A stretch of DNA of 64,000 bases from the NCBI GenBank assembly GCA_000092065.1, contig CP000587.1; one strand, 5' to 3'. Positions 1 through 64,000 of the stretch are shown here, in pieces (within the stretch, counting starts at the first letter, position 1; every line of letters begins with the position of its first letter). The notes beneath the pieces were generated by a model. It saw nothing but the letters and a program-made list of their open reading frames with translations, was not told the DNA's origin and made no database searches. This stretch comes from Ostreococcus lucimarinus (lineage: Eukaryota). The translations under genes and the position numbers were made by a program.

Positions 1-72
1 TTCGGAGCGTTTGGCGGCGGCGCGCCCGCCGCGGCGACATTCTCGTTCGGAGCGGACTTCGATCAAAACGCA

Positions 73-3042
73 ATGACGTCTACATCGCCGTCGACGGTTA
101 ACGCTCGACGAGCCGGCCATGGTGACGCGTTCACGCAGCGCGAAGCCGAAGACGCGACCGAGTTACTGAGTTCGCTCGCGGATAAACTAGCGCTCGCCCC
201 AGCGGAACGCGTGCAGTTACTAGGCGTTATCGACGCGCTTCGCAACATTGAGAGAGGAATTGCGACGCTTGGAAGCGCAGTGGATGAACCTGGCCGACGA
301 TTTGCCGCGCTCTGGCACACGCGACGTTTGCGCCGCGTGAACGATCACGAAGGACCGTGCGGACAAGAGTTGGCTTGGGCGGCTCAGTGCGCGACGACCG
401 TCGAACTTTTAGACAACGTACTCGATGGCTCGGCAGTGGACAGCCCCAACGCGGATTGGATGACGGTAAAAACGCTTGGCGTGCCGATTTGGTTGCGCGA
501 TGATGGGACACTGCGAAGTCTGATTGAAGAGTGCGCCAAAGGAGAGTTTGCGAGGACGAAGAATGCCGACGATTGCGCCCTTCTCTTCGTGTGCGTCGAT
601 CGCGTCAAGGTGCTGGCTGGGTTATATAAGGCGACGCAAAACAAGCCGCTCTACGAGTTTATGTGTCGAGATTTCAGCGAGCAGCGTCATCGCGACGCTG
701 CGCTGAAGAATGCTTACGCATTACTGTCAAAGCATCGATATTCATTCGCGGCGGCGTTTTTCATTCTCGGCGGTCAACCGCTCGATGCGGCGTCCTTGGT
801 GTGGAAACACGACCGCGATTTATCGCTCACGCTCGTCATTGCCCGGCTCGCGGCGAAGAAACACGTTGAAGGTACGCATTCAACGGTCGGGTATCTGACG
901 AGTGACGTTGTGCCTGTGCTTCAGAATGATATTGCGCCGACGATGTCGGATCCGTGGACTCTCGCCGCGTTGCGTTGGCTCGCCGGCGACTTTAAAGGAT
1001 TTTTTTCATCCATGAATTCATTGATGGAAACGTACGCTGTGGATGCGACGGATTTACTGGTGCATATCGCATCAAGCTCGCGTGAAGAAGACACGGTTTC
1101 GAATGCGAAGACATTGTTGCGGTGCTCATCGGCGACGTTGTTGCATCCGCTGGAAGCGCTCGGCATGCCTTTGGCCGCACTCGAACGATTGCAGTCATGC
1201 GGGCAGGACTCCATTGAAGACGCTTGCAGACTCGCCGTAGGCTCGTTGCTGGCGGGACAAAAGTCAAGTGACGTCACTGACGTTGCACTCGAAGTATTCA
1301 CGCGCAAGCCGTGGAGTTTGAGTTCGGCGACAATGCGTTCAATTTTGCACCGAAGGTTGGACGTTGAACGTTTCGAAGGATTCGACGCGAATGAACGCAC
1401 ACTGAAAGATCTCAACACGTCTACACCCGTGAAATCGTTGCACGTAAAAACACCGTCTGTGCTGCCGACCGAGATTCATACAGTGAGCATTCCTCGCGTG
1501 CCGAGCGGACAAGACTTGACCATCAGTGGATCGCCGACGGAAAAAGTAGCTACGGCGCGAAACGCGTTCAGTAAACTTCGAAGACTAAGCGTGAAGGCGA
1601 AACGTCAGAAAAATTTCGGTATTGGAGAAAGCGCAGGAGATGACTCGCCAACTACGCCAAGATCGCCAGAGTTCGACAGTGGGACGAGGCAAGTTGGAAA
1701 TGATGACGCATCGGCCAAAGCTCGAGTCTTGCGAACGCCCGTCGACGTCGCTTCGTTACAAAACGACGGCTTTTACGACATATGCTTCAATCACGAGGTG
1801 CCCTACGAGTTAGGGTGCGCCAGCGTTCGCCAAGGTTTATCCGTGGTCAATCTTCGAAAGTTGAATGAAAACGATAACGAGTCGCACAAGGATGCGTGGG
1901 CGGTGCTCTTGCAAGCGCAACCGCCCATTTCAGGCTTCAAATCGTCCATGAATTCTTGGCTCCACGTAGAAGATGTGGCGTCTACGCCGGCGTCACCGCG
2001 AGGTGGTCACGGGCGCGAGCACGAGTGGGCGACACATGCAGGATTGGACATGACGTCGCTCACAGGAATCATCCCGCAGTCTCAAAGCGAATCCGTCGGG
2101 CGATCTCGAGCAGCGATTACACGAGAGCCAGCAAACGATGTCGTTGCACGAAGCGTCGCCGCACACCCATCGCGAAGCTTTTTCGCCGTCGGGACTTCGA
2201 TGGGTGGTGTGCAGTTGTGGGATTTTCATGGCGAAAATGCAGATCGATCGGCGGCAGTTCTGTCGCTCGGAGGCAAAAAGTCGACTTCCGGCACGGGAGC
2301 GAGCATGCGCTCGCTCGCGTGGTCCCCGCATGGCGCTCGTCTTGCGGCGTGCGCTTCCGATGGCAACGTCACGTTGTGGCTCGGTGACGCCCCGGACGTA
2401 GAACCGGCTGCGAGTAAAATGTGCGGATTTAAAGGTAGCAAGACCGAAGACGTGCTGTTTCTGTCGACAAACGTCATGGCTGTCGCGAGCTCGACTGGAA
2501 GTTCACTACAAAGGGCGCCCGAGTGCGTCACGCTCTGGGACGCCCTTCAGCCTTTTCACGCCTCGCCTGGGGTCATTCGTGCTCATTCTGGTGGATGTAC
2601 ATCACTCTCTCAGTTTCCATCACTCGTCGCTCCTCACGGCGTGCCCTGGCCTTTCCTCATCACCGGCGGTTACAACGGCGACGTCGCTGCTCACGATTTG
2701 CGAATGCTCGGCGGCGACGCCGAATCCACCGTGCTGTGGCGCTCATTCCCGCCACAAACGTCTACCATCACCTCCATAGCCGCAATTCACCACGAAACTA
2801 CCCCGCTCGTCGTCATCGCCGACCAGTCCGGCGATTTACTCGCCCGTTCTGCCCTCGACGGCGCCGAGCTGCAGCGCGTCAAATCCGCGCACGCGCCGCA
2901 GAAATTTCTCACCCCTCGCGGCGGCGGCGCCTTCGCCTCTCTCGGCGCTTCCAAAATCATCCCCATTCACGCCGGTATCTTAAGTGCCGGCGGTGACGGC
3001 ATCGTCCGTTGCTTCCGTCTAGACAAATCTCGCGTCGCCTAA
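73..3042 (+). CDS. WD40-repeat protein with a Rav1/DMX-like (rabconnectin, V-ATPase RAVE regulator) conserved region; possibly 5'-partial
   Basis: 989-aa ORF with ATG at 73, but the frame is open from base 1 (FGAFGGG..FSFGADF peptide), so the gene may continue upstream of the window. The block KNAYALLSKHRYSFAAAFFILGGQPLDAASLVWKHDRDLSLTLVIARL resembles the Rav1p_C signature. C-terminal WD40 repeats are present (LAWSPHGARLAACASDGNVTLW). Stop at 3040-3042. Confidence 0.45.
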   Translation: MTSTSPSTVNARRAGHGDAFTQREAEDATELLSSLADKLALAPAERVQLLGVIDALRNIERGIATLGSAVDEPGRRFAALWHTRRLRRVNDHEGPCGQELAWAAQCATTVELLDNVLDGSAVDSPNADWMTVKTLGVPIWLRDDGTLRSLIEECAKGEFARTKNADDCALLFVCVDRVKVLAGLYKATQNKPLYEFMCRDFSEQRHRDAALKNAYALLSKHRYSFAAAFFILGGQPLDAASLVWKHDRDLSLTLVIARLAAKKHVEGTHSTVGYLTSDVVPVLQNDIAPTMSDPWTLAALRWLAGDFKGFFSSMNSLMETYAVDATDLLVHIASSSREEDTVSNAKTLLRCSSATLLHPLEALGMPLAALERLQSCGQDSIEDACRLAVGSLLAGQKSSDVTDVALEVFTRKPWSLSSATMRSILHRRLDVERFEGFDANERTLKDLNTSTPVKSLHVKTPSVLPTEIHTVSIPRVPSGQDLTISGSPTEKVATARNAFSKLRRLSVKAKRQKNFGIGESAGDDSPTTPRSPEFDSGTRQVGNDDASAKARVLRTPVDVASLQNDGFYDICFNHEVPYELGCASVRQGLSVVNLRKLNENDNESHKDAWAVLLQAQPPISGFKSSMNSWLHVEDVASTPASPRGGHGREHEWATHAGLDMTSLTGIIPQSQSESVGRSRAAITREPANDVVARSVAAHPSRSFFAVGTSMGGVQLWDFHGENADRSAAVLSLGGKKSTSGTGASMRSLAWSPHGARLAACASDGNVTLWLGDAPDVEPAASKMCGFKGSKTEDVLFLSTNVMAVASSTGSSLQRAPECVTLWDALQPFHASPGVIRAHSGGCTSLSQFPSLVAPHGVPWPFLITGGYNGDVAAHDLRMLGGDAESTVLWRSFPPQTSTITSIAAIHHETTPLVVIADQSGDLLARSALDGAELQRVKSAHAPQKFLTPRGGGAFASLGASKIIPIHAGILSAGGDGIVRCFRLDKSRVA

Positions 3043-3126
3043 CGACGCGAGCATAGTCGCGTTGTCACCGCACCCACAGCGCAGTTCCCCGCCACGATCG
3101 CCCGCACATTCACGCGCGTCTCCACC

Positions 3127-3391
3127 ATGAGCGCCGCCGCCAAGAACAGCGCCGCGTACTGGCGCATCGCCGGCATGAGTTACCTCAAATACGCCAACGC
3201 GTGCGGCGAAGTCGTGCGTCAAAGCCTCAAGGAACCGTTCTTGACCCAGGTGCGAACGATCGATCGGCGTGCGCGCGAAACATCGACTAACGACGCGCGC
3301 GACGCGGATTCAACAGGCCAAGGCGCGCGAAACGGTGTATTACAAGATGACGAAGTACGCCGAAGGCAAGGCCGGGCAATCGGGTGCGTGA
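3127..3391 (+). CDS. Mitochondrial F1-ATP synthase epsilon subunit (ATP5E/ATP15 family), 2 exons
   Basis: Exon 1 3127..3249 (MSAAAKNSAAYWRIAGMSYLKYANACGEVVRQSLKEPFLTQ) matches plant ATP synthase epsilon ([28 protein letters not shown]). Intron 3250..3316 has donor GTGCGA, branch CGACTAACG, acceptor CAACAG. Exon 2 3317..3391 (AKARETVYYKMTKYAEGKAGQSGA*) aligns with plant ..[21 protein letters not shown]. Confidence 0.8.
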
Positions 3392-3904
3392 ACGATCGAC
3401 GACGGCGGGAAGAAGACTAGGGCTTGAATTTCGCGAGCGGGACGCGCGAGGCGTCGCGAGACGCGCGGGACAAAATTTCACGAATCGGGATCGCGCGCGA
3501 CGCGCGCGACGGTGAAAAACGATAGTTTGACGACGACTGACGACGGATCGCTCGCATCGCGCGCAGTGATCACGGAAGTGTTGCCGAAGTAGACGCCTCG
3601 CGCGCCGCGAGCGCGTTCGCCTTCGTTCCTCCTTTGTAGTGTGTACTTGACTATTGATAGCCCAACAGCCTCGACTTTCACAGCCCAACACCCACCCTGA
3701 CGTAATTTCGTCACGTTCGAGCAAATGAAGTCGTCAAGCAAATGAAGCCGCTCGTCCTCGAGTGATCCTCGAAGAGTCCTCGTCCTCGAATAATCGTCCA
3801 CGAACATGTATCCATCAAATCTTCGTCGCGGAAGCATCCGACGGCGGATCTGTAATCACGAAAAAAAAACGTTATCGCTATTTACATCTTCTACTTCGCC
3901 TGGT

Positions 3905-4294
3905 CTATCGCGACAATTCGTTTCGCTTGCAGCTCGTCAACAAGTCGGCGTACGGCTGGCACTTGGCCAAGTCGTCTGGAGAGTTTGAGATGCACTCGCC
4001 GAACGCCTTCGCCGCCTGCGCGCACGGGTTCGGTTGTTGCGGCGCTTCTGACGACGGTACGCTTTCCGTGGCGTAACCCGAGCCGCCGGAGCTGCCTAAT
4101 AAGCTCGCCGTGGCGGCGCGGCCGAGCGAGCTGCCGACGCCCCAACCGAAGCCTTGGTAGATCATACCGGCTAATCCGCCGACGAGCGAGCCACCGGACT
4201 GTTGCTGTTGCCTCGCGGGGGGTGGCGCGCCACCGAAACGACCTCGGTTGCCCGGAGGCGGGGCGCCGAAACCGCCGGAACGTCTTCGACCCAT
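3905..4294 (-). CDS. CHCH-domain protein (twin CX9C; CHCHD2/Mix17-like mitochondrial intermembrane-space protein)
   Basis: ATG confirmed (cat at 4292-4294). The N-terminus is Gly/Pro-rich. The C-terminus has CAQAAKAFGEC ... CQPYADLLTSC, a twin Cx9C motif typical of CHCH proteins. Convergent with the ATP5E gene. Confidence 0.7.
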   Translation of the reverse strand: MGRRRSGGFGAPPPGNRGRFGGAPPPARQQQQSGGSLVGGLAGMIYQGFGWGVGSSLGRAATASLLGSSGGSGYATESVPSSEAPQQPNPCAQAAKAFGECISNSPDDLAKCQPYADLLTSCKRNELSR

Positions 4295-4412
4295 CTTGTT
4301 CGTGCGCTTCGTTGTGAGGGGGTCGAAGGCACCTTTGCGGACGTCTTTGCGTCGGGTCGGTTTGATTTAAATGCGGTGCGTGTGATTTACTACAGTGGCC
4401 TAAAACAAACGA

Positions 4413-6950
4413 CTAAGCGAAGGCTTGAGCGGTGGTTTCACCGCCACCTTCGTTCGAGAAGAATGGGGCTGGGAAATCGTCCGCCGAGGTGTCTTCGGCG
4501 ACGTCTTCGATGCCAGAGCCGAATTCGACGTCAAACGTGCGCGCCATAGTTTCATTGGCTGTCGTCACGGAAATCAGCTCCTGGTCGTCGTCGTAATCAA
4601 AGTTCACGGTGTCGCCCGAAGATGCAAATCCGTCGAGCATGCATTCGGCGAGATTGTTCTCCAATAAACCTCGCACGCATCGACGCATTGGTCGGGCGCC
4701 AAAGCGAGGCGAAAAACCATTGGAGTATAAAAGTGATTTGAATGAATCGGTGAAATCGAGCGTGATCCCACGAGCGAGCGCACGCTTGGAAACCGATGCG
4801 AGCATGAGATCCGCGATGGCGCTGACCTCGGGTCGTTCCAGCGGTCTGAAGATGATAATTTCATCGAGGCGGTTCAAAAACTCAGGACGGTACTCCTTGC
4901 CCAACTCTCGCTTGACTTGCGTTTGAAGTTTTTTGTACTTTTCCTCATCTTCGCCTTCGCCGCTCATGGATTCTAAGATCTCACGACTGCCAATGTTACT
5001 TGTCATGACGAGCATGGCGTTCGTGAAATCCACCGTTCTACCTTTGCTATCGGTCAAGCGACCGTCTTCCAAGACTTGGAGCAAAATGTTAAAGACGTCT
5101 GGGTGCGCCTTTTCAATTTCGTCCAACAACACGAGCGAGTGCGGGTTCGTGCGCACAGCCTCCGTGAGCTGTCCACCCTCACCAAATCCAATGTATCCAG
5201 GCGGCGGACCGATCAATCTACTCACCGAATGCGATTCCATGTATTCGCTCATGTCTATGCGCACCATCGCCTTTTCGGCGCCGAAGTATGTCTGAGCCAC
5301 CGCCTTGGCGAGTTCAGTCTTACCAACGCCCGTGGGACCACTAAATATAATGCTCGCCACCGGTTTCGACGCATCTGCCAGCCCAGCCCGCGCGCGGCGA
5401 ATGGCTTGTGAGATCGAACGCACGGCTTCGACTTGGCCGATGACGCGCTTGCCGAGCTCTTGTTCAAAGTTCATCAACGAAAGCGACTCATCTGCGCTCA
5501 ACTGTTGCACGGGCACGCCCGTCCACTGCGCCACGACTTCGGTGATGTGACTCTCGTCAACCAACGTACTATCACCGGGCGTGAGTTGCACCAAAGCGCC
5601 GGCTTCATCGATGACATCGATAGCTTTGTCTGGTAAGAATCTGTCGTTGATGTATCGCGTGGAGAGCGAGACGGCGGCGCGCAACGCCTCGTCGGTGAAG
5701 GACACGCCGTGGTGCTCTTGGTAAGTGTCCTTCAAACCGCGCAAAATTGTGAGCGTTTGCTCTGGACTGGGTTCGATGACGCGCACGGGTTGGAATCTAC
5801 GTTCCAAAGCCGCATCCTTTTCGATGTGTTTCCTGTACTCGTCAATCGTCGTCGCCCCGATGCACTGCAACTCGCCTCTTGCGAGCGCGGGCTTCATCAA
5901 GTTACCGGCATCCATACCACCATCTTCTCCGGTACCACCGGCGCCAACGAGCATGTGAATCTCATCGACGAATAAAATAATATCTCCCGCTTGTTTAACC
6001 TCCTCCATGACATTCTTCATCTTTTCCTCGAACTCGCCGCGGTATTTCGTGTCGGCGAGCAAGAGACCAATTTGCAAGCTCACGACGCGTTTTTCCTTCA
6101 AGCTCTCGGGAACGTCGCCTTTAGCGATCATCATCGCTAAACCTTCGGCGATGGCCGTCTTCCCAACCCCGGGTTCGCCCACCAAACACGGATTCGACTT
6201 GCGTCGTCGCACCAAAATCCGCATCACTCGCGTCACCTCTTCGTCCCGGCCGAGCACTGGATCTAATTTACCCTCGCGCGCCTCCGCCGTCAAATCGATA
6301 GAGCAATCCGCCAACGTCTGCTTCTTCGTGTTCCGCGTCTTCTTACCCGCCCCCACGAGTTCTCGCTCATTCGCTCCAGTGATCTCCTTCCTGAGCACCT
6401 TCAAATCGCACCCCTCCAGCGCCGCCATCGTCGCGCGCGCCCCGCTCGCCGGTTCGTCAATCATCGCGAGCGCGAGCTCCTTGCTCCCAACCTCGCTCCC
6501 ACTCGCACTCGCGCGTTCAAAAACCTTTTTCAGCTCATCGCTAAGCGCCAGCAACCCCTCGGCGCTCGGTTTATTAAACGGATTCATCAGTTCCAGTTCG
6601 CTCACCCCCGCGCGTTCGCCGAGCGCGCGTCGCGTCGCCTCCTCCGTCACCCCGTGCTTGTGCAATGCCTTGCTCGTCCGATCGCGATTCCGCGTCAGCG
6701 CGAGCAGGACGTGTTCAGAACCGCATTCAGCGCTTCGAAATTTCTTCGCGAGGTCCATCGCGTCCTTGACGGCGACGACGGCGTCGCCGTCGAATGTTTC
6801 AAAGAATCCACACCGCGTCACTTTTCGCGGTCTCGACGCCTTCGCGACGCCACGCGCGCTCGTTTTCGCGCGAGACTCGCGCAGGGCGTCGAAGAACGAC
6901 CCACCGCGCGATCGGCGCGCCGTGCGCGCGTCGAGCGCGGCGCATCGCAT
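4413..6950 (-). CDS. Hsp100/Clp AAA+ chaperone, ClpC/ClpD type, probably plastid-targeted
   Basis: Two AAA+ modules are present: [15 protein letters not shown]...[14 protein letters not shown] and [15 protein letters not shown]...[29 protein letters not shown]. Clp_N repeats are present ([22 protein letters not shown]). The inter-NBD linker is short (ClpC/D-like, not the ClpB M-domain). The track ORF opens at 7355, but the ECH gene starts at 7033 on the other strand. I place the start at the ATG at 6950 (MRCAAL..., R/A/S/T-rich presequence). Start is uncertain. Confidence 0.8.
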
Positions 6951-7032
6951 CGCGCCGCGCGTGGTTTTATGACGCAAGTCGACGTCACGACTGCGGTGCG
7001 CGACACATCGCGCCTTCACGCGCGCGCGACGC

Positions 7033-7869
7033 ATGCGACGCCCCACGTGCGCGGTCGACATCGACGCCGATGGCGTCGGCGTGCTTACGCTGTCGCGCCC
7101 GCACCGCGCGAACGCGCTGAACGAAGAAATGTGGACCGACTTTGCCGAGTGTGTGAAGTTTGTGGGACAGTCGAACGCGCGATGCGTCGTCGTGCGCGGC
7201 GATGGTCGGCACTTCTGCGCCGGCATCGACGTCGCGGATGAGGCGACGTTGAAATCGACCCTCGGCGACGTCGGCGACGTCGGCGCGGCAACGTGCGAGG
7301 GACGCCGGCGGGAGAGTTTGTTGAGGAATATTAAGAGGTTGCAAGACGCGTTCACGGCGCTCGAGCGGGACGTGGAGTGTCCGACGATCGCGTGCGTGCG
7401 AGGGGCGTGCTACGGAGCGGGGGTAGATATGATCACGGCGTGTGATTTGAGGGTGTGCTGCGGGAAATCGGCGCGGTTTTGCGTCAAGGAGGTGGATTTG
7501 GGCATCACCGCCGACGTCGGCACGCTTCAGCGCTTGCCGTCGATTATTGGCTTCGGTAGGGCGGTGGAACTGGCGATGACCGCCAGGGAGATGGACGCGA
7601 AAGAGGCGCTCGCGATTGGATTGGTGAGCGAGATTTGTGACGACGTTGAAGCACGCGCGATGGCTCTCGCGAAAATGTTGGCGAAGAAGTCGCCTCTCGC
7701 GCTTAGAGGCACGAAACGAACACTCCTGCGGCAGCGCGACGACCCAAACGTCGCGCGCGGGCTCGACTACGTCGCAACGCACAACGCTGCCATGCTGATG
7801 AGCAACGATTTAAACGAAAGTTTGCGCGCTAGATTCGAGAAACGCGAACCGATATTCGCTAAGCTCTAG
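7033..7869 (+). CDS. Enoyl-CoA hydratase/isomerase (crotonase) family, delta3,5-delta2,4-dienoyl-CoA isomerase-like, with C-terminal PTS1 (AKL)
   Basis: Crotonase fold motifs are present: VLTLSRPHRANALNEEMW, FCAGIDV, ACVRGACYGAGVDMITACDLRV. The protein ends ...EPIFAKL*. AKL is a canonical peroxisomal targeting signal 1, as in plant DCI1. Confidence 0.75.
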   Translation: MRRPTCAVDIDADGVGVLTLSRPHRANALNEEMWTDFAECVKFVGQSNARCVVVRGDGRHFCAGIDVADEATLKSTLGDVGDVGAATCEGRRRESLLRNIKRLQDAFTALERDVECPTIACVRGACYGAGVDMITACDLRVCCGKSARFCVKEVDLGITADVGTLQRLPSIIGFGRAVELAMTAREMDAKEALAIGLVSEICDDVEARAMALAKMLAKKSPLALRGTKRTLLRQRDDPNVARGLDYVATHNAAMLMSNDLNESLRARFEKREPIFAKL

Positions 7870-7913
7870 CTGTTGTACAACAAATTCGCTAGTCAGTTCA
7901 AGTATTCGAGTCG

Positions 7914-8537
7914 CTAATCGAGACGCTCGCCTCGTCCTTCAACCGCCCCTCGCACGGGCGTCAGCAATCCATTCGCGCTCAAACTAATTGTCGCTGGGTC
8001 CCGCACCAAGTCGAACGCCAACAACTCTAAATCGTCGTCCACATAGCATTTGCCGTCTGCCCGTGTCTCGAGCGAAGACCAACTCCTCGTCGACGCGCCG
8101 ACCAGTCCCCCTCCCTCGTAAATCTCCCGTATCGCCCGCCCGCTCTCCGTATCCAAGATCTTGACGTATCCCATCAGCGTCCTATCTCCATCGCACCAAT
8201 ACACATCCACGACTCGACAGCACGCGCGCGTCTCGTCGTCGGCGTCCCGGAACTCGGCCTCGTCCGTAGCCGCCGGGTGTTCCAACTTCCCGTACGCTCG
8301 ACCGCGCCGCACGCGCGCCGCGACGTACGCCGCGACTTCCCTGTGCAGTATGGGTTTCGGATACACCCGTCCGTTGCGATTCACGCGATCGCACCGTGCG
8401 AGAACGCCGTGTAAATACAGCTCGCCTTTGTTGTTCGCCAACGACCGCGCGAGCGCGTCGACGCGCGATCGGCGCTCGATCTCGGCCTCGTCCGCGAGCG
8501 CGCGCTCGACGGTGTGCACGGACACGCACACGCCCAT
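7914..8537 (-). CDS. Hypothetical protein resembling phage T4-type prohead core serine protease (Peptidase S77 / gp21-like)
   Basis: The track ORF 7914..8624 begins with TTG rendered as M. The first ATG is at 8537, giving 207 aa (T4 gp21 is ~212 aa). The blocks LYLHGVLARCDRVNRNGRVYPKPILHREV, GKLEHPA and GASTRSWSSL recall gp21 NRNKRLYPKRILEKAV, GELNHPP and GVSSRGLGSL (His/Ser/Asp triad positions) from memory. No intron. GC content is as in the flanks. Confidence 0.4.
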   Translation of the reverse strand: MGVCVSVHTVERALADEAEIERRSRVDALARSLANNKGELYLHGVLARCDRVNRNGRVYPKPILHREVAAYVAARVRRGRAYGKLEHPAATDEAEFRDADDETRACCRVVDVYWCDGDRTLMGYVKILDTESGRAIREIYEGGGLVGASTRSWSSLETRADGKCYVDDDLELLAFDLVRDPATISLSANGLLTPVRGAVEGRGERLD

Positions 8538-8714
8538 CGCGCGCCGAGGTTCGGCGTCGAACGCGCGACTTCGCGCGTCGCCGTCTGCGGATAAAGCGCG
8601 CGCGTCCCGCTCTGAGCGGGACAACCCGACGTCTCGGCGCGAGCCTCGTCGCGAGGCGTGCGATCGCGCGCGACTGAAGAGTGCTCGCGCGCCGTCCTCG
8701 GGGCGTCGCGCGCG

Positions 8715-11117
8715 ATGTCCTCGCTCGAGGCGATTCGCTACGCGCGCGGAAACCTCGAGCTGCTCGATCAGCTCGCGCTGCCGCTGGAGACGAAATACAT
8801 CGACGTGCGCGACTGCAACGCGTGCTGGCGATGTATCAAAGATATGAACGTGCGAGGAGCGCCGGCGATCGCGATCGCAGCGGCGCTGGCGCTGGCGGTG
8901 GAGCTAGAGGCGAAGCGAGGGACGCTGACGACGTGCGAGGCGGCGGAGGCGTTCGTGCGCGAGCGGTTTGATCACATGTACACGTCGAGACCGACGGCGG
9001 TGAACTTGGGGGAGGCGAAAAATAGGATACAAGCACTCGCAAAGCGATTGAGTGAAAGCGGAGACGTGTCAGGGATGATTGAAGGGGTGATTGAAGGATG
9101 CGAGGCGATGCACGCCGAGGACGTGGCGTCGTGCAGAGCCATCGGAGACAAGGGTGCTGCGGCGCTGTTGCGCGCGTGCGGCGCTAAAGATGGAGAAAAT
9201 ATCAAAGTGATGACGTGCTGTAACACTGGATCGCTCGCGACGGCGGGCTACGGTACTGCGTTGGGGGTGATTCGTGCTCTTTGGGAGTCGGGGCGACTCG
9301 AGCGGGCGTATTGCTTGGAGACGCGGCCGTACAATCAAGGGTCGAGGTTGACCGCGTACGAGCTGGTGTACGAAAAAATTCCAGGGACGTTGATTTGTGA
9401 TAATATGGCGGCGGCGCTCATGGCACGAGGAGACGTGGACGCGATCGTCGTGGGTGCGGATAGAGTCGCCGCAAACGGCGACTTTGCTAACAAAATCGGC
9501 ACCTATTCGCTCGCGGTGAACGCGAAGCATCACGGAGTGCCCATGTTCACCGCAGCACCGGTGACGACGTTAGATCCCGAGACGGCGACTGGGGCAGATA
9601 TTCACATCGAAGAACGACCGGGCGAAGAAGTGACGCACTCGCTCGGTAAGCGTGTGGCGGCGGAAGGAATAGACGTGTGGAACCCATCCTTCGACGTGAC
9701 CCCTGCGGCGCTCCTCACGGGTGTCATCACGGAGCACGGTGTGATTGAAAAGAACGCCAGTGGATTGTTTCCCGTTGCAGACTTCGTAGCTCAAGCAAAG
9801 GGAGGTACATTGACGGTCGCAAAGCCGAGCGGTCCACCGGGATTCATCGCACTTAATTGCGAAACCGTACTCGATTACGCAGCGTCAAAGGAAAACGTTG
9901 CCAAAGTTTTGGGAGGCGCCTCGACGCGCGCGTCGTGGTCGGCGAAAGAAATCGGTGACGGTAACATCAACTTTGTCTACATCGTCACCGGTGCGTCTGC
10001 AAATAAATCCGTCATCGTGAAGCAAGGTTTGCCATTCGTACGCTGTGTTGGCGAAAGTTGGCCCCTCACGCAGGAGCGCGTTCGATATGAAGCCGAGGCG
10101 CTCATTCAAGCGCACAAATTTTGCCCCGAGCACGTCCCGGAAGTGTACGTGTACGACGCTACGATGGCAACTATCGTCATGCGATACCTAGAACCACCGC
10201 ACATCATCCTCCGAGGCGGTATTATTGAAGGTAAAGTGTACCCAAAGTTGGCCGAACACGTCGGCGAATACTTGGCGACGACACTCTACAAGTCGTCCGC
10301 GTTGGCCGTCGGCGGTGCCGAACTTCGACGCGCACGTCAAGCTTTCGGGCAAAACGAGGATATGTGCGAGCTCACTGAACAAGTCATCTTCACCGAACCG
10401 TACGGTAAGGCTGATAACAATCATTGGACGACGCCACAGCTCGACGACATCGTCGGCGAGATTCAATCCGACGCCGCACTCAAGCGCGCCATCAACGCGC
10501 TGAAGGAAAAATTTATGACTGAAGCGCAAGCGCTGCTGCACGGCGACTTGCACACCGGCTCTTTGATGTGCACGGAGACGACAACATTCGCGATCGACAA
10601 CGAGTTCGCGTTTTATGGGCCGATGGGATTCGACATTGGCGCATTTTTAGCAAACCTACTGTTAGCCTACTTCTCTCAAAACGGTTGGGCGAAGTGCAAC
10701 GGAGAAGATCGCGGCGCACAACGCGACTGGCTCTTGAGCGCTTTTGCGTCTACGTGGGGTATATTCGAAAAACGTTTCTTAGAACAGTGGAACGAACAAG
10801 GAGTGCGCGACGACTGTGGTGGTTTGTCGCCCGCAATTTTGTACGGTAAAGATGTGAAGAGCGGCGCGAGCGCTCTCGAGGAACATCAACGCACGTTCAT
10901 GCGAAAGATATGGGCCGATACTCTCGGTTTCGCGGGTGCTAAAATGATTCGTCGCATCATCGGCATCGCGCACGTCGCTGATTTGGATAAGATACCAGAC
11001 GCCAACGTACGCGCCCAGTGCGAACGCGCGGCGTTAAAGTGCGGTCGCGAGCTCATGCTCAACGCGACGACGCTCACGCCCGAGTCGATCGTCGACGTCG
11101 TGAAAAGCTGCGAGTAG
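8715..11117 (+). CDS. Bifunctional methionine-salvage enzyme: methylthioribose-1-phosphate isomerase (MtnA, eIF2B-like) fused to methylthioribose kinase (MtnK)
   Basis: The N-terminal half (LEAIRYARGNLELLDQLALPLETKYIDVRDCNACWRCIKDMNVRGAPAIAIAAALA ... VGADRVAANGDFANKIGTYSLAVNAKHHGVPMFTAAP) is the MTR-1-P isomerase fold. The C-terminal half (EIGDGNINFVYIV, LHGDLHTGSLM, FAIDNEFAFYGPMGFDIGAF) is MTR kinase. The track start at 8658 is GTG. The first ATG at 8715 (MSSLEAIRY) matches MtnA N-termini. Confidence 0.85.
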   Translation: MSSLEAIRYARGNLELLDQLALPLETKYIDVRDCNACWRCIKDMNVRGAPAIAIAAALALAVELEAKRGTLTTCEAAEAFVRERFDHMYTSRPTAVNLGEAKNRIQALAKRLSESGDVSGMIEGVIEGCEAMHAEDVASCRAIGDKGAAALLRACGAKDGENIKVMTCCNTGSLATAGYGTALGVIRALWESGRLERAYCLETRPYNQGSRLTAYELVYEKIPGTLICDNMAAALMARGDVDAIVVGADRVAANGDFANKIGTYSLAVNAKHHGVPMFTAAPVTTLDPETATGADIHIEERPGEEVTHSLGKRVAAEGIDVWNPSFDVTPAALLTGVITEHGVIEKNASGLFPVADFVAQAKGGTLTVAKPSGPPGFIALNCETVLDYAASKENVAKVLGGASTRASWSAKEIGDGNINFVYIVTGASANKSVIVKQGLPFVRCVGESWPLTQERVRYEAEALIQAHKFCPEHVPEVYVYDATMATIVMRYLEPPHIILRGGIIEGKVYPKLAEHVGEYLATTLYKSSALAVGGAELRRARQAFGQNEDMCELTEQVIFTEPYGKADNNHWTTPQLDDIVGEIQSDAALKRAINALKEKFMTEAQALLHGDLHTGSLMCTETTTFAIDNEFAFYGPMGFDIGAFLANLLLAYFSQNGWAKCNGEDRGAQRDWLLSAFASTWGIFEKRFLEQWNEQGVRDDCGGLSPAILYGKDVKSGASALEEHQRTFMRKIWADTLGFAGAKMIRRIIGIAHVADLDKIPDANVRAQCERAALKCGRELMLNATTLTPESIVDVVKSCE

Positions 11118-11202
11118 TCGCGAGTTGGCTTATATTAGTGCAGTATAAATACAACAACTACAACGAAATAACAACACGCGCGCGTATGCTTTCTATACAT
11201 GA

Positions 11203-13617
11203 CTACCTCGTCTTGCGTTTGTCCAACCACTTTGTGGCCGACGACTTCGTAGACGATCGCGCATCTTCGCGGCGCACATCCTTTGCCTCGACTTTTGGCC
11301 CGTAAGGGATGTGTGATCGAGTGATTTGCATCAAACCAAAAGCAGAAATCGGCATGAATGATATTTTTCCTCGATCACGTGTCGCCGCATCCGCGAACTC
11401 CGCCTCAATCTGTCTATATATTTGATCTCGCGTTTTGGGATTGCCCGCGTTGACAAAGTCAATCACGATGATTCCCGAAATATTCCTCCGCCTAATTTCC
11501 GCCGCTGCGGTGCGAGCAGCCATGACATTGATTTCCGCCACACTCATACGGCTCGAGCCGGTGTTTACATCGATCGCTGTCAGCGCTTCTGTGGATTGAA
11601 TCACGAGCTGCGCCGACTGCGTATCTGGAATCGTCACGCGTTCGCTAAACGTCCTCGCGCGTCGGATCAAGTTTTGCATTTTCACTTGAGACCCCACGCG
11701 GACGACGGTTTGCATTTCTTCGGTATCCGCGCGCAGCGTCGACACGCTCTTTGTGATTTCTTCAAGTTCTTCCGGCTTGCTGTCGTTCGGCATGACGATG
11801 CTGTGAATGTTCGTGCTCGCGAGCTCGCGAAGAACCATTCCTTTGAAATTTGTGTTGTCGCGCCACAATAATCGCGGCACCAAAGGCTGCTGCCGCTTCC
11901 GCGACTTCGTGACGGATTTCGCAGCACTGATGCACATAGACTTCCACCGACGCGTGAGTTCGCTTACCTCGCGCGTGACCACGTCCGGAGGCGCGCTCGC
12001 GCTCGCGGAGCGCATGATGAGATGCGCGCCGCCGCCGTGAAACCCGGTGAAAAGAGGCGCTTCATTCTTATCTTTTATCTTCTCGAGGCCATATCGCCAC
12101 GTTTGCTTCAAAGTATTCTCGCCCCACTGCGCGAGCGAGTCGCGCGTCACGACGCTCAATTTCTTACTGGCGTGCGCGCTTACCCCATTCGCCGTGCCTT
12201 TGAAAACCGTAAACCGTCCGGTGAGGCTCGGCTCCGCCGTCGCGATCGCGCCTTTGTGTTCCCGTGAATCTCGAATGATTTCAAGAATCACGGCATCGCC
12301 GATGTTATACATTCCAAAGGCTTGCTTACCAGCGCGCGCAAGCTGGTCGTTCATATCCGAATGCATCATGGAGCTGATGAGCTTCATCTCGACGTCTTCG
12401 TCTTCATCCGGTAGAGACACTTCCGACGCCTCGATGACGACTTTGTCGCTCTCTTGGCCTTTCCACCAAGCCGCCGGCTGTGACAGACCGTCGCGCAGTA
12501 ACACCGTCTTTGTAAACTTGCCATTCTTCGTCGCCACGCCGACGAGCAGTGATTTCATGTTCGGCACCTTGCTCACCACCGTACCGAGATAGACGTCGCC
12601 GACGCGCATCGCTTGGTCGCCTTCTTCTTCGTCGCGAACGTTTTCCAAAATCTCCACCGCCTCACCGTCCTCCGTCAGAACCGCGCAGTCGTCGCTCGGG
12701 AACCAAATCTCCGTCTTCACGTTCCGATCGTCTCTCGCGCGCAGAGACTTGCTCGCACCGCCGGTGTAGTACTGAAGCACTTGTTTCAGCGCCGGTTCGT
12801 TCATGCGAAACGTATCCGTCAGAGACGTAAACTCTCGCTTCTCTTCGGTCCACACGTCGACAACCTCCACCATGAACGCGTAGCTCGGAAGCATTAGCGC
12901 GCTCGTCCCACTTCTCCACACGTAGGTCGGCCCCGTGCTCTCGGCGACGTCGTCAATCACCGCGAAATTATACTCGCACACCACGCACTCCTCGCCGACC
13001 ACGCGACTCGTCGGCACCTCCAAACAAACCGTCGCGCTCCACCAATCGTTCCCTTCGGGCGCGCACCGAATCGACCCTCCCAGCACTCGCCACGTCCCGA
13101 GCTCGGCCGTCGACCCGACGAGCACGACGCGCTGCCCGAACCGCGTTCGTTTCCGCACTCGAAACGTCGTCACGCATCGTCCCGGCGTCCCGATCAGCGC
13201 GAACGCCCCTCCGTCCCCCCTCGCGAGCCCTGGTCCGCTCCCCGACGTCGACGTCATTCTCGCCCCCTCCTCCTCGCTCCGACTCGCCCGTTCCTCTTCC
13301 TCGAACCGATTCGCCCTTCGTCCCGCGCGTCTCTCCTCCCCCGCGCCCGTCCCGCGCGATCGTCCGCTCTCCAGCACCACCGCCATGTCCGCCCGCGCCG
13401 TCGCGCGCGCCTCCTCCGACGCCTCGCGCCCCTCCCCCGCTTCCTCACCCGTCGCCCGCGTCCATCGCGCGTCCATCGCGTCCATCGCGCGCCGATCCAT
13501 CGCGCGCCAGCGCGGCATCGTCGTCCCGAACCGTCGCGCCCCCGTCCTCGTCGCGCGCGTCCGCCTCGCGCCGCTCGCGCGCGCGCCGCGCACGCGCGCC
13601 ATCGCGTCCACCGGCAT
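11203..13617 (-). CDS. RNE: RNase E/G-family endoribonuclease (plastid RNE type) with N-terminal CBM20-like starch-binding module
   Basis: Catalytic-domain motifs are present: TEALTAIDVNTGSSR and ISGIIVIDFVNAGNP. An S1-like segment is GDVYLGTVVSKVPNMKSLLVGV. A CBM20-like segment is VTTFRVRKRTRFGQRVVLVGSTAELGTWRV...DWWSATVCLEV...YNFAVID...YVWRSG. The track ORF opens at 13947 and abuts the divergent gene starting at 13946. I place the start at the ATG at 13617 (MPVDAMARVRG, transit-peptide-like), which leaves a repeat-rich intergenic region. Start is uncertain. Confidence 0.8.
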   Translation of the reverse strand: MPVDAMARVRGARASGARRTRATRTGARRFGTTMPRWRAMDRRAMDAMDARWTRATGEEAGEGREASEEARATARADMAVVLESGRSRGTGAGEERRAGRRANRFEEEERASRSEEEGARMTSTSGSGPGLARGDGGAFALIGTPGRCVTTFRVRKRTRFGQRVVLVGSTAELGTWRVLGGSIRCAPEGNDWWSATVCLEVPTSRVVGEECVVCEYNFAVIDDVAESTGPTYVWRSGTSALMLPSYAFMVEVVDVWTEEKREFTSLTDTFRMNEPALKQVLQYYTGGASKSLRARDDRNVKTEIWFPSDDCAVLTEDGEAVEILENVRDEEEGDQAMRVGDVYLGTVVSKVPNMKSLLVGVATKNGKFTKTVLLRDGLSQPAAWWKGQESDKVVIEASEVSLPDEDEDVEMKLISSMMHSDMNDQLARAGKQAFGMYNIGDAVILEIIRDSREHKGAIATAEPSLTGRFTVFKGTANGVSAHASKKLSVVTRDSLAQWGENTLKQTWRYGLEKIKDKNEAPLFTGFHGGGAHLIMRSASASAPPDVVTREVSELTRRWKSMCISAAKSVTKSRKRQQPLVPRLLWRDNTNFKGMVLRELASTNIHSIVMPNDSKPEELEEITKSVSTLRADTEEMQTVVRVGSQVKMQNLIRRARTFSERVTIPDTQSAQLVIQSTEALTAIDVNTGSSRMSVAEINVMAARTAAAEIRRRNISGIIVIDFVNAGNPKTRDQIYRQIEAEFADAATRDRGKISFMPISAFGLMQITRSHIPYGPKVEAKDVRREDARSSTKSSATKWLDKRKTR

Positions 13618-13710
13618 CGGCGCTCGCGCGCGCGCGTCGGCGTCGCGGTGCGTCGCGGTGCGTCGCGATTCGATCCGTCGTCGCGCTCGCGAAATATCTT
13701 TGTCGTCGTT

Positions 13711-13744
13711 CGAATCGAATCGAATCGAATCGCGCGCGCGCGCG
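13711..13744. repeat. Microsatellite (CGAAT)4 followed by (CG)7, in divergent intergenic region
   Basis: Seen directly: cgaatcgaatcgaatcgaat cgcgcgcgcgcgcg. Nearby is a direct repeat, gtcgcggtgc gtcgcggtgc gtcgcg, at 13641..13666. Confidence 0.7.
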
Positions 13745-13945
13745 GCCCGCGCGTCCGTCGCGCGTCCATCGCGTCGCTCGATTCGCGATCGTCGTCGACG
13801 TCGCGATCGGTCGCGATCGGTCGCCGGGTCGTCGCGCGTCCGTGAACGCGTCGATTCGGATTCGTCCCGCGCGGGACGCGATGGCGCGACGGCGCGAACG
13901 ACGGATGGCGCGGCACACGACGACGACGGCGACGACGACGACCGC

Positions 13946-15454
13946 ATGGGGTGCGCGAGCTCGAAAACGGGCGACGCGACGGCGCCGGCGCGCGACGACG
14001 GCGCGCGCGACGACGGCGCGGCGACGACGAGGACGCGAGACGGGGACGATGGATCGGCGCGCGCGGCGACGGACGGCGACGGCGACGGCGCGAGCGGGAC
14101 GACGGCGGACGCGATGGCGGACGGGTCGAGCGCGATGCTCGCGCGCGCGGTGACGACGTACGAGGACGCGACGACGGCGGCGATGCACGCGGCGGCGGCG
14201 AGGGTGCGCGAGCGATGGGGGACGACGAGGGACGCGGGCGCGGCGTGGCGGTTTTGGCTGGCGGAGGAGACGACGGTGAGCGCGCTGACGACGCCGCTGG
14301 GCGGGAGCTCGATCGAGGTCGGCGCGAGGGATGACTTGTCGGTGATGATGTGCGCGCACGACGCGCTGGAGGCGCCGGTGGGGGGGTGGGAGGGGCGAGT
14401 CGCGTGCTGCCCGCGAGCGTTCGCGGTGGACGCGCACCTGACGGTGGACGGGAAGAGGTTTGAAGACGCGCACGCGTGCGCGGGGGAGCCGGATTACGAT
14501 CGCGAACGCGCGATCGAGGCGGGACTCGACGATGCGGGGCTTTACGCGAGCGAGGCGCGTGAGGCGGCGCGACGGGTGTTGAGGCGCGAACGCGACGGCG
14601 GCGGCAAACCGTGGTGCACCGTCTTCGGCTCGCGCTTCTCCGAGGGTAATCACTTCGTGCATTTACCGTTGATCGCGGATTACCTCGACGGGGCGATTTT
14701 GGATCCGTTTAGTAAATCGTACGCGCACTCGCTGATGTGGCGTTGGGCGGAGGTGTGCGAGAAAATCGGCCCGGGCGAGCACGAGGTGACGCTGCGATGC
14801 GCGCCGCTCGGCGTGTTCGTTCCCGCCGCCGGCGCGTGTCGTTTGGTCGGGTACGACGAAGCGAAGCACGGCAGTGATAAGGGATTCAAAGCGTTCTTAC
14901 AATCGCTCGATACTGAGTACGAGACGTCGGCGAGCGCGGCCGGGATGAGTGCGACGTTTACCATCAAGTTGCACCCGAATCATTGCGCCGGCAAGAAGAT
15001 TGAGCGGCGAGCGCAAGAGTGGGCGCCGGATTGGCCCGCGGATGAAATCGCGGAGTGCTACACCACGGCGCTACAGTTAGCGAATACCGGCCCACCAGGT
15101 GCGATGGCGGCACAGATGACCCCGGGCGCGACGTGTTGCCACGTCGTTTTACCCACCACAGATGGACACAGCGGCATCGCCGAAGTCAAGGACCGCGACG
15201 GTCGAACGCTGTACCACGAATTCCACGCGTGGGGCTTGTTCCGAGGCGTCGACGGCGAGCTGGAAGCGCGTACTGGCGCTCAAATCAAGTTCCGCTGCGT
15301 TAAGTCGTGCGTGAACGGCGAACCGACCGGGGTGTGGATGGCGAAGGACTACGATCCACGTCCGTGCAACGGGCTTTTGCTGAAGAACAAATTTATCGAT
15401 CAGGCCATCGCTCGCGACGATGAGCACATAAAGATCCCGAGTGGCGTGGCCTAG
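13946..15454 (+). CDS. Hypothetical protein with N-terminal MGCxxS (predicted N-myristoylation/palmitoylation) motif, ~500 aa
   Basis: ATG at 13946 gives MGCASSKTG.... The 5' part of the long track ORF (12935..13945) is antisense to RNE and is discarded. The C-terminal 350 aa have balanced composition (HFVHLPLIADYLDGAILDPFSKSYAHSLMWRWAEV...), but I recognise no domain. Confidence 0.5.
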   Translation: MGCASSKTGDATAPARDDGARDDGAATTRTRDGDDGSARAATDGDGDGASGTTADAMADGSSAMLARAVTTYEDATTAAMHAAAARVRERWGTTRDAGAAWRFWLAEETTVSALTTPLGGSSIEVGARDDLSVMMCAHDALEAPVGGWEGRVACCPRAFAVDAHLTVDGKRFEDAHACAGEPDYDRERAIEAGLDDAGLYASEAREAARRVLRRERDGGGKPWCTVFGSRFSEGNHFVHLPLIADYLDGAILDPFSKSYAHSLMWRWAEVCEKIGPGEHEVTLRCAPLGVFVPAAGACRLVGYDEAKHGSDKGFKAFLQSLDTEYETSASAAGMSATFTIKLHPNHCAGKKIERRAQEWAPDWPADEIAECYTTALQLANTGPPGAMAAQMTPGATCCHVVLPTTDGHSGIAEVKDRDGRTLYHEFHAWGLFRGVDGELEARTGAQIKFRCVKSCVNGEPTGVWMAKDYDPRPCNGLLLKNKFIDQAIARDDEHIKIPSGVA

Positions 15455-15509
15455 GTACTCATCTCCATCTAATATTGACTTAATCCTACAAACGTGGACG
15501 CGTCGTCGT

Positions 15510-16664
15510 CTAACTGTTGTTTTCCGTCGCTCCGTACGAATCGTCATTGAATTCCGCGAAGAGCCAATTCTCGTACTGCTTGGACTTCTTCCCCGATCCA
15601 TACATCATGACTGCGTTTACGACGAGAGACGCGATGCCAAGGAACGCGACGCCTGCACCCACGGTCGTGGACAGCGCGAGAACGTCGAACTTACGCCCAA
15701 CTCCATCCACTGCAAAGCGAATCCTCGGCCCGTAGCCCTTGACCAAAAGCCTCACGTCTTTGGAATTTCCCGTTTGGTTGTACGTCACGCCTTGCATCGG
15801 TGCCGGTTCGCCCACGTTATGCGCAGAGACCCAACGGATATTATAGCCTTTCGACAGTGTGTTTATCTCCGAATCGGTGACTTGACGCACCTTATACGGC
15901 GTCTTCGGCGCGCACGATTCGATGCCTCGATCGAGATCGCAGTCAAACTGCACGTCCAAGCGACCGTCCCAACCTTTCTTCGCGATATCTTCCACGCGCA
16001 TTCCGCCGCTCGCGAGCAAATCATTCAAGGTCCATAAATTCCATCCCATCGTAGGCTCAGTACCGTTCAAGTTCGTCCACAGTAAGTTCCCGTCGCCCTT
16101 TTTATTTGGGATTCCTGGAAACTCGACGCTGATTCGAGTAAAGACGGTGAAATTTCCCACATTTTCCAGCACGTTCACACGGTCGTCCTCTGGTTCACCA
16201 GGACACCAGCCCTCGATTTCGCACCGCTTTTCTCCCGAGCTTCCGCCCGCGTCCACGCACGCTCCCGTCATCCGCCCGCTCGCGCTAAACGCCCCCGCTC
16301 GACAAATCGACGCGTCCTCCGTGCACGCCTCGTCGTCGTCCATTCCCGGGCACCGTCCTCTCGCTTGCAGCGTCGTCATCAGCGCCGTCGCCACAAAAAA
16401 TCCACTCGGTTCATATATCACCAAATCATTCGCGTCGTACACCGTCTCCAGCCCCGTCGCCGCGTCTCGCAGCACCGCCTGGCCTTTGATTTTCAAACCA
16501 ATGTTCCCAACCGCCTGCGACCGCAGCTGGTAGCCGTGCTTGAGGTACACCAGATACCATCCGACGTAGCTCAGAACGACGCCGACGATGGCGTAATACA
16601 GCGCGCCGAGTCGCCACGAGCGAATGACGACGCTCTTTTGCGTCGTGTACGACAGTCCCACCAT
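15510..16664 (-). CDS. P2X: P2X-type ATP-gated cation channel
   Basis: TM1 reads TTQKSVVIRSWRLGALYYAIVGVVLSYVGWYLVYLKHGYQ, and the GYQ follows TM1 as in P2X receptors. The ectodomain is Cys-rich with NFTVFTRISVEFPGI. Also present are GYNIRW and a second TM, GRKFDVLALSTTVGAGVAFLGIASLVVNAVMMY. ATG confirmed (ccATGg at 16662-16664). A P2X receptor is known from Ostreococcus. Confidence 0.8.
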   Translation of the reverse strand: MVGLSYTTQKSVVIRSWRLGALYYAIVGVVLSYVGWYLVYLKHGYQLRSQAVGNIGLKIKGQAVLRDAATGLETVYDANDLVIYEPSGFFVATALMTTLQARGRCPGMDDDEACTEDASICRAGAFSASGRMTGACVDAGGSSGEKRCEIEGWCPGEPEDDRVNVLENVGNFTVFTRISVEFPGIPNKKGDGNLLWTNLNGTEPTMGWNLWTLNDLLASGGMRVEDIAKKGWDGRLDVQFDCDLDRGIESCAPKTPYKVRQVTDSEINTLSKGYNIRWVSAHNVGEPAPMQGVTYNQTGNSKDVRLLVKGYGPRIRFAVDGVGRKFDVLALSTTVGAGVAFLGIASLVVNAVMMYGSGKKSKQYENWLFAEFNDDSYGATENNS

Positions 16665-16899
16665 GGTTCAACACCCAGGCGAAGGCGTTCCGACGCGTCG
16701 CCGGTCGCGTCGCGTCGCTCGCGTCGCGTCGCGCGGGCGTCGCGCTTCGAGCGCGCGCGTCCGAGCGCGCTCGGCGCCGTCGCGTCGGCGCTCGGTCGAG
16801 CGCGTCGCTGTGCGGACGCGAGCTCGCTCGCTCGGCACCGCGCTCGACGCGCGTCTCCGCACTCGACGCCGCGTCGCCGTCGCCGCGCTCGGCGTCGTC

Positions 16900-18699
16900 A
16901 TGGCGCCGTCGACGCCCGCGGCGCGCGTGCCGACGATGCGCCGCGCGCGCGAGGACGAACCGGTGACGAACCTGTCCGTCGCCGCGCTCGGCGCGCTGTT
17001 TCTCGCGAACATCGCGCTCGTGATCCTGGGCCTGATTCTCATCGTCGTCGGACGACGCGCGGGAGGCGTCGGAAGCGTCTTCGCGCACGGCGGACTGGAC
17101 GATCCGCTGTTTGAGAACCCAGGGACGTCGGCGAGCGTGATCGGGACGCTGCTGTGCGCGCTGGCGAGCTATGGGTTGGCTGGGTTGTATCACCGAAACA
17201 AGACGTACTTGTTGTCGTATCACGTGTTGAGCATATTCATGCTCGTCGGGATCATTTACGCGTGCGCGGTGATGAACATATATAAAAGCGCGAGCGCGGA
17301 CATGGTGAGGAATTATTGGCACACGTTTCAACAGAACACGAACATCACGGGGATCACGCGCGTCGGTCGGCCGACGCGGTTGGACCACGCGGTGTGGATA
17401 ATGCGAGTGGAGGAAGCGCGCGCGGAGGCGAGGTTGTTTTTGAGAACGGTGGCGTCGTGCATGGGGGCGTCGATATTCTTCATTCTCACCGCGCTCGGGT
17501 GTACTGCGTACATTATGGGATTGAAGTACACGGGGGTGTACGTCGGGATAACCACAAACGTGGCGGGCGTGGCGTTCGCGCTGACGCTCTTTGTACTGTG
17601 TTACTACGTCGCCAAGTCTACATACAACGTTCCAGATGCAGTGTCGATGAAATTTGACGTCGCGTTCATGCACGACGTCGGTGTAAGCGTGCCCCCAGAG
17701 GCGACGACTTTGTTCAACACGCTGAGAAAGTCGCCGGATTTAATCTTTCAGACAGCCGATCCATCAAACGGTCGTCGCCGACTGTTGCAGAGCGGCGATA
17801 ACTCGACACAGTCTCCGCCGACGCCGCCATCGCCTTCACCGCCGCCGCCGCCATCGCCTTCACCGCCTCCTCCTCCGGACGCCGACTGGCAGGCGCAGTC
17901 GGTGTGGGTGTTTGAGGAGCGTCACGTGCGAGTCGATAACGTGCAGTACAACTTGACTTTCAAGTTGGCGTTGGCAGGAATCAGTGGCGATGATCTTGAT
18001 GAGTCTTTCAGCGCGTGGGCGGCGAAAAAGATTGCCGATTTCGGTGAAATCACGCCAGACAAGGTTTACGTGTCTGAACTCAAGGCGGGTGCAGAGCACA
18101 AAATTGGTGGCGTCTGGGCGCCGCGATTTCTCGCCGCCACTGCGTTCATTATCGCATTCTTTAACGTCTATGGCCTGGTGGCCATTTACAAGGACGACAG
18201 GTTCTTGATGGCGACGCACTTCTGCTTCTCTTTTACTGGCATCCTGTTGATGATCATCGCGGCGGCGCTCGTGAGCAAACACGCCGATGCGACGTCGCGA
18301 CTCATCAGCAACAACTGGCATTCGATACAGAACAAAGTAATTGGTGCAGGCGTAGAACCTGTCGATGCCGGTGCTTTCGCGCGAGCGCACTTCAAGGCTG
18401 CCGCGGCGCTCGGCATCACCGTCATCGTCTTACAGGTCACGTCCATAGTCGCCACGCTGTTAAACTTTTTCAGCAACGAACCGTCTTACACGCTTCTTAC
18501 GCCGGGAAAAAGCGGCTCTAACAGCAACGGTGCGACGATTGGTAGATTTGCAGGCGTCGAGCTCGATTCCTTCGACGAAGAATACGGCAAGCGAGGCAGC
18601 TTGAGTCAACAACGCGGGCACACTCGACGAGGCAGCGACGGCTTGGTGCCGTTGGGCAATCTCGCCACGCCGCCGAGTAAACACTTTTCGATAGATTGA
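16900..18699 (+). CDS. Multi-pass membrane protein with two tetraspanin-like 4-TM modules joined by a Pro/Ser-rich linker
   Basis: The track ORF starts at 16624 but overlaps the P2X start. The first non-overlapping ATG is at 16900 (MAPSTPAARV). Module 1 is LANIALVILGLILIVVG.../VIGTLLCALASYGLAGLY/LLSYHVLSIFMLVGIIY/...ILTALGCTAYIMG...VAGVAFALTLFVLCYY. The linker is SPPTPPSPSPPPPPSPSPPPPP. Module 2 has WAPRFLAATAFIIAFFNVYGLVAIY, FCFSFTGILLMIIAAAL and ITVIVLQVTSIVATLLNFF. Confidence 0.5.
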   Translation: MAPSTPAARVPTMRRAREDEPVTNLSVAALGALFLANIALVILGLILIVVGRRAGGVGSVFAHGGLDDPLFENPGTSASVIGTLLCALASYGLAGLYHRNKTYLLSYHVLSIFMLVGIIYACAVMNIYKSASADMVRNYWHTFQQNTNITGITRVGRPTRLDHAVWIMRVEEARAEARLFLRTVASCMGASIFFILTALGCTAYIMGLKYTGVYVGITTNVAGVAFALTLFVLCYYVAKSTYNVPDAVSMKFDVAFMHDVGVSVPPEATTLFNTLRKSPDLIFQTADPSNGRRRLLQSGDNSTQSPPTPPSPSPPPPPSPSPPPPPDADWQAQSVWVFEERHVRVDNVQYNLTFKLALAGISGDDLDESFSAWAAKKIADFGEITPDKVYVSELKAGAEHKIGGVWAPRFLAATAFIIAFFNVYGLVAIYKDDRFLMATHFCFSFTGILLMIIAAALVSKHADATSRLISNNWHSIQNKVIGAGVEPVDAGAFARAHFKAAAALGITVIVLQVTSIVATLLNFFSNEPSYTLLTPGKSGSNSNGATIGRFAGVELDSFDEEYGKRGSLSQQRGHTRRGSDGLVPLGNLATPPSKHFSID

Positions 18700-18822
18700 A
18701 CGAGACATTCGTCGTGGAATCGGTCGCGCTCACCGCACATGCACATGAATAGCACATAGCCGCGCGCCGCTGCTGTAAAGATTAAACGTCTGGTACAGTA
18801 TAAACTATCATACAGGAGTGCG

Positions 18823-19686
18823 TCACGAATCGCGAACGTACGCGTCGAAACCATCCATCGCGGTGAGACCTCGGACGGCACCTCTATCGTCGAACGGTGT
18901 CCAAGACGCATCGTCGGGCGCGAAGATGCGCACCGTACGCCCGCTGCCATCCACCGCGCTGAAGTTGAACCTCGCTATCGTTCGCGTCATCGCGTCCAAC
19001 GCCTTTCCCGCCGACTTCGGCGACCGGTGCAGCACAGCGGCGTCCTCGAAAACACACAAAACACCACCGCGCGCGTCGATCGGCACGAAATTCCCCTTTC
19101 GCACCGATTTTGACAATATCCCTTGATTCTCAAAATCAACCTCGAAAGTCTCCGTCGTCGATTCCTCGTCCTCGTCGGCGTCCACGAGCGCGTGCTCGAA
19201 CCATTTCCCTCCGCTCGCCTCTTCCTCCTCCTCCTCCGCCGCCAAAATCGCGTGCGCGACGTACGCCCCCGCCATGTACCCATCCCTGTGCCACATCACG
19301 TTCGTCCCTCGATGCGGCGCGAACACCCCCGCGTCGCCCGCCGCCGTCGCCGCCGTCGTCGTCCCGAAGAGCGCTCGAAAGATCCTCTCGTGGATGAACG
19401 TCTCCAGCGCCGCGCGCGCCTCCGCGCGCTCGCCCGCGCGCGGCGTCATCGCGCACCCCTCGGCGTTCGCCGTCCACGCGCGCGGCGTCCCCATCGTCGC
19501 GCGCAGCGCGTCGAACGCCTCTCTCTCTCTCTCGCGCGCGCCCGTCCCTCGCGCGCGCACGCGCGCGAGCGGCGGCGCGCGCGTCGAGCGGCGGCGCCTG
19601 TAGCACACCACGTCGACCCCATCGCTCGTCGCGCGCGCGCACGCGTCGACGTCGTCGCCGAACGCCGCGCGCGTCGTCGTCGGCAT
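18823..19686 (-). CDS. Hypothetical protein, C-terminal region weakly resembling class-II glutamine amidotransferase-like (YafJ-type) fold
   Basis: Only the 3' ~860 nt of track ORF 18823..20499 look real. The 5' part is antisense to the RluA-PPR gene. NVMWHRDGYMAGAY and FEVDFENQG resemble YafJ NMLLSDGRYVMAY and VEIDFSSQ. No N-terminal Met-Cys is present, so a 5' exon may be missing. The ATG at 19686 lies only 25 bp from the divergent gene start. Confidence 0.3.
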   Translation of the reverse strand: MPTTTRAAFGDDVDACARATSDGVDVVCYRRRRSTRAPPLARVRARGTGAREREREAFDALRATMGTPRAWTANAEGCAMTPRAGERAEARAALETFIHERIFRALFGTTTAATAAGDAGVFAPHRGTNVMWHRDGYMAGAYVAHAILAAEEEEEEASGGKWFEHALVDADEDEESTTETFEVDFENQGILSKSVRKGNFVPIDARGGVLCVFEDAAVLHRSPKSAGKALDAMTRTIARFNFSAVDGSGRTVRIFAPDDASWTPFDDRGAVRGLTAMDGFDAYVRDS

Positions 19687-19711
19687 CGAGTTCGTTACAG
19701 CGCGTCGCGCG

Positions 19712-21025
19712 ATGCCGCGCGCGGCGGCGCTCGCGCGCGCGCGCGCGTCGTCGACCGTCGCGACGGACGCGCGACGTAGGCGTCGAGCGCTTCGACGCGC
19801 GTCGCGCGCGCCGTCGCGCGTCGACGACGACGCGGACGCGTTCGCGACGCTCGACGACGCGCGACGACGCGACGAAGCGCTCGACGCGTACGTCGCGCGC
19901 GTCGTCGAGGCGCGCGCGCCGCGCGCGAGCGACGTCGGAGCGATGATCGTCGCGAGCGCGAGGGCCGGGATCGAGCGCGGACGGGCGAGGCGGGGCGAGG
20001 CGGTGAGCCGCGAGGCGAGGATGGCGGCGGCGAAGGCGCGAGGCGACGCGGCGACGGCGTTCAACGCGGCGATCTCGGCGTATAATCGCATGGGAATGTC
20101 GGAATCGTGCGTGGCGTTGATGGAAATGATGCGCGATGCGCTCGACGTGGCGCCGGACGTGGTGACGTACGCGCTGTGCGCGAGCGCGTTGACGAGGGAG
20201 GGGAGACTTCGCGACGCGGAGGCGACGCTCGAGCGCGCCTCGGAAGCGTTGCGAAGAGGAACGCGGCCAAATAGGAAACAGAAGAAACGCGCGAAGAATG
20301 ATGATGAATGGTCGATGGTCGTGTTGAGAGATAGCGACGGGATCGCGGCCGTTGTTAAGCCGGCGGGCGTGCTGACGCATCCCGTCGAAGGCGGCGGGAG
20401 TGAGCTCACGCTCATGGACGCCGCGCTCTCGCGCTTTGACGGACAGCTGAGCGATTTAAACGGCTTGGATAAGCGCGGAATTGTGAGTAGATTAGACAAA
20501 CCGACGTCTGGGGTGGTGTTGCTGGCGAAAAATAACGCCTCTCACGCCGAACTCTTGACGCAATTCTATCAGCGGTGTGTGGTGAAACAGTACTGTGCTT
20601 TGCTCGACGGGACGCTCCCCGCCTCCGGCTCGGAGAGCACCCCGCTCGACGGAAGATCGGCGACGAGTGAGTACGAAGTGATGGAAACGTTCATCGGACC
20701 GTCGTGGTCATATTCTCTCGTGCGCGTCGAGCCCAAGAGCGGTCGAAAACATCAGATACGGCGGCACATGGCTTTGCTCGGTGCGCCGCTCGTCGGCGAT
20801 CCGCTGTACAGGACTGCTCGCACGAAGCAGATCAATCCGAACCCGCCCGAGTGTGTGTTGAAGGCGCTGTCGGTGGGAAAACCCGGAACGATATTCTGGC
20901 TTCACGCCAGTGCCGTAGAATATAGCGGTATGCCAAACGGAGAGCGAATTGTCGTCTCCGCACCGTTGCCGAGCGCGTTTGAGACGCTCCTGGCGAGTCT
21001 TCGCGCTGGCGCGCGAGACGAGTAG
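19712..21025 (+). CDS. RluA-family pseudouridine synthase with N-terminal PPR-like repeats (organellar)
   Basis: RluA motifs are present: SRLDKPTSGVVLLAKN, KQYCALLDG, GRKHQIRRHMALLGAPLVGDPLY. Upstream PPR-like helices are FNAAISAYNRMGMSESCVALMEMM and VVTYALCASALTREGRLRDAEATL. The N-terminus is R/A-rich and presequence-like. Confidence 0.75.
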   Translation: MPRAAALARARASSTVATDARRRRRALRRASRAPSRVDDDADAFATLDDARRRDEALDAYVARVVEARAPRASDVGAMIVASARAGIERGRARRGEAVSREARMAAAKARGDAATAFNAAISAYNRMGMSESCVALMEMMRDALDVAPDVVTYALCASALTREGRLRDAEATLERASEALRRGTRPNRKQKKRAKNDDEWSMVVLRDSDGIAAVVKPAGVLTHPVEGGGSELTLMDAALSRFDGQLSDLNGLDKRGIVSRLDKPTSGVVLLAKNNASHAELLTQFYQRCVVKQYCALLDGTLPASGSESTPLDGRSATSEYEVMETFIGPSWSYSLVRVEPKSGRKHQIRRHMALLGAPLVGDPLYRTARTKQINPNPPECVLKALSVGKPGTIFWLHASAVEYSGMPNGERIVVSAPLPSAFETLLASLRAGARDE

Positions 21026-21122
21026 GATAGATTTTGGAAAACGAATCAGATTATATTAACGGTGTAATTGTTGACCTCACTGCGACGAGTTAAGCCTCTA
21101 GTTTTGTTCTATCGCGCGTTGC

Positions 21123-23131
21123 TTAGTTGCCGTAGCCCGAGTTGTCCATCGGCGAACCGCCAGCTGCGGGCTCTTCATCCTCCGGGATTTCGCACACCAC
21201 CACGTCGGAAGTAAGGAAGATCTTCGCGACGGAGCAAGCGTTCTCCAAAGAGCAACGAATGACCTTGGTCGGATCGAGCACACCACCCTTCATGAGATCC
21301 TCATACTCCCCAGTCGCCGCGTTGTAACCAAAGTTCGGGTCCTTAGAGGACATGACTTTCTCGCACGCGACGGAACCGTTCACACCGGCGTTGTGCGCGA
21401 CGAGACGGATCGGGTAGGACAAAGCACGCTTGATGATGTCCGCACCGACTCGTTGCTCGTCGTTCTCCAAGGTTGCCTTGATTTCATCGACAGCCGCCGC
21501 AAGCTTCAAGAAGGTGCAACCACCGCCAATGACGATGCCTTCTTCGACGGCGGATTTCGTGGCGTTCAACGCATCCTCGACACGAAGTTTCTTCTCCTTG
21601 AGCTCAGTCTCAGTTTGAGCACCGACTTGGATAATGGCAACACCACCCGAAAGACGCGCCGCACGTTCGTTGAGCTTCTCCTTCTCGTAGTCTGCTTCGG
21701 TGGCTTCGACGAGGCGGTTAATTTGTTTGACGCGAGCAGCCACTTCGGCGGCGGTGTCGCCGGCGCCAACAATGGTGGTAGACTCCTTGCCGAGTTCGAC
21801 GCGCGCGGCGTTACCGAGCACTTCGACGCCGCACTTGTCCAAGCTCAAGCCGAGCTCTTCCTTGACGACGGTACCACCGGTGAGGATGGCGATATCTTCA
21901 AGGTATTGGCTCTTACGCTCGCCGAAACCTGGCGCCTTGATGGCGGTGATCTTGAGCGAACCGCGAAGTTTGTTCACGACGAGCGTCGCGAGGGCTTCTT
22001 GTTCGATGTCTTCGGCGATGATCATGAGCGGGAAACCTTGCTGAATTGCGGCTTCAAGGATGCCAATCATGTCGCGAGCAGTGCTAATCTTCTTGTCAAC
22101 GAGCAGCAACTTACATTGATCGTACACGCACGTCATGCGCTCGGGATCCGTGACGAAGTACGGAGAGATGTAACCGCGATCGAATTGCATCCCTTCGACG
22201 ACGATCAGGTTGTTGTCGACGGATCGCGCCTCCTCGAGAGAGATCACACCCTTGCGACCAACCTTGGCCATGGCGGCGGCGATCATTTCACCAACTTCCA
22301 TGTTACCGCCGGCGGAGATGGAGGCAACCTTCGCAAGTTCCTCGTCGGCGACGTCCTTGGAGAGCCCTTTAAGAACTTCAACGAGCGCCTTAACCGTCTT
22401 GTCCATACCGCGCGTGAGCTGCACGGGGTTAGTACCAGCCATGACAATCTTCATACCCTCCGCAATCATCGCCGCAGAGAGCACGGTGGCCGTCGTGGTG
22501 CCGTCGCCTGCTTGGTCGTTCGTCTTTTGCGACGCTTGTCTCACGAGCTTCGCACCGACGTTTTCAACCGGGTCTTCGAGGTCAACCTCCTTGGCCACGG
22601 TCACACCATCGTTCACAATCTTCGGAGAACCGAACTTGGACTCCAAAACGACGTTACGACCCTTCGGTCCGAGCGTCACGCCCACGACGCTCGCGAGTTT
22701 ATCGACGCCCTTTTGCATCTTCTTCAACGCCGACCCGTCGTTTTTGTTGAAGTACAAATTCTTCGCCGCGGCAACCACGCTCAACGGCGCGCGCGTTCGC
22801 GCGCCACCAGCGCGTCGCACATTGACGGCGATCGTTTTACCTACGCATTCATACGATTCACGGCGTCGTCATCGTCAGTCTCTCGCGCCTTCGCCTTTGC
22901 GCGCGCGTCCCGCAGTCCAAACCTTCTCCAGGCGATAGAATCATCCTTCGAATGCTTCCAATCGTCGCCCTCGCGTCTGATCCTTCGCCGCGCCGCGCAT
23001 CCGACGCCCTCAAATCATGAAGTTACTCATCACGTTCCATTCGCATCGCATCGCGTCGCGCGGGTCGGTCGCAACGCACCGTCAGCGACGCGCGTTCGCG
23101 CGGAAAAAGTGGCGGCCGTGGCGCTGCGCAT
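21123..23131 (-). CDS. CPN60B: Chloroplast chaperonin 60 beta subunit (Cpn60-beta / RuBisCO large-subunit-binding protein beta), 2 exons
   Basis: Exon 2 21123..22840 encodes the GroEL fold ([42 protein letters not shown]). The track ORF begins with GTG at 22820, and the frame is closed by TGA upstream. Exon 1 23080..23131 (ATG cat at 23129-31) encodes [17 protein letters not shown]. Intron 22841..23079 (239 nt) has donor G|GTGCGT, branch GAGACTGACGA ~40 nt upstream of acceptor GCGTAG. The spliced N-terminus [30 protein letters not shown]...[10 protein letters not shown] resembles plant CPN60B transit peptide ..VVLRRSRRPKISAAAKELHFNK. Confidence 0.9.
22841..23079 (-). other. Intron in Cpn60-beta gene separating transit-peptide exon from chaperonin exon
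   Basis: Minus-strand donor G|GTGCGTTGC (23079 downward), branch GCGAGAGACTGACGATG ~40 nt before the acceptor, acceptor ATGCGTAG|GT at 22841. Splicing restores an ATG-initiated transit peptide. Confidence 0.75.
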
Positions 23132-23588
23132 CGAAAAACGCAGCCGCGCGTCGTCGTCAGTCCTCGCTCGCGTCACGAATCGTCACGAATCGGTCGTGAA
23201 AATATTTATTCATCGATCGTTTGTCCTCGCCTTCGTCGCGCGCGCGTCGTCGCGTCGCGCGCGCCGCGTCCCGCGCCCGCGAGGGATGTCGCCGCCAGGG
23301 TCGGGCGGGCGTCGTCATCGCGTCACGCGACGCGTCTCCGACCTCCGCCCGGCGTCGTGGCGCGGCGCATTCGCGAGAAAGAATATCTTTTCGTGCGTGT
23401 ATGCGTACCTCATCGTCGTCGTGGCGAACATCGTCGTGTGCGTCGTCGATGAATGGCGACGCGATGGGGCGCCCTTCGCGAAAACCTTAACTTGAAATAA
23501 AAATGGGTTCGGACATTTGAGACGTATTTAAGAAGTGGTATCACGTGGCCATGGGCGACGGGATCGACACGGCGCGCGCGAGGCGCGG

Positions 23589-25763
23589 CTACGGACGCGC
23601 GGTGGCGAGGACGTCGTCGTCGATCTCTCCTGTCAACACGCGATGGATGTGACGCTCTTTCTCGCGACCGAGCTCGGCGAGTGGGGAATCGGGGATGGAC
23701 CAGATGCGGACGGCGCCGTCGGCGGAGGCGGAGACGAGCGCGCGGGCGTCGGGAGCGAAGGCGACGGCGACAACGCGGGCGCAGTGGCGAGGGGTGATGG
23801 CCGTGAGGTCGCCGGATTCGTAATCGAATACCTTTACGATGCGGTCGGTACCGGCGATGGCGATGGAGGCACCGTGGGGGTGGGCGATGGAGAGAGTCGC
23901 GAGCTCGGCGTCGGCGGGATCGTCGACGACGCGAAGCGTGGAGGCGTCCGCGGGGTCCCACCAGGTTATCTTGCGGTCGGTTCCCGTGGTAACGATTTGT
24001 TTCTCGTCGGGATGTACGCCTATGGCTTTAAAGTACGTCGAACCGAAGAAAGAGACTTGGCGCGTGCGGCGAAGGATGTCCCAGACGACGCACGAGCCGT
24101 CGTCAGAGGCGGTGACGGCGGAGGCGTCGTCGTTGAACAGGGCAATGTCGTTCACGGACGATCGGTGTTCTTTCATGGACGCCTCGAGCGTGATGATGCT
24201 GCCGTTAATCACGTTCCACAGTCGCACATTACCCTCTGAACCACCACTGATGATTCCAGAAGAGTCTTTCATCCCTCGCAGCGCGGTCACTTTATCGTGC
24301 GCGTTGGCGGCGACGAAGAACAACTCGCCAGTCTCGCGATCGTGCGCTCGAATCTTCCCATCGTCCCAGCCGCTGAGCAAGGTATCGCCATCGGGCATGA
24401 AGCTCACGCACAAACATTTCGACGTGCAAGGTTTGACGTCAATCTTCAGCAACAGTTTTGCCGTATCGGTTGCCCACACGCGAACCTCCGAGCCGCCGCC
24501 CGTGGCAAAGTATTGGCTTTGCTTTCGAGGGAAAGCCACGCTCGTGATCCCGAACGCGTGCGAAGACTGTTCGCAGATAATTTCGGGAAGAATCAAGCAC
24601 TTGGATGTCAAGGGATGTTGGGCACAGTATTCCAAGCGCAGCACCTCTCCGCTCGAAGTGCCGCAATAGACGTCAAACGTCTGCGAAGCGTCGCGGTAAC
24701 ATTCAGCACCTATATATCCATTCCTCAAACTCAGGAGAGCTTCGTGCACGTACTTGCGCTTCGCGTAGTCACTCTTGCACTTTTTTGGATACTCCAAGCC
24801 TTTGACATTGGATTGAGGCGACCTCGCGACGGCTACACTCGTCACCGCCCCGTCGCCTACGGTGCGGCAGGCTTCAAATTGAAGTACGCAAGAACCGTCT
24901 TCGCGCCTCATCAGCGACAAACTTCCATCGCCTGCACCCGCGAGCAAACCATTACGTACTATTGTGAGCGAAGAAACGCCTCGCGATATGTACTTTTTCA
25001 GCGTGAAAGACTCTTTGATGACGCGATTGGGAATGGATACGCACAGCACATCCGCGCTCGCCGTTCCCAAATACGCGTACTCGTCGTTCTCATCGACCGC
25101 TATCGATAAGATATCCCTCTTAAGAATACCCAGCTTAATAGGTTCGAGTTGTAGTCGCTTCGTCATAGCGTCGTACTCCCACGCGCTCACGGCTAATTCG
25201 CCAGCGGTCAAGAAGTGCGTGCTAGAATGGCGCAAGAACGCCACCGTTCTGACTTTACCGTCCAAAGGTGCTGGAGAGCCGCAGAGTGCGTTTCCATTAG
25301 AAACATTCCACATGACGACCCTACGATCATTATCACCACCGATACTGGCGAGCGCGCTCTCATCCGTGCTAAACGCCAACGCGACGACTTCTCCGATGTG
25401 CAAGGAGAGGCGCCTCGCGACGGCGTACGTCGTCCCGACGGCCTCGTTGCAAGCTTCCCAGAGTATGATTTCCGCGACGCCACTGGAAATGCTCTCGCCA
25501 GAAGCGATGAAACGACCCGATGAAGACACTGCCAACGCTGTGACTTCTCCGGCGTGACCGTGGAGAAAAGTAATGTGTGACGTTTGGTGTTCCCGCGTGG
25601 GCGCTCCCTCCCTCGCCTTGGAGTCAGTGCGGGGGCGAGAGATGGCTATGGTTGCGCCGAGGGGGTAGACTCGAGACTCGCCGTCGGGATGAAGATGAAA
25701 GCCATTACGCACGGATCCAGCGAAACCGACCGCGGCATCGAGAGTGAGCTCCGGGAGGGACAT
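23589..25763 (-). CDS. CFAP52: Cilia/flagella-associated protein 52 (CFAP52/WDR16), WD40 repeats
   Basis: The N-terminus MSLPELTLDAAVGFAGSVRNGFHLHPDGESRVYPLGATIAI aligns with CFAP52 LELEAVIGFNGHVPTGLKCHPDQEHLIYPLGCTVLI. AEIILWE...SLHIGEVVALAFS...DRRVVMWNVSNGNALCGSPAP aligns with ADIILWD...SLHKGKIEALAFS...VVVWSIAKRDAICGSPAA. All-WD40, intronless, ATG confirmed. Confidence 0.8.
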   Translation of the reverse strand: MSLPELTLDAAVGFAGSVRNGFHLHPDGESRVYPLGATIAISRPRTDSKAREGAPTREHQTSHITFLHGHAGEVTALAVSSSGRFIASGESISSGVAEIILWEACNEAVGTTYAVARRLSLHIGEVVALAFSTDESALASIGGDNDRRVVMWNVSNGNALCGSPAPLDGKVRTVAFLRHSSTHFLTAGELAVSAWEYDAMTKRLQLEPIKLGILKRDILSIAVDENDEYAYLGTASADVLCVSIPNRVIKESFTLKKYISRGVSSLTIVRNGLLAGAGDGSLSLMRREDGSCVLQFEACRTVGDGAVTSVAVARSPQSNVKGLEYPKKCKSDYAKRKYVHEALLSLRNGYIGAECYRDASQTFDVYCGTSSGEVLRLEYCAQHPLTSKCLILPEIICEQSSHAFGITSVAFPRKQSQYFATGGGSEVRVWATDTAKLLLKIDVKPCTSKCLCVSFMPDGDTLLSGWDDGKIRAHDRETGELFFVAANAHDKVTALRGMKDSSGIISGGSEGNVRLWNVINGSIITLEASMKEHRSSVNDIALFNDDASAVTASDDGSCVVWDILRRTRQVSFFGSTYFKAIGVHPDEKQIVTTGTDRKITWWDPADASTLRVVDDPADAELATLSIAHPHGASIAIAGTDRIVKVFDYESGDLTAITPRHCARVVAVAFAPDARALVSASADGAVRIWSIPDSPLAELGREKERHIHRVLTGEIDDDVLATARP

Positions 25764-25839
25764 GTTGTGAGGTAGTCTAATTTTAGCGGTCTGGCGGTGT
25801 GTGTCCTTCGTATGGAAATTGGAAAATCAACAATTCTAA

Positions 25840-28800
25840 CTAATTCGTCATCTCCTCGCCTTCTCCTCGTAATTCTCGCCTGTGAACGATTTCTTCGGAG
25901 AATGCGCACGTTGCATCCAACAATGTCGCCGCGGCGTAGGCGATTCGCACGACTGGGAAGTCCTCTTGCGGGTTCAAGTACTCTCGGAATTGGTCTCGTT
26001 GAAGGGAGCCCTTCCAGATGGAAATGTCTCCGACGTCCTCGGGGGCGTTTTCGTCGTTATTCCAGCTATCATCGACTTCCTCGTCTTCGTCCTCGTCCTC
26101 GTCGTCGTCTTCCTCGCTATCGAGTTGTTGACGACGACGTTCTTCCACGGCTTCAGCGATGATTTCCTTCGGCAACAAAGCTGCGAGTTTTCGACGAGCG
26201 AGCTTCCACGAACTCATATCCTTACCCGTGTGCTTCAAAACGAGCGCCTCGAGCGTGGCCTTCGAGAGTTCATCCGGCGCTTCCGGTTGCTTTTCACGCT
26301 CAATCTTTTCACGCTCAGCCGCAAGCTTGAACTCTTTGATTTGGCATTCAAAGTATTTCTCCTCGAGGTGAAGAAGACTTTCGGCAACGTACGAGTTATG
26401 GGCATTCTTCAACTTGTTGCGGAACGTTCTCCAGTCAACGTCGGTTTCCAGACCAATTCGCTCAGCGTTGATGCACATAGTGTCCATGCACTTTCTCGCA
26501 GCGGTGATGACTGCACCTTCGTCGCAAGCGAGATCAGCAGCGGGACGCGTGGCGACGTACGCGTCGTTGGACGGAGCCGTGCGAGATCTCGCAGAACGAC
26601 GTTCACCACCCTCAAGCTGCGCCGCAAATCGCGCATCACGTTCTTCTTGAGTTTCTGCCAATAGTTTGAACGCGTCAGCGATGGTAACCTTGCGCTTCTC
26701 GAGCTGCTTTTTCAAACCGAGTTCGCGAACACCTTTTTCGCACAGCGCATCCACCAAAGCGTCGACGGCTTCCTGCGAGTTGTACACGCCCCATTCGCCC
26801 GAGAACGACTGCACGTACACGGCATCTTTACGTCCGCCAAAATTCCACCAGTAAGTCGCGAGATGTCGATCCATACCGAGAGGTCTCGCTCGAACCTGGC
26901 ACGCCGCGTCTTCCGCCGCGCGCTTAATCTCGCGATCCCGACTGCGCTTCTCCTCCAGCTCGAGCTTCCGTCGGGCCTCTTCTTCGACAGCTTCTTTCTT
27001 GCGCTTGATCTCCGACTCAGTCGCTTTTTGCATGCGGACTTCCTTCGAACGATCGCTCTCGTATTCTTCGCGTTCGCGATCGAGTTCTGCTTGAACCTTG
27101 GCGACTTCGTTCTTCCAAGCCATGAGCGTGTGTCTGTCATCCGGATGGCCCTTGTACTCGCGAAGGCGTTCCGGCAGCTCAAACATAGGCTCAGACGCAT
27201 CCTCCATCGTGACATCTTCCTTGACTTCGTCGTCCTTGGTTTCTTTTGCGTCTTCTTCGATCTTGACATCGCCCTCTGGGTTTGCGCCCACCTTGGCCGC
27301 CTCAGCCGCCGCTTTCGCGGCGCGTTTCTCCTCGGCGATTCGTTCACGCTCTCGTTTTCGCTCTTCTTTCTCAGCCTTTTCAACGATACGTCGGTTTGCG
27401 ACAGCTTTAAGTCTGGCCTCGTGGCGTTCGCTTCGGAAAATGTCCGCTTGCTGCATGCGTGACGAGATGATGTCGCGGCACACGTCGCCTTGAAGTGCCA
27501 AATCGGCCAAAGCTCGAAGTAAAACGAGATGATCGGCGTTTGAAAGTTTGTCCCACGTACTCTTTGCAAGTTTGGTGGCGACCTCGACCGCTTTTTTTCC
27601 GTGTGCTTCTTCACCCCCGTGCAAGATGAGTTTGCGGGCCACCTCCGGCCAGTTGAGATTGTTCACGATGCGGTTCAAACGCGCCACGAAACGCCCAGGA
27701 CCACTCGCCGCGGGAGTCAATGCTTCGTAAATGATGCTCAAGTATAGCTCGGCGAGCGTCGATCGAGACTTGGGGGTATTCTCAAACATCGCGTTCACGC
27801 CTTCGACATTGGTCAATCCTTGCGGCGCTTGAATTCCAGCGCCAAAAACGCTGATAAACTCGGCGACGAAAGCTTCTTCCGCGAGGACTTGCCCGTTTGC
27901 CAACGGAACCGGAGCTGGAATTGGTTTGAGCAAGGTTTCTAGAGGTACACCCGTCTCCTTTGACTCCTCCGCGAGCTCGACGGCTAAAATGTCGTCGTCT
28001 AAAGGATAGCGCGCAGCCTTTTCCTTGGCCGCCTTTTCCTCCGCCTTGGCCTTGTCTCGTTCGGCTTTTTCAGTTTCGCGCTGTTTCGCTCGCTCAGCCT
28101 TTTCTTCTTCTTTCAAGCGGTTCTTCTCCTCAATCAGACGAGCGCGTTCGGCGTCGCGTTCTCCCTTGGCCATGAGCCTGAGTTTTTCCCGTTCAATCTG
28201 ATTTTCAATCGCGGCCAACTTTTGCCCGAAGAGCTGCGTCATTTTCTCGTCGAGGGCGGTGATTTTCTCATTCACAGCCTTGATCGCGTCTTCACCTTCG
28301 ACTGAGGCCTTTTCTTTCATCAATTGAATTCGATCTCGAGTGATTTCGTGGACGATTTCTGCGCGCTCGACGGTGCCTTCCGCCAACCTGAGCTGTTGCT
28401 GAGCCTTGCTGACGGCGCTCGTGAGCTGTTCGCGCTTTTTGTTCAACTTCGTCGACGCTTCGCGAATTTCCTTCTTGCGTTGCGACACGTACACGTCCTG
28501 CGCTCTCTTCACACGAGCGCGCTCGGTTTCCACAGATTTCCTCCACGCGATTAAAAACTTGCGATCATCCGGTCCCGTGTACACGCGGTACTCCTTATCC
28601 AGGACGTCGCTCGGCGCCTCTGGCTCGCACAAGATGTCTTCGGCACTTTTCGACTGCACGACGCTATCCGTCGAAGGATTGGCTTCGAACTCTTCCAACG
28701 CCTTGCTAGCCCTTTCAAGCGCGTTCTTCGCCTTCTCCACCTGCTGCTTGGCCTTTTTCAAGTCGCCCGCGTTCTGCTTGAGCTTTTCCGTCCACGCCAA

Positions 28801-29481
28801 AAGCATGGCCTTTTCGTCGCCGTCCATCGACTCTAAAATCGCGGAGAACCCTCCTCGCACGCGCGGTGCTTTCGCCTTTCTCTCTCTCGGTTCCTTCTCG
28901 CTCTCCGCCTTGCGCTTGGTTCCCGCGGGCAGTCCGACGTGCGCGCGCAACGCCCACTTGTTTTTCGTCCCCGGCATCCGCACGAAGCACTGATCGTGCG
29001 ACAACCCACTGGCCAACACCGTCTTATTCTTCCCCACGTTCACTCCAGCCTTGGTGCCCATCTCGTAAAGTTCGTTCGCGTCCATCAATTTCGGCCACGC
29101 CGCCTCGAGCATTTTAAACACCTCCGCCTTCAGCGTCCCCGCCTTGAACCGCGCTCGATCGGCATCGATGGAAAACGCGCTCGCCTCTACCGCGGGCAAA
29201 CCTTCAACGTCCGCCCCCTCGATCCCACCGACCTGCGCGCCGCGCTCCGTCGATCGCGACGCCCGTCTTCGTCCGCGCGAGACTTCAAAGTCGTCGTCGT
29301 CGTCGTCGTCGTCCCCGTCGCCGTCCTCTCCATCTTCCTCCTCCTCCTCCTCGTCCGAGTCTTCGACGTTCGCGTCGTCATCATCTTTCGCGCCGTCGTC
29401 GCCCGCTCGCGCCCGCGCCGCGTCCCCCCCTCGCGCGTCGTCGTCGTCGTCGTCGCGTCGCGCATCTCTCGCGAGCGTCAT
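25840..29481 (-). CDS. DDT/WHIM-domain chromatin protein (ISWI-associated Itc1/BAZ/DDR-like), with acidic and coiled-coil regions
   Basis: WHIM/WSD-type motifs are present: LSTWDKLSNADHLVLLRALADLALQ and RPLGMDRHLATYWWNFGGRKDAVYVQSF. A DDT-like segment is EAFVAEFISVFGAGIQAP. There are long K/E/R coiled-coil tracts and D/E runs. The track ORF opens at 29676 (R-rich). I chose the ATG at 29481 (MTLARDA). Start is uncertain. Confidence 0.55.
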   Translation of the reverse strand: MTLARDARRDDDDDDARGGDAARARAGDDGAKDDDDANVEDSDEEEEEEDGEDGDGDDDDDDDDFEVSRGRRRASRSTERGAQVGGIEGADVEGLPAVEASAFSIDADRARFKAGTLKAEVFKMLEAAWPKLMDANELYEMGTKAGVNVGKNKTVLASGLSHDQCFVRMPGTKNKWALRAHVGLPAGTKRKAESEKEPRERKAKAPRVRGGFSAILESMDGDEKAMLLAWTEKLKQNAGDLKKAKQQVEKAKNALERASKALEEFEANPSTDSVVQSKSAEDILCEPEAPSDVLDKEYRVYTGPDDRKFLIAWRKSVETERARVKRAQDVYVSQRKKEIREASTKLNKKREQLTSAVSKAQQQLRLAEGTVERAEIVHEITRDRIQLMKEKASVEGEDAIKAVNEKITALDEKMTQLFGQKLAAIENQIEREKLRLMAKGERDAERARLIEEKNRLKEEEKAERAKQRETEKAERDKAKAEEKAAKEKAARYPLDDDILAVELAEESKETGVPLETLLKPIPAPVPLANGQVLAEEAFVAEFISVFGAGIQAPQGLTNVEGVNAMFENTPKSRSTLAELYLSIIYEALTPAASGPGRFVARLNRIVNNLNWPEVARKLILHGGEEAHGKKAVEVATKLAKSTWDKLSNADHLVLLRALADLALQGDVCRDIISSRMQQADIFRSERHEARLKAVANRRIVEKAEKEERKRERERIAEEKRAAKAAAEAAKVGANPEGDVKIEEDAKETKDDEVKEDVTMEDASEPMFELPERLREYKGHPDDRHTLMAWKNEVAKVQAELDREREEYESDRSKEVRMQKATESEIKRKKEAVEEEARRKLELEEKRSRDREIKRAAEDAACQVRARPLGMDRHLATYWWNFGGRKDAVYVQSFSGEWGVYNSQEAVDALVDALCEKGVRELGLKKQLEKRKVTIADAFKLLAETQEERDARFAAQLEGGERRSARSRTAPSNDAYVATRPAADLACDEGAVITAARKCMDTMCINAERIGLETDVDWRTFRNKLKNAHNSYVAESLLHLEEKYFECQIKEFKLAAEREKIEREKQPEAPDELSKATLEALVLKHTGKDMSSWKLARRKLAALLPKEIIAEAVEERRRQQLDSEEDDDEDEDEDEEVDDSWNNDENAPEDVGDISIWKGSLQRDQFREYLNPQEDFPVVRIAYAAATLLDATCAFSEEIVHRRELRGEGEEMTN

Positions 29482-29751
29482 CGCGCGTCCCTCGCGATCG
29501 CGCGCGTCGTTCCCGCGATCGCGCGCGTCGCTCGCTCGCGTTCCGCCGCGCGCGGACGATCGAGACCGACGCGCGCGCTCGCGCGTGTCGCGCCTCGGCG
29601 CGGCGTCGTGTGTCGCCGCGCGCGTCGCGCGTCGCCGCGCGCGGTCGTCGCGGTCGTGTTTCCAAATTCTACACACGGACCATTCGCGAGGGTTTAGGGT
29701 TTAGACGCGCGCGCGCCGATCGCGATCGACGTCACGCCACGACTCGACGCG

Positions 29752-30435
29752 ATGCGCGCGGCGACGACGACCCTCGCGCCCGCGCGCGCGACGACGCGCA
29801 GGACGCGAACGACGCGGACCGATGCGCGACGCGCGGTGACGCGCGCGGCGACGAAAGCGACGACGGACGTGACGACGACGACGCGGCGGGAACTCGCGGC
29901 GAAGACGCTCGCGGCGATGGCGCTCACGGCGACGCCGACGATCGGCGCGTTCGCGGGACCGGCGCACGCGCTGAGCGGGATGAACGCGGTGAAGGACACG
30001 CGCGAGGGGTACGAGTTCCTGTACCCGGTGGGATGGCAAGAGATTCAGGTGGACGGGCAGGCGGCGGTGTACAAGGATATCATCGAACCCCTGGAGAGCG
30101 TGGCGTTGAACGTGTACCCGACGCAACGGGAGAGCGTGAAGGACATCGGAACGGCGGATGAGGTGGCGAAGACGCTGGTCGGGAAGGCGCTCACCGCGCC
30201 GGGGGCGCAGGCGAAGGTGCTGGCGACGAGCGAACGCACGGATAAGGACGGACACCTGTATTACCAGTTTGAGTTTGTCACGAAGACGCAGAGCTACGAG
30301 AGACACGCGCTGACGGTGGTGACGGTGACGCAAGGAAAGTTCTACACGCTCACCACGGGCTCGAGCGAGAAGCGCTGGAAGAAGATGAAGGAACGCCTTC
30401 TCGCGACGGTTGGCTCGTTCAGCGTCTACTATTAA
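29752..30435 (+). CDS. PsbP-domain (PsbP-like) thylakoid lumen protein with Tat-type presequence
   Basis: The mature part GYEFLYPVGWQEIQVDG...YKDIIEPLESVALNVYP...YQFEF...KFYTLTTGSSEKRW is the PsbP fold. The presequence has TTRRELAAK followed by the hydrophobic stretch TLAAMALTATPTIGAFAGPAHA, a twin-arginine lumen-targeting type. Confidence 0.75.
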   Translation: MRAATTTLAPARATTRRTRTTRTDARRAVTRAATKATTDVTTTTRRELAAKTLAAMALTATPTIGAFAGPAHALSGMNAVKDTREGYEFLYPVGWQEIQVDGQAAVYKDIIEPLESVALNVYPTQRESVKDIGTADEVAKTLVGKALTAPGAQAKVLATSERTDKDGHLYYQFEFVTKTQSYERHALTVVTVTQGKFYTLTTGSSEKRWKKMKERLLATVGSFSVYY

Positions 30436-30544
30436 ACGCGTAGGCGTCGCCGCGAACGAGCGCTTCTATCGCGAGCCGCAGCTTCCTTTGAAATTATTGA
30501 TATGAAATAATACAAACACAAACAAAATCAACCATCGCGAACCA

Positions 30545-32077
30545 TCATACACTGCGCGGTTTCGGCGCGCGCTTACCACCGCCGCGTCGCGGAGCGCATT
30601 CGGGCGCGGCGCGAACGACTTCGCCCCCCTTCGTCGCGATGTCGTTGATCTTCACCCCGAGATTCCTCTCGAAACGCTCGAGCACGAACGCCTCTTGCGG
30701 CTCCGCGATGGTAACCACCACACCAGGGCTTCCCATGCGCCCAGTTCGCCCGGCGCGGTGCACGTAATGGGTCTCGTCCGTCGGCAGCTCGAGGTTAAAG
30801 ACGGCGTCGCAGTCGTCCACGTCCAATCCGCGCGCGGCGAGGTCGGAGACCACGAGCGCGCGAAACTCGCCGCGACGGAACTTGGCGAGTTCTTTTTGTC
30901 GTTCCATTTTATCCATTCCCCCGTGCAAGACACCCACTGGCATGCGCCGCGCGCTGAGTTTAGCCTGGACCTCTTCCAAGCGTCGACCAAAGTTGCAAAA
31001 AATCAACGCACGTTGCACGTCGGTGGCGTGAATGGCGCGACGAAGTTCGTCCACTTTGTGTCGGCGCTCAGAAATCACAGAGCAGTGCGTGATGTGCGGA
31101 GGGAGGCTGACGACGCCCTGCATGCGCTCCTGCCGCGCCGCCGCCGACGCGCTCTTCTCGTCTCTCGCGTCGGCGACGTCCGCTTCCTCTACTTCCTCGT
31201 CCTCCCCGGGCGTCGTCAAAGCCGTCGGCGACGGCTTGTCGTACGTCGCGACGATGTGCGTCAGGTTTGGCGCGAGATACGAGTACGCATCGAGCGTTTC
31301 TTGCTTCAACGTCGCGCTCACGATGACCGTCTGTCGTCCGCCCGGCACCGCTTTGCCCGTGTGTTCGCTGATTCTCGCCATGTCTCTTCGAAAGTTACTC
31401 GCCAACAGATCGTCCGCCTCATCGACGACCAACGTTTTCACCCCGTGCGTTTGTAAAATGCCCGTGCGCGAGAGCTCGGCCAATCTTCCCGGCGTCCCGA
31501 CGACGATGAGCGGGCGCTTTCGTCGAATCGCCTCCTCCTGCCTCTTCGCGTTCGCCCCTCCGATCGCCTGCTGCGTGATCTCCCGCCCCAGATCTCCCAA
31601 CAACCGCTCAACCTGTCGCACGATCTGCATCGCCAACTCCTGCGACGGCGCGACGACGAGCGCTCGCACGCCGTTCCCCGCGTCTCTCCGCACCGTCCCC
31701 GTCTCGTCGTCCACGATGTCGCAAATCACCGGCAGCAGATACGCCAGCGTCTTCCCGCTCCCCGTGTGCGACTGCATCGCCACGTTCTCCCCCCGCGCGA
31801 TCGCCGGCATCGCCGCGCGCTGCGCGATCGACGGCGTCTCGACGCCCGCGCGCTCGAGCGCGCGCGTCAGCCGCGCGCCCACCCCCAGATCCCTAAACGT
31901 CGTCCGCGCCGCCGCCTCCGCGCCGTCCGTCGTCGCGCTCGCCCGTCCCGCGTCCCGCGCGAGTCCACGCGCGTTCGTTCGCGCCGCGCCGTCGCGCGTC
32001 GTCTCTCGTCGCGCCGTCGCGCGTCGCAGACGGCGCGCCCATCGTCTCGCCGCCGTCGGCGTCGCGCGCGTCAGCAT
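30545..32077 (-). CDS. DEAD-box ATP-dependent RNA helicase (organellar-type presequence)
   Basis: Motifs present are TPSIAQRAAMP (Q), AMQSHTGSGKT (I), PGRL, VVDEADDLL (DEAD), SAT, ALIFCNF and HRAGRTGR (VI). The track ORF opens at 32575 (R/H-rich junk overlapping the DGK 5' end). I chose the in-frame ATG at 32077 (MLTRATPTAARRW). Confidence 0.85.
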   Translation of the reverse strand: MLTRATPTAARRWARRLRRATARRETTRDGAARTNARGLARDAGRASATTDGAEAAARTTFRDLGVGARLTRALERAGVETPSIAQRAAMPAIARGENVAMQSHTGSGKTLAYLLPVICDIVDDETGTVRRDAGNGVRALVVAPSQELAMQIVRQVERLLGDLGREITQQAIGGANAKRQEEAIRRKRPLIVVGTPGRLAELSRTGILQTHGVKTLVVDEADDLLASNFRRDMARISEHTGKAVPGGRQTVIVSATLKQETLDAYSYLAPNLTHIVATYDKPSPTALTTPGEDEEVEEADVADARDEKSASAAARQERMQGVVSLPPHITHCSVISERRHKVDELRRAIHATDVQRALIFCNFGRRLEEVQAKLSARRMPVGVLHGGMDKMERQKELAKFRRGEFRALVVSDLAARGLDVDDCDAVFNLELPTDETHYVHRAGRTGRMGSPGVVVTIAEPQEAFVLERFERNLGVKINDIATKGGEVVRAAPECAPRRGGGKRAPKPRSV

Positions 32078-32248
32078 CGCGTCGCCGCGCGTCGCTCGCG
32101 CGTCGCGCCGCGCCGTCGCGCGTCCGTCGCGGTCGTCCGAGACGTTCGAGACGCTCGGCGCGCTCGCTCGGCGCGCGCGCGTCTCGCGGCGGCACTTCGC
32201 GGCGCGACGCCTCGCGCGTCGGGCGATTTTCCGCAAAGCGAGCGCCCC

Positions 32249-34024
32249 ATGGCGCCCGGCGCGAACGCGAGCGTCATCGACGCCGTGCGGCGCGCGAGAG
32301 AGGCGTCGCGGACGTGGATCATCGATCTCGACGCGCGGTGCGCCGCGAGCGACGCGAACGCGTCGTCGCTCACGGGATGGATGCTGAACCTGACGGCGGT
32401 GGCGGAGCGCGCGCCGCTGCGCGCGTACGTCCCGCGGTGGACGCCCGAGCTCTGGGTGCGGATGACGTGCACGGTGACGGCGGCGCTGATCGGCGCGCAG
32501 TGGGTGCTGGTGAAACTGGTGCGGTTGCGACGGGCGCAGCAGGGGTGGTGGTATTACCTGAGACGGTCGCGACACGCGCGGTTGATTTTACCGCCCGAGT
32601 GCGTGACGGAGGCGCCGATGCGATCGCCGCTGAACCGGGTGACGAGGAAGATAAACAAGTACATAAAAAAGAAGGGTGGACCGTTGGGACGAATGTCGAG
32701 CGGTGTGGACGCGTATTCGCCGATTTTGAGCGTGGACACGGAGGCGTTGCCGGAGGACGCGATGCCGCTGTTGGTGTTCGTGAACTCGAAGAGCGGGGGG
32801 CAGATGGGAACGTACATGCTCGAGTCGCTGCGGTCGAATTTAAATCCGCTGCAAGTGGTGGATTTACACAACACCGGTCCAAAGGCGGCGTTGAAGCTCT
32901 TCGCCAACGTGCCAAACGTACGAATTTTAGTCGCGGGGGGAGACGGAACGGTGGCGTGGATTTTGCAAACGCTCGACGAAATCGACGTTCCGAAGAAGCC
33001 ACCGGTGGGTGTTTTGCCTCTGGGCACCGGGAACGACTTGGCGAGAGTACTGGGATGGGGTGGTGGGTACTCGAACGAGCTCATCTCTGAACTTTTAGTG
33101 CAAGTGCTCGAGGCGCACCCCGCGCTGCTGGATCGCTGGCAGGTGGAAATCACCGCCAACGAGCCGCCGAAAACGCCAAGCAAGTTCGCATCCGCGGCTG
33201 GGTTACCGGCGGCGCCGCCCTTGCCGAAGAAGAAGGAGATTGTTTTCCAAAACTATCTCGGCATCGGCGTAGACGCGCAGGCGGCGCTGCGCTTCCATAG
33301 AACTCGCAACTTGCGACCTCAATTGTTTTTTAGCGCGATGACGAACAAACTGCTGTATGGAGCGTTCGGGGCAAAAGATGTCCTCGAGCACTCTTGCGCA
33401 GGTTTGCACCGAAGCATTAGAATTTACGCCGATGGCGTGCGACAGACGATTCCGCCCGAAGCCGAGGGAATCATTTTGCTCAACATCAACTCCTTCGCGG
33501 GCGGCGTGCGGATGTGGGAACGCGACGGGTCGTACGGTGTGTCTTCGATGCAGGACGGCATGGTGGACATCGTCGTCGTGCACGGTGCCTTGCACTTGGG
33601 TCAGCTGAACATTGGCGTCGACAAACCCGTGCGCATTTGTCAAGCGCGGGAAGTCCGCGTCGTCGTCGATCGCAAAATCCCCATGCACGTCGACGGCGAG
33701 CCGTGGGAGCAACCCGCGTGCACGATGGATATTAAACTGAGAAATAAAGCCACGATGCTCCGTCGAACCGCGGACGTGCGCGGGATGACGGTGATCGAGA
33801 TGCAAAACACCCTCGATTGGGCGTGCAAAGAGGACATAATCTCCGAGCCCCAGCGCGAGCAAATCATGGTCGAAGCCTACCGCCGCGCCGACGCCCGCTC
33901 GATGGAAAACGGCCATCGCCGTTCGGGTTTGCACCGCCGATCGGGCAGCATCGGCAACCTCTTAAACGCCAAGAGTTCGTCTTACAGCCAGCTCTTCGCC
34001 GGCGACGGCTTCGGTCTCGGGTAG
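32249..34024 (+). CDS. Diacylglycerol kinase (plant-type, no C1 domains)
   Basis: The DAGKc segment is PLLVFVNSKSGGQMG...RILVAGGDGTVAWIL...PVGVLPLGTGNDLARVLGWGGGY. The DAGKa segment is NYLGIGVDAQAA..., ILLNINSFAGGVRMW and MHVDGEPWEQ. ATG at 32249 (MAPGANAS) is in frame with the track ORF. Confidence 0.85.
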   Translation: MAPGANASVIDAVRRAREASRTWIIDLDARCAASDANASSLTGWMLNLTAVAERAPLRAYVPRWTPELWVRMTCTVTAALIGAQWVLVKLVRLRRAQQGWWYYLRRSRHARLILPPECVTEAPMRSPLNRVTRKINKYIKKKGGPLGRMSSGVDAYSPILSVDTEALPEDAMPLLVFVNSKSGGQMGTYMLESLRSNLNPLQVVDLHNTGPKAALKLFANVPNVRILVAGGDGTVAWILQTLDEIDVPKKPPVGVLPLGTGNDLARVLGWGGGYSNELISELLVQVLEAHPALLDRWQVEITANEPPKTPSKFASAAGLPAAPPLPKKKEIVFQNYLGIGVDAQAALRFHRTRNLRPQLFFSAMTNKLLYGAFGAKDVLEHSCAGLHRSIRIYADGVRQTIPPEAEGIILLNINSFAGGVRMWERDGSYGVSSMQDGMVDIVVVHGALHLGQLNIGVDKPVRICQAREVRVVVDRKIPMHVDGEPWEQPACTMDIKLRNKATMLRRTADVRGMTVIEMQNTLDWACKEDIISEPQREQIMVEAYRRADARSMENGHRRSGLHRRSGSIGNLLNAKSSSYSQLFAGDGFGLG

Positions 34025-34110
34025 TCTTTCAGCGTTGTAACATATCTCGGCTCTCGCGCGCGCCGTCCGCGCCTTCGTCTCCTCTCGAGCGCCAGACCAA
34101 CCCTCGCGCG

Positions 34111-34701
34111 ATGGCGAAGTGGGGCGAGGGCGACAGCCGATGGATCGTCGACGAGCGACGCGACGGCACGAACATCAACGGTTGGCACTGGGAGGTGCGT
34201 CCTCGACGCGCCGCGCTCGGATCGCGCGTCGAACGCGCACTGACGACGAACGAACGACGACGACGACGACAGGAACGAAACATGATGAAGTGGTCTCGAG
34301 AACGCATCGAAAGCTTGCTCGTCGGCGTCGATCTCGACGTCCCGGTGAGCGAGGGTCGAGCGACGGTGACGGAACTGTCGAAATTCGAGGGAGACTCGAG
34401 CGTGAGCACGCGCAAGGGAGGTAAAAAGTTTGGATGCTTTGACCTGAGCTTCACGGCGAAGTGGCGCGGCGTCGTCGGCGTCGCGGCGGATTCGACGGAG
34501 GATGAAGACGAGGTGAAGGGGGAGATTGTGGTGAAAGAATTTTGCTCGACGAATGATGAGGATGAATACGACTTCGCGGTGTCGGCGAAGGATGGGAAGT
34601 CCGAGTCGAAGGCGTTGTTGAAATCTCGCGTCGAAAAGAGCGTCGAGGCTATTTTGCTTCCAAAGCTTCGCCAGTTTTGCGAAGAGTTGAAGGAGATGTG
34701 A
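34111..34701 (+). CDS. Activator of Hsp90 ATPase N-terminal domain protein (Aha1_N / Hch1-like), 2 exons
   Basis: Exon 1 34111..34194 (MAKWGEGDSRWIVDERRDGTNINGWHWE) matches Aha1 MAKWGEGDPRWIVEERADATNVNNWHWTE. Exon 2 34273..34701 (ERNMMKWSRERIESLL...VTELSKFEGDSSVSTRKGGKKFGCFDLSF) matches RDASNWSTDKLKTLF...VTEVSKLDGEASINNRKGK. The intervening 78 nt (34195..34272) carry GTGCGT, CACTGACGA and CGACAG and are in frame without a stop. I treat them as an intron on signal strength. Confidence 0.7.
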   Translation: MAKWGEGDSRWIVDERRDGTNINGWHWEVRPRRAALGSRVERALTTNERRRRRQERNMMKWSRERIESLLVGVDLDVPVSEGRATVTELSKFEGDSSVSTRKGGKKFGCFDLSFTAKWRGVVGVAADSTEDEDEVKGEIVVKEFCSTNDEDEYDFAVSAKDGKSESKALLKSRVEKSVEAILLPKLRQFCEELKEM

Positions 34702-34834
34702 ACGACTGAACGACATAGCGATCGGAATTAGCAACGAAGATCACACCACGATTATTTACCGTATAGCACGTTGTACATGTTATTTTCTTTGATTAAAAGA
34801 AAAGCGCGGCTACAAGGGTACAAGCGCGGCGTCG

Positions 34835-35752
34835 CTAGAGGGTCGCCTTGAGACTATCGCTCAGGCTTTCCACGTTCGTATCGTCGCTGTCTCCGCTATC
34901 GCTGCGCGTGCGTTGATTGCGCAATCGAACCTTGGTGCGTTCAGCGTTGATCTCGAATTTATCGCGATGCGAGTCGAAAAATTCCAGATACGTCTCCGGC
35001 ATCGTCACGGGCTTGCGACATCTGCCGCTCACGCCAGTCTTGCTTTTAATCGCCATCCACTCCCCATCTCCCACCTCCTTGAACAAAAATCCGAAGACCC
35101 TGTCCAGATACTCATCTCTCGCCGACCGGAACGCCGCACCGGTAAATTTAATCGCCGGCTGCGCTTGCTTGGCGTCCGCGCGGTTGCCAAAACTCGTCCC
35201 GCTTCTCGGATGAGGAAGCGAACCGGGCTTGAACGTCGCGCGATCACCGCGCGGAGGTCGCCCGGCGAACGCGCCGTTCCCTCCCCGAGCGCTCCCCGCG
35301 CTCGTGGCGTACGAATACACCGCCACGGGAGGTGAAGACGCAGACCGCGGCGACACGCTCTTGTCGCGTCCGTCTCCGTAACTGCTTCCGAGTTGACCGT
35401 CGCCAAAGCTCGGAGGCTTGAGCGCCGATTGCGGCGAAAGCGTGTACGACGGAGAGTCTTCGATCGATCGTTTTGATCCACTCGTCATCTCCCCCCCGCG
35501 CAAGTGCGGGGGCGTGTTCATCATGATATCGCTCGGCGAGGAAGTTTCCGGAACGAAGCGCTTCAGAGGCCCCGGCGAGCCCGCGCACTCGCGCACCACC
35601 TCCAAATCCGCCACCGTGATCCCCCGCGCCGACGGCGCCGCGCACAGCGCTTGCTCCATCGACGGCGCCTCCTCGAATAAATCATCGGGCAAATGACTCA
35701 CCAAATCATCATCGCGCCCCCTCGAAGGCGCGCTTCGACTCAAATACGCCAT
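34835..35752 (-). CDS. Hypothetical protein (Ser/Pro/Gly-rich N-half; conserved-looking C-terminal ~100 aa)
   Basis: ATG confirmed at 35752. The C-terminus KFTGAAFRSARDEYLDRVFGFLFKEVGDGEWMAIKSKTGVSGRCRKPVTMPETYLEFFDSHRDKFEI has protein-like composition. No domain recognised. Confidence 0.35.
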   Translation of the reverse strand: MAYLSRSAPSRGRDDDLVSHLPDDLFEEAPSMEQALCAAPSARGITVADLEVVRECAGSPGPLKRFVPETSSPSDIMMNTPPHLRGGEMTSGSKRSIEDSPSYTLSPQSALKPPSFGDGQLGSSYGDGRDKSVSPRSASSPPVAVYSYATSAGSARGGNGAFAGRPPRGDRATFKPGSLPHPRSGTSFGNRADAKQAQPAIKFTGAAFRSARDEYLDRVFGFLFKEVGDGEWMAIKSKTGVSGRCRKPVTMPETYLEFFDSHRDKFEINAERTKVRLRNQRTRSDSGDSDDTNVESLSDSLKATL

Positions 35753-35780
35753 CTCGCTCGCCTCGCGTCGCCCCTCGTCC

Positions 35781-36173
35781 TCACACCCAACGCCCCTCCC
35801 TCGCGTTCGCGTCCCCTACCTCCGCCTTCGCTTCGGCGCGTCGTTCAATCTCCACCGTCAGCGCGTAAATCTCTCCCTGATGCCTCGATATCGCCCTCGC
35901 GTTCTCTCGCAGCGCGTCCTCGTACGTCTCCTTATCCGCCCTCGTCGTCGCGTCGTCCGCCGCCGCCTCCTCCAGCGCCTCGCACGACCGCTCCAGGTGT
36001 TTCACCGCGTTCACCAACCTCGAGCGCTCGCGCGTCAGCGCCTCCGCGTCCCGCGTCTCCGTCGTCGTCGTCGTCGCGCCTCCGCGTCGCTTCGCCGTCG
36101 TCGTCGCGTCCGTTTCAAACCGCGCGTCGTCGTCGTCGTCGTCCGTCCCGAAGCGCGTCGTCGTCGCGCGCAT
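35781..36173 (-). CDS. Hypothetical small coiled-coil protein
   Basis: ATG confirmed at 36173. The heptad-like region is LTRERSRLVNAVKHLERSCEALEEAAADD...ETYEDALRENARAISRHQGEIYALTVEIERRAEA. It was chosen over the overlapping P/S/R-rich plus-strand N-terminal extension of the MED14 track ORF, which looks antisense. Confidence 0.3.
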   Translation of the reverse strand: MRATTTRFGTDDDDDDARFETDATTTAKRRGGATTTTTETRDAEALTRERSRLVNAVKHLERSCEALEEAAADDATTRADKETYEDALRENARAISRHQGEIYALTVEIERRAEAKAEVGDANAREGRWV

Positions 36174-36415
36174 CCACCGGCGCGATGCCGACGCGCGCCG
36201 TCCGTCGAGCGCGTCGCGCGAATCGCGCCGCGCGAATCGCGCCGCGCGTCGGCGTCGCGCGTCGAAGCGGCGTCGCGCGTCGCGCGAGGTGCCGACGCGA
36301 ATCCGTGTCCGTGTGGTGCGCCACGCGGGAGGGTTTTTGTTTGACCCGTAACAACGGATTGGGATCGCCGAATGCCGATCGACGCGCGACGCGGCCGCGC
36401 ACCGACGCGCGCGGG

Positions 36416-39310
36416 ATGGAGACGCTGCCGAAACGCGCGCCCGCGACGACGCTCGCGGACGTCGTCGAACGCGTCGCGCGCGCGTGCCACGTCGAGCTTC
36501 GGCAGCTCGTCGAGCGATGCGCGGGCGCGGACGCGCGCGCGCGCGCGGCGGAGCTCGCGCGGTACGCGCACCGCGCGCGGCAGCGACTCGTCAGGTGCGC
36601 GATCGTCGAGCGGTGGTCGCGGAAGAGCGCGAAGATCGCGACGGTGGCGACGAACGCGCACCTGACGCTGCGCGCGCACGAGGAGGCGTTCGCGAAGCTC
36701 GCGGATGGGCTGTTTCATTTGCACCAACAAATCGAGTGGGCCAAGGCGCCGGCGTGGGATCTGGCGGGGGCGCTGAACGTGCTGTGCGACGGGGACTACG
36801 AGCTGGGGAGGGAGATATCGGAGATCGGCGTCGGGCGAGTCGCGGCGACGGAGGAGACGGAGGAGACGGAGGAGACGCGCGAGCGGAGGTTGGACTTCGA
36901 ACGGAGATTCGAGGAAGAGATGACGGAGCGATTGGTGCGATCGAAGACGCACGGATGCGCGACGAGGGACGATCACTCGGAGTGGCCGAATGAAAAATTC
37001 AAGGTGTTCGCGATCGGGGGGGGGAAAGTCGAGGTGGGGGTCGAGGGAGAGTATCGCGCGACGCTCTCGCTCGGAGGACCCGTGGCGCCGAACGCGACGG
37101 AGCAACCGCGGTACGGAGGGTGGCGCGTAGAAACGATAGAGATGTTGGCGGGGGACGAGAAAGGGGCGAAGTTCGAGCTGAACAAAGCCGAGACGCGAAA
37201 GTTGGCGGACATGGCGTGCGCGAGCATGGTCGGGCTGCCTCCGTTTGGTCAAAAGCTCGCCGACGACGCGCCGCCGTTGGAGCCGTTACATCTCAAAGGT
37301 TTGCACGGCGTCGCGAGCGATGCGGTGCTGCTGAAATCCGCCGCCGCAATTCTCGCGCAGGCTGGAGCGCTGAAGGACGCCGCGGAGCGTGCGAACTCTG
37401 AGTCGCGCTGGTCTCGAAACGCCGTCAAGGTTGAAATCGTCAAGGGCGAAGCGGCGGGTATTTTAAAGGGCGTACGCGTGGCTTTTTGGCGTCAAAACGT
37501 CGCCAGCGCCGACGAGGCGGGAATGTTGGACGTTTCGTTCAACCCCGAGACCGCGGATTTGCGCGCCAAGGCGCGGGCGCCGGGTGAGGCTGAGTTTTTC
37601 GATTTGCCCGTCAATTACGCGCGCGTCGATTTGGAAGCCATCCTCGTCGAAGCCATCCGTATAGCGTCTAGTAAGAAATTGCACTCGGTCTCGACCGAGG
37701 TGAGCGGGGAAAAATCGTTCACGACTGTCGTGGAAGAGTCGATGACCGCGGAGGAGTGCGCGTGCTCAGAAGACGAAGACGCGTGGGGAACCGACGCTCG
37801 ACCCGCGATTCGTCTCGAGATTTCGAAATTCACGAACATATTCATCACCTGTCGAATTTCTGACGGTACTTTGATCCTGCACGGTGCGGGTGAGCTCGTA
37901 CCGTCCGCAACGGAGGCAGATCTTTCAAAGAGATTAGCTCTTGAAGGGCACGACGCCATCGTCAGCATCGTCGAAGAAGTCTCCGTCGCCGTCGAGCAGC
38001 AAGAGCTCAAGGGTTTGCTTCGCACGTCCGGGACGTCGGTGCATCCTGCGCCAAAAACCTTAGGCGGCGAACCGTGGAGTACTTCGGATGCAGTCCCGAG
38101 CGGCGTTGCGCCGACTGCCTTGGTACCCGTCGTGCCGAGCGACGGCGGCGTCTTCGTCGCGACTTGGATGGGAGCGACGCCGACTTTCGCCCTTGTCAGA
38201 GCGCATCGAGTTAACCCGGCGTCGAGATACATCGCGCATTCAGTCGAAAAGCTCAATCTCGGGGCGCGAAAAGGCTCAAAGGCTGATGTCGTCGTGAAAA
38301 TGATTGGTGAGGCGTGTCGCGACTTGAGCGTCGACGCGCAACGCTCAGCGTTGATGCGCGCCTTGAAAGAGCAGCGCGTCCCCTTCGTCGACATTCGGCC
38401 GACATCGAAAGGAACGAAAAAAGCCGCAAACACCGTGAGTTTTGAGATCGTAAACACTTCGCGTTGGGCGCAAAGTAAGTACAAACGTGCGATAAAGCAG
38501 AAATCTCCGCTCAAGGCGCACGTCACGCTACGAGGCATCGACGGCTTGTCGGCGAGCATCGGTGGCGAAACGCGCGCTTACGAGCACTCCGAGTTCATGA
38601 TACACGCCTTTCTAGCGGACGTCCGGCGTATCGCCGCGGCGCAAGGGTTTTTATCGGCGTTATCTGATAATGATTCCGGAGTAGATTTCGCCAAGCTCGG
38701 ATGCAAGTTGAGCCGCCAAGCCGCCGATGTGGTTTCAATTTCGTACAAAGACTCCATCGAATGTACCATCGAATGGCGCCATAGTGGGTATCTTGGTCCG
38801 GGTTTGTACGCCGACGGCGAACGACTCAGCTCGTCGGCCAAGCGCGCGCTCAGCGTCGCCGCGCGTGATGGCCGATGTGAGATTTTTGCGTGCGCGCTTC
38901 GCGCCGTCGAAGCGGCGGCGAGCCATTTTGCTCAACTCCACGGTGACTTCCAACTCACCTTTGGTGCACCGAGTGTTTTATCAATCGTGAGAATCATCGG
39001 TGTCAGCGCGATGCGGGTGTGTTCGATTGGATTCAGACTCGACGGTTCGGTCTCCTTCGTCGTCGGTCGAGGAGGAGACGGCGCTCACGACGACGGCTCC
39101 ACGAACGATGACGAGATGAACATCACGGACGACCACGAAGCGCTCATTCCCACGCGCCCCGAAGGCTTGACGCAGTATATCGACGAGATATCCGCCGCCT
39201 TGGAAGGACCACTGGGGTCGAAACCAAAGCACGGAGACGCCGTCGTCGCGAACGCGTCGTCGGCGTCGCCGGCGCTCGCGGCGCTCGCGAAATCAGTCGT
39301 GGCGAAGTGA
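36416..39310 (+). CDS. MED14: Mediator complex subunit 14 (MED14/Rgr1)-like protein
   Basis: ATG at 36416 (METLPKRAP). The N-terminal region RQRLVRCAIVERWSRKSAKIATVATNAHLTLRAHEEAFAKLADGLFHLHQQIEWAKAPAWDLAGALNVLCDGDYEL resembles MED14 RQLFVRLLALVKWANNAGKVEKCAMIS...[26 protein letters not shown]. The track ORF 5' extension (35693..36415) was rejected as low-complexity. Confidence 0.5.
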   Translation: METLPKRAPATTLADVVERVARACHVELRQLVERCAGADARARAAELARYAHRARQRLVRCAIVERWSRKSAKIATVATNAHLTLRAHEEAFAKLADGLFHLHQQIEWAKAPAWDLAGALNVLCDGDYELGREISEIGVGRVAATEETEETEETRERRLDFERRFEEEMTERLVRSKTHGCATRDDHSEWPNEKFKVFAIGGGKVEVGVEGEYRATLSLGGPVAPNATEQPRYGGWRVETIEMLAGDEKGAKFELNKAETRKLADMACASMVGLPPFGQKLADDAPPLEPLHLKGLHGVASDAVLLKSAAAILAQAGALKDAAERANSESRWSRNAVKVEIVKGEAAGILKGVRVAFWRQNVASADEAGMLDVSFNPETADLRAKARAPGEAEFFDLPVNYARVDLEAILVEAIRIASSKKLHSVSTEVSGEKSFTTVVEESMTAEECACSEDEDAWGTDARPAIRLEISKFTNIFITCRISDGTLILHGAGELVPSATEADLSKRLALEGHDAIVSIVEEVSVAVEQQELKGLLRTSGTSVHPAPKTLGGEPWSTSDAVPSGVAPTALVPVVPSDGGVFVATWMGATPTFALVRAHRVNPASRYIAHSVEKLNLGARKGSKADVVVKMIGEACRDLSVDAQRSALMRALKEQRVPFVDIRPTSKGTKKAANTVSFEIVNTSRWAQSKYKRAIKQKSPLKAHVTLRGIDGLSASIGGETRAYEHSEFMIHAFLADVRRIAAAQGFLSALSDNDSGVDFAKLGCKLSRQAADVVSISYKDSIECTIEWRHSGYLGPGLYADGERLSSSAKRALSVAARDGRCEIFACALRAVEAAASHFAQLHGDFQLTFGAPSVLSIVRIIGVSAMRVCSIGFRLDGSVSFVVGRGGDGAHDDGSTNDDEMNITDDHEALIPTRPEGLTQYIDEISAALEGPLGSKPKHGDAVVANASSASPALAALAKSVVAK

Positions 39311-39369
39311 AACTCCAGCGAAGTGAAACGGTAGGCGTGACAAAAAATAAACTAGTTATTGCATTTCAA

Positions 39370-39857
39370 TCAGTCGGTCGCAAACGTAAACTTGATTCCA
39401 GAATCGCCCACCGGCGCGTCGGCCTCCGCGCTCTTGTCCTTGCCGAACGACCGCTCGTACTCGCTTCGTTCCTTTCTCGAATCGTCTTCCGCGCACGAAT
39501 CGCTCGCGCACACGCACGACGCCCCGAGCACCTTCACGACCTTCAGCTCGTATCCCTCGCCGCACGCACCGCCGCCTTGCTTGAACAACGATTCCGCGCT
39601 CAGCGCCGGCGCGCTCTCGGCGTCTCGCTTCCTGTCCTCCTCCATCTGCCGCATCATCTCCGCGTACGCGTCGTTGTTCCCGCTCTTATTCAGCCCCGCG
39701 CTCGCGACGGGCGTCATCGTCAGCGCCATCGCCGCCGACGCCGCGAGCGCGACGCACGCGCGCGCCAACGCGCCGTCCTCCTCACCGCGTCGTCGCGTCG
39801 TCGTCGCGCGCATCGTCGTCGTCGCGCGCCTCGCGCGCGTCTTCGTCGTCCGCACCG

Positions 39858-39890
<33 letters not shown>

Positions 39891-39903
39891 ACGTCGTCGC
39901 CAT
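39370..39903 (-). CDS. Hypothetical small Cys-containing protein with poly-Thr N-terminus and signal/transit-like hydrophobic segment
   Basis: ATG confirmed. MATTSTTTTTTTTT is encoded by an (ACG)n repeat. Then comes ALARACVALAASAAMALTMTPVASA, then a C-terminal CGEGYELKVVKVLGASCVCASDSCAEDD. No homolog recognised. Confidence 0.3.
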
Positions 39904-40055
39904 CGCGCGCGCCGTCGCGTCGCGCTCTGTCGTCGCCCGCCGCGCGCGCGCGTCGTCCTTATCCGCTCGTCGCGATCGCGACGCACACGTCGACGCGTCG
40001 ACGCGCGACCGCTCGCGCGCGCCGACCGCGCGCGTCCCCGATCGCGTCGTCCGCG

Positions 40056-41216
40056 ATGGCGCGCGCGACGCCGGCGCCGGCGCCGGCGCCGGCGACGGCG
40101 CGCGCGCGCGCGGAGGCGCGCGGCGACGCCGGTCGGCGGTCGGTCGCGGCGCGCGCGCGACGCGCGCGGGCGCGCGCGCCGGTCGGCGCGGTGGTGGACG
40201 ACGCGACGACGCGCGCGCGCGGCGCGCGCGGCGTCGACGGCGCGCGGCGAACGCGAGACGCGCGCGACTATTGGTTTCCGGTGTGCTTCTCGGGGAATCT
40301 GCGAGATAAGGACGCGCTGGTGGCGTTTGATTTGTTCAACGTGCCGTGGGTGCTGTTTCGGGGGCGCGACGGCGAGGTGGGGTGCGTGAAGGATGAGTGC
40401 TGTCATCGCGCGTGCCCGCTGTCGCTCGGGAAGGTGGTGGACGGACGGGTGCAGTGCCCGTATCACGGGTGGGAGTACGAGACGAACGGCGAGTGCGCGA
40501 AAATGCCTTCGTGTAGTTTTTTGAAGAACGTCTTCGCGGACGAGCTCAGGGTGATCGAGAGGGATGGGATGATATTCGTTTGGGCCGGAGAAAGCGATCC
40601 CGCGGACTTTGTTGGACCGGAGGCGGCGTGCGAGTCTTGGGACGAGGACGTGTACGAAGCCAACGAACCGGGGATGTTCACGACGGGCGAGGGATTCGTG
40701 ACGATGGCGGAAGTCATCGCGGACGTGAAACTTGACAGCGATGTCGTGGTGGAACGGTTGTTAGACATCACCGAGCGCGCGCGGCGGGAACCGGTGTCGG
40801 TGAAGAATCGCGGTCGAGGCGCACTCTTTCCGGTGGACGGCACGCGGTTGATTTCAAAAGTCTTGCGGATCGGTTACGACGCGGTACCGCAGAGCGTGGT
40901 TTTCAAACCGTCGTGCGTGATCGCGAGCACGATCGCGCTGAGACCGCGCGTAGGGGGTGGAGATGGGACTTCGATGCAAGTAGAGCAGTTGCACGTGTGC
41001 TTGCCCGCCAAGCCGGGGCTCACGCGCGTCCTGTTCCGCATGGCTTTCGATTTCGTCCCGGAGGGTGCGCAAAACGCGGCGGGTGACGTGTGGAAGAACT
41101 TAGCAATGCAGGTCCTACAAGAAGAGCTCGAAGACGTGCGAAGCGCGGGGCTGAAATCGGAAACGACATCCATAGCGGTTGAATCGTTTCGCGTCTTCAA
41201 GAGAGGAGACAAGTAG
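40056..41216 (+). CDS. CAO: Chlorophyllide a oxygenase-like Rieske subunit (split CAO, Rieske [2Fe-2S] retained, mononuclear-iron motif absent)
   Basis: [82 protein letters not shown] aligns closely with plant CAO ([38 protein letters not shown]). CAO-like blocks downstream are [10 protein letters not shown] and [25 protein letters not shown]. The region corresponding to the E..HAPF.H mononuclear Fe site lacks His ([25 protein letters not shown]). The presequence is R/A-rich. Confidence 0.8.
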   Translation: [386 protein letters not shown]

Positions 41217-41268
41217 ACACTAAAATTCTATTTTATTAATACACGCGCCGCTGACAGAAACGTCATCA

Positions 41269-41843
41269 TCACGCCGTCTTCAACGCGATCCCGAGCGCGC
41301 GATCCCTCTTCGCGCCCATGCGCGCGCTCGCGCTCGCCAACGGCTTCGCCGCGTTTCGTCCGACGGTTTTCGTCCAAACGATGAACTGATACGACAACCA
41401 AAGTTTCCCCCCGAACGTGATGGGCTTGATGCATCCCCGGAAAAACAGCGACTCCGCCAACGACAGCGTCAATCTCTCCGCGTTCGCCGCTCGCAGCGCC
41501 GGCACGCGCGTCGTCGCTTTCGCCGTCTGCTTCGCCGCCGCCGCGAGCGTCTTCCGAAACAGCGGCGCCGCCTTCTCGGCCACCTTCGTCTTCGCGAGCG
41601 GCTTCAGCACCGTCCGCGACGGTTCGATCGCGTACGCCGCGATCCACGTCGACGCCGCGAACGCCACGGATATCACCTCGTGAAACCTGCGCGCGCGTCG
41701 TCGAGTCCGAGTCAGTCTTCGCGTCGTCTTCGCTTTATCCGCCTCCTTCGCGCGTCGCTCGCGCGCGTCACGCACACGAACGCCGGAACGACGTCCGTCG
41801 GGGTGAGTCCTTTATCGACGAAGTACTCGCGCGCGCGTCCCAT
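41269..41843 (-). CDS. Small membrane protein, possibly DUF1279/FAM210-like (mitochondrial); 2 exons, absent from ORF track as a complete gene
   Basis: The track ORF 41269..41775 starts with GTG and has no ATG. Exon 1 41776..41843 (ATG = cat 41841-43) encodes MGRAREYFVDKGLTPTDVVPAF. Intron 41687..41775 (89 nt) has donor GT|GTGCGT, branch AGACTGACTCG, acceptor CGCGCAG. Exon 2 41269..41686 continues in the ORF frame (V)FHEVISVAFAASTWIAAYAIEP...AESLFFRGCIKPITFGGKLWLSYQFIVW. The family call is weak. Confidence 0.4.
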
Positions 41844-41908
41844 CGCGCGCGCGCGCGGCGGTTCGAAGTGACGCCCCTGGGCACCTCGACGTCACTCTCG
41901 AGCGCGCG

Positions 41909-42091
41909 ATGTCGACGGCGCGGTGCGCCCGCGCGCCGCGCGTCGCGCCCGCGCGCGCGCCGAGCGCGAGCGCGACGACGAAGCCGCGCGCTCGCGCGCG
42001 CGCGACGCGAGCGAGGGCGTTTTGGGATCGCTTCGGTGTTTCGAAGACGGATGACGTCCCGAGCGGTGAAAACGTCGACGCGGACGCGCGA

Positions 42092-42124
<33 letters not shown>

Positions 42125-43549
42125 CGCGCGGCGAAACCCACGGCAGAAGACTCGCTGAGCGCGCTGAGCGCGCTGCTCGGCGAGGACGAACGCGAGGCGA
42201 AAGCGGCGAGAGAGCTCGAGGAGGCGGACGCGCGGCGAGCCGAGGCGCAGGCGAGGGAACGCGAACGCAAGGAAGCCGGCGCGGCTCGACGACGCGAATT
42301 CGTCAAGGCAGACGCGGCGACGACGAGGATTCAAAGATTGCAGGCGGTGTTTTTAGACGTTCCGCTGGGGATGATGGATTTTTCGACGATGAAGGACAAG
42401 ACGCCGGGGGGCGAGGCGCTGGGGCCGGAACCGGAGTGGTTCAAGCTTCCCACGGAGGTGTTCGATAAGGTCACGGGCGAGCGGTTCGTGGTGGAGGAAG
42501 AGAGCGACAGTGGGCTGGAGTTGAAGCCCAAAGGCAGCGGCGAGAGCGAGGGAGACTCGGGCGAGATCGTGCGATTACCAGGAGAGTTTCAACTTCCCGT
42601 AATTCCGTACCCATTCGTGGCGACGCCTGGGACGTACGTGAGATTGAACTTGTTTGAGCCGCGTTGGTTGACGCTGTTCTCGAAGCTCATCCCGGGCGGT
42701 GACGAGAGCGCGACGGATAAAGCGACGGAATCACGACCGTCGAGCGAGGTGAAGACGGACGAGGACGGTTTCGGCGCGAGCACAGTTCGCCGACGCGTGT
42801 TGCGCGGAATCGATGGCAAGGCGAAAATCGATCTCAACGCTTTGCCAATCATCGAGGCGTACGAAACCGGCGCGCGCTCGTTCGACATCGTTCCCGGTTT
42901 CGGGCGATTGCCCGAGGACGAATTCGTCGACACGAACGCTTTCGGTGCGGTGTTTCGTGGGTTGGATGGGCAAATCGCGAGCGTGGGCACCACGATGGAG
43001 GTGCAAGCGCACGACGTCGTCGTCGACGGTCGTTTGTTGAGCGTGTGCGCCAAAGGAACGCGGCGTTTCAAGGTTTTAAGAGTGGCGCAGACCGAACCGT
43101 ACGTCATCGTCGACGCCGTGCCGATCGAAGACGACGACCAGTCTTCGGTCGTGACGCCAGACCAGGCGTCGGCGGAGGCGGTGAACGAGGTGTTCGATTT
43201 AATGAAAGTGGTCGACCCATATTACATGGAGGCGATCGGTTTAGAGGACGTCTCCAAGAGTGACGTGAAAGATATGACCGAGTTCGACTTAGCGAACGTC
43301 ATGTACTACACCCATCCGACGCTCGCGTTGAAGCTCTTGGCGTCGAAGGACTCCGCGCTGCGCAAGCGCGTCGTCCTCGCCTCGGCCAAGAGTTTCAAGC
43401 GCGCCATCGAGCTCGGGTTCACCCCTCGCAAGAGTCGACTATTATCGTCCTTCGTCAATTTGGCGTTATTATTCGGCGTCGGTTTCACCATTCTCGCCAT
43501 TAAGAACGCGCTCGAGGGCGACCCGTCCGGGTTGGATGATTTTTACTAG
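41909..43549 (+). CDS. LON N-terminal (substrate-binding) domain protein with C-terminal transmembrane helix
   Basis: The LON_substr_bdg signature is LPVIPYPFVATPGTYVRLNLFEPRWLTLFSKL, with downstream GTTMEVQAHDVV...GTRRFKVLRV. No AAA+ or protease domain is present. The C-terminal TM is LSSFVNLALLFGVGFTILAI. The N-terminus is presequence-like R/A-rich. Confidence 0.6.
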
Positions 43550-43694
43550 GCGACGGGCGACGACGCGCAGACGCGCCCGCGCAGCAGCACGCACGCACGA
43601 CGTAGATTTATCACTCACACACGATGGATTTATCATTCACACGCGCCGCGTCTACCCCACCCCCATCGCATCGCGCGCCGTCCGCCGCCCGCGC

Positions 43695-44078
43695 TCAGTT
43701 CCCGACGACCACCATCCACGGCCTGATCGCGTACCTCGGCACGAGCCCCGCGACGTAGTACGCGTCCGCCTTCACGAACGCCTCGATCTCCTCGCGCTCG
43801 CAATTCTTAAACACGAACACCCCCTGATCGACGGGATCGAGCAACGCGCCCGCCATGACCACCTTCCCCTCCTCGTGCGCGCGCCGCGCGCCCGCGAGGT
43901 GCGCCTCGCGATGCGGCGCGCGCTTCTCGAGCATCCCGTCGACGTAGTCGAGCGTCAGCAGCGCGTACGCGTTCGAACCGTCCGCGTTCGCCGCCATCGC
44001 GACGACACCGCGTCGCGCGCGCGCGACGCGTCGCGGCGGCGCCGCGACGACGGCGCGCGTCGACGCGCGAAGCGCCAT
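43695..44078 (-). CDS. YciI-like (Dabb-fold) protein with organellar presequence
   Basis: AYALLTLDYVDGMLEKRAPHREAHLAGARRAHEEGKVVMAGALLDP...VFVFKNCEREEIEAFVKADAYYVAGLV matches the YciI family pattern (..Y.D...RR..R.AHL....G.L...D..A.AF...DPY). ATG confirmed. Confidence 0.65.
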   Translation of the reverse strand: MALRASTRAVVAAPPRRVARARRGVVAMAANADGSNAYALLTLDYVDGMLEKRAPHREAHLAGARRAHEEGKVVMAGALLDPVDQGVFVFKNCEREEIEAFVKADAYYVAGLVPRYAIRPWMVVVGN

Positions 44079-44539
44079 CGAGTGGCGCCGCGCGCGTTTT
44101 CCGCATATTCTATTATATTATCGCCTAGGTATGGGTAATTAGCGCGCGCGAATAACGACCCTGGAACGCGCGAGGGGGGGGTCGACGACGAGTCGCGACC
44201 CGTCGCGAACGGTTTTCCGCGACCGCCGTCGAATCCCGCGGATCCCGGCCGCCGGACGTCGGGGCGCTCGGGGCGCTCGGCACCGCACACCCGCGCGCAC
44301 GGAATCGCGCGCGACCGAACGCGCGCGCGCGCTTCGCCCGAGCGACGCGCGACGAACGACGCGCGTCGTTTTTCTTCGCTCGACGGCGTCGACCGCGTCG
44401 CGCGCGCGTCGACGGCGACTCGGCGTCGACGGCCGACGCGTCGCGAAGCATCGATCGCGGATTCGTTCGCGAAGGGTGACGAATCCGAATCGCGACGCGC
44501 GCGCGCGTCGAGCGCGCGGGCGCGGCGCGGTCGAGCGCG

Positions 44540-46282
44540 ATGGCGACGACGACGATGGTTGGGTGCGGTTTTAAGGCGGCGAACCGCCGGGGCGCGAGCT
44601 TCGCGCGTCGCGCGCGCGTCGGCGAGGCGCGCGTCGCGCGCGCGCGGTTCGCGACGCGACCGATGCGCGCGGCGGCGGTGGACTCGGGCGCGGGATTCGC
44701 GGAAGCGGTGCGTCGGCGAACGCGCGAACGCGACGAACGCGAGCGCGCGCGATTCGCGAAAACTGTGCGCGTCGAGCGCGCGTCGCGCGCGGCGCGGGGG
44801 GGGACGCGCGCGACGACGCGAGGCGCGAACGCGAGGCGGTGGGGGAACCACCGCGTCCCTAGGCGAAAGGATAGGATGGGTTTTGCGGCGCGACGCGCGG
44901 GCGAGCGAGGAGACGCGACGGAGGCGGTGACTGACGAACGCGCGGTGTTTTGGATGAAACAGGAAGGCACGGCGAAGGAGCGATCGTTCGATGCGTCGAT
45001 GCGCGTGCCGACGAGCATGGCGAGAATCGGGCGGCAGCTCGGCGGCGGCGGCGCGGCGACGCTGGAGAAGGCTGGGCTGAGCATGCAGCAACAGGCGCAG
45101 GTGTCGAGCCCGAAGCTCGCCGACGGCGGCGGTGGTGGGAATAACGGTGGTAAGATTAACAACGGTGGTGGTGGCGGTGACGGCGACGAAGGGGACGACG
45201 ATGATTACTTTGAGGAGGGGGACGACGACGACGGCGAGGAGGGATTTTTTAGCACGAGGGCGGCGATCGGAGAGACGTTTGACAGAAAGGCTATTCAGGC
45301 GGTTTTGTCTGAGTGGTTCAAGACCATGGAATCGCTTCCAGGTGGTATTCGCATGGCGGTGGAGATGGGCATCGTGTCCTCTCTCGCTCTCGTGCGTTTC
45401 ATGAGCGTCAACGTGCGCCCGAGCGTGGTGCGCGCCGTCTCGCGCGGAACGCCGCAAGCGTTTTCCCGCGCCTTTGTCGGTCGCCTCATGGCTGATCCCG
45501 CGTTCTTGTACAAACTCGCGTTCGAGCAAGTGGTGACGATCGGTGCGGCGACGATGTACGAAGTCGCCCATCGTGGCGAGCGTTTGAAGTCGGAGTGGGA
45601 CCTCGCGCTGAGCAACATCATGCAGTTGTCCCTCGCGAACGCCTTGACGGTTTGGTGCTGCACGCCGGTGCGATCCTTCGGGTCGTCCGCGACGAACGGT
45701 TTCCAAAAGTTCATGGCGACCATGCCGAACAACGCGTTCGACCGTGCTGGTCCTTTGCGCCAGTACACCAACGCGACTCGTGGGTTGAGCGTCGTCACCA
45801 AAGCCGCGGAATTATCCGCCGTGGGCGTGTTGACGGGCGGGGCGTTCTCCGCCATCAACACTGGGTTGTTGGCCTTGCACAAGAACAAGAAGGGCGAGCA
45901 ATGGGAACCGGCGATTCCGGTCCCGGATCTCAAGACTTCGGCTCTCGGCATGGGCGCCTTCCTCGGCATCTCGTGCAACTTGAGATACCAGCTCCTCGGC
46001 GGCGCCGATCGGTGGATGACGGAGCACCTCACGTCGTTGGCGTCCTCCGTGTCCGCCACCGCGTTAGGCCGCGTCATCAACAACCAGCTGGGTGAGCCCA
46101 CGCGATTGTTCGCGTTGGGTCTTCCCATGCACGCGTCGTTGGCGCAAACCGCCGGCTCAGCCATTCCTCAGTTGACCAAGAAGAAGGTGGTCAAGAAGCG
46201 AAGAAAGGTTGCGAAGAAGCGCGTCGCGGCGGCGGCGGCGACGACGACGGCGACGCCCGAAGTCCCGATGGCCACCGCTTAA
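44540..46282 (+). CDS. RETICULATA-related (DUF3411) plastid envelope protein
   Basis: The C-terminal half MADPAFLYKLAFEQVVTIGAATMYEVAHRGERLKSEWDLALSNIMQLSLANALTVWCCTPVRSFG...GLLALHKNKKG...GAFLGISCNLRYQLLGGADRWM is the RETICULATA/DUF3411 pattern. There is a long presequence, Gly/Asp low-complexity insert, and a Lys-rich tail. Confidence 0.65.
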   Translation: MATTTMVGCGFKAANRRGASFARRARVGEARVARARFATRPMRAAAVDSGAGFAEAVRRRTRERDERERARFAKTVRVERASRAARGGTRATTRGANARRWGNHRVPRRKDRMGFAARRAGERGDATEAVTDERAVFWMKQEGTAKERSFDASMRVPTSMARIGRQLGGGGAATLEKAGLSMQQQAQVSSPKLADGGGGGNNGGKINNGGGGGDGDEGDDDDYFEEGDDDDGEEGFFSTRAAIGETFDRKAIQAVLSEWFKTMESLPGGIRMAVEMGIVSSLALVRFMSVNVRPSVVRAVSRGTPQAFSRAFVGRLMADPAFLYKLAFEQVVTIGAATMYEVAHRGERLKSEWDLALSNIMQLSLANALTVWCCTPVRSFGSSATNGFQKFMATMPNNAFDRAGPLRQYTNATRGLSVVTKAAELSAVGVLTGGAFSAINTGLLALHKNKKGEQWEPAIPVPDLKTSALGMGAFLGISCNLRYQLLGGADRWMTEHLTSLASSVSATALGRVINNQLGEPTRLFALGLPMHASLAQTAGSAIPQLTKKKVVKKRRKVAKKRVAAAAATTTATPEVPMATA

Positions 46283-46459
46283 ACAGGATGGAAGAAACAA
46301 AACGAAATTGCTAGATACTCGCGCAGCGTTCGCGTCCGCATTCGGACTCGGACATAGTCAGAATCTTGTGTGTTGTAAAGAACCGTCAGAAACCTGGCTC
46401 GACGCCGCGTCGCGCCTCGCTCGCCCTCGTCACTCCGCGCCGCGCGTCCGCCGCGCGAC

Positions 46460-48437
46460 GTCGCGCGCGATGTCGGCCGCGTCACCATCGCGCGCGCTCG
46501 CGCGCGCGCGCGCGGCGAGCGCGTCCTCGACCGCGCCGTCGTCGTCGACGGAATCGCCGCCGGCGTCGCGACGACCTCGCGCGCGTCCGCGCCGCGCGCG
46601 CGCCGCGACGCTTCGCGCGGTGACGCCGCGCGACGCCGAAATCATGACCCGCGTGTGCGAGCTCGCGCGCGCGCGCGAGGGCATCGCGGCGCCGCACCCG
46701 CTGAGCGCGTGCGCGGTGACGCGAGGCGACGGCGACGTCGTCGTCGAGGCGACGCACGCGGGACAAGGGTCCACGCGGGCGGAAATCGCGTGCGCGGACG
46801 AGATGCGGCGACGGGGCGCGACGCTGAACTCGAGCGATCGAGGGACGGTGTACGTGAACCTGGAGCCGGCGCACGGGGAGGTGGCGGGGGAGACGCGGAG
46901 CGTGGAGGCGCTCGCGGCGACGGGGGCGACTCGCGCGGTGGTCGGGATGTTGCATCCGCTCCCAGGATTGCGAGGACGCGCGGTGCGAGCGCTGAGAGAG
47001 CGAGGGATAGAGGTGTGCGTGCTCGAGGGCGAGGCCGAGGGGTTCGAGGGCGAGGCGGCGCGAGCGTGTCGAGAGACGAACGAGGCGCTGTTGTATCGCG
47101 TCGCCACGGGTTTGCCGTTTAGCGTGTACAAGTACGCGATGACGCTCGATGGGAAGATTGCGACTGATACGGGACATTCGTCGTGGGTGACCGGTGCCGA
47201 GGCGCGCGAAATGGTGTTTCGCGAGCGGAAGCGTGCGGACGCTGTGGTCGTCGGCGGCGGAACGGTGCGGAAGGACAATCCGAGGCTGACGTGTCGCGAA
47301 GAGACTGGGTTCCAACCTGCTCGAGTCGTTCTCACTCGATCTCTCGACTTGCCCGAAGACGCAAAGCTGTGGAATGTCCGCGGTGTGGCGCCGACGATAG
47401 TGTGCACCACGAAGGGCGTGAAACCGGAATTCCAAAACGCGCTGCGCGCCAAGGGCGTCGAAGTGGTGGAATTCGATGAACTCACACCCCTCGCCGCGGC
47501 GCAGTACATGTTCAAGAGAGGATTTTTGAGATGCTTTTGGGAGTGCGGCGGTGGTCTCGCAGCGCCGGCGATGAAGAGCGGAGTGTTTCACGAGGTTCTA
47601 GCATTCATCGCGCCAAAGCTTGTTGGCGGCGGCGCGCTCGCGCCGACGCCTCTGGGCAACTTGGGCATAGAAGCCATGCACGACGCGTTGCCATTATCCG
47701 GCGTGCGTCTCGAAATATACGGGCGTGACATTCTCATTCGTGGCTACGTCCCGAACTCGCACAGCACGGGACGACTAAGCCAGCTCGCGAGCGCCGGATA
47801 TAGCGTTCGCGGGTTGGAGTTCAACGTCGGTGAGAGCTCGGACGACGATGAACGCACCGATGATGGATCACTCATTTCCGTCGAGCGAGCGGTAGCATCA
47901 CTCGTGAACGACGATGAAGTTTGCGATATGGATAATCTTCCACCGGTTAAATTTTACAAAGCCTGGGACGAGTATGGAGCGCTGAGCAACTTTTCCCCGT
48001 TTCCCGTGAGCGTCGACGGCGTGGAATGGCCCACGGTTGAACATTACTATCAGGCACAAAAGTTCGCCGGCGTGCACAACGACATCGCACGCGAGTCGTT
48101 TGAGAAAATCAAACTCGCAGAATCACCTGAGGCGGCAGCAAAAATCGGTCGAAGCGCTCAAGCCGCTCATCCCGAAAGCGTTCGAAAGGATTGGGACGAT
48201 GTCAAGGTTGACGTCATGCGACGAGCGCTGACGGAGAAGCTAGTAAGGTATGAAGGACCAAGGACGTTGCTCATGGAATCTGTTTGCACCGATGGTCGTG
48301 TGCGCGTCATCGAAGACTCCCCGGTTGATGGCGTATGGGGCGCCGGTCGAGACGGAACTGGCCAAAATTTACTGGGGGCGCTGCTCGTGAATATCAGAGA
48401 AGATCTCGTGAGCGGGCGTTTAGACGTTGAAAAATGA
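46460..48437 (+). CDS. PYRR: Riboflavin-pathway PyrR-type triple-domain protein: degenerate deaminase-like domain + pyrimidine reductase (RibD-C) + COG3236/YbiA-type N-glycosidase (DUF1768)
   Basis: The deaminase-like domain has HAGQ in place of HAE and EPAHGE in place of PCxxC, so the Zn ligands are lost, as in plant PyrR. The reductase segment is PFSVYKYAMTLDGKIATDTGHSSWVTGAEAR...VVVGGGTVRKDNPRLT. The C-terminal segment is KFYKAWDEYGALSNFSPFPVSVDGVEWPTVEHYYQAQKF. The track start at 46209 overlaps the preceding gene. I used the in-frame ATG at 46470. Reported start is 46460 (reasoning indicates 46470). Confidence 0.85.
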
Positions 48438-48471
48438 TTAGCTAAACTAGGAATTTGTTCACGACAATTGT

Positions 48472-50202
48472 CTACGTTGAACTCAGCATGCTATGGATTT
48501 CGCGTAACAGAGCCTTGGCCGCGTGTTTCGCCGGTCCCGGCGCGTCCAAGAGGCGCACGCACGCGGCTTCGGCTTCTTCGAGTCGTCGCTCCTTCTTATA
48601 AAACTGAGACAAAAACTCCAACGCCTCGATCTTCTCGTTACTATCGGCGTCTAAGACCTCGGCGTCTAAGCGCTTGAGATTGAGGAGATAGTAATGCGCC
48701 GCCGCCTTTTCATTCTTCTCTCTGTGGAGAGTGGCAAGTTTGGATAGTGCGATGCCTTCGCGCTCGTTGTTCGCCACGGCGCGTTGATAGCATCGGATCG
48801 CGGACTGAAACAAACGGAGCTGGTCGGACTCGTAGCACTGACCCATCGCACACCACATTCGTGGATCCGACGGACGAAGTTTGACCGCTTGTTGGTAGTA
48901 GTAGAGCGCGTAATAAGGCATTTGTAAGATTTCGTACGTCTGTCCCAAGCCGTACCACGCGCGATAATCGCGCGGGTTGATGTCCACTGCGTGTCTGTAC
49001 GCGTCGATGGCCGCCGCCGGGTTTTTCATCTCCACGTACTCGTGTCCCATCAAAGTCCAGGCGCTCAAGTATCGCGGGTTGAGCTTCAGCGCGCGCTTGA
49101 AGTACACCACAGCCTTGGCGTGCATCGATTTCAGCGAGTAGTAATTGCCGACGACGCAACAAGTCTCGGGGGTGTACTTATCGGTGGCGACTAAGTGATG
49201 CGCCAAGTGCGAGAGCTCGGCGAACGATTCCTTCACGTACAGGACGTTTGAATAATTATCCATGCCATCGATACGATACGGATCCAAATCTCGAATGTCC
49301 TTGTAAATTTCCTGCGCCTCATCGAATTCGCGCAAGTTGTAGTGCGCCTCCGCCATGTGTCCCAGCAACAGCTTACTCTGCGGGAATTCTTTCCCGAGCG
49401 ACACGAAGGTGTCCAAGCTTTCTTTGTTCTTTTGCATTTCGAGTTGAAAGACGCCGATGAACCAGCGATAGACCCAATGCTCGCGCGGAAGATCGAGCGC
49501 CTGCTCTTCCTCCTCGCTCGTCAACATCGGAATCAACGCCTGCCACGCGCTCCAATTGAGCGGGTACTTCCGACACGCCTCCGCGAGCAAATCTTTCGCC
49601 TGCGTCGGCTGTCCACTCTCCCGACAGACGATGCCGTGAAGATAGGTCAAAAACCCATCCTTCGCTCCCGAATAATCCTGCGCGCGAAGCCACTCGCTCA
49701 ACGACTCGAGCTCGGCGTTCGTCCCCGCGTTCGGCTCTGGCGCTTGTTTCCGCGCCCCGATCGACGGCGTCTGCGACGAATCCACCGCACCCGCCCCCCC
49801 ATCGACGTCCCCCCCCCCCACCGCGCTCGCCTGCCCCTTACTCTTCTCCCCCGCTAAAAACGTCGCGTACTCTCGCAAAAACGTCTGCAACGGCGCGTTC
49901 GCCTCTCGCAGCGCGTGCGCGCACCGCCTGTACTCCCCCAGATCAAAATACGCCTTCGCGAGCGAGTACGCGTCGTCCATCATCGCCTCGTCCTCGTCCT
50001 CGTCCTCGTCCATCGCCGCGCTCGTCGCCGTCGCGCCGTCCGCGTCCGCGTCCGCGCGCGCCGTCTCGAGTCCACACAGCTGTTCGCACGCCCACGCCGC
50101 CGCGCGCGTCAGCCCGCGCGCGCGACACCTCGCGATCGCGTCCCTGAGTTCGCGCGCGCGTCCCGCGTCGCCGCTCGCGTCGCCGCGGCGTCCCATCGCC
50201 AT
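48472..50202 (-). CDS. APC8: Anaphase-promoting complex subunit 8 (APC8/CDC23), TPR protein
   Basis: DYRAWYGLGQTYEILQMPYYALYYYQQAVKLRPSDPRMWCAMGQCYE and LNPRYLSAWTLMGHEYVEMKNPAAAIDAYRHAVDINP are near-diagnostic CDC23 TPR blocks. The N-terminal ANAPC8 segment is ELRDAIARCRARGLTRAAAWACEQL. Start ATG at 50202 (MAMGRRG). An alternative ATG lies at 50370 (the track start at 50373 is GTG). Confidence 0.85.
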   Translation of the reverse strand: MAMGRRGDASGDAGRARELRDAIARCRARGLTRAAAWACEQLCGLETARADADADGATATSAAMDEDEDEDEAMMDDAYSLAKAYFDLGEYRRCAHALREANAPLQTFLREYATFLAGEKSKGQASAVGGGDVDGGAGAVDSSQTPSIGARKQAPEPNAGTNAELESLSEWLRAQDYSGAKDGFLTYLHGIVCRESGQPTQAKDLLAEACRKYPLNWSAWQALIPMLTSEEEEQALDLPREHWVYRWFIGVFQLEMQKNKESLDTFVSLGKEFPQSKLLLGHMAEAHYNLREFDEAQEIYKDIRDLDPYRIDGMDNYSNVLYVKESFAELSHLAHHLVATDKYTPETCCVVGNYYSLKSMHAKAVVYFKRALKLNPRYLSAWTLMGHEYVEMKNPAAAIDAYRHAVDINPRDYRAWYGLGQTYEILQMPYYALYYYQQAVKLRPSDPRMWCAMGQCYESDQLRLFQSAIRCYQRAVANNEREGIALSKLATLHREKNEKAAAHYYLLNLKRLDAEVLDADSNEKIEALEFLSQFYKKERRLEEAEAACVRLLDAPGPAKHAAKALLREIHSMLSST

Positions 50203-50513
50203 CGCGTCGCCGACCGACGGCGCGCGCGCGTTTGAATCGCGGCGCCGCGCGGGGCGACCGACCGCGCGGGCGTCCGATTTTTTAACGTCTTCGCGCCGCG
50301 CGGCGTCGTACACCGAGACGCGCGAACGCCATCGGCGTCCGCGCGTCCGCGCGTCCGAGCGATCCGCCATCACTTTTTATCGACGACGCGCGTGCGCGAT
50401 CATGGGCTTAAATGCGCGTTGAATGCGGACGTCGATCGCGACCGTCGATCGCGGTGGTCGATCGCGCGATCTCGCGCGCGCGATCGGCATTCCTGCACAC
50501 GCACATTTCTGCA

Positions 50514-51590
50514 ATGTCTGCCCTTCTCGCTTCCTCCTTCGTCGGCCGCGTCGCCGCCTTCAAGGCGACCAAGATCCAAGTGCGTATTTTTTCGAGCGCG
50601 CGCGCGACGCGCGGACGCGCGGCGCGGCGCGGAGGCGTCGCGCGACGCGCGCGAACGCGGGGCGGGCGCGGATGCGTATCGTATCTCGCGGGCGCGCGCG
50701 TGGGCGCGCGTGGGCGCGCGCGGGCGCGCGGACGGGCGCGGGGGGGGGGAGAAACGAGCGAGTGGGAATGTTTCGCGTCGTTCGCGGGCGCGGCGGGCGC
50801 GGCGGGCGCGGCGCGCGCGCGTGGGGGGGTGGATACGCGCGCGCGGTGGATGCGCGGATACGATACGGTTTTCGGGGAGATCTTTCCGGGGGCGACCGAC
50901 CGACCGATTGGATGACCGAGAGACTGACGACTATGATTTTTCGCTCGATCGCAGGCCAAGTCTGTCTCCACGACCGTCAAGGCTGACATCTACCCGGAAT
51001 TCGGTACCTACCCGGGCGGTGGCGAATCCCCGATCATCCCGTTCGGCGATGAAAAGAACGCCGAGCGCGAAGTGATCCACGGCCGCTGGGCGATGCTCGG
51101 CGTCACCGGCGCGTGGGCCGCCGAAAACGGCACCGGCATCCCGTGGTTCACCGCGGGTACCTTGTGCACCCCGGATGACTGCACCGCCGTCGCGGACAAG
51201 TTCCCGGGCGCCGTCGCCCCGCTCGCGCCGGAAGGCTCTGGCTACCCGTCCTTCTGGAACGTTCTCATCATCGAGATCGTTCTCGTCGGCGCCGCGGAAG
51301 CGTACCGTACCGGTATCTCCGACTCTCCGTTCGATGATGGCCTCACCGTCGGTGACGTCAACCCGGGTGGACGCTTCGACCCGCTCGGCCTCGCCGAGTC
51401 TGGCGACCTTGAAGAACTCAAGATCAAGGAGCTCAAGCACTGCCGCTTGTCCATGTTCGCGTGGTTGGGCTGCATCTTCCAAGCGCTCGCCACCCAAGAA
51501 GGCCCGATCGCCAACTGGCAATCCCACGTTGCGGACCCGGTTCACTCCAACGTCCTCACCAACGCGGCCAAGGGCTTCGGCTTCTACTAA
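50514..51590 (+). CDS. LHCP: Prasinophyte-type light-harvesting chlorophyll a/b-binding protein (LHCP), 2 exons
   Basis: Exon 1 50514..50579 encodes MSALLASSFVGRVAAFKATKIQ. Intron 50580..50954 has GTGCGTA ... GAGAGACTGACGA ... ATCGCAG. Exon 2 50955..51590 encodes AKSVSTTVKADIYPEFGTYPGGGESPIIPFGDEKNAEREVIHGRWAMLGVTGAWAAE...ELKIKELKHCRLSMFAWLG...NVLTNAAKGFGFY, the Mamiellales-specific Lhcp sequence class. There is an in-frame stop inside the intron. Confidence 0.9.
50580..50954 (+). other. LHCP intron (375 nt) with GC-rich tandem repeats and flanking 11-bp inverted repeat
   Basis: GTGCGTA donor. Internal repeats are (GCGCGCGTGG)-like x4 at 50688..50740, G9 at 50739..50747 and (GGGCGCGGC)x3 at 50784..50810. 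Inverted repeat CGTATCGTATC (50673..50683) pairs with GATACGATACG (50854..50864). Branch GAGAGACTGACGA at 50914..50926. Acceptor CAG at 50952..50954. Confidence 0.8.
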
Positions 51591-51744
51591 ATCCTACGAC
51601 TTAGACCATTCGTTTAGTCTCAGTAGTCGACAACGAGGATGATAAACATACATGCGTCATGTCTTCCGAATAACACTCATCTGTTGTAACAATCTGTAAA
51701 ATGATGCAGTTTAATTAATTATTGCATACGCGCACTGTGGCTAT

Positions 51745-54700
51745 CTAATTGTTCGATGCATCTCTCAACACTCGGCGTCGTTTCGCCACACGGGCCGCGA
51801 GCGGCGCCTCAGACATTTTCTTGGCGCGCGTTTGTCGTCGCTGGCTCAACGCCACCGGCGCCGGGGCCGCGTGTTTTGTCACCTTCTTCGGCGCGGCTTC
51901 TGTTGCCTTCGCTGGGGGCGCGACCGCCACAGCTGGTTTTTTCCGCGCAGACACTTTTGCGGGAGGCGCGATCGTTGATTTTTCGACGATCGGCTTCTTC
52001 GTACTAAACTTCTTCGTCGTTTTGCCGCGAAGAGCGAGCACTTTTTCGAGCGCCGCCCCTGTGGGCAAGGACTTTCTTCCGAACAACAAGTGCGCATCCA
52101 ACGCCGTTTCGGGCGTGGACACCCACGACTTGAAGAACTCGGGAGACACGACGACGACGTCACCGCCGCATTCGAGAAGTGGTTCGAGACGAGGGACAGC
52201 CGCCGGCGACGATGCGTCGACTTGATCAGAGACGACGAAGTCGGCGACGTCGGCTTGAGTAAGACAAACGTCGCCTTTGGACGACACTGAAGATAGTGAA
52301 GCGCCACCAGCTCGCAAAACTGTGTCGAGCATTTTCTGCTCGAGTTTGGCGCTCGGGGCAAATGGTAAAATTGCGATGGAAAGCCCGTCGAACGCGCTCG
52401 CGCCCGGGACGTTGGACCAGTGCGCCGCGGCGTCGCTCGAGATCACACCCATCTCGGCGCCGCGACCTCCACGCCAAATGTATTTGGCAGTCACCGGCAA
52501 CACTTCGCCAGCGGACGCGCACGCGTCCAAATAAGAAATATCAAGTAGAGAAGCACCGGAGACCGCACCAGCGAGGAATTTAATTGAACGACTCCCGCGC
52601 TCGCCGAAGACAACGTGCGTTGTCGACGGTTCCCATTCGTGGCCGGGGCACAACACTGCGCCAATTCGACGAACAATGGAGGAATACTTCTTGATTCCGG
52701 CGGAGCTAAAGCCACTGAGCGTGATATGCGCTTTCGGATTCGTCACGAGGACAGCTTCGGCGGCGCGCGTCGACACTTTGGGCGTAGTCTTTTTCACTTT
52801 CGCGGTCTTCTTTGGCTTCGCCGCAGGTACGGGTTTCTGCCTGGACGTCGATGCTTCCACGGCCGTGGTGCGTGTGCGGGTCGGTCGAGCCTCTGGTGTC
52901 GCTCTCCTCGCCTGTCTTTCCGCCAGCGAAGTTGCGCGTGCTTCTTCTGCGATCTCGACATCGGCTGGAGCCGCCGCCGACACCGCCGCCGCCGCAGGCT
53001 CGCTCACGTCGGCTTCTCCCATCTCGAGTTGATGCGGCAACTCTTCCCCTTCCTCCTGCCTTTTCTCTTCGCGCGCTATTTCTTCTTCCTCCTCCTCCTC
53101 CTGTTCTTCGTTTTCTTCTTCTTCCAACTCCAATTGAGATAGCGGATGCTGACTCAGCGGAGCTTGCTGAGTTGGATCCGGTTCAGTCGGGCCGGCGAGC
53201 AGCTCGTACAATCCAGCGAGAACATCTCTCAACGACCTTTGTACTTCTTTGAGCAAAATACCTCGAAGATTTCCGGGCGCTCTAGCGGGAAGAGTGATAA
53301 TCGTATCTGCATTGACGAGGGTACCATCTCCATTGAAAAGTTGCGCCTGGTCGGTCTCTGAAAAGTTGTGAGCAAGTGCCAAGTAGGCGAGGAACGTCTT
53401 CAAGAGAGCATTCGGCCCTGGCTTGATTTGTTCGCCTTCCCTCACAGGCTGTTTCGCCGTCTCTACGCGTAACATTGCATGGATCAGCGAGCCAAGCGGC
53501 CCTTGTTGCTGCTGCATCTCCAACGTGTCCACAAGCTGCACTATCTCTTCGCAATATTCGCGATGAAGCTCGGACACCAAGACCACAGTGCCGCTGTACA
53601 ACGTTTGAATAATCAAGCCGCTCCCCGGACGTACCACCTCCTCTTCGCGAGCTTCTGAAATCCCCATGTCGAATACGTCGAAACGTGTTTCACCAGCCTT
53701 GATCCGACGCATCTTTTCTTCCGTATCGCCCGAGCTTCGCTGACCTCGTGCGACGAGAGCGTAAAAGTCATCCAGAGTCGTCATATCCGTCAACGGTTCC
53801 TGGTCGGCGTCGTCAAAGAAGCTAAACCACGCGTTTGCAGGCGCGAATCGTCCACCGAAAGCCATTTCCACGTCATTCGGGCTCCCAATCAGACCCGTAA
53901 ACACCGCTTCCGGTTGGCTCGTGCCCTCTTGCAAAGCTCTCTGAATGCTCGGGTCGATTCTGTTCCGAGCGCTCCTCGCCACGTGCGCGCCTCGCTTCAC
54001 CTCTTCTTCCCAGTCAGGCGATCGGAACGAAAGTTTTTGAGAGCTTCGTGATTTTGACGCAGACTTACTGCGATCACTTCTTACGGTAGAGGGTGTTTTC
54101 TTCGTGACGGTCGACGGCGCGCCTTGCGACGCGCCGGCGACGGCGAGCAACGTGTTCGCGTCGCTCGTGGATTTCCATTTCTTCGCACTCGTCGTGCCGT
54201 CGACAAGGCTGTCTGGGATGACGGATACTTCATTTGCCACATCTTCAACCTCATCCTCGCTATCCGGAACCACGCCCTGCGCCGCTAATTCATCTTCCTC
54301 CTTCCCGCTCCGGCTCGCGTACGACGCCTCGTTGGCTCGCGTCCACGTTCTGATGGAATCCTCCAACCATCGATGATTCACGATGTACGCGCTTCCGATG
54401 TCGCGTGCGCGCTCCCATTTCGCACCCGCGAACTCGTACGTCACCAGATGCGTCACCGAACGATCGAAAGCCTTTTGAAACTTCCCCCCCAGCACCCTCG
54501 TCATCGTCTCCACGTCTCGCCTTCGCGCCCCCGCGTATCCGGTCACGCACACCACGCAATCCCGCATCTCCTTCACCCCCTCCATCGTCTCCGGCGGCCT
54601 ATAAAGCACATTCTCATCCACGCTCAACACTCGTTTCGCGTGCACACACGCGCGCACCCACTCAGGATGCGCCGTCTCCGCGCCTCTCGCCCTCGCCCGC

Positions 54701-54918
54701 GTCGCCGTCGTCCCGCGCGCGCTCGCCAGCAACGCGTGCGTCACCCCTCCGTCCTCGACGTTCGCCCGCACCCGTCCACCGTGATGCACGACGAGTTTTT
54801 CGATCTCTCGTATCCTCTCCTCGTCCAGCGCCTCGCGCAGGCCCTCGCGCGCGCACACGACGACGTCGCGCAGGAACGGTTCACCGAGCTCGACGACCAA
54901 GCTCGGTTGGCTCGCCAT
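51745..54918 (-). CDS. BRCT-domain protein with N-terminal and C-terminal BRCT pairs (TopBP1/MCPH1/PTIP-like DNA-damage scaffold)
   Basis: The N-terminal BRCTs are FLRDVVVCAREGL...VVHHGGRV and MRDCVVCVTGYAGARRRDVETMTRVLGGKF...VTHLVTYEFAGAKWERA. The C-terminal BRCTs are ITLSGFSSAGIKKYSSIVRRIGAVL...THVVFGER and LSIAILPFAPSAKLEQKMLDTVLRAGGAS. There is an acidic E-rich middle and a K/A-rich basic tail. ATG confirmed at 54918. Confidence 0.55.
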   Translation of the reverse strand: MASQPSLVVELGEPFLRDVVVCAREGLREALDEERIREIEKLVVHHGGRVRANVEDGGVTHALLASARGTTATRARARGAETAHPEWVRACVHAKRVLSVDENVLYRPPETMEGVKEMRDCVVCVTGYAGARRRDVETMTRVLGGKFQKAFDRSVTHLVTYEFAGAKWERARDIGSAYIVNHRWLEDSIRTWTRANEASYASRSGKEEDELAAQGVVPDSEDEVEDVANEVSVIPDSLVDGTTSAKKWKSTSDANTLLAVAGASQGAPSTVTKKTPSTVRSDRSKSASKSRSSQKLSFRSPDWEEEVKRGAHVARSARNRIDPSIQRALQEGTSQPEAVFTGLIGSPNDVEMAFGGRFAPANAWFSFFDDADQEPLTDMTTLDDFYALVARGQRSSGDTEEKMRRIKAGETRFDVFDMGISEAREEEVVRPGSGLIIQTLYSGTVVLVSELHREYCEEIVQLVDTLEMQQQQGPLGSLIHAMLRVETAKQPVREGEQIKPGPNALLKTFLAYLALAHNFSETDQAQLFNGDGTLVNADTIITLPARAPGNLRGILLKEVQRSLRDVLAGLYELLAGPTEPDPTQQAPLSQHPLSQLELEEEENEEQEEEEEEEIAREEKRQEEGEELPHQLEMGEADVSEPAAAAVSAAAPADVEIAEEARATSLAERQARRATPEARPTRTRTTAVEASTSRQKPVPAAKPKKTAKVKKTTPKVSTRAAEAVLVTNPKAHITLSGFSSAGIKKYSSIVRRIGAVLCPGHEWEPSTTHVVFGERGSRSIKFLAGAVSGASLLDISYLDACASAGEVLPVTAKYIWRGGRGAEMGVISSDAAAHWSNVPGASAFDGLSIAILPFAPSAKLEQKMLDTVLRAGGASLSSVSSKGDVCLTQADVADFVVSDQVDASSPAAVPRLEPLLECGGDVVVVSPEFFKSWVSTPETALDAHLLFGRKSLPTGAALEKVLALRGKTTKKFSTKKPIVEKSTIAPPAKVSARKKPAVAVAPPAKATEAAPKKVTKHAAPAPVALSQRRQTRAKKMSEAPLAARVAKRRRVLRDASNN

Positions 54919-55429
54919 CGCGCGCGCCCGCGTCGCCGCGCGTCGCTCGCGCGCGTTTATCTCTCGCGCGTCGCGTCGAGACGTCGCGCTCGCGCGCGTC
55001 GCTCGCGCGGCGTCGCGCTCTCGCGTCGCGGCGTCGCGGGCGGAATTTGAATTCGCGTATCCGAATGTCCGAATACCGCACGCGCAGAATTTAATGCCTG
55101 TTTACCCATACACCACGCATCGTGAGCCAGTCACGCGCGCGCCTGGATTTAATGGACCTCCGACTGTTTGCGCACGCGCGCGCGCGCGCGCCCCGCGCGG
55201 GACGTCGGGACAACCGCCGCGTCGGCCGATCGCCGCACATCGACGCGCGACGCGCGAACGAGCGACGTCGGCGCGCGCGCGCGAGGACCGCGCGCGACGA
55301 ATCGACGCGCCCGAGCGACGGTAGACGTCGAACGAGACGCGCGCGGAACGACGACGCGCGCATTCCTTTGACGCGGGAAGAGGACGTTTTTGAAATTTAA
55401 ACGCGGCGCGACGCGGCGACGGCGGCGCG

Positions 55430-56950
55430 ATGAGCGAGAACGACATGGCGGTCGCGAACGCGCCGGTGGACGCGTCGTGCGCGAAGAGTGCGATCGAGGG
55501 CGCGAGCGGCGACGCGCGAGCGGCGGCGGCGGTGCCGGCGTGGATGGCGGATGACGACGACGACGGGTTGACGGAGGAACAGCGAAGGGTGATCGCGGAG
55601 CGGGTGGCGGCGTTGCAGAATCGATTTAAGAAGTTTGAGGAGAAAACGACGCGGGAGAAGGTGGAGGAATTGATGCTCGGGAACGCGGATAAGGGGTTGA
55701 CGGAACGAGAGGCGGACATGGTGCTGAGAGTGTGTAACGGGAACGAGTTCGAGGCGAGCGACCGCCTCGGCGAGGCGGAGGATGGGGAATCGTTTTTGAT
55801 GTCTATTCGGTTCATGATTCAGGAAGAGGACGCGCTGAAACGACGTTCGCAGAGCTCAAAAGCGGCACAGACGGCGAACGAGCGGTTTAACAAGCGCATC
55901 GAGCGCTTGCGTAAGCGTCGGATGTCGTTCGGCGGCGACGAAGAGGACGAGGAAGACGCGGGCGAGCCGGAGGAGTTCTTCGAGACGGAGTACATTTTAG
56001 AAGAGAGTCTCGGCGTACAATTCGTGCGTCACACGAAGAAGCACGTGAATGTGAAACGTTTGCGTCTAGACGACGCCATCGCGCGCGCGCAAGTGGCGGA
56101 AGAGCTCGCGGAGCCGGAGGTCAACCCGTACGAAGGATGGTCCGAGGCGCGTATCAAGGCGTGGAAGAATCGCGAAAAGAATGAAAATCAATACTATTAT
56201 CGATTCAACGAACCGGGAGAGATGCAAGCGAACGGGAAATGGACGGACGAAGAACACCAAAAGTTCATGGATATCATCGCCTCTCTTCCTGGCGGCAAGG
56301 CGAACTACGAATGGGGCACGTTTTCCAAAGGTATCCCAGGCCGCGTCGGTTACCAGTGCTCGAATTATTACCGAACCTTGGTCAAAAACAATATCATCCA
56401 AGACGAAAACTATATGGTGGACCCGGTGTCGGGTGACCTGCGATTCAACTTCAAGAACAAGGGCTTCACGCGCGCCGAACCCGTCGAGGGTGAACCGCGC
56501 ATGGTCATGGTTAAGAAGGTCATCAAGCAGAAGAAACCGAAGGCCCCGAAGCAGCCGAAGAAGGCGAAGAAGAAGGTGAAGAAATCGGACGACAAGGCGT
56601 TCCACTGCACCATCAGAGCGGGTCCCGTGCGTTCGAGCGGTCGAGCGACTAAGAAGACGTACACCGACGGCGGCGACGACGACGAGGATTTCGACGATGA
56701 ATTCGAGGAACTTCCAGTACTCCCGGGATTCATCGATCCCATCACTCGCATGGCCATCGAAGAACCGGCGATTTCGCCGTACGGCCACGTCGCAGGTTAC
56801 GAGACGTGGTGCAAGATTCTTCGCCAACCCGAGGCACCGGACACGTGTCCGTTCACGAAGCAACCGTTAAAACGTCGCGAGCTGATCAAGCTCACGCACG
56901 AAAACATCGACCAATACCGCTCGAAGATCGTCGAAAACCAACAGACGTAG
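55430..56950 (+). CDS. Myb/SANT-domain + U-box-like domain protein with N-terminal UBA/CUE-like motif
   Basis: The SANT/Myb segment is WTDEEHQKFMDIIASLPGGKANYEWGTFSKGIPGRVGYQCSNYYRTLV. The U-box-like segment is LPGFIDPITRMAIEEPAISPYGHVAGYETWCKILRQ...TCPFTKQPL. The UBA-like segment is LTEREADMVLRVCNGNEFEASDRL. A K-rich NLS-like tract is present. Confidence 0.5.
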   Translation: MSENDMAVANAPVDASCAKSAIEGASGDARAAAAVPAWMADDDDDGLTEEQRRVIAERVAALQNRFKKFEEKTTREKVEELMLGNADKGLTEREADMVLRVCNGNEFEASDRLGEAEDGESFLMSIRFMIQEEDALKRRSQSSKAAQTANERFNKRIERLRKRRMSFGGDEEDEEDAGEPEEFFETEYILEESLGVQFVRHTKKHVNVKRLRLDDAIARAQVAEELAEPEVNPYEGWSEARIKAWKNREKNENQYYYRFNEPGEMQANGKWTDEEHQKFMDIIASLPGGKANYEWGTFSKGIPGRVGYQCSNYYRTLVKNNIIQDENYMVDPVSGDLRFNFKNKGFTRAEPVEGEPRMVMVKKVIKQKKPKAPKQPKKAKKKVKKSDDKAFHCTIRAGPVRSSGRATKKTYTDGGDDDEDFDDEFEELPVLPGFIDPITRMAIEEPAISPYGHVAGYETWCKILRQPEAPDTCPFTKQPLKRRELIKLTHENIDQYRSKIVENQQT

Positions 56951-57002
56951 ATTCCTCACCTTGTGATGAATACCTTTTGTACCTCACTTCCGTCCGCTCG
57001 CC

Positions 57003-57305
57003 ATGGCATCATCCCGCGCCGCCGCGCCCCCGAGTGGAGAAAACGCGCAAGTGCGCCATCTCGGGCGCGGCAACCGCGTGCGCACGCCTACGCATCCGAC
57101 GAAGGGCGACTATTTGAGCATCAAGACCGAAGAAGTCATCTTCGGCATCTTGTTCGCGTTCATGGCGTGGAAACTGTGGCAGAGCGTGCGCGGTTTATTT
57201 AGATACTGGAAGTACGTGCGCGCGCCGAACGCGCCGGAGACAGAGCTCGAGGCAGGGGCGATCGCGTTCGAGGAAGATGACGATGAGAACGAAAAGATTG
57301 ATTGA
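57003..57305 (+). CDS. Hypothetical small single-pass membrane protein (100 aa)
   Basis: ATG confirmed. One hydrophobic helix VIFGILFAFMAWKLW is followed by an acidic tail. It lies in the gap between two well-supported genes. No homolog recognised. Confidence 0.25.
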   Translation: MASSRAAAPPSGENAQVRHLGRGNRVRTPTHPTKGDYLSIKTEEVIFGILFAFMAWKLWQSVRGLFRYWKYVRAPNAPETELEAGAIAFEEDDDENEKID

Positions 57306-57386
57306 TTGATGGAGCGGGAAGGGTGGGACGGGACGTCGCGTAGGAATTAGTGTGTTGTAGTGTATCTATCGGTTCGGTTTACAAAT

Positions 57387-60300
57387 TTAAGACGGACGAG
57401 CGGCGATCATCTTTTGCACTTTGACGTCTGGGTCGTCGGCGTTGATGGCGCTCAAATCCTGCGGCGTGATGAACAAAAACTGTTTGTTTGAGTGATTGTC
57501 GCTTCTCGCAAATTCAAGAAGCGTCTTCATAGATATTCTACGGTTCACGGCATCCATGAATACGTCGAACTCATCCATCGCTCGGAAAGGCGAGTCAGAT
57601 TCATCGCCAAGCGCGAGGTTGAACGCGAGCGTGGAATACGATCGTTCACCACCACTCAAGGCGCGAGTGTCTGTGATAGCTCTCGTGTTCGTGCCATCCT
57701 TGAGCTTGATGATCAACTGCGATTCCTCGTAGTTGACTTCAATTTGACCCGCTTGCCCTTTCGCTTGCATATGATAGTTGAATCTGTGCGATACGTTGGC
57801 GGCGGTCTGGCGCGCTTGTGTTACCATCGTCTCCCGGCGCTTTCTGACGCCCACTCTGAGCTTTTGGAAAATCTTCTTTGAGCTCTCCACACCGTGTTCG
57901 AGTTTGATGAGCTTTCGCTTTCGGTCCGATAATTCATCGTTCACTTCTTCGTATGGTCTCTTGTGTCGACTCTCTTCCTTCTTCATCGATTCTTTCGTCT
58001 TTTCGTACAAGCGTTGCAGCTGTGTCGGTAACAAAGTGATATCGCCTGCGTGCTCTGCGACTTCGCGGTCACAAATTTCTTTCTTCGTTTTGTCGGCCAG
58101 CTCTTCGCATTCCGTCTTCATCGCCTGTATACTAGTTTCGCAGTCTTCGATGAGATTATCTGCTTGTTGAAGCCGCTCCACGCAAGTTTCAACTTGTTTC
58201 TCTGCCTTTTGACGTTCCGAATCAATCTTCTGCATTGCTTTGGCGTATTGCTCCACTTCTGCCTTGTACGAATCGGCGAGTGAGAGTTTCTCATTGATGA
58301 CGTTCTCTGCAATATCATGTGCCTCTTTAGCTTGCGTGAAAGCGAATTCGGCTTCTTTAAGACTACTTTGATGCTTGGATAAGTCGACATTGAGGCTGTC
58401 GAGCTCCTCCTGGAGCGTACTCACGTCAACCCCAGTGCCGCTCGAGTCTTCGGCGTCAAGTTTCGCTTGCTGCAAATCACTGAACGCCTTCTGAGCGTTC
58501 TTATTGAGAGTACTGAATTCAGCTTCTTTTTTCTTGATCATATTCGCAATGTCCTTGACGGCTCGCATGCACGCAGCCTCGTCGTTGCTGAGCAATTTGA
58601 TTTCAGATTGCTTTTCCTTGACTCGATTTTCCATCGACGCAATCTGCGCTTTCGGATCCGTTCCGAGTCGTTGTGCTTGATTGTAGCTTTTGAAGGCTTC
58701 ATCTCGCACGACTTGACCTGTCATGAAGATTTTACGATGGAAAGTATACGCCACCGCGACTTGCTTTTGTTTCGCGGCGCCGGAATAGAACATGCCTCTC
58801 GCCTCGCGTTCGTCTTTCATGAGCACGGCTCGTTCGATGCCGGCGCTATCGACGAGGAAGTTGAAAACCACGTCGTGTTTGCATTCCAGGACACTTTCGA
58901 TGGACGTGAATTCGGTTTGATTGGGTACCTTTTCAACAGGGATGTTGTATCTTCCACGGTTGAAGTCGACGCTTTGAATGCTTAAATTGTTCATGCCACA
59001 TTCTTTGCTGATTTGGCGCAGCTTATCCATGTCTTTCGGGCTTGAGACCAAAAATGTCGTCATAGATTGACCGAGAGCTTCTTCAACCGGAACAATCCAA
59101 CTTTGATCTTTGAGAGTGACGTGCATACCGACGGGTCCAATTGGAGGCTTGGAAAACTCACCCAGTCGCCTTTGCACCGTGTCGACGAGTCGTGGCATTT
59201 GCTGTCCGAAAAGCACCAACCTGTTGCTTGACGTCTGCTTCAGAGTGGAGATATGCTTGCGAATGTCGTTGATCTCATTCTCAGCAAACTTCTTTTGTCG
59301 CGCGAAGTTACTCTGTGCTCGCTGTTTGTCTTCCTGTCCGGCCTTCAATTTCTCTATATCGCCCGAGCACGTCTCAATCTCAGCCTTGGCAGCCACGAGG
59401 TTCGAGCTCAGTTTTTGCAATCGCCTATCAGTCTCTGTCGTGTCGCCTCGCTGCGCCTCCAACGACCGTTGAATCTTTGACTCCGTGTCGGACACGCGCT
59501 TCGAAAGCTTCCGCACGCTCGTTTCCTCGCTCAGTTTATCCGTCTCGGCCTTTTGCAATTGTCGCCCCGCTTCTCTACGCTCATTCTCAGCCTGACGACG
59601 CTCCGCGCTAAGCTCTTGAAGCTTTCTACTGAAATCTTCTGACTGTCGCCCAAACTCTTCGTTGTCTATGGCCGCCTTTTCGAGCGTCGCTTGCGCGGTG
59701 CCAAGTTTGGCTTGAAGTTCCCCTCTCTTCTGCACATACACCTGTTGTGCCTCCTTTTCTTCTTCCAACTTCTTTTCCGCCTCGACCACCTTCGACCACG
59801 CCAGACGATTCCTAAAATCGATCGCCTTCGATCGTAGCTCTTGCACGCGCTCAAACGAATGGAGCTCGTGCGTCAATTCTGCCACTTCCTCTCTAAGTTT
59901 TGGAATCGTTTCCAAGTGCTCGTTCAGCACGTCCTTCATCTCGTTTGACTTATTCTTTGCAATCTCTTGCAGCTCCATCAAATCCGACAACAGCGTCGCA
60001 TCGATGAAAAACTGATACTTCTTAGTCGCATCACCGGTGTGCAAGAACTTCTTCGCCATGTCCTGCGTCATCACCGTGATGGGATTATCGACGTCGATGC
60101 AAAAGTGGTCCGCGAGCTTATTCAACTCGTCCACCCGCGTCCCGACCGTTTCCCCGCTCTCGCTCTTAATCTTCAGCGAATTCGCCCCCGTCGCGTTCAA
60201 CACCTTCTCAACCGTGATCGATCGTCCGAACACATCCGGTTTAAACGCATCCTCTCCATCGTTCGAGATCACGACGACGACGCGCGCGAAGCTCGCCCCC

Positions 60301-60569
60301 GTCTTGATCATCCCTTTCGCGCTCTTCGTGCTCGACCGTCCGATGGATTTCATCTTCGCCCCGAGCGCGACCGCCAACGCGGTCAAAATCGCGCTCTTCC
60401 CGCTCCCGTTCTCGCCCGTGACGTAATTGATTCGCGGTCCGAGCTCAACCTTTGCGTTCGCGTGGCACATGAAGTTGTGCATGGTGACGCGAACGAACGC
60501 CCCGGCGACGCCTGGGAAGTGCGTCGGGGGCTTCGTTTCGGCGCCCTTGCGCTCCGTCTTCGCCACCAT
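57387..60569 (-). CDS. SMC6: Structural maintenance of chromosomes protein 6 (SMC6)
   Basis: The N-terminal head FVRVTMHNFMCHANAKVELGPRINYVTGENGSGKSAILTALAVALG has the NFMCH and Walker A motifs of SMC6. There are long coiled-coil arms and a hinge. The C-terminal signature is LSGGERSYSTLAFNLALGD...FRAMDEFDVFMDAVNRRISM. ATG confirmed. Confidence 0.85.
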   Translation of the reverse strand: MVAKTERKGAETKPPTHFPGVAGAFVRVTMHNFMCHANAKVELGPRINYVTGENGSGKSAILTALAVALGAKMKSIGRSSTKSAKGMIKTGASFARVVVVISNDGEDAFKPDVFGRSITVEKVLNATGANSLKIKSESGETVGTRVDELNKLADHFCIDVDNPITVMTQDMAKKFLHTGDATKKYQFFIDATLLSDLMELQEIAKNKSNEMKDVLNEHLETIPKLREEVAELTHELHSFERVQELRSKAIDFRNRLAWSKVVEAEKKLEEEKEAQQVYVQKRGELQAKLGTAQATLEKAAIDNEEFGRQSEDFSRKLQELSAERRQAENERREAGRQLQKAETDKLSEETSVRKLSKRVSDTESKIQRSLEAQRGDTTETDRRLQKLSSNLVAAKAEIETCSGDIEKLKAGQEDKQRAQSNFARQKKFAENEINDIRKHISTLKQTSSNRLVLFGQQMPRLVDTVQRRLGEFSKPPIGPVGMHVTLKDQSWIVPVEEALGQSMTTFLVSSPKDMDKLRQISKECGMNNLSIQSVDFNRGRYNIPVEKVPNQTEFTSIESVLECKHDVVFNFLVDSAGIERAVLMKDEREARGMFYSGAAKQKQVAVAYTFHRKIFMTGQVVRDEAFKSYNQAQRLGTDPKAQIASMENRVKEKQSEIKLLSNDEAACMRAVKDIANMIKKKEAEFSTLNKNAQKAFSDLQQAKLDAEDSSGTGVDVSTLQEELDSLNVDLSKHQSSLKEAEFAFTQAKEAHDIAENVINEKLSLADSYKAEVEQYAKAMQKIDSERQKAEKQVETCVERLQQADNLIEDCETSIQAMKTECEELADKTKKEICDREVAEHAGDITLLPTQLQRLYEKTKESMKKEESRHKRPYEEVNDELSDRKRKLIKLEHGVESSKKIFQKLRVGVRKRRETMVTQARQTAANVSHRFNYHMQAKGQAGQIEVNYEESQLIIKLKDGTNTRAITDTRALSGGERSYSTLAFNLALGDESDSPFRAMDEFDVFMDAVNRRISMKTLLEFARSDNHSNKQFLFITPQDLSAINADDPDVKVQKMIAARPS

Positions 60570-60694
60570 CGCGCTTCTCTTCGCTCGCGTCGCGTCTCAC
60601 GACGTTCGCGGCGCCGCGCGCGGCGCGATGGCGTCGTCCGTCGCCGGCTGTCGAAATTTGAATCGCGTCGACGCGCGCCGCACACGGCGTCGCG

Positions 60695-61924
60695 ATGCTC
60701 GATTACGTGCGGCGCTCGCGCTTGCACCTCGTCACCGGCGGACACGACGCCGCGGAGGAGACGCCGTGCGCGCACTGCGCGCGCGGGCGCCACGTCGGCG
60801 CGAACGCGCGACGGTGCGCGCAGGTGCGCGCGTACGCGTACTCGAGCCCGAACCTGTCGCTGTGCGAACGACTGTTCCTGAACGCGTTCTGGGACGGCGC
60901 GGTGCGGCGATCGTGCCCGACGTGGATCGCGCCGAACCTCATGACCGCGCTCGGGCTGCTCGCGATCGCGGTGGCGTACGCGCTGATTTGGACGCTGAGC
61001 CCGAATTTAGCCTTCGAGGCGCCGCGGTGGACGTACGCGGCGTGCGCGGCGTTGGCGTTCGCGTATCAAACCGCGGATGGGATGGATGGGAAACAGGCGC
61101 GAAGGACGAAATCTGGATCGCCGTTGGGTGAGGTGGTGGATCACGCGTGCGACGCGCTGTCGATGTGCATTTATCCGTTGATAGTGATGGATATCTTTGG
61201 CGTCGGGCATCGCTCGCGAGACGCTCGGGCGATTTGTACGACTATGATGATGACGGGAAGGGCGATGTTTGTGGTCGATACCGTGTCGTCGACGTTTACC
61301 GGGGTGTTACCCGTGAGCGAATTTTTGGATTCGCAGGAGATTCAGCTCATTTGTCAGACGTTGATGCTTTGCGTGGCGTTTTCGGGATCGAACGCGTTCT
61401 TGTACGCGCCGGTCACCGTCCCGTTCGTGGGCGCAACCACGCTCGGACGCGCGGGCGCGGTGTTTTGCATCACCACGGGCGCGATCTCGCGCGTGGGGAC
61501 GTTCGTTAACACCGTGCTGAAAGCGAACAAAAAAGAGGCGCCGCCACATTGGCCGGCGTATAGGAAGCCGCTTAGCATCGCGGCGAGGTGCGCTCTCGTT
61601 GAAGCGTTTCACGGACTTTGCCTGTACAAGGCGAAGAATTTCGCGTACGCGCACGCGACGAGCTCTATCTTATTCGGCGAGTCGGAAGCGCGCATCATGA
61701 GCATTCGCGTGTCCGATCCCGACTTCCCAGTCACGAACTGGTTAGCTTTGTTCATCATGGCGCTCACGACTGTCGTTCCCGAGGGCGACGCCTTCGTGAG
61801 CGGCATGCTCATGGGCGCCGCCCTCTTCATGCTGCTTCATCGAGGGTCGTGTTTGGCGGCGCAAATCACGGGATGCTTAGGCATGCATCCAAACATTTTT
61901 ATCATCAGGCCGAGAGATGCATAG
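60695..61924 (+). CDS. CDP-alcohol phosphotransferase: choline/ethanolamine phosphotransferase (AAPT/CEPT-type)
   Basis: The N-terminal AAPT block is RAYAYSSPNLSLCERLFLNAFWDGAVRRSCPTWIAPNLMTALG. The CDP-OH-P motif is DGMDGKQARRTKSGSPLGEVVDHACDAL. Multiple TM helices are present. ATG confirmed. Confidence 0.8.
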   Translation: MLDYVRRSRLHLVTGGHDAAEETPCAHCARGRHVGANARRCAQVRAYAYSSPNLSLCERLFLNAFWDGAVRRSCPTWIAPNLMTALGLLAIAVAYALIWTLSPNLAFEAPRWTYAACAALAFAYQTADGMDGKQARRTKSGSPLGEVVDHACDALSMCIYPLIVMDIFGVGHRSRDARAICTTMMMTGRAMFVVDTVSSTFTGVLPVSEFLDSQEIQLICQTLMLCVAFSGSNAFLYAPVTVPFVGATTLGRAGAVFCITTGAISRVGTFVNTVLKANKKEAPPHWPAYRKPLSIAARCALVEAFHGLCLYKAKNFAYAHATSSILFGESEARIMSIRVSDPDFPVTNWLALFIMALTTVVPEGDAFVSGMLMGAALFMLLHRGSCLAAQITGCLGMHPNIFIIRPRDA

Positions 61925-61972
61925 CTTTGTAGATGAATCGAATTCGATTAATTAAAACTTTGTCGCGTTAAA

Positions 61973-62980
61973 TTAAACACGCTCGCATTCGAGAAGGCGG
62001 GAGAAGTAGAAGGACGTCGCGGTCATTTCGCGGCGCTTCACCTTGAAACCGGCAGCCTTGAGCGCGATTTCAACATCAGCTTCGTCGTGGAGGTACGCGC
62101 GGGTCGCCTTGGACGGTCCCGGGAACAACTCGCCGACGCGCTTCAAGATGAGGTACGCCAACGTCTTCGGCGCGAAGGAGATGATGAGCTTCTTGCTGCT
62201 CAAGCTCGCCAAGTGGTTGATCATACCGTCGACGCGGTCCTTCGGGTAGTGAATCATGACATCGATGCACGTCACCATGTCGTACTTGCCCGTGGCTTCT
62301 TCGAGGCCCATGGCGTCAAACTTGGGCTCGGTCGCCGGCGCCTTGGCGCCGTTCGCCACCAATTCCTTGTATCGGCGCTCCGCTTCGCCGACCATCGAGC
62401 TAGAGATATCACTCGCGCTCACGTTCGCCCCCTGAAGCGCCAACGGAATCGCCAACGACCCCGTCCCGCACCCAGCATCGCACACCGTCACGCCCTCCAA
62501 ATCGTCGTTCTTCACCCACGCCAAAACCTTATCAACCGTTTGTTGATGTCCCTCGCGAATGTCGAGCTGCACCTTATTCACGTCCTCCGTCTCTCCGTAA
62601 ATCTTATTCCACCGTTCGAACCCGGTGGTGTCGAAATAATTCTTCACGCTCGCCGCTTCGTCGCCGCCAGTCTCCGCCATCATCCCCTCGCGTCTTTTGC
62701 TCGGATCCGTCAGCACCAACGCCGCGCCCGCGCCCGCGATCGCCAGCGCGCCGCCGATCGCCAGTCCCGCGCCCTCGGCCGTCTGCGCGATCTCGCTCGC
62801 GCTCGCCGCGCTCGCGCCGAGCGCGCCGAGCGCCGCCGTCACCGCGGGCGCCGTCGTCATCGCCGACGCCTTATCGCGCGCGCGCGCCATCGTCGTCGTC
62901 TTCGCGCGCGGTTTCGTCGCGCGCGCGCGAGGGGCGACGCGCGCGCGCGGGCGGCTCGTCATCGCTCGCGTCGCGCGCAT
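61973..62980 (-). CDS. CHLM: Mg-protoporphyrin IX methyltransferase (ChlM), plastid
   Basis: The mature part NYFDTTGFERWNKIYGETEDVNKVQLDIREGHQQTVDKVLAWV...VCDAGCGTGSLAIPLALQGANVSASDIS...DMVTCIDVMIHYP...LIISFAPKT is ChlM. The N-terminal ~100 aa transit peptide is A/T/R-rich. ATG confirmed. Confidence 0.9.
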   Translation of the reverse strand: MRATRAMTSRPRARVAPRARATKPRAKTTTMARARDKASAMTTAPAVTAALGALGASAASASEIAQTAEGAGLAIGGALAIAGAGAALVLTDPSKRREGMMAETGGDEAASVKNYFDTTGFERWNKIYGETEDVNKVQLDIREGHQQTVDKVLAWVKNDDLEGVTVCDAGCGTGSLAIPLALQGANVSASDISSSMVGEAERRYKELVANGAKAPATEPKFDAMGLEEATGKYDMVTCIDVMIHYPKDRVDGMINHLASLSSKKLIISFAPKTLAYLILKRVGELFPGPSKATRAYLHDEADVEIALKAAGFKVKRREMTATSFYFSRLLECERV

Positions 62981-63166
62981 CGTGTCGCGTAAAACGCGCG
63001 CTCGCGTGTGCGGCGCGCGCGCGGTGACGCGAACGATGACGAAAGGCGATCGCGTCGAGGGCCGCTTTGAGATCTTTATCCATCCGGTCGGTTACGGAGA
63101 ATTGCCGAATCGAGGCGCCCGATTGTCGCGACGCCGCGCCGTCGTCACTCTCGCGCGCGCGTCGCC

Positions 63167-63601
63167 ATGCCGCCTCGAAGCGCGCGACGACCGCCCTCGG
63201 CGACGACGATCGACGCGCTGTTCAGGTCGACGAAACCGGGCGCGGCGAGACCGGGCAAGACGAAAGGTGCGCCGCCGACGTCGGGATTTCCGACGCGCGC
63301 GCATCGCCGTCGTTCGACGCGACTGACGACGCGCGCGCGCGCAGGCGCGAACGTCGCGATCGAGGACGACGACGCCGAGACGATCGACGACGACGACGCG
63401 GTCGAGCGCGACGCGCGCGAGCTGAAGACGTTTGACTTGACGTCCAAGTTTGGGCCGTGCTGCGGATTGACGCGAATCGAGCGATGGGATCGCGCGCGCG
63501 CGCTCGGTTTAGACCCGCCGAAGCGCGTGTTAGAGATTCTGCATCGTCGCGGCGAGGCGAGCGCGCGATGGAGAGAGTGCGTGTGGCACGGACGGGTGTG
63601 A
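63167..63601 (+). CDS. POLD4: DNA polymerase delta subunit 4 (POLD4/p12/Cdm1)
   Basis: The C-terminal ELKTFDLTSKFGPCCGLTRIERWDRARALGLDPPKRVLEIL matches the POLD4 signature (FDL.SKYGPC.GITRL.RW.RA...GL.PP). The N-terminus is basic and disordered. Confidence 0.65.
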   Translation: MPPRSARRPPSATTIDALFRSTKPGAARPGKTKGAPPTSGFPTRAHRRRSTRLTTRARAGANVAIEDDDAETIDDDDAVERDARELKTFDLTSKFGPCCGLTRIERWDRARALGLDPPKRVLEILHRRGEASARWRECVWHGRV

Positions 63602-63835
63602 GCGAGAGCGAGGGACGCCCCGGCGTCGAGCGGCGGCGGTGCCGGGTATCGCGACGACGCGATCGAACCGCCGATCGGTCGTCGCGACGACGAGCGCGAC
63701 GATTGAATTGTAAGATACGAAGATGGATTGACGCGATCTCGCCGTTCGCGCCGCGCTCGCGAGGTTTCGCGTCGACCGCCCTCGGCGTCCTATCCGTCCG
63801 CAGACGCCGCCTCGGCTCGGCGCTCTCGCGCGACC

Positions 63836-64000
63836 ATGCTCGCCCCGCTCGCGCCTCGCGACGCGCATCCGCCGTGGTTCTTGGCGTTATTGGTGCTCCT
63901 CAACGTCGTCGACGCGTTTCACCTGAACATCGTGTGGCCGATGCTTCCGTTCGCCGTGCGAGACTTTGGCGTCGCCGAAATCGACGTCGGCTTTTACTGC
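63836..64000 (+). CDS. Transporter-like protein, N-terminal fragment (possibly MFS), truncated by window end
   Basis: ATG at 63836 gives MLAPLAPRDAHPPWFLALLVLLNVVDAFHLNIVWPMLPFAVRDFGVAEIDVGFYC, a TM1-like helix and the MFS-like motif WPMLPF...DFG...VGFY. Only 55 codons are visible. Confidence 0.3.
   Translation, partial: MLAPLAPRDAHPPWFLALLVLLNVVDAFHLNIVWPMLPFAVRDFGVAEIDVGFYC

Follow-up and report, generated by a model that had tools for sequence, protein, structure and literature searches.

A conserved green-algal gene of phage prohead protease descent in Ostreococcus, with a putative lipid-anchor N-terminus

We analysed a 64,000-nucleotide stretch of DNA from Ostreococcus lucimarinus (contig CP000587.1), referred to below as the window. 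Its minus strand carries an uninterrupted open reading frame at 7914..8537, which begins with an ATG at 8535-8537, ends with a TAG at 7914-7916 and encodes a protein of 207 aa. The reading frame lies between two genes of cellular metabolism, with a ClpB-type chaperone gene farther out in the same neighbourhood. The locus contains the following features.

7914..8537, minus strand: complete coding sequence, without intron, of an S77 (T4 gp21-like) protease homolog, 207 codons plus TAG (Pfam, PHROG).
8520..8537, minus strand: codons 1-6, MGVCVS, which match the N-myristoylation consensus at Gly2 and Ser6 and offer Cys4 for possible palmitoylation; putative lipid anchor (conservation, PS00008 pattern).
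8433..8519, minus strand: residues 7-35, predicted long N-terminal alpha-helix, which aligns poorly with phage N-termini (AlphaFold).
7989..8432, minus strand: residues 36-183, protease core of the gp21/assemblin fold.
8277..8279, minus strand: His87 codon CAC, opposite catalytic His85 of T4 gp21 (GKLEHP / GELNHP; alignment).
8091..8093, minus strand: Ser149 codon TCG, opposite catalytic Ser140 of T4 gp21 (GASTR / GVSSR; alignment).
8010..8012, minus strand: Asp176 codon GAC, opposite Asp168 of T4 gp21 (FDLVRDP / VDAVWGP; alignment), presumed third residue of the triad.
8538..8714, no strand: divergent intergenic region of 177 bp, shared with the methylthioribose-1-phosphate isomerase/kinase gene; presumed promoter region.
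7033..7869, plus strand: enoyl-CoA hydratase/isomerase (ECH) gene with a product ending in AKL, convergent, 44 bp from stop to stop (Pfam ECH_1, 140 bits).
8715..11117, plus strand: fused methylthioribose-1-phosphate isomerase (IF-2B) and APH-type kinase gene, divergent (Pfam IF-2B 255 bits, APH 42 bits).

The numbering of Asp168 in T4 gp21 was obtained by counting residues on the gp21 sequence from NC_000866. A longer reading of 236 aa from an upstream TTG was considered and rejected. It is a bacterial-style call only: the relatives are conserved from precisely the Met of MGVCVS onwards, and their sequences upstream of it are unrelated. The intergenic region has the same sequence in six environmental contigs.

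An initial annotation, made from the DNA sequence by itself, had described an intron-less reading frame of 207 aa with the composition of its neighbours and a length near that of T4 gp21. We confirmed each of these points (GC3 of 0.755 for the protease gene and 0.771 for the ECH gene; gp21 has 212 aa). The flanking genes that it named, an isomerase gene and a Met-salvage gene, are indeed the ECH gene ending in AKL and the methylthioribose-1-phosphate isomerase/kinase gene. The three motif pairs that it had given are exact when compared with gp21 of NC_000866: VNRNGRVYPKPIL / VNRNKRLYPKRIL, GKLEHPA / GELNHPP and GASTRSWSSL / GVSSRGLGSL.

Sequence searches assign the protein to the prohead proteases, with a likeness that chance cannot account for. 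It matches Pfam PF03420 (Peptidase_S77) over residues 36-172 with 66.2 bits (E 3.5e-18), well above the gathering cut-off of 27 bits, and PHROG 207 (head maturation protease) with 9e-29. The Pfam search returned no better-fitting unrelated eukaryotic family, an outcome that the initial annotation had named as grounds for giving up its assignment. A sequence search of the PDB gave a sole match, T4 gp21 (5jbl, E 3e-8), and tblastn with a genuine phage gp21 gave one match across the 64-kb window, which is this gene (E 2e-17).

The AlphaFold model, built on 54 sequences, has a mean pLDDT of 88.8, with values of ~89-95 in helix 7-35. The chains of 5jbl are its only significant Foldseek matches (TM 0.74-0.76), and the structure comparison ranks gp21 first and the herpesvirus assemblins next, the two families with which the initial annotation had suggested a comparison. 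The three-dimensional fold of gp21 is present in the model. The same cannot be said of the biological role. In phages, S77 proteases belong to a head-morphogenesis module comprising portal, protease, scaffold and major capsid protein, and act inside the procapsid; the algal gene has no such setting. A tblastn search of the window with the products of a genuine T4-like phage locus (18 proteins) recovered only the protease and no other T4 structural gene. Since the protease alone matches T4-like proteins and its flanks are cellular, we consider it a member of S77 by descent and fold, and not by biological role. The same tblastn result leads us to reject a viral island at the locus, in agreement with the earlier statement that the gene lies outside one. 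Separately, a phage SMC_N/AAA_23 ATPase gave a weak tblastn match (E 3e-4) at ~60.3 kb.

The catalytic residues of the family are retained, as the initial annotation had expected. His87, Ser149 and Asp176 lie opposite H85, S140 and D168 of T4 gp21, and none of the three columns varies among 54 aligned algal and phage sequences. In the broader HMM alignment, 130 of the 157 sequences have the H-S-D pattern, the window protein and T4 gp21 included. The residues replaced by Ala in 5jbl correspond to H87 and S149, and the triad of gp21 is His/Ser/Asp (PMC5694885). None of the outcomes that the initial annotation had said would speak against its assignment was obtained.

A rival reading is a pseudo-protease without catalysis, in which the gp21 fold would serve for binding or scaffolding. 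Algal paralogs fused to a RING domain carry Ala in place of the catalytic Ser, one of them also has Asn in place of His, and two lie in tandem on one contig. Having lost the catalytic Ser, they indicate that the fold can persist without catalysis. The Ostreococcus copies are also fast-evolving relative to other algal members. Against this stands the invariance of H87, S149 and D176, together with the motifs EHP, GxSxR and DxV..P, in all Ostreococcus lineages. That these positions are maintained despite ~40% overall divergence is what an active enzyme would be expected to show, and we regard a pseudo-protease in Ostreococcus as quite unlikely. From the conserved residues we infer that the protein is catalytically active, with a specificity that may resemble that of gp21.

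The gene is an established part of the host chromosome. Seven Ostreococcus lineages and one Micromonas-like chromosome preserve the order S77-ECH-ClpB (loci L001-L006, L010 and L011, and the Micromonas-like L014), and the ECH gene is the neighbour at every Mamiellales locus examined. The methylthioribose-1-phosphate isomerase/kinase gene also adjoins in L002-L006 and L010; it does not in O. tauri. The search for Mamiellales orthologs that had been proposed earlier thus found them at the same chromosomal position. In O. tauri, the positional ortholog (contig CAID01000007.2) is 58% identical and lies next to ECH and ClpB. A 40%-identical homolog occurs in the S77-ECH-ClpB arrangement on a 1.56-Mb contig with a GC content of 65%, which we take as Micromonas-like judging by its composition. 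The protease domain of this ortholog is interrupted by a 133-bp GT..AG intron, and the first exon encodes MGGCCSVQ...LIVYG.

The S77 gene is under purifying selection. In pairwise comparisons, for which dS is near saturation, dN is 0.26-0.53 and dN/dS 0.17-0.53, close to the values for the ECH gene (dN 0.26-0.51, dN/dS 0.16-0.43). The coding sequence of the window differs from six environmental contigs at three sites, all of them synonymous, with 0 non-synonymous differences. The identical protein is found in hundreds of marine assemblies, on contigs of up to 766 kb, and a word-indexed search returned ten clusters that are 55-64% identical to it.

One could argue for phage contamination, for a recent insertion of an endogenous virus or for a pseudogene in decay, as the best relatives of the gene outside the algae are all phage genes and it is frameshifted in one long-read assembly (L006). 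The frameshift is probably an assembly error, because the same lineage also carries an intact and abundant form (P0002, 97 member sequences); outside L006 the reading frames and the triad are intact. The hallmarks of endogenous viral elements, namely patchy presence, viral neighbours, atypical composition and decay, are not seen at this locus. The gene occupies the same position between eukaryotic genes in at least 8 genomes, and this synteny effectively refutes such an origin. Together with the intron of the Micromonas-like copy, the host-like GC3, the ECH-like dN/dS, the synonymous-only variation and the lack of other phage genes nearby, it leads us to reject contamination, recent insertion and pseudogene, for which we see practically no remaining likelihood. 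What lies at 7914..8537 is, with near certainty, a conserved host gene of S77 descent.

The word-indexed search had suggested a gene restricted to the genus, with Ostreococcus and one phage as its only sources. This was overturned by an exhaustive profile search of 1.8 billion representatives. Of these, ~30 fall between the Ostreococcus clade and the ordinary phage proteins of 200-220 aa; they measure 190-610 aa and have eukaryote-like tails of low complexity. Named homologs come from Pterosperma and Pyramimonas parkeae (both MMETSP transcripts), Pycnococcus provasolii, Chloropicon primus, Myrmecia bisecta, Chlamydomonas schloesseri and Chlamydomonas sp. UWO241; several are located on Mb-scale nuclear contigs. 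With Ostreococcus, they represent six classes of Chlorophyta. The transcripts among the algal S77 members are from relatives of the Ostreococcus gene only. Members from core chlorophytes have C-terminal extensions of 100-400 aa. These long tails are missing from the Ostreococcus proteins, and the function of the latter may thus have shifted.

In neighbour-joining trees, 48 algal sequences of a first set and 63 of a second fell into a single clade without any phage sequence, with weak bootstrap values for that clade (53% and 40%, respectively). Ostreococcus forms a long branch, apart from the syntenic Micromonas-like ortholog. Its copies are 36-41% identical to other algae and 38% identical to the nearest phages. 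Since identity alone fails to place them with algae or phages, we used HMM scoring, signature residues and synteny. An HMM built from the other algae gives all eight Ostreococcus sequences tested higher scores (144-167 bits) than do HMMs of all phages (130-148 bits) or of the closest phage subgroup (109-128 bits), a gain of 10-26 bits over the phage HMMs. Residues Y140 and W153 are found only in algae, and both are present in Ostreococcus. Synteny, HMM scores and Y140/W153 are three independent observations that tie the Ostreococcus proteins to the algal clade.

The likely source of the gene can be narrowed to a subgroup of T4-like phages. The slowly evolving algal members are 51-55% identical to the phage protein P0106 and 51-56% to P0388, compared with 31-34% to T4 gp21. 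P0106 is encoded in a module of terminase, T4-type portal, S77 and gp23 genes (L015), and this closest phage set is found on contigs with a GC content of 32%; ordinary gp21 homologs have the portal gene on one side and scaffold/capsid genes on the other (L007). Among cultured phages, the P0106/P0388 group is nearest to Microcystis phage Mel-JY01 (58%) and Flavobacterium phage vB_FspM_immuto (52%). In these phages the protease belongs to the core genes of the head module, which would make movement from phage to alga the parsimonious direction.

The region that sets the algal proteins apart from their phage relatives is the N-terminus. Ostreococcus-clade proteins all start with MG[VL]C[VA]S[VT]HTVE, and M1, G2, C4 and S6 are invariant in the 11 sequences compared, as are T9-V10-E11, L14, E17, R22 and R25 in the N-terminal helix. 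The start of the window protein, MGVCVS, fits the PROSITE pattern PS00008, with Cys at position 4. A Gly2 accompanied by a small residue 6 and a neighbouring Cys classically marks proteins that are both N-myristoylated and S-palmitoylated. Other algal members begin with MGCGAS, MGACCS, MGCFSCS, MGGCCS or MGCYLS, or show a Cys-rich start, for instance MFACCCG and MVSCFACFG. Where the N-terminus is complete, a Cys lies within the first 10 residues in 31 of the 37 algal proteins, compared with 2 of the 142 phage homologs (Fisher p 2e-26). Most of the remaining six algal proteins are calls that miss the first exon or are N-terminally truncated, and one is a RING-type fragment. The myristoylation pattern itself is fitted by 16 algal sequences and 1 phage sequence. 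On the basis of these motifs, we infer a lipid anchor that would hold the protein at the cytosolic face of a membrane.

The conserved N-terminus could have a different role in a soluble protease, also encoded by a host gene of phage origin. MGxCxS would then be unlipidated and might, for example, belong to a propeptide that inhibits the enzyme itself, as the first nine residues do in gp21. The invariant T9-V10-E11 of Ostreococcus would fit such a role, as gp21 cleaves after Glu. The N-terminal residues of gp21 block the active site until they are removed by self-cleavage (PMC9958956). A search of the algal N-termini for the autocleavage motif of the gp21 type (L/I-x-E) gave no convincing conserved match, and what the distant algae share is Gly2 and clustered Cys, not a cleavage motif. 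Moreover, the Cys-rich starts are typical palmitoylation sites and, as the above count shows, nearly absent from phages. We therefore judge the soluble protease to be unlikely.

The viral ancestry of the gene raises the possibility of an antiviral or virus-interaction factor, a relative of capsid proteases that would hinder or sense infecting viruses. A bacterial precedent for this is reported, in which phage proteases are wired into immunity (PMC12991175), and an arms race would be in keeping with the faster evolution seen specifically in the Ostreococcus lineage. To our knowledge, however, prasinoviruses, the known viruses of Ostreococcus, are nucleocytoplasmic large DNA viruses that use neither HK97-type capsids nor S77 proteases. 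The dN/dS is below 1, as in the housekeeping neighbour, and the gene is part of a conserved syntenic block, both of which argue against this role. Taken together, we find an antiviral function improbable.

We favour, with reasonable though incomplete confidence, a domesticated serine protease of phage origin that is lipid-anchored and has cellular substrates; acylation, location, activity and substrates are the predicted elements of this composite reading. According to it, an early green alga would have gained an S77 gene from a T4-like phage, which would have been an ordinary nuclear gene ever since. Met1 of the 207-aa protein would be removed, Gly2 N-myristoylated and Cys4 palmitoylated, resulting in a tether at the cytosolic face of a membrane. 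Helix 7-35 would join this anchor to the core of gp21 fold (residues 36-183), in which the His87-Ser149-Asp176 triad would act as a serine endopeptidase on cellular rather than capsid substrates. By analogy with gp21, for which a pentameric 'starfish' assembly is described (PMC9958956), the protease is probably synthesised in a latent form, acts as an oligomer and cleaves after acidic residues.

For the evolutionary history, we give about even chances to the following course. A single transfer from an aquatic T4-like phage to the ancestor of Chlorophyta would have been followed by conversion to a dual-acylated, membrane-tethered protease that has been kept for hundreds of millions of years. 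Later elaborations would include the C-terminal domains of core chlorophytes, the RING-fused, catalytically dead paralogs in Mamiellales-like genomes and the fast-evolving, minimal form of Ostreococcus. The ancient viral acquisition that the initial annotation had put forward as one implication of the gene holds. Its view of a single host gene is correct in that the gene stands alone at its locus; it is, at the same time, part of a Chlorophyta-wide family and not an oddity of Mamiellales.

The suggestion of an unrecognised eukaryotic use of the fold was right regarding a eukaryotic use outside capsids, but the family had already been catalogued. The O. tauri ortholog is on record as 'Peptidase U9, T4 prohead protease' and 'T4-like prohead core scaffold and protease', and Chloropicon and Pycnococcus proteins are named prohead proteases in databases. 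A literature search on algal prohead proteases and S77 found no study analysing the algal genes, save one sentence in a 2021 review of Chlamydomonas proteases, which notes that S77 is present in Chlamydomonas and absent from Arabidopsis, its role being unknown (PMC8643629). As S77 in green algae was already in databases, the value added here is the evolutionary and mechanistic framing and not the detection. The clade-wide acylation-type N-terminus, the Mamiellales synteny and intron, the closest phage subgroup and the dead RING-fused paralogs appear to be undescribed.

The gene encodes a capsid-maturation protease without a capsid, which has retained its triad and seemingly gained a eukaryotic membrane anchor. 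Textbook cases of phage-derived eukaryotic genes are mitochondrial replication and transcription enzymes, and we know of almost no structural-module genes of tailed phages found working in eukaryotic cells. If the single-transfer reading is true, a eukaryote would here have domesticated a virion-module gene of a tailed phage, which is rare, and the protease family would have a role specific to green algae. Its range takes in globally abundant marine picoplankton as well as the model Chlamydomonas. Knock-outs are available or can be made in O. tauri and Chlamydomonas, which offers a testable entry point to the family. The analysis also points to a likely donor phage group.

Proteins with the same kind of N-terminus are well known among eukaryotes. 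Dual-acylated signalling proteins such as plant BIK1/PBS1-type kinases, CBLs and Src-family kinases start with Met-Gly, followed by a Cys at positions 3-5 and a small residue 6. Their catalytic domains are unrelated to that of the window protein, for which the dual acylation is a prediction. Herpesvirus assemblin (MEROPS S21), whose catalytic residues are Ser-His-His, comes after gp21 in the structure comparison; Pfam and PDB searches detected no sequence similarity to it. The third catalytic residue of assemblin is His, whereas that of the window protein would be Asp, and the window protein does not belong to S21.

Major differences exist with respect to T4 gp21 (MEROPS S77, PF03420, 5jbl), to which the window protein is only 26-28% identical. 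The phage gene sits in a portal-protease-scaffold-capsid module, whereas the algal gene is nuclear and has no capsid genes nearby. In place of the N-terminal propeptide of gp21, the algal protein has an acylation-type motif of the eukaryotic kind, and the acidic C-terminal tail of gp21 is missing from the window protein.

The aquatic T4-like subgroup of P0106 and P0388 comprises the closest non-algal relatives, 51-56% identical to the Micromonas-like, Pyramimonadales, Pycnococcus and Chlamydomonas proteins and 38% to the window protein. It shares with the algal proteins the stretches NGGRLIV, ALGELDHP and DDFELI.FDFVS.PST.GA. In contrast to the algal genes, those of the subgroup are head-module genes, and their products have neither the N-terminal Cys/Gly motif nor Y140 and W153. 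The closest counterparts are the algal S77 proteins already on record, XP_003080316.2 (O. tauri), QDZ23205.1 (Chloropicon primus) and XRA97838.1 (Pycnococcus provasolii). While the O. tauri ortholog is labelled a prohead protease and the protein of the window itself a 'hypothetical protein', all belong to the same family and the same clade.

The gene for the S77 protease is flanked in the window by an enoyl-CoA hydratase/isomerase (7033-7869, + strand), which ends in the C-terminal tripeptide AKL. This PTS1-like peroxisomal ending agrees with the initial annotation of the neighbour as a peroxisomal isomerase. On the other side, a single 800-aa gene (8715-11117, + strand) fuses a methylthioribose-1-phosphate isomerase of the IF-2B family to an APH-type kinase, presumably the MTR kinase. 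If so, one protein would hold two consecutive methionine-salvage steps. In most Ostreococcus lineages, O. tauri being an exception, the fusion gene is a conserved neighbour of the protease gene. Further along the window, GC content is only 0.50-0.54 at positions 56001-60000, compared to about 0.61 across the whole window.

Features on contigs carrying S77 homologs
L006, 8109-8731: frameshifted S77 ORF of an Ostreococcus lineage, pilon-polished long-read assembly
L014, 7874-8134: region of exon 1 (MGGCCSVQ...LIVYG) and the intron in the syntenic S77 ortholog, Micromonas-like contig, GC 0.646
L022, 1175-3799: two RING-S77 paralogs in tandem on one contig, GC 0.59
L015, 9943-10179: ribosomal protein S21 homolog and PhoH in a phage head-gene region

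The short-read form of the L006 lineage protein (P0002, 97 member sequences) is intact. The frameshift is probably an assembly error and not the mark of a pseudogene. In the L014 ortholog, exon 1 is absent from bacterial-style gene calls and the protease domain is interrupted by a 133-bp GT..AG intron. The metagenomic "proteins" P0203, P0204 and P0372-P0383 begin within this intron or read through it.

Many marine phage gp21 homologs, found outside the window, are 370-620 aa in size (P0427, P0221, P0222, P0224, P0228, P0238, P0247), due to a large insert that separates the His block from the Ser block. In P0427, a Pfam Intein_splicing domain (PF14890) is inserted directly after GELDHPD|C, at the catalytic His motif. 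The insertions in these head-maturation protease genes are inteins. On L015, the phage contig with an algal-like gp21, the S21 homolog and PhoH lie inside the head-gene region.

The paralogs P0210, P0384 and P0241 carry an N-terminal C3HC4 RING finger joined to the S77 domain. Ala replaces the catalytic Ser in all three, and P0384 additionally contains a His to Asn substitution. Here the protease fold may have been reused for binding, as a module within an E3 ligase.

Core-chlorophyte S77 members (P0189, P0191, P0198-P0201, P0205, P0209, P0215, P0219, P0368, P0370) share the conserved sequence LLLYSHYIVHQ.A.YLDRE.HARDY..HLA.FA.RAHL in their C-terminal part, together with another, short block close to the C-terminal end. 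In alignment A4 the two blocks occupy columns 600-650 and 920-950, approximately, and neither matched a Pfam family. Unlike these core-chlorophyte members, the Ostreococcus S77 proteins are devoid of both C-terminal blocks.

Follow-up and report, generated by a model that had tools for sequence, protein, structure and literature searches.

A gene of Ostreococcus lucimarinus that very probably encodes the Rieske subunit of a two-gene chlorophyllide a oxygenase

Introduction

A chlorophyllide a oxygenase (CAO) encoded by two genes is already known: it was reported from Micromonas in 2013 and assayed in vitro in 2022, and the very gene described here was tabulated in a 2025 preprint. According to the account of Kunugi et al. 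(2013) given in that preprint, active CAO in Micromonas required both gene products (bioRxiv 10.1101/2025.02.10.637544). Purified MpCAO formed chlorophyllide b in vitro when supplied with NADPH and VanB, a non-native reductase (Liu et al. 2022, PMC9615114). In the trimer ring of Rieske oxygenases the cluster of one subunit adjoins the iron of its neighbour (bioRxiv 10.1101/2025.02.10.637544), and a split enzyme works because the electrons of Rieske oxygenases flow between neighbouring subunits. For the heteromeric CAO, a heterodimer has been proposed as the oligomeric state, and so has a "trimer of dimers" (including in PMC9615114). The preprint reports a heterodimeric CAO in 7/7 Mamiellophyceae examined, and for O. 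lucimarinus its supplement lists e_gwEuk.7.272.1 as the Rieske domain (chromosome 7) and gwEuk.12.214.1 as the Fe-binding domain (chromosome 12) (bioRxiv 10.1101/2025.02.10.637544).

We analysed a stretch of 64,000 nucleotides from contig CP000587.1 of O. lucimarinus (hereafter the window). GC content across the window is 50-67%, and its genes are densely packed and mostly of a single exon, features that suit the genus Ostreococcus. An earlier interpretation made from the letters of the window (the sequence-only reading) had proposed that one of these genes encodes a Rieske-only CAO homologue, one half of a CAO split into two polypeptides as reported for Micromonas. The literature agrees on the two-polypeptide CAO of Micromonas and also catalogues one for O. 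lucimarinus (bioRxiv 10.1101/2025.02.10.637544). What is added here is modest, namely that the Rieske subunit is predicted to be a full two-domain protomer under constraint, that the pair looks like the product of duplication with complementary loss, and that both halves are poorly annotated in public records.

Results

The features of the gene and of its downstream neighbours are collected in Table 1. The encoded protein matches XP_001418699.1 (UniRef100_A4S086) from O. lucimarinus CCE9901 exactly over its full length; that entry is labelled "predicted protein" by NCBI and "Rieske domain-containing protein" by UniRef. The label "chlorophyllide a oxygenase" is carried by other members of its 90% cluster, where it was assigned by JGI. 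Arg-rich ORFs that overlap the gene in other frames (39307..40389, 39359..40309 and 39720..40466) were dismissed as high-GC artefacts.

Table 1. Features of the CAO Rieske-subunit gene and of the genes up to LHCP, in window coordinates.
Feature	Position	Strand	Details
Rieske-subunit gene of heteromeric chlorophyllide a oxygenase (very probable)	40056..41216	+	complete, single exon; ATG-to-stop ORF, 386 aa plus stop
N-terminal ~70 residues, Ala/Arg-rich	40056..40265	+	presumed chloroplast transit peptide
Rieske [2Fe-2S] domain, residues 73-156	40272..40523	+	PF00355 E=6e-23; pLDDT 94-98
Cluster-binding block C115-C-H117 ... C134-PY-H137	40398..40466	+	regular expression and alignment; four ligands intact
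C-terminal catalytic-type domain, residues ~205-386	40668..41213	+	Rieske-oxygenase catalytic fold (predicted), iron site inactive, tail missing
Degenerate iron motif E233-RLLD237-IT-E240-RARR-E245	40752..40790	+	counterpart of ENLLDLAHAPFTH; Glu in place of both His
Third (carboxylate) ligand region, residues E357-L-E-D360	41124..41135	+	ungapped versus gapped alignments
LON-substrate-binding-domain gene	41909-43549		between CAO and LHCP genes
RETICULATA-like gene	44540-46282		between CAO and LHCP genes
RibD_C/NADAR gene	within 46209-48437		between CAO and LHCP genes
ANAPC8	48472-50373	minus	between CAO and LHCP genes
LHCP gene	50514..51590		exon 1 50514-50579 (MSALLASSFVGRVAAFKATKIQ); intron 50580-50954; exon 2 50955-51590; PF00504 E=1e-24

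Ahead of the Rieske domain lie just ~70 residues of low complexity, and residues 4-63 have a pLDDT below 50 in the AlphaFold2 model. Judging from its richness in alanine and arginine, this N-terminus may serve as a chloroplast transit peptide. The regulatory A-domain and its degron are absent from the protein in alignments with plant and algal CAOs, whose long N-terminal regions find no counterpart in it. The preprint agrees in describing the heteromeric CAO as lacking an N-terminal A-domain (bioRxiv 10.1101/2025.02.10.637544).

The Rieske centre is intact. Residues C115, H117, C134 and H137 satisfy the pattern C-x-H-x(15-20)-C-x-x-H, and this C/H/C/H set is invariant in 106/106 Rieske-subunit sequences and in 86/86 full-length CAOs or bacterial relatives. 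Over the 23-residue Rieske block the sole change with respect to several green-algal CAOs (e.g. P0042, P0047) is C116, where theirs is alanine. The sequence-only reading had described the Rieske block as nearly that of CAO and the CAO-like C-terminal blocks as kept, and both were recovered in the translation: residues 115-141 and GECAKMPS (145-152) on the Rieske side, QLHVCLP (311-317) and a further block (324-333) towards the C-terminus. A Rieske HMM check likewise matched PF00355, and NCBIfam gave generic matches alone, confined to the Rieske region.

The mononuclear-iron site is lost. The segment expected to carry it had been said to hold no histidine, and careful alignment with full-length CAOs bears this out: E240 and E245 stand where the CAO motif ENLLDLAHAPFTH has its iron-binding histidines, and the pattern E-x3-D-x2-H-x4-H is broken, with E233 and D237 retained. 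The entire protein contains three histidines (H117, H137 and H313). The aspartate of the CAO segment GEDLRLV pairs with E357 in ungapped alignment or, across a gap of 3 residues in the large alignment, with the well-conserved D360. Whichever of the two is its match, a 2-His-1-carboxylate triad is impossible. Moreover, the alignments show no equivalent of the QQDRM...YDKLG.YRRWR tail at the C-terminus of CAOs. Since the iron motif is broken, the protein alone is not a complete CAO, and its pattern is the one expected of a Rieske subunit.

Motif classification and alignment were extended to 355 sequences with a minimum length of 300 aa. Every one of the 86 full-length CAOs and bacterial relatives kept the Rieske C/H/C/H and both iron-motif histidines. 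The Rieske-only sequences (n = 106) kept C/H/C/H throughout and never had histidine at the iron-motif positions; the first position is occupied by E (48), Q (34) or G (21), with Y, K and A as singletons, and the second by E (44), K (36) or a gap (22), with singletons V, L, S and A. The iron-only, Rieske-negative sequences (n = 163) showed the complementary pattern, with the iron-motif residues E, D, H and H kept in 163/163 and a gap at each Rieske ligand column in 130-161 of them.

Database searches returned relatives in three tiers. The closest were Rieske-only proteins of 65-99% identity, metagenome sequences that we take as Ostreococcus clades. These were followed by Rieske-only proteins of ~40-48% identity, including P0026, whose cluster holds a "Rieske family" protein of Bathycoccus prasinos, and then by full-length CAOs of 33-42% identity (E ~1e-43 to 1e-58), the best of the named ones being CAOs of Nephroselmis, Tetraselmis and land plants (about 1e-48 to 1e-56). 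Named CAOs as a whole scored between 1e-45 and 1e-57. Bacterial oxygenases trailed at E=1e-8 to 1e-18. None of the 76 matches was named PAO proper, TIC55 or PTC52, and the enzyme names among them at E<1e-40 were CAO or a CAO-type plant protein with a degron-like TIMLLH segment. A neighbour-joining tree (206 shared columns, 93 sequences, bacterial outgroup, computed without bootstraps) placed the protein in a single Rieske-positive/Fe-negative clade inside the CAO radiation. Relatives of this type come from Ostreococcus, Bathycoccus (P0133) and several further lineages. A long branch leads to the clade, and its basal position may be a long-branch artefact. Taken together, the names of the matches and the position within the CAO clade support, indirectly, CAO rather than PAO, TIC55 or PTC52 as the nearest relatives, as the sequence-only reading had supposed.

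Within the 64-kb window, tblastn with five CAOs or relatives revealed no second CAO-like locus, all other matches having E>0.4. Partner-type sequences were picked by motif, followed by cluster look-ups and a second search seeded with the Micromonas pusilla protein. The resulting iron-only paralogue family includes XP_003060874 of M. pusilla CCMP1545 ("chlorophyll a oxygenase"), XP_003082289.2 of O. tauri (annotated "Pheophorbide a oxygenase"), proteins of O. mediterraneus and Bathycoccus, and an abundant marine form of 407 aa (P0489). In Pfam, the iron-only proteins matched PaO and VanA_C, and Rieske was unmatched. The iron subunits of Ostreococcus and Bathycoccus have the cluster-binding loops deleted and the flanking strands WYPV.F.., ..WV.. 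and DGL.MVWPG kept, and they retain ENLLDLAHAPFTH, GEDLRLV and YRRWRN. In JGI assembly 3300050343, one contig (759 kb) shows 99.3-99.7% identity to the window across 21 kb and encodes a one-residue variant (R55S) of the window protein, and a separate one (540 kb) carries P0489, with the iron motif intact and the Rieske loops deleted. P0489 is placed through this assembly, and its tie to CCE9901 itself rests on the table of the preprint.

P0489 and the window protein share 25% identity over 328 residues. Gene fission was rejected as the origin of the split, and duplication with complementary loss is preferred, since each paralogue can still be aligned over the two domains. The two-gene CAO thus looks like the outcome of a duplication after which each copy lost one centre. 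A CAO divided over two loci, as earlier proposed, therefore holds in that the Rieske centre is kept here and the iron partner lies on a separate contig of a near-identical assembly, but not in the sense of one gene cut in two.

The C-terminal half of the protein gave little signal in Pfam: PaO (PF08417) at residues 283-339 stayed below threshold (19.6 bits against a cut-off of 27), and VanA_C was undetectable. An AlphaFold2 model built from a 58-sequence alignment (mean pLDDT 76.5, pTM 0.74, with low confidence mainly in the N-terminal 63 residues and two loops) consists of the Rieske domain followed by a beta-sheet/helix domain. Foldseek matched this model, over ~340-380 aligned columns and with E-values between 1e-14 and 6e-19, to the complete protomers of dicamba monooxygenase, GxtA/SxtT, NdmA and KshA. 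On this model the protein is predicted to be a complete two-domain Rieske-oxygenase protomer with its iron site disabled. The term Rieske-only is thus apt for the metal content and misleading for the architecture, as the whole fold of the catalytic domain appears to be kept.

The gene was compared with L010, an orthologue of 72% identity that belongs to a different Ostreococcus clade. In this comparison dS is saturated (1.4-2.0) and the dN/dS ratios are rough: the mature part gave 0.08, with 0.125 in the Rieske domain and 0.055 in residues 205-386, and the N-terminal 70 residues gave 0.44. dN itself was 0.114 in the C-terminal domain versus 0.171 in the Rieske domain. Within Ostreococcus the C-terminal domains are 84-85% identical and the Rieske domains 73-82%; between genera the order is reversed (38-43% and 63-64%, respectively). 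As far as such rough ratios tell, the iron-less domain is under strong purifying selection and is not drifting.

Lastly, the sequence-only reading had drawn attention to a prasinophyte LHCP gene ~9 kb away. The gene is real and starts 9,298 bp downstream of the CAO stop codon; its intron is 375 nt long, GC-rich and bounded by GT..AG. However, its proximity lends no support to a split CAO, with at least 4 unrelated genes in between (Table 1). The small flanking genes had no Pfam match even at E<=1. The block from PsbP to LHCP is syntenic throughout O. lucimarinus-like assemblies, and LHCP exon 1 occupies the same place in another Ostreococcus clade. Neither Bathycoccus nor the P0034 lineage showed an LHC gene within 10 kb of its CAO Rieske gene. 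A functional CAO-LHCP cluster was rejected on the strength of the intervening genes and of this missing linkage; in a genome so rich in genes, such closeness is ordinary synteny.

Discussion

The best explanation of these data, and one in which we place high confidence, is that the gene product is the Rieske ([2Fe-2S]) subunit of a two-gene heteromeric chlorophyllide a oxygenase of O. lucimarinus. The targeting of the protein to plastids, the stoichiometry of the complex and the activity of the pair in Ostreococcus are inferred, and the following scheme is a proposal. The protein would be imported into the chloroplast, as its Ala/Arg-rich N-terminus suggests, and would assemble there with the paralogue from another chromosome, which is without the Rieske cluster loops and has the ENLLDLAHAPFTH / GEDL iron site and the YRRWR tail. 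A pair of paralogues of which each kept one centre could still form a working interface. An electron donor, presumably ferredoxin in vivo, would reduce the [2Fe-2S] cluster of the window protein, and the electron would then cross between the subunits to reach the partner's Fe(II). There, the iron would activate O2 and convert the C7 methyl group of chlorophyllide a to the formyl group of chlorophyllide b in two oxidation steps. Productive interfaces would be those leading from a Rieske subunit to an iron subunit only.

Could the protein instead be a decaying, functionless CAO paralogue, a pseudogene in the making? It has lost both iron histidines and the C-terminal YDKLG.YRRWR tail, VanA_C is undetectable and PaO falls below threshold, all of which would fit decay. 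Yet the ORF is intact, Rieske-positive/Fe-negative relatives occur in Ostreococcus, Bathycoccus (P0133) and further lineages, the Rieske ligands are invariant (106/106) at a dN/dS of ~0.06-0.13, and the Micromonas counterpart is described in the preprint as needed for chlorophyll b synthesis (bioRxiv 10.1101/2025.02.10.637544). We therefore find decay scarcely credible. It is also very improbable that the protein belongs to the PAO, TIC55 or PTC52 lineage or is a Rieske electron donor to a non-CAO enzyme. The sole C-terminal Pfam signal is indeed PaO, which is common to CAO, PAO and TIC55, and the orthologous partner in O. tauri is annotated "Pheophorbide a oxygenase"; however, all enzyme-specific names at E<1e-40 among the 76 matches are CAO-type, the neighbour-joining tree puts the protein inside the CAO clade, and the complementary Fe-only paralogue bears the exact CAO motif ENLLDLAHAPFTH.

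A further possibility concerns the iron-less domain, which may have gained a function of its own beside electron donation, such as binding of chlorophyllide or an LHC apoprotein, or a regulation that replaces the A-domain, possibly through a carboxylate site formed by E240, E245 and either E357 or D360. The domain is constrained at least as much as the Rieske domain (dN 0.114 versus 0.171, identity within Ostreococcus 84-85% versus 73-82%), E233, D237 and one acidic residue close to the third-ligand position have been kept, and the A-domain is absent, all of which speak for such a gain. Nevertheless, we think it unlikely, though far from negligible. A conserved new metal site is hard to square with the residues in place of the histidines, which vary across genera (E/Q/G at one position, E/K/gap at the other). 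Between genera it is the C-terminal domain, at 38-43% identity, that has diverged more quickly than the Rieske domain, at 63-64%, and a pure scaffold role would account for the constraint too. The iron-less C-terminal domain is thus most likely a structural scaffold that docks the subunit into the oligomer. That it is more than a scaffold, and controls chlorophyll b output by binding chlorophyllide, LHC apoprotein or a metal at its carboxylate-rich site, strikes us as quite improbable. If true, a ligand bound at this domain could provide control over chlorophyll b in algae without the CAO degron domain.

Taking the protein as the Rieske subunit of a CAO, the pair would offer a textbook-style example of a duplicated gene whose two copies have each lost a different metal centre. 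There is also a practical side to its annotation: the window gene is uninformatively labelled, and the "Pheophorbide a oxygenase" label of the O. tauri partner could mislead the interpretation of transcriptomes. Moreover, the Ostreococcus pair is compact and intron-free, and the Rieske site of its Fe subunit is cleanly deleted, which could suit it to structural work on the assembly of the heteromer.

Comparison with known systems

One group of systems compared comprises the alpha3-type bacterial oxygenases of solved structure (DdmC 3GOB/3GKE, GxtA/SxtT, NdmA and KshA). The predicted model shares their two-domain protomer fold, with target-normalised TM-scores of 0.5-0.6, but these enzymes are homo-oligomers with both metal sites on each chain, and their sequence identity to the window protein is 13-21%. 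The Foldseek rmsd against them is high (8-11 A), which suggests that the model sets its two domains at another angle to each other than the crystal structures do, or that their placement is unreliable.

Single-chain CAOs (Nephroselmis P0061, Chlorokybus P0045, land-plant P0053 and P0056, for example) occur in plants, in most green algae and in prochlorophytes. Their Rieske domains are 55-57% identical to that of the window protein, with an almost identical cluster block, and they share with it the blocks HQLHVCLP..G.TR.L.RM..DF and VW..LA.QVL.E. They differ in bearing ENLLDLAHAPFTH, GEDLRLV and the YDKLG.YRRWR tail, all three of which the window protein lacks. The long N-terminal region of land-plant CAOs and of several aligned algal CAOs is likewise absent from it.

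The two-gene CAO of M. pusilla (Kunugi et al. 2013, J Biol Chem 288:19330; Liu et al. 2022, PMC9615114) is organised alike. One of its polypeptides carries the Rieske motif and the other the mononuclear-iron motif, and the N-terminal regulatory domain is absent, as in the present case. The host here is Ostreococcus, a member of the Bathycoccaceae, rather than Micromonas, and no Micromonas-named sequence occurs among the Rieske-only relatives (40-46% identity) that share the clade of the window protein. The Fe subunits can be compared directly, XP_003060874 of M. pusilla and the Ostreococcus-type P0489 being 58% identical. They differ at the Rieske loops, which are deleted outright in the Ostreococcus Fe subunit, whereas that of M. 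pusilla keeps a divergent, ligand-free stretch.

Genomic neighbourhood of the CAO Rieske gene

We examined the genes surrounding the chlorophyllide a oxygenase (CAO) Rieske gene, which encodes the Rieske subunit of a two-gene CAO (see table). Two of them recur beside it in all three lineages compared, namely Ostreococcus, Bathycoccus and the lineage represented by the database sequence P0034. In each, the small gene directly downstream is no more than ~2 kb away from CAO, and the gene encoding a LON-substrate-binding domain is also found nearby; the other neighbours differ. As both genes remain close to CAO in three lineages, this arrangement looks like residual microsynteny. On the upstream side, 152 bp separate the start codons of the CAO gene and a divergent gene for a small cysteine-containing protein of 177 aa, with the motifs GLNK.GN.DAYAEMM.QME ... 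GGACG.GYE ... C.C. Conserved counterparts occupy the equivalent position in a second Ostreococcus clade, with 66% identity, and in Bathycoccus, with 45% (E=4e-27). Neither the 177-aa protein nor the product of the small downstream gene gave a family match in Pfam.

Positions of features in the neighbourhood of the CAO Rieske gene
Feature	Position	Strand	Details
PsbP gene (photosystem II oxygen-evolving complex)	29752-30435	+	PF01789, E=1e-47
Med14 gene	35693-39310		
Arg-rich/Ala-rich ORFs	39307-40466		360, 316 and 248 aa
177-aa gene	39370-39903	-	divergent from CAO gene
CAO Rieske gene	40056-41216	+	386 aa
C116 codon	40401-40403	+	in CAO Rieske gene
Small gene	41269-41667	-	motif RLT..LAESL..R..IKPITFGGKLW..Y.F
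LON-substrate-binding-domain gene	41909-43549		
LHC gene	50514-51590	+	one intron
LHC intron	50580-50954	+	375 nt, after codon 22

The neighbourhood also contains photosynthesis genes. One had been labelled a prasinophyte-type Lhcp in the sequence-only reading; a PF00504 match on the same strand as CAO upholds its assignment as an LHC gene, whilst the narrower label is that reading's own. Its intron is very GC-rich and packed with short GGGCGCGCG-like repeats. As exon 2 lacks an in-frame start codon, mechanical ORF listing recovers only a truncated LHC ORF of 172 aa starting at 51072. The second photosynthesis gene, encoding PsbP, is situated ~10 kb upstream of CAO and is separated from it, as the LHC gene is, by unrelated genes, Med14 among them.

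In alternative frames and on the opposite strand, long Arg-rich and Ala-rich ORFs overlap the CAO gene in its 5′ region. Rather than genes, these seem to be by-products of high GC content and GC-rich repeats.

Within the CAO Rieske gene itself, the first Rieske ligand pair reads C-C-H in the O. lucimarinus-like clade, compared with C-A-H in all other CAO-family sequences examined. The extra cysteine, C116, adjoins the ligand cysteine.

Subunit naming and annotation

The abstract of Kunugi 2013 is said to assign the Rieske and iron parts to MpCAO1 and MpCAO2 in the opposite way to a more recent preprint. In the latter, the iron motif is on MpCAO1 and the Rieske cluster on MpCAO2 (bioRxiv 10.1101/2025.02.10.637544). 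These names may therefore be inconsistent between publications, and we prefer the terms Rieske subunit and Fe subunit.

The O. tauri orthologue of the Fe subunit (P0511, XP_003082289.2) carries the annotation "Pheophorbide a oxygenase". In a transcriptome study, ostta07g02450 is named "chlorophyllide a oxygenase", and ostta12g01390, under the name "pheophorbide a oxygenase", is discussed among the genes for chlorophyll breakdown (PMC4855317). If ostta12g01390 corresponds to XP_003082289.2, this gene actually encodes the other half of CAO, and the chlorophyll-breakdown reading would need revision.

Other possible CAO splits

Four iron-only CAO sequences that lack the Rieske part (database sequences P0401, P0402, P0406 and P0372) are nested in the neighbour-joining tree within clades of ordinary full-length CAOs. 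They could be truncated gene models. They could also represent independent CAO splits in other green lineages, such splits having been described in Caulerpa, Chloropicon and Bigelowiella (bioRxiv 10.1101/2025.02.10.637544).
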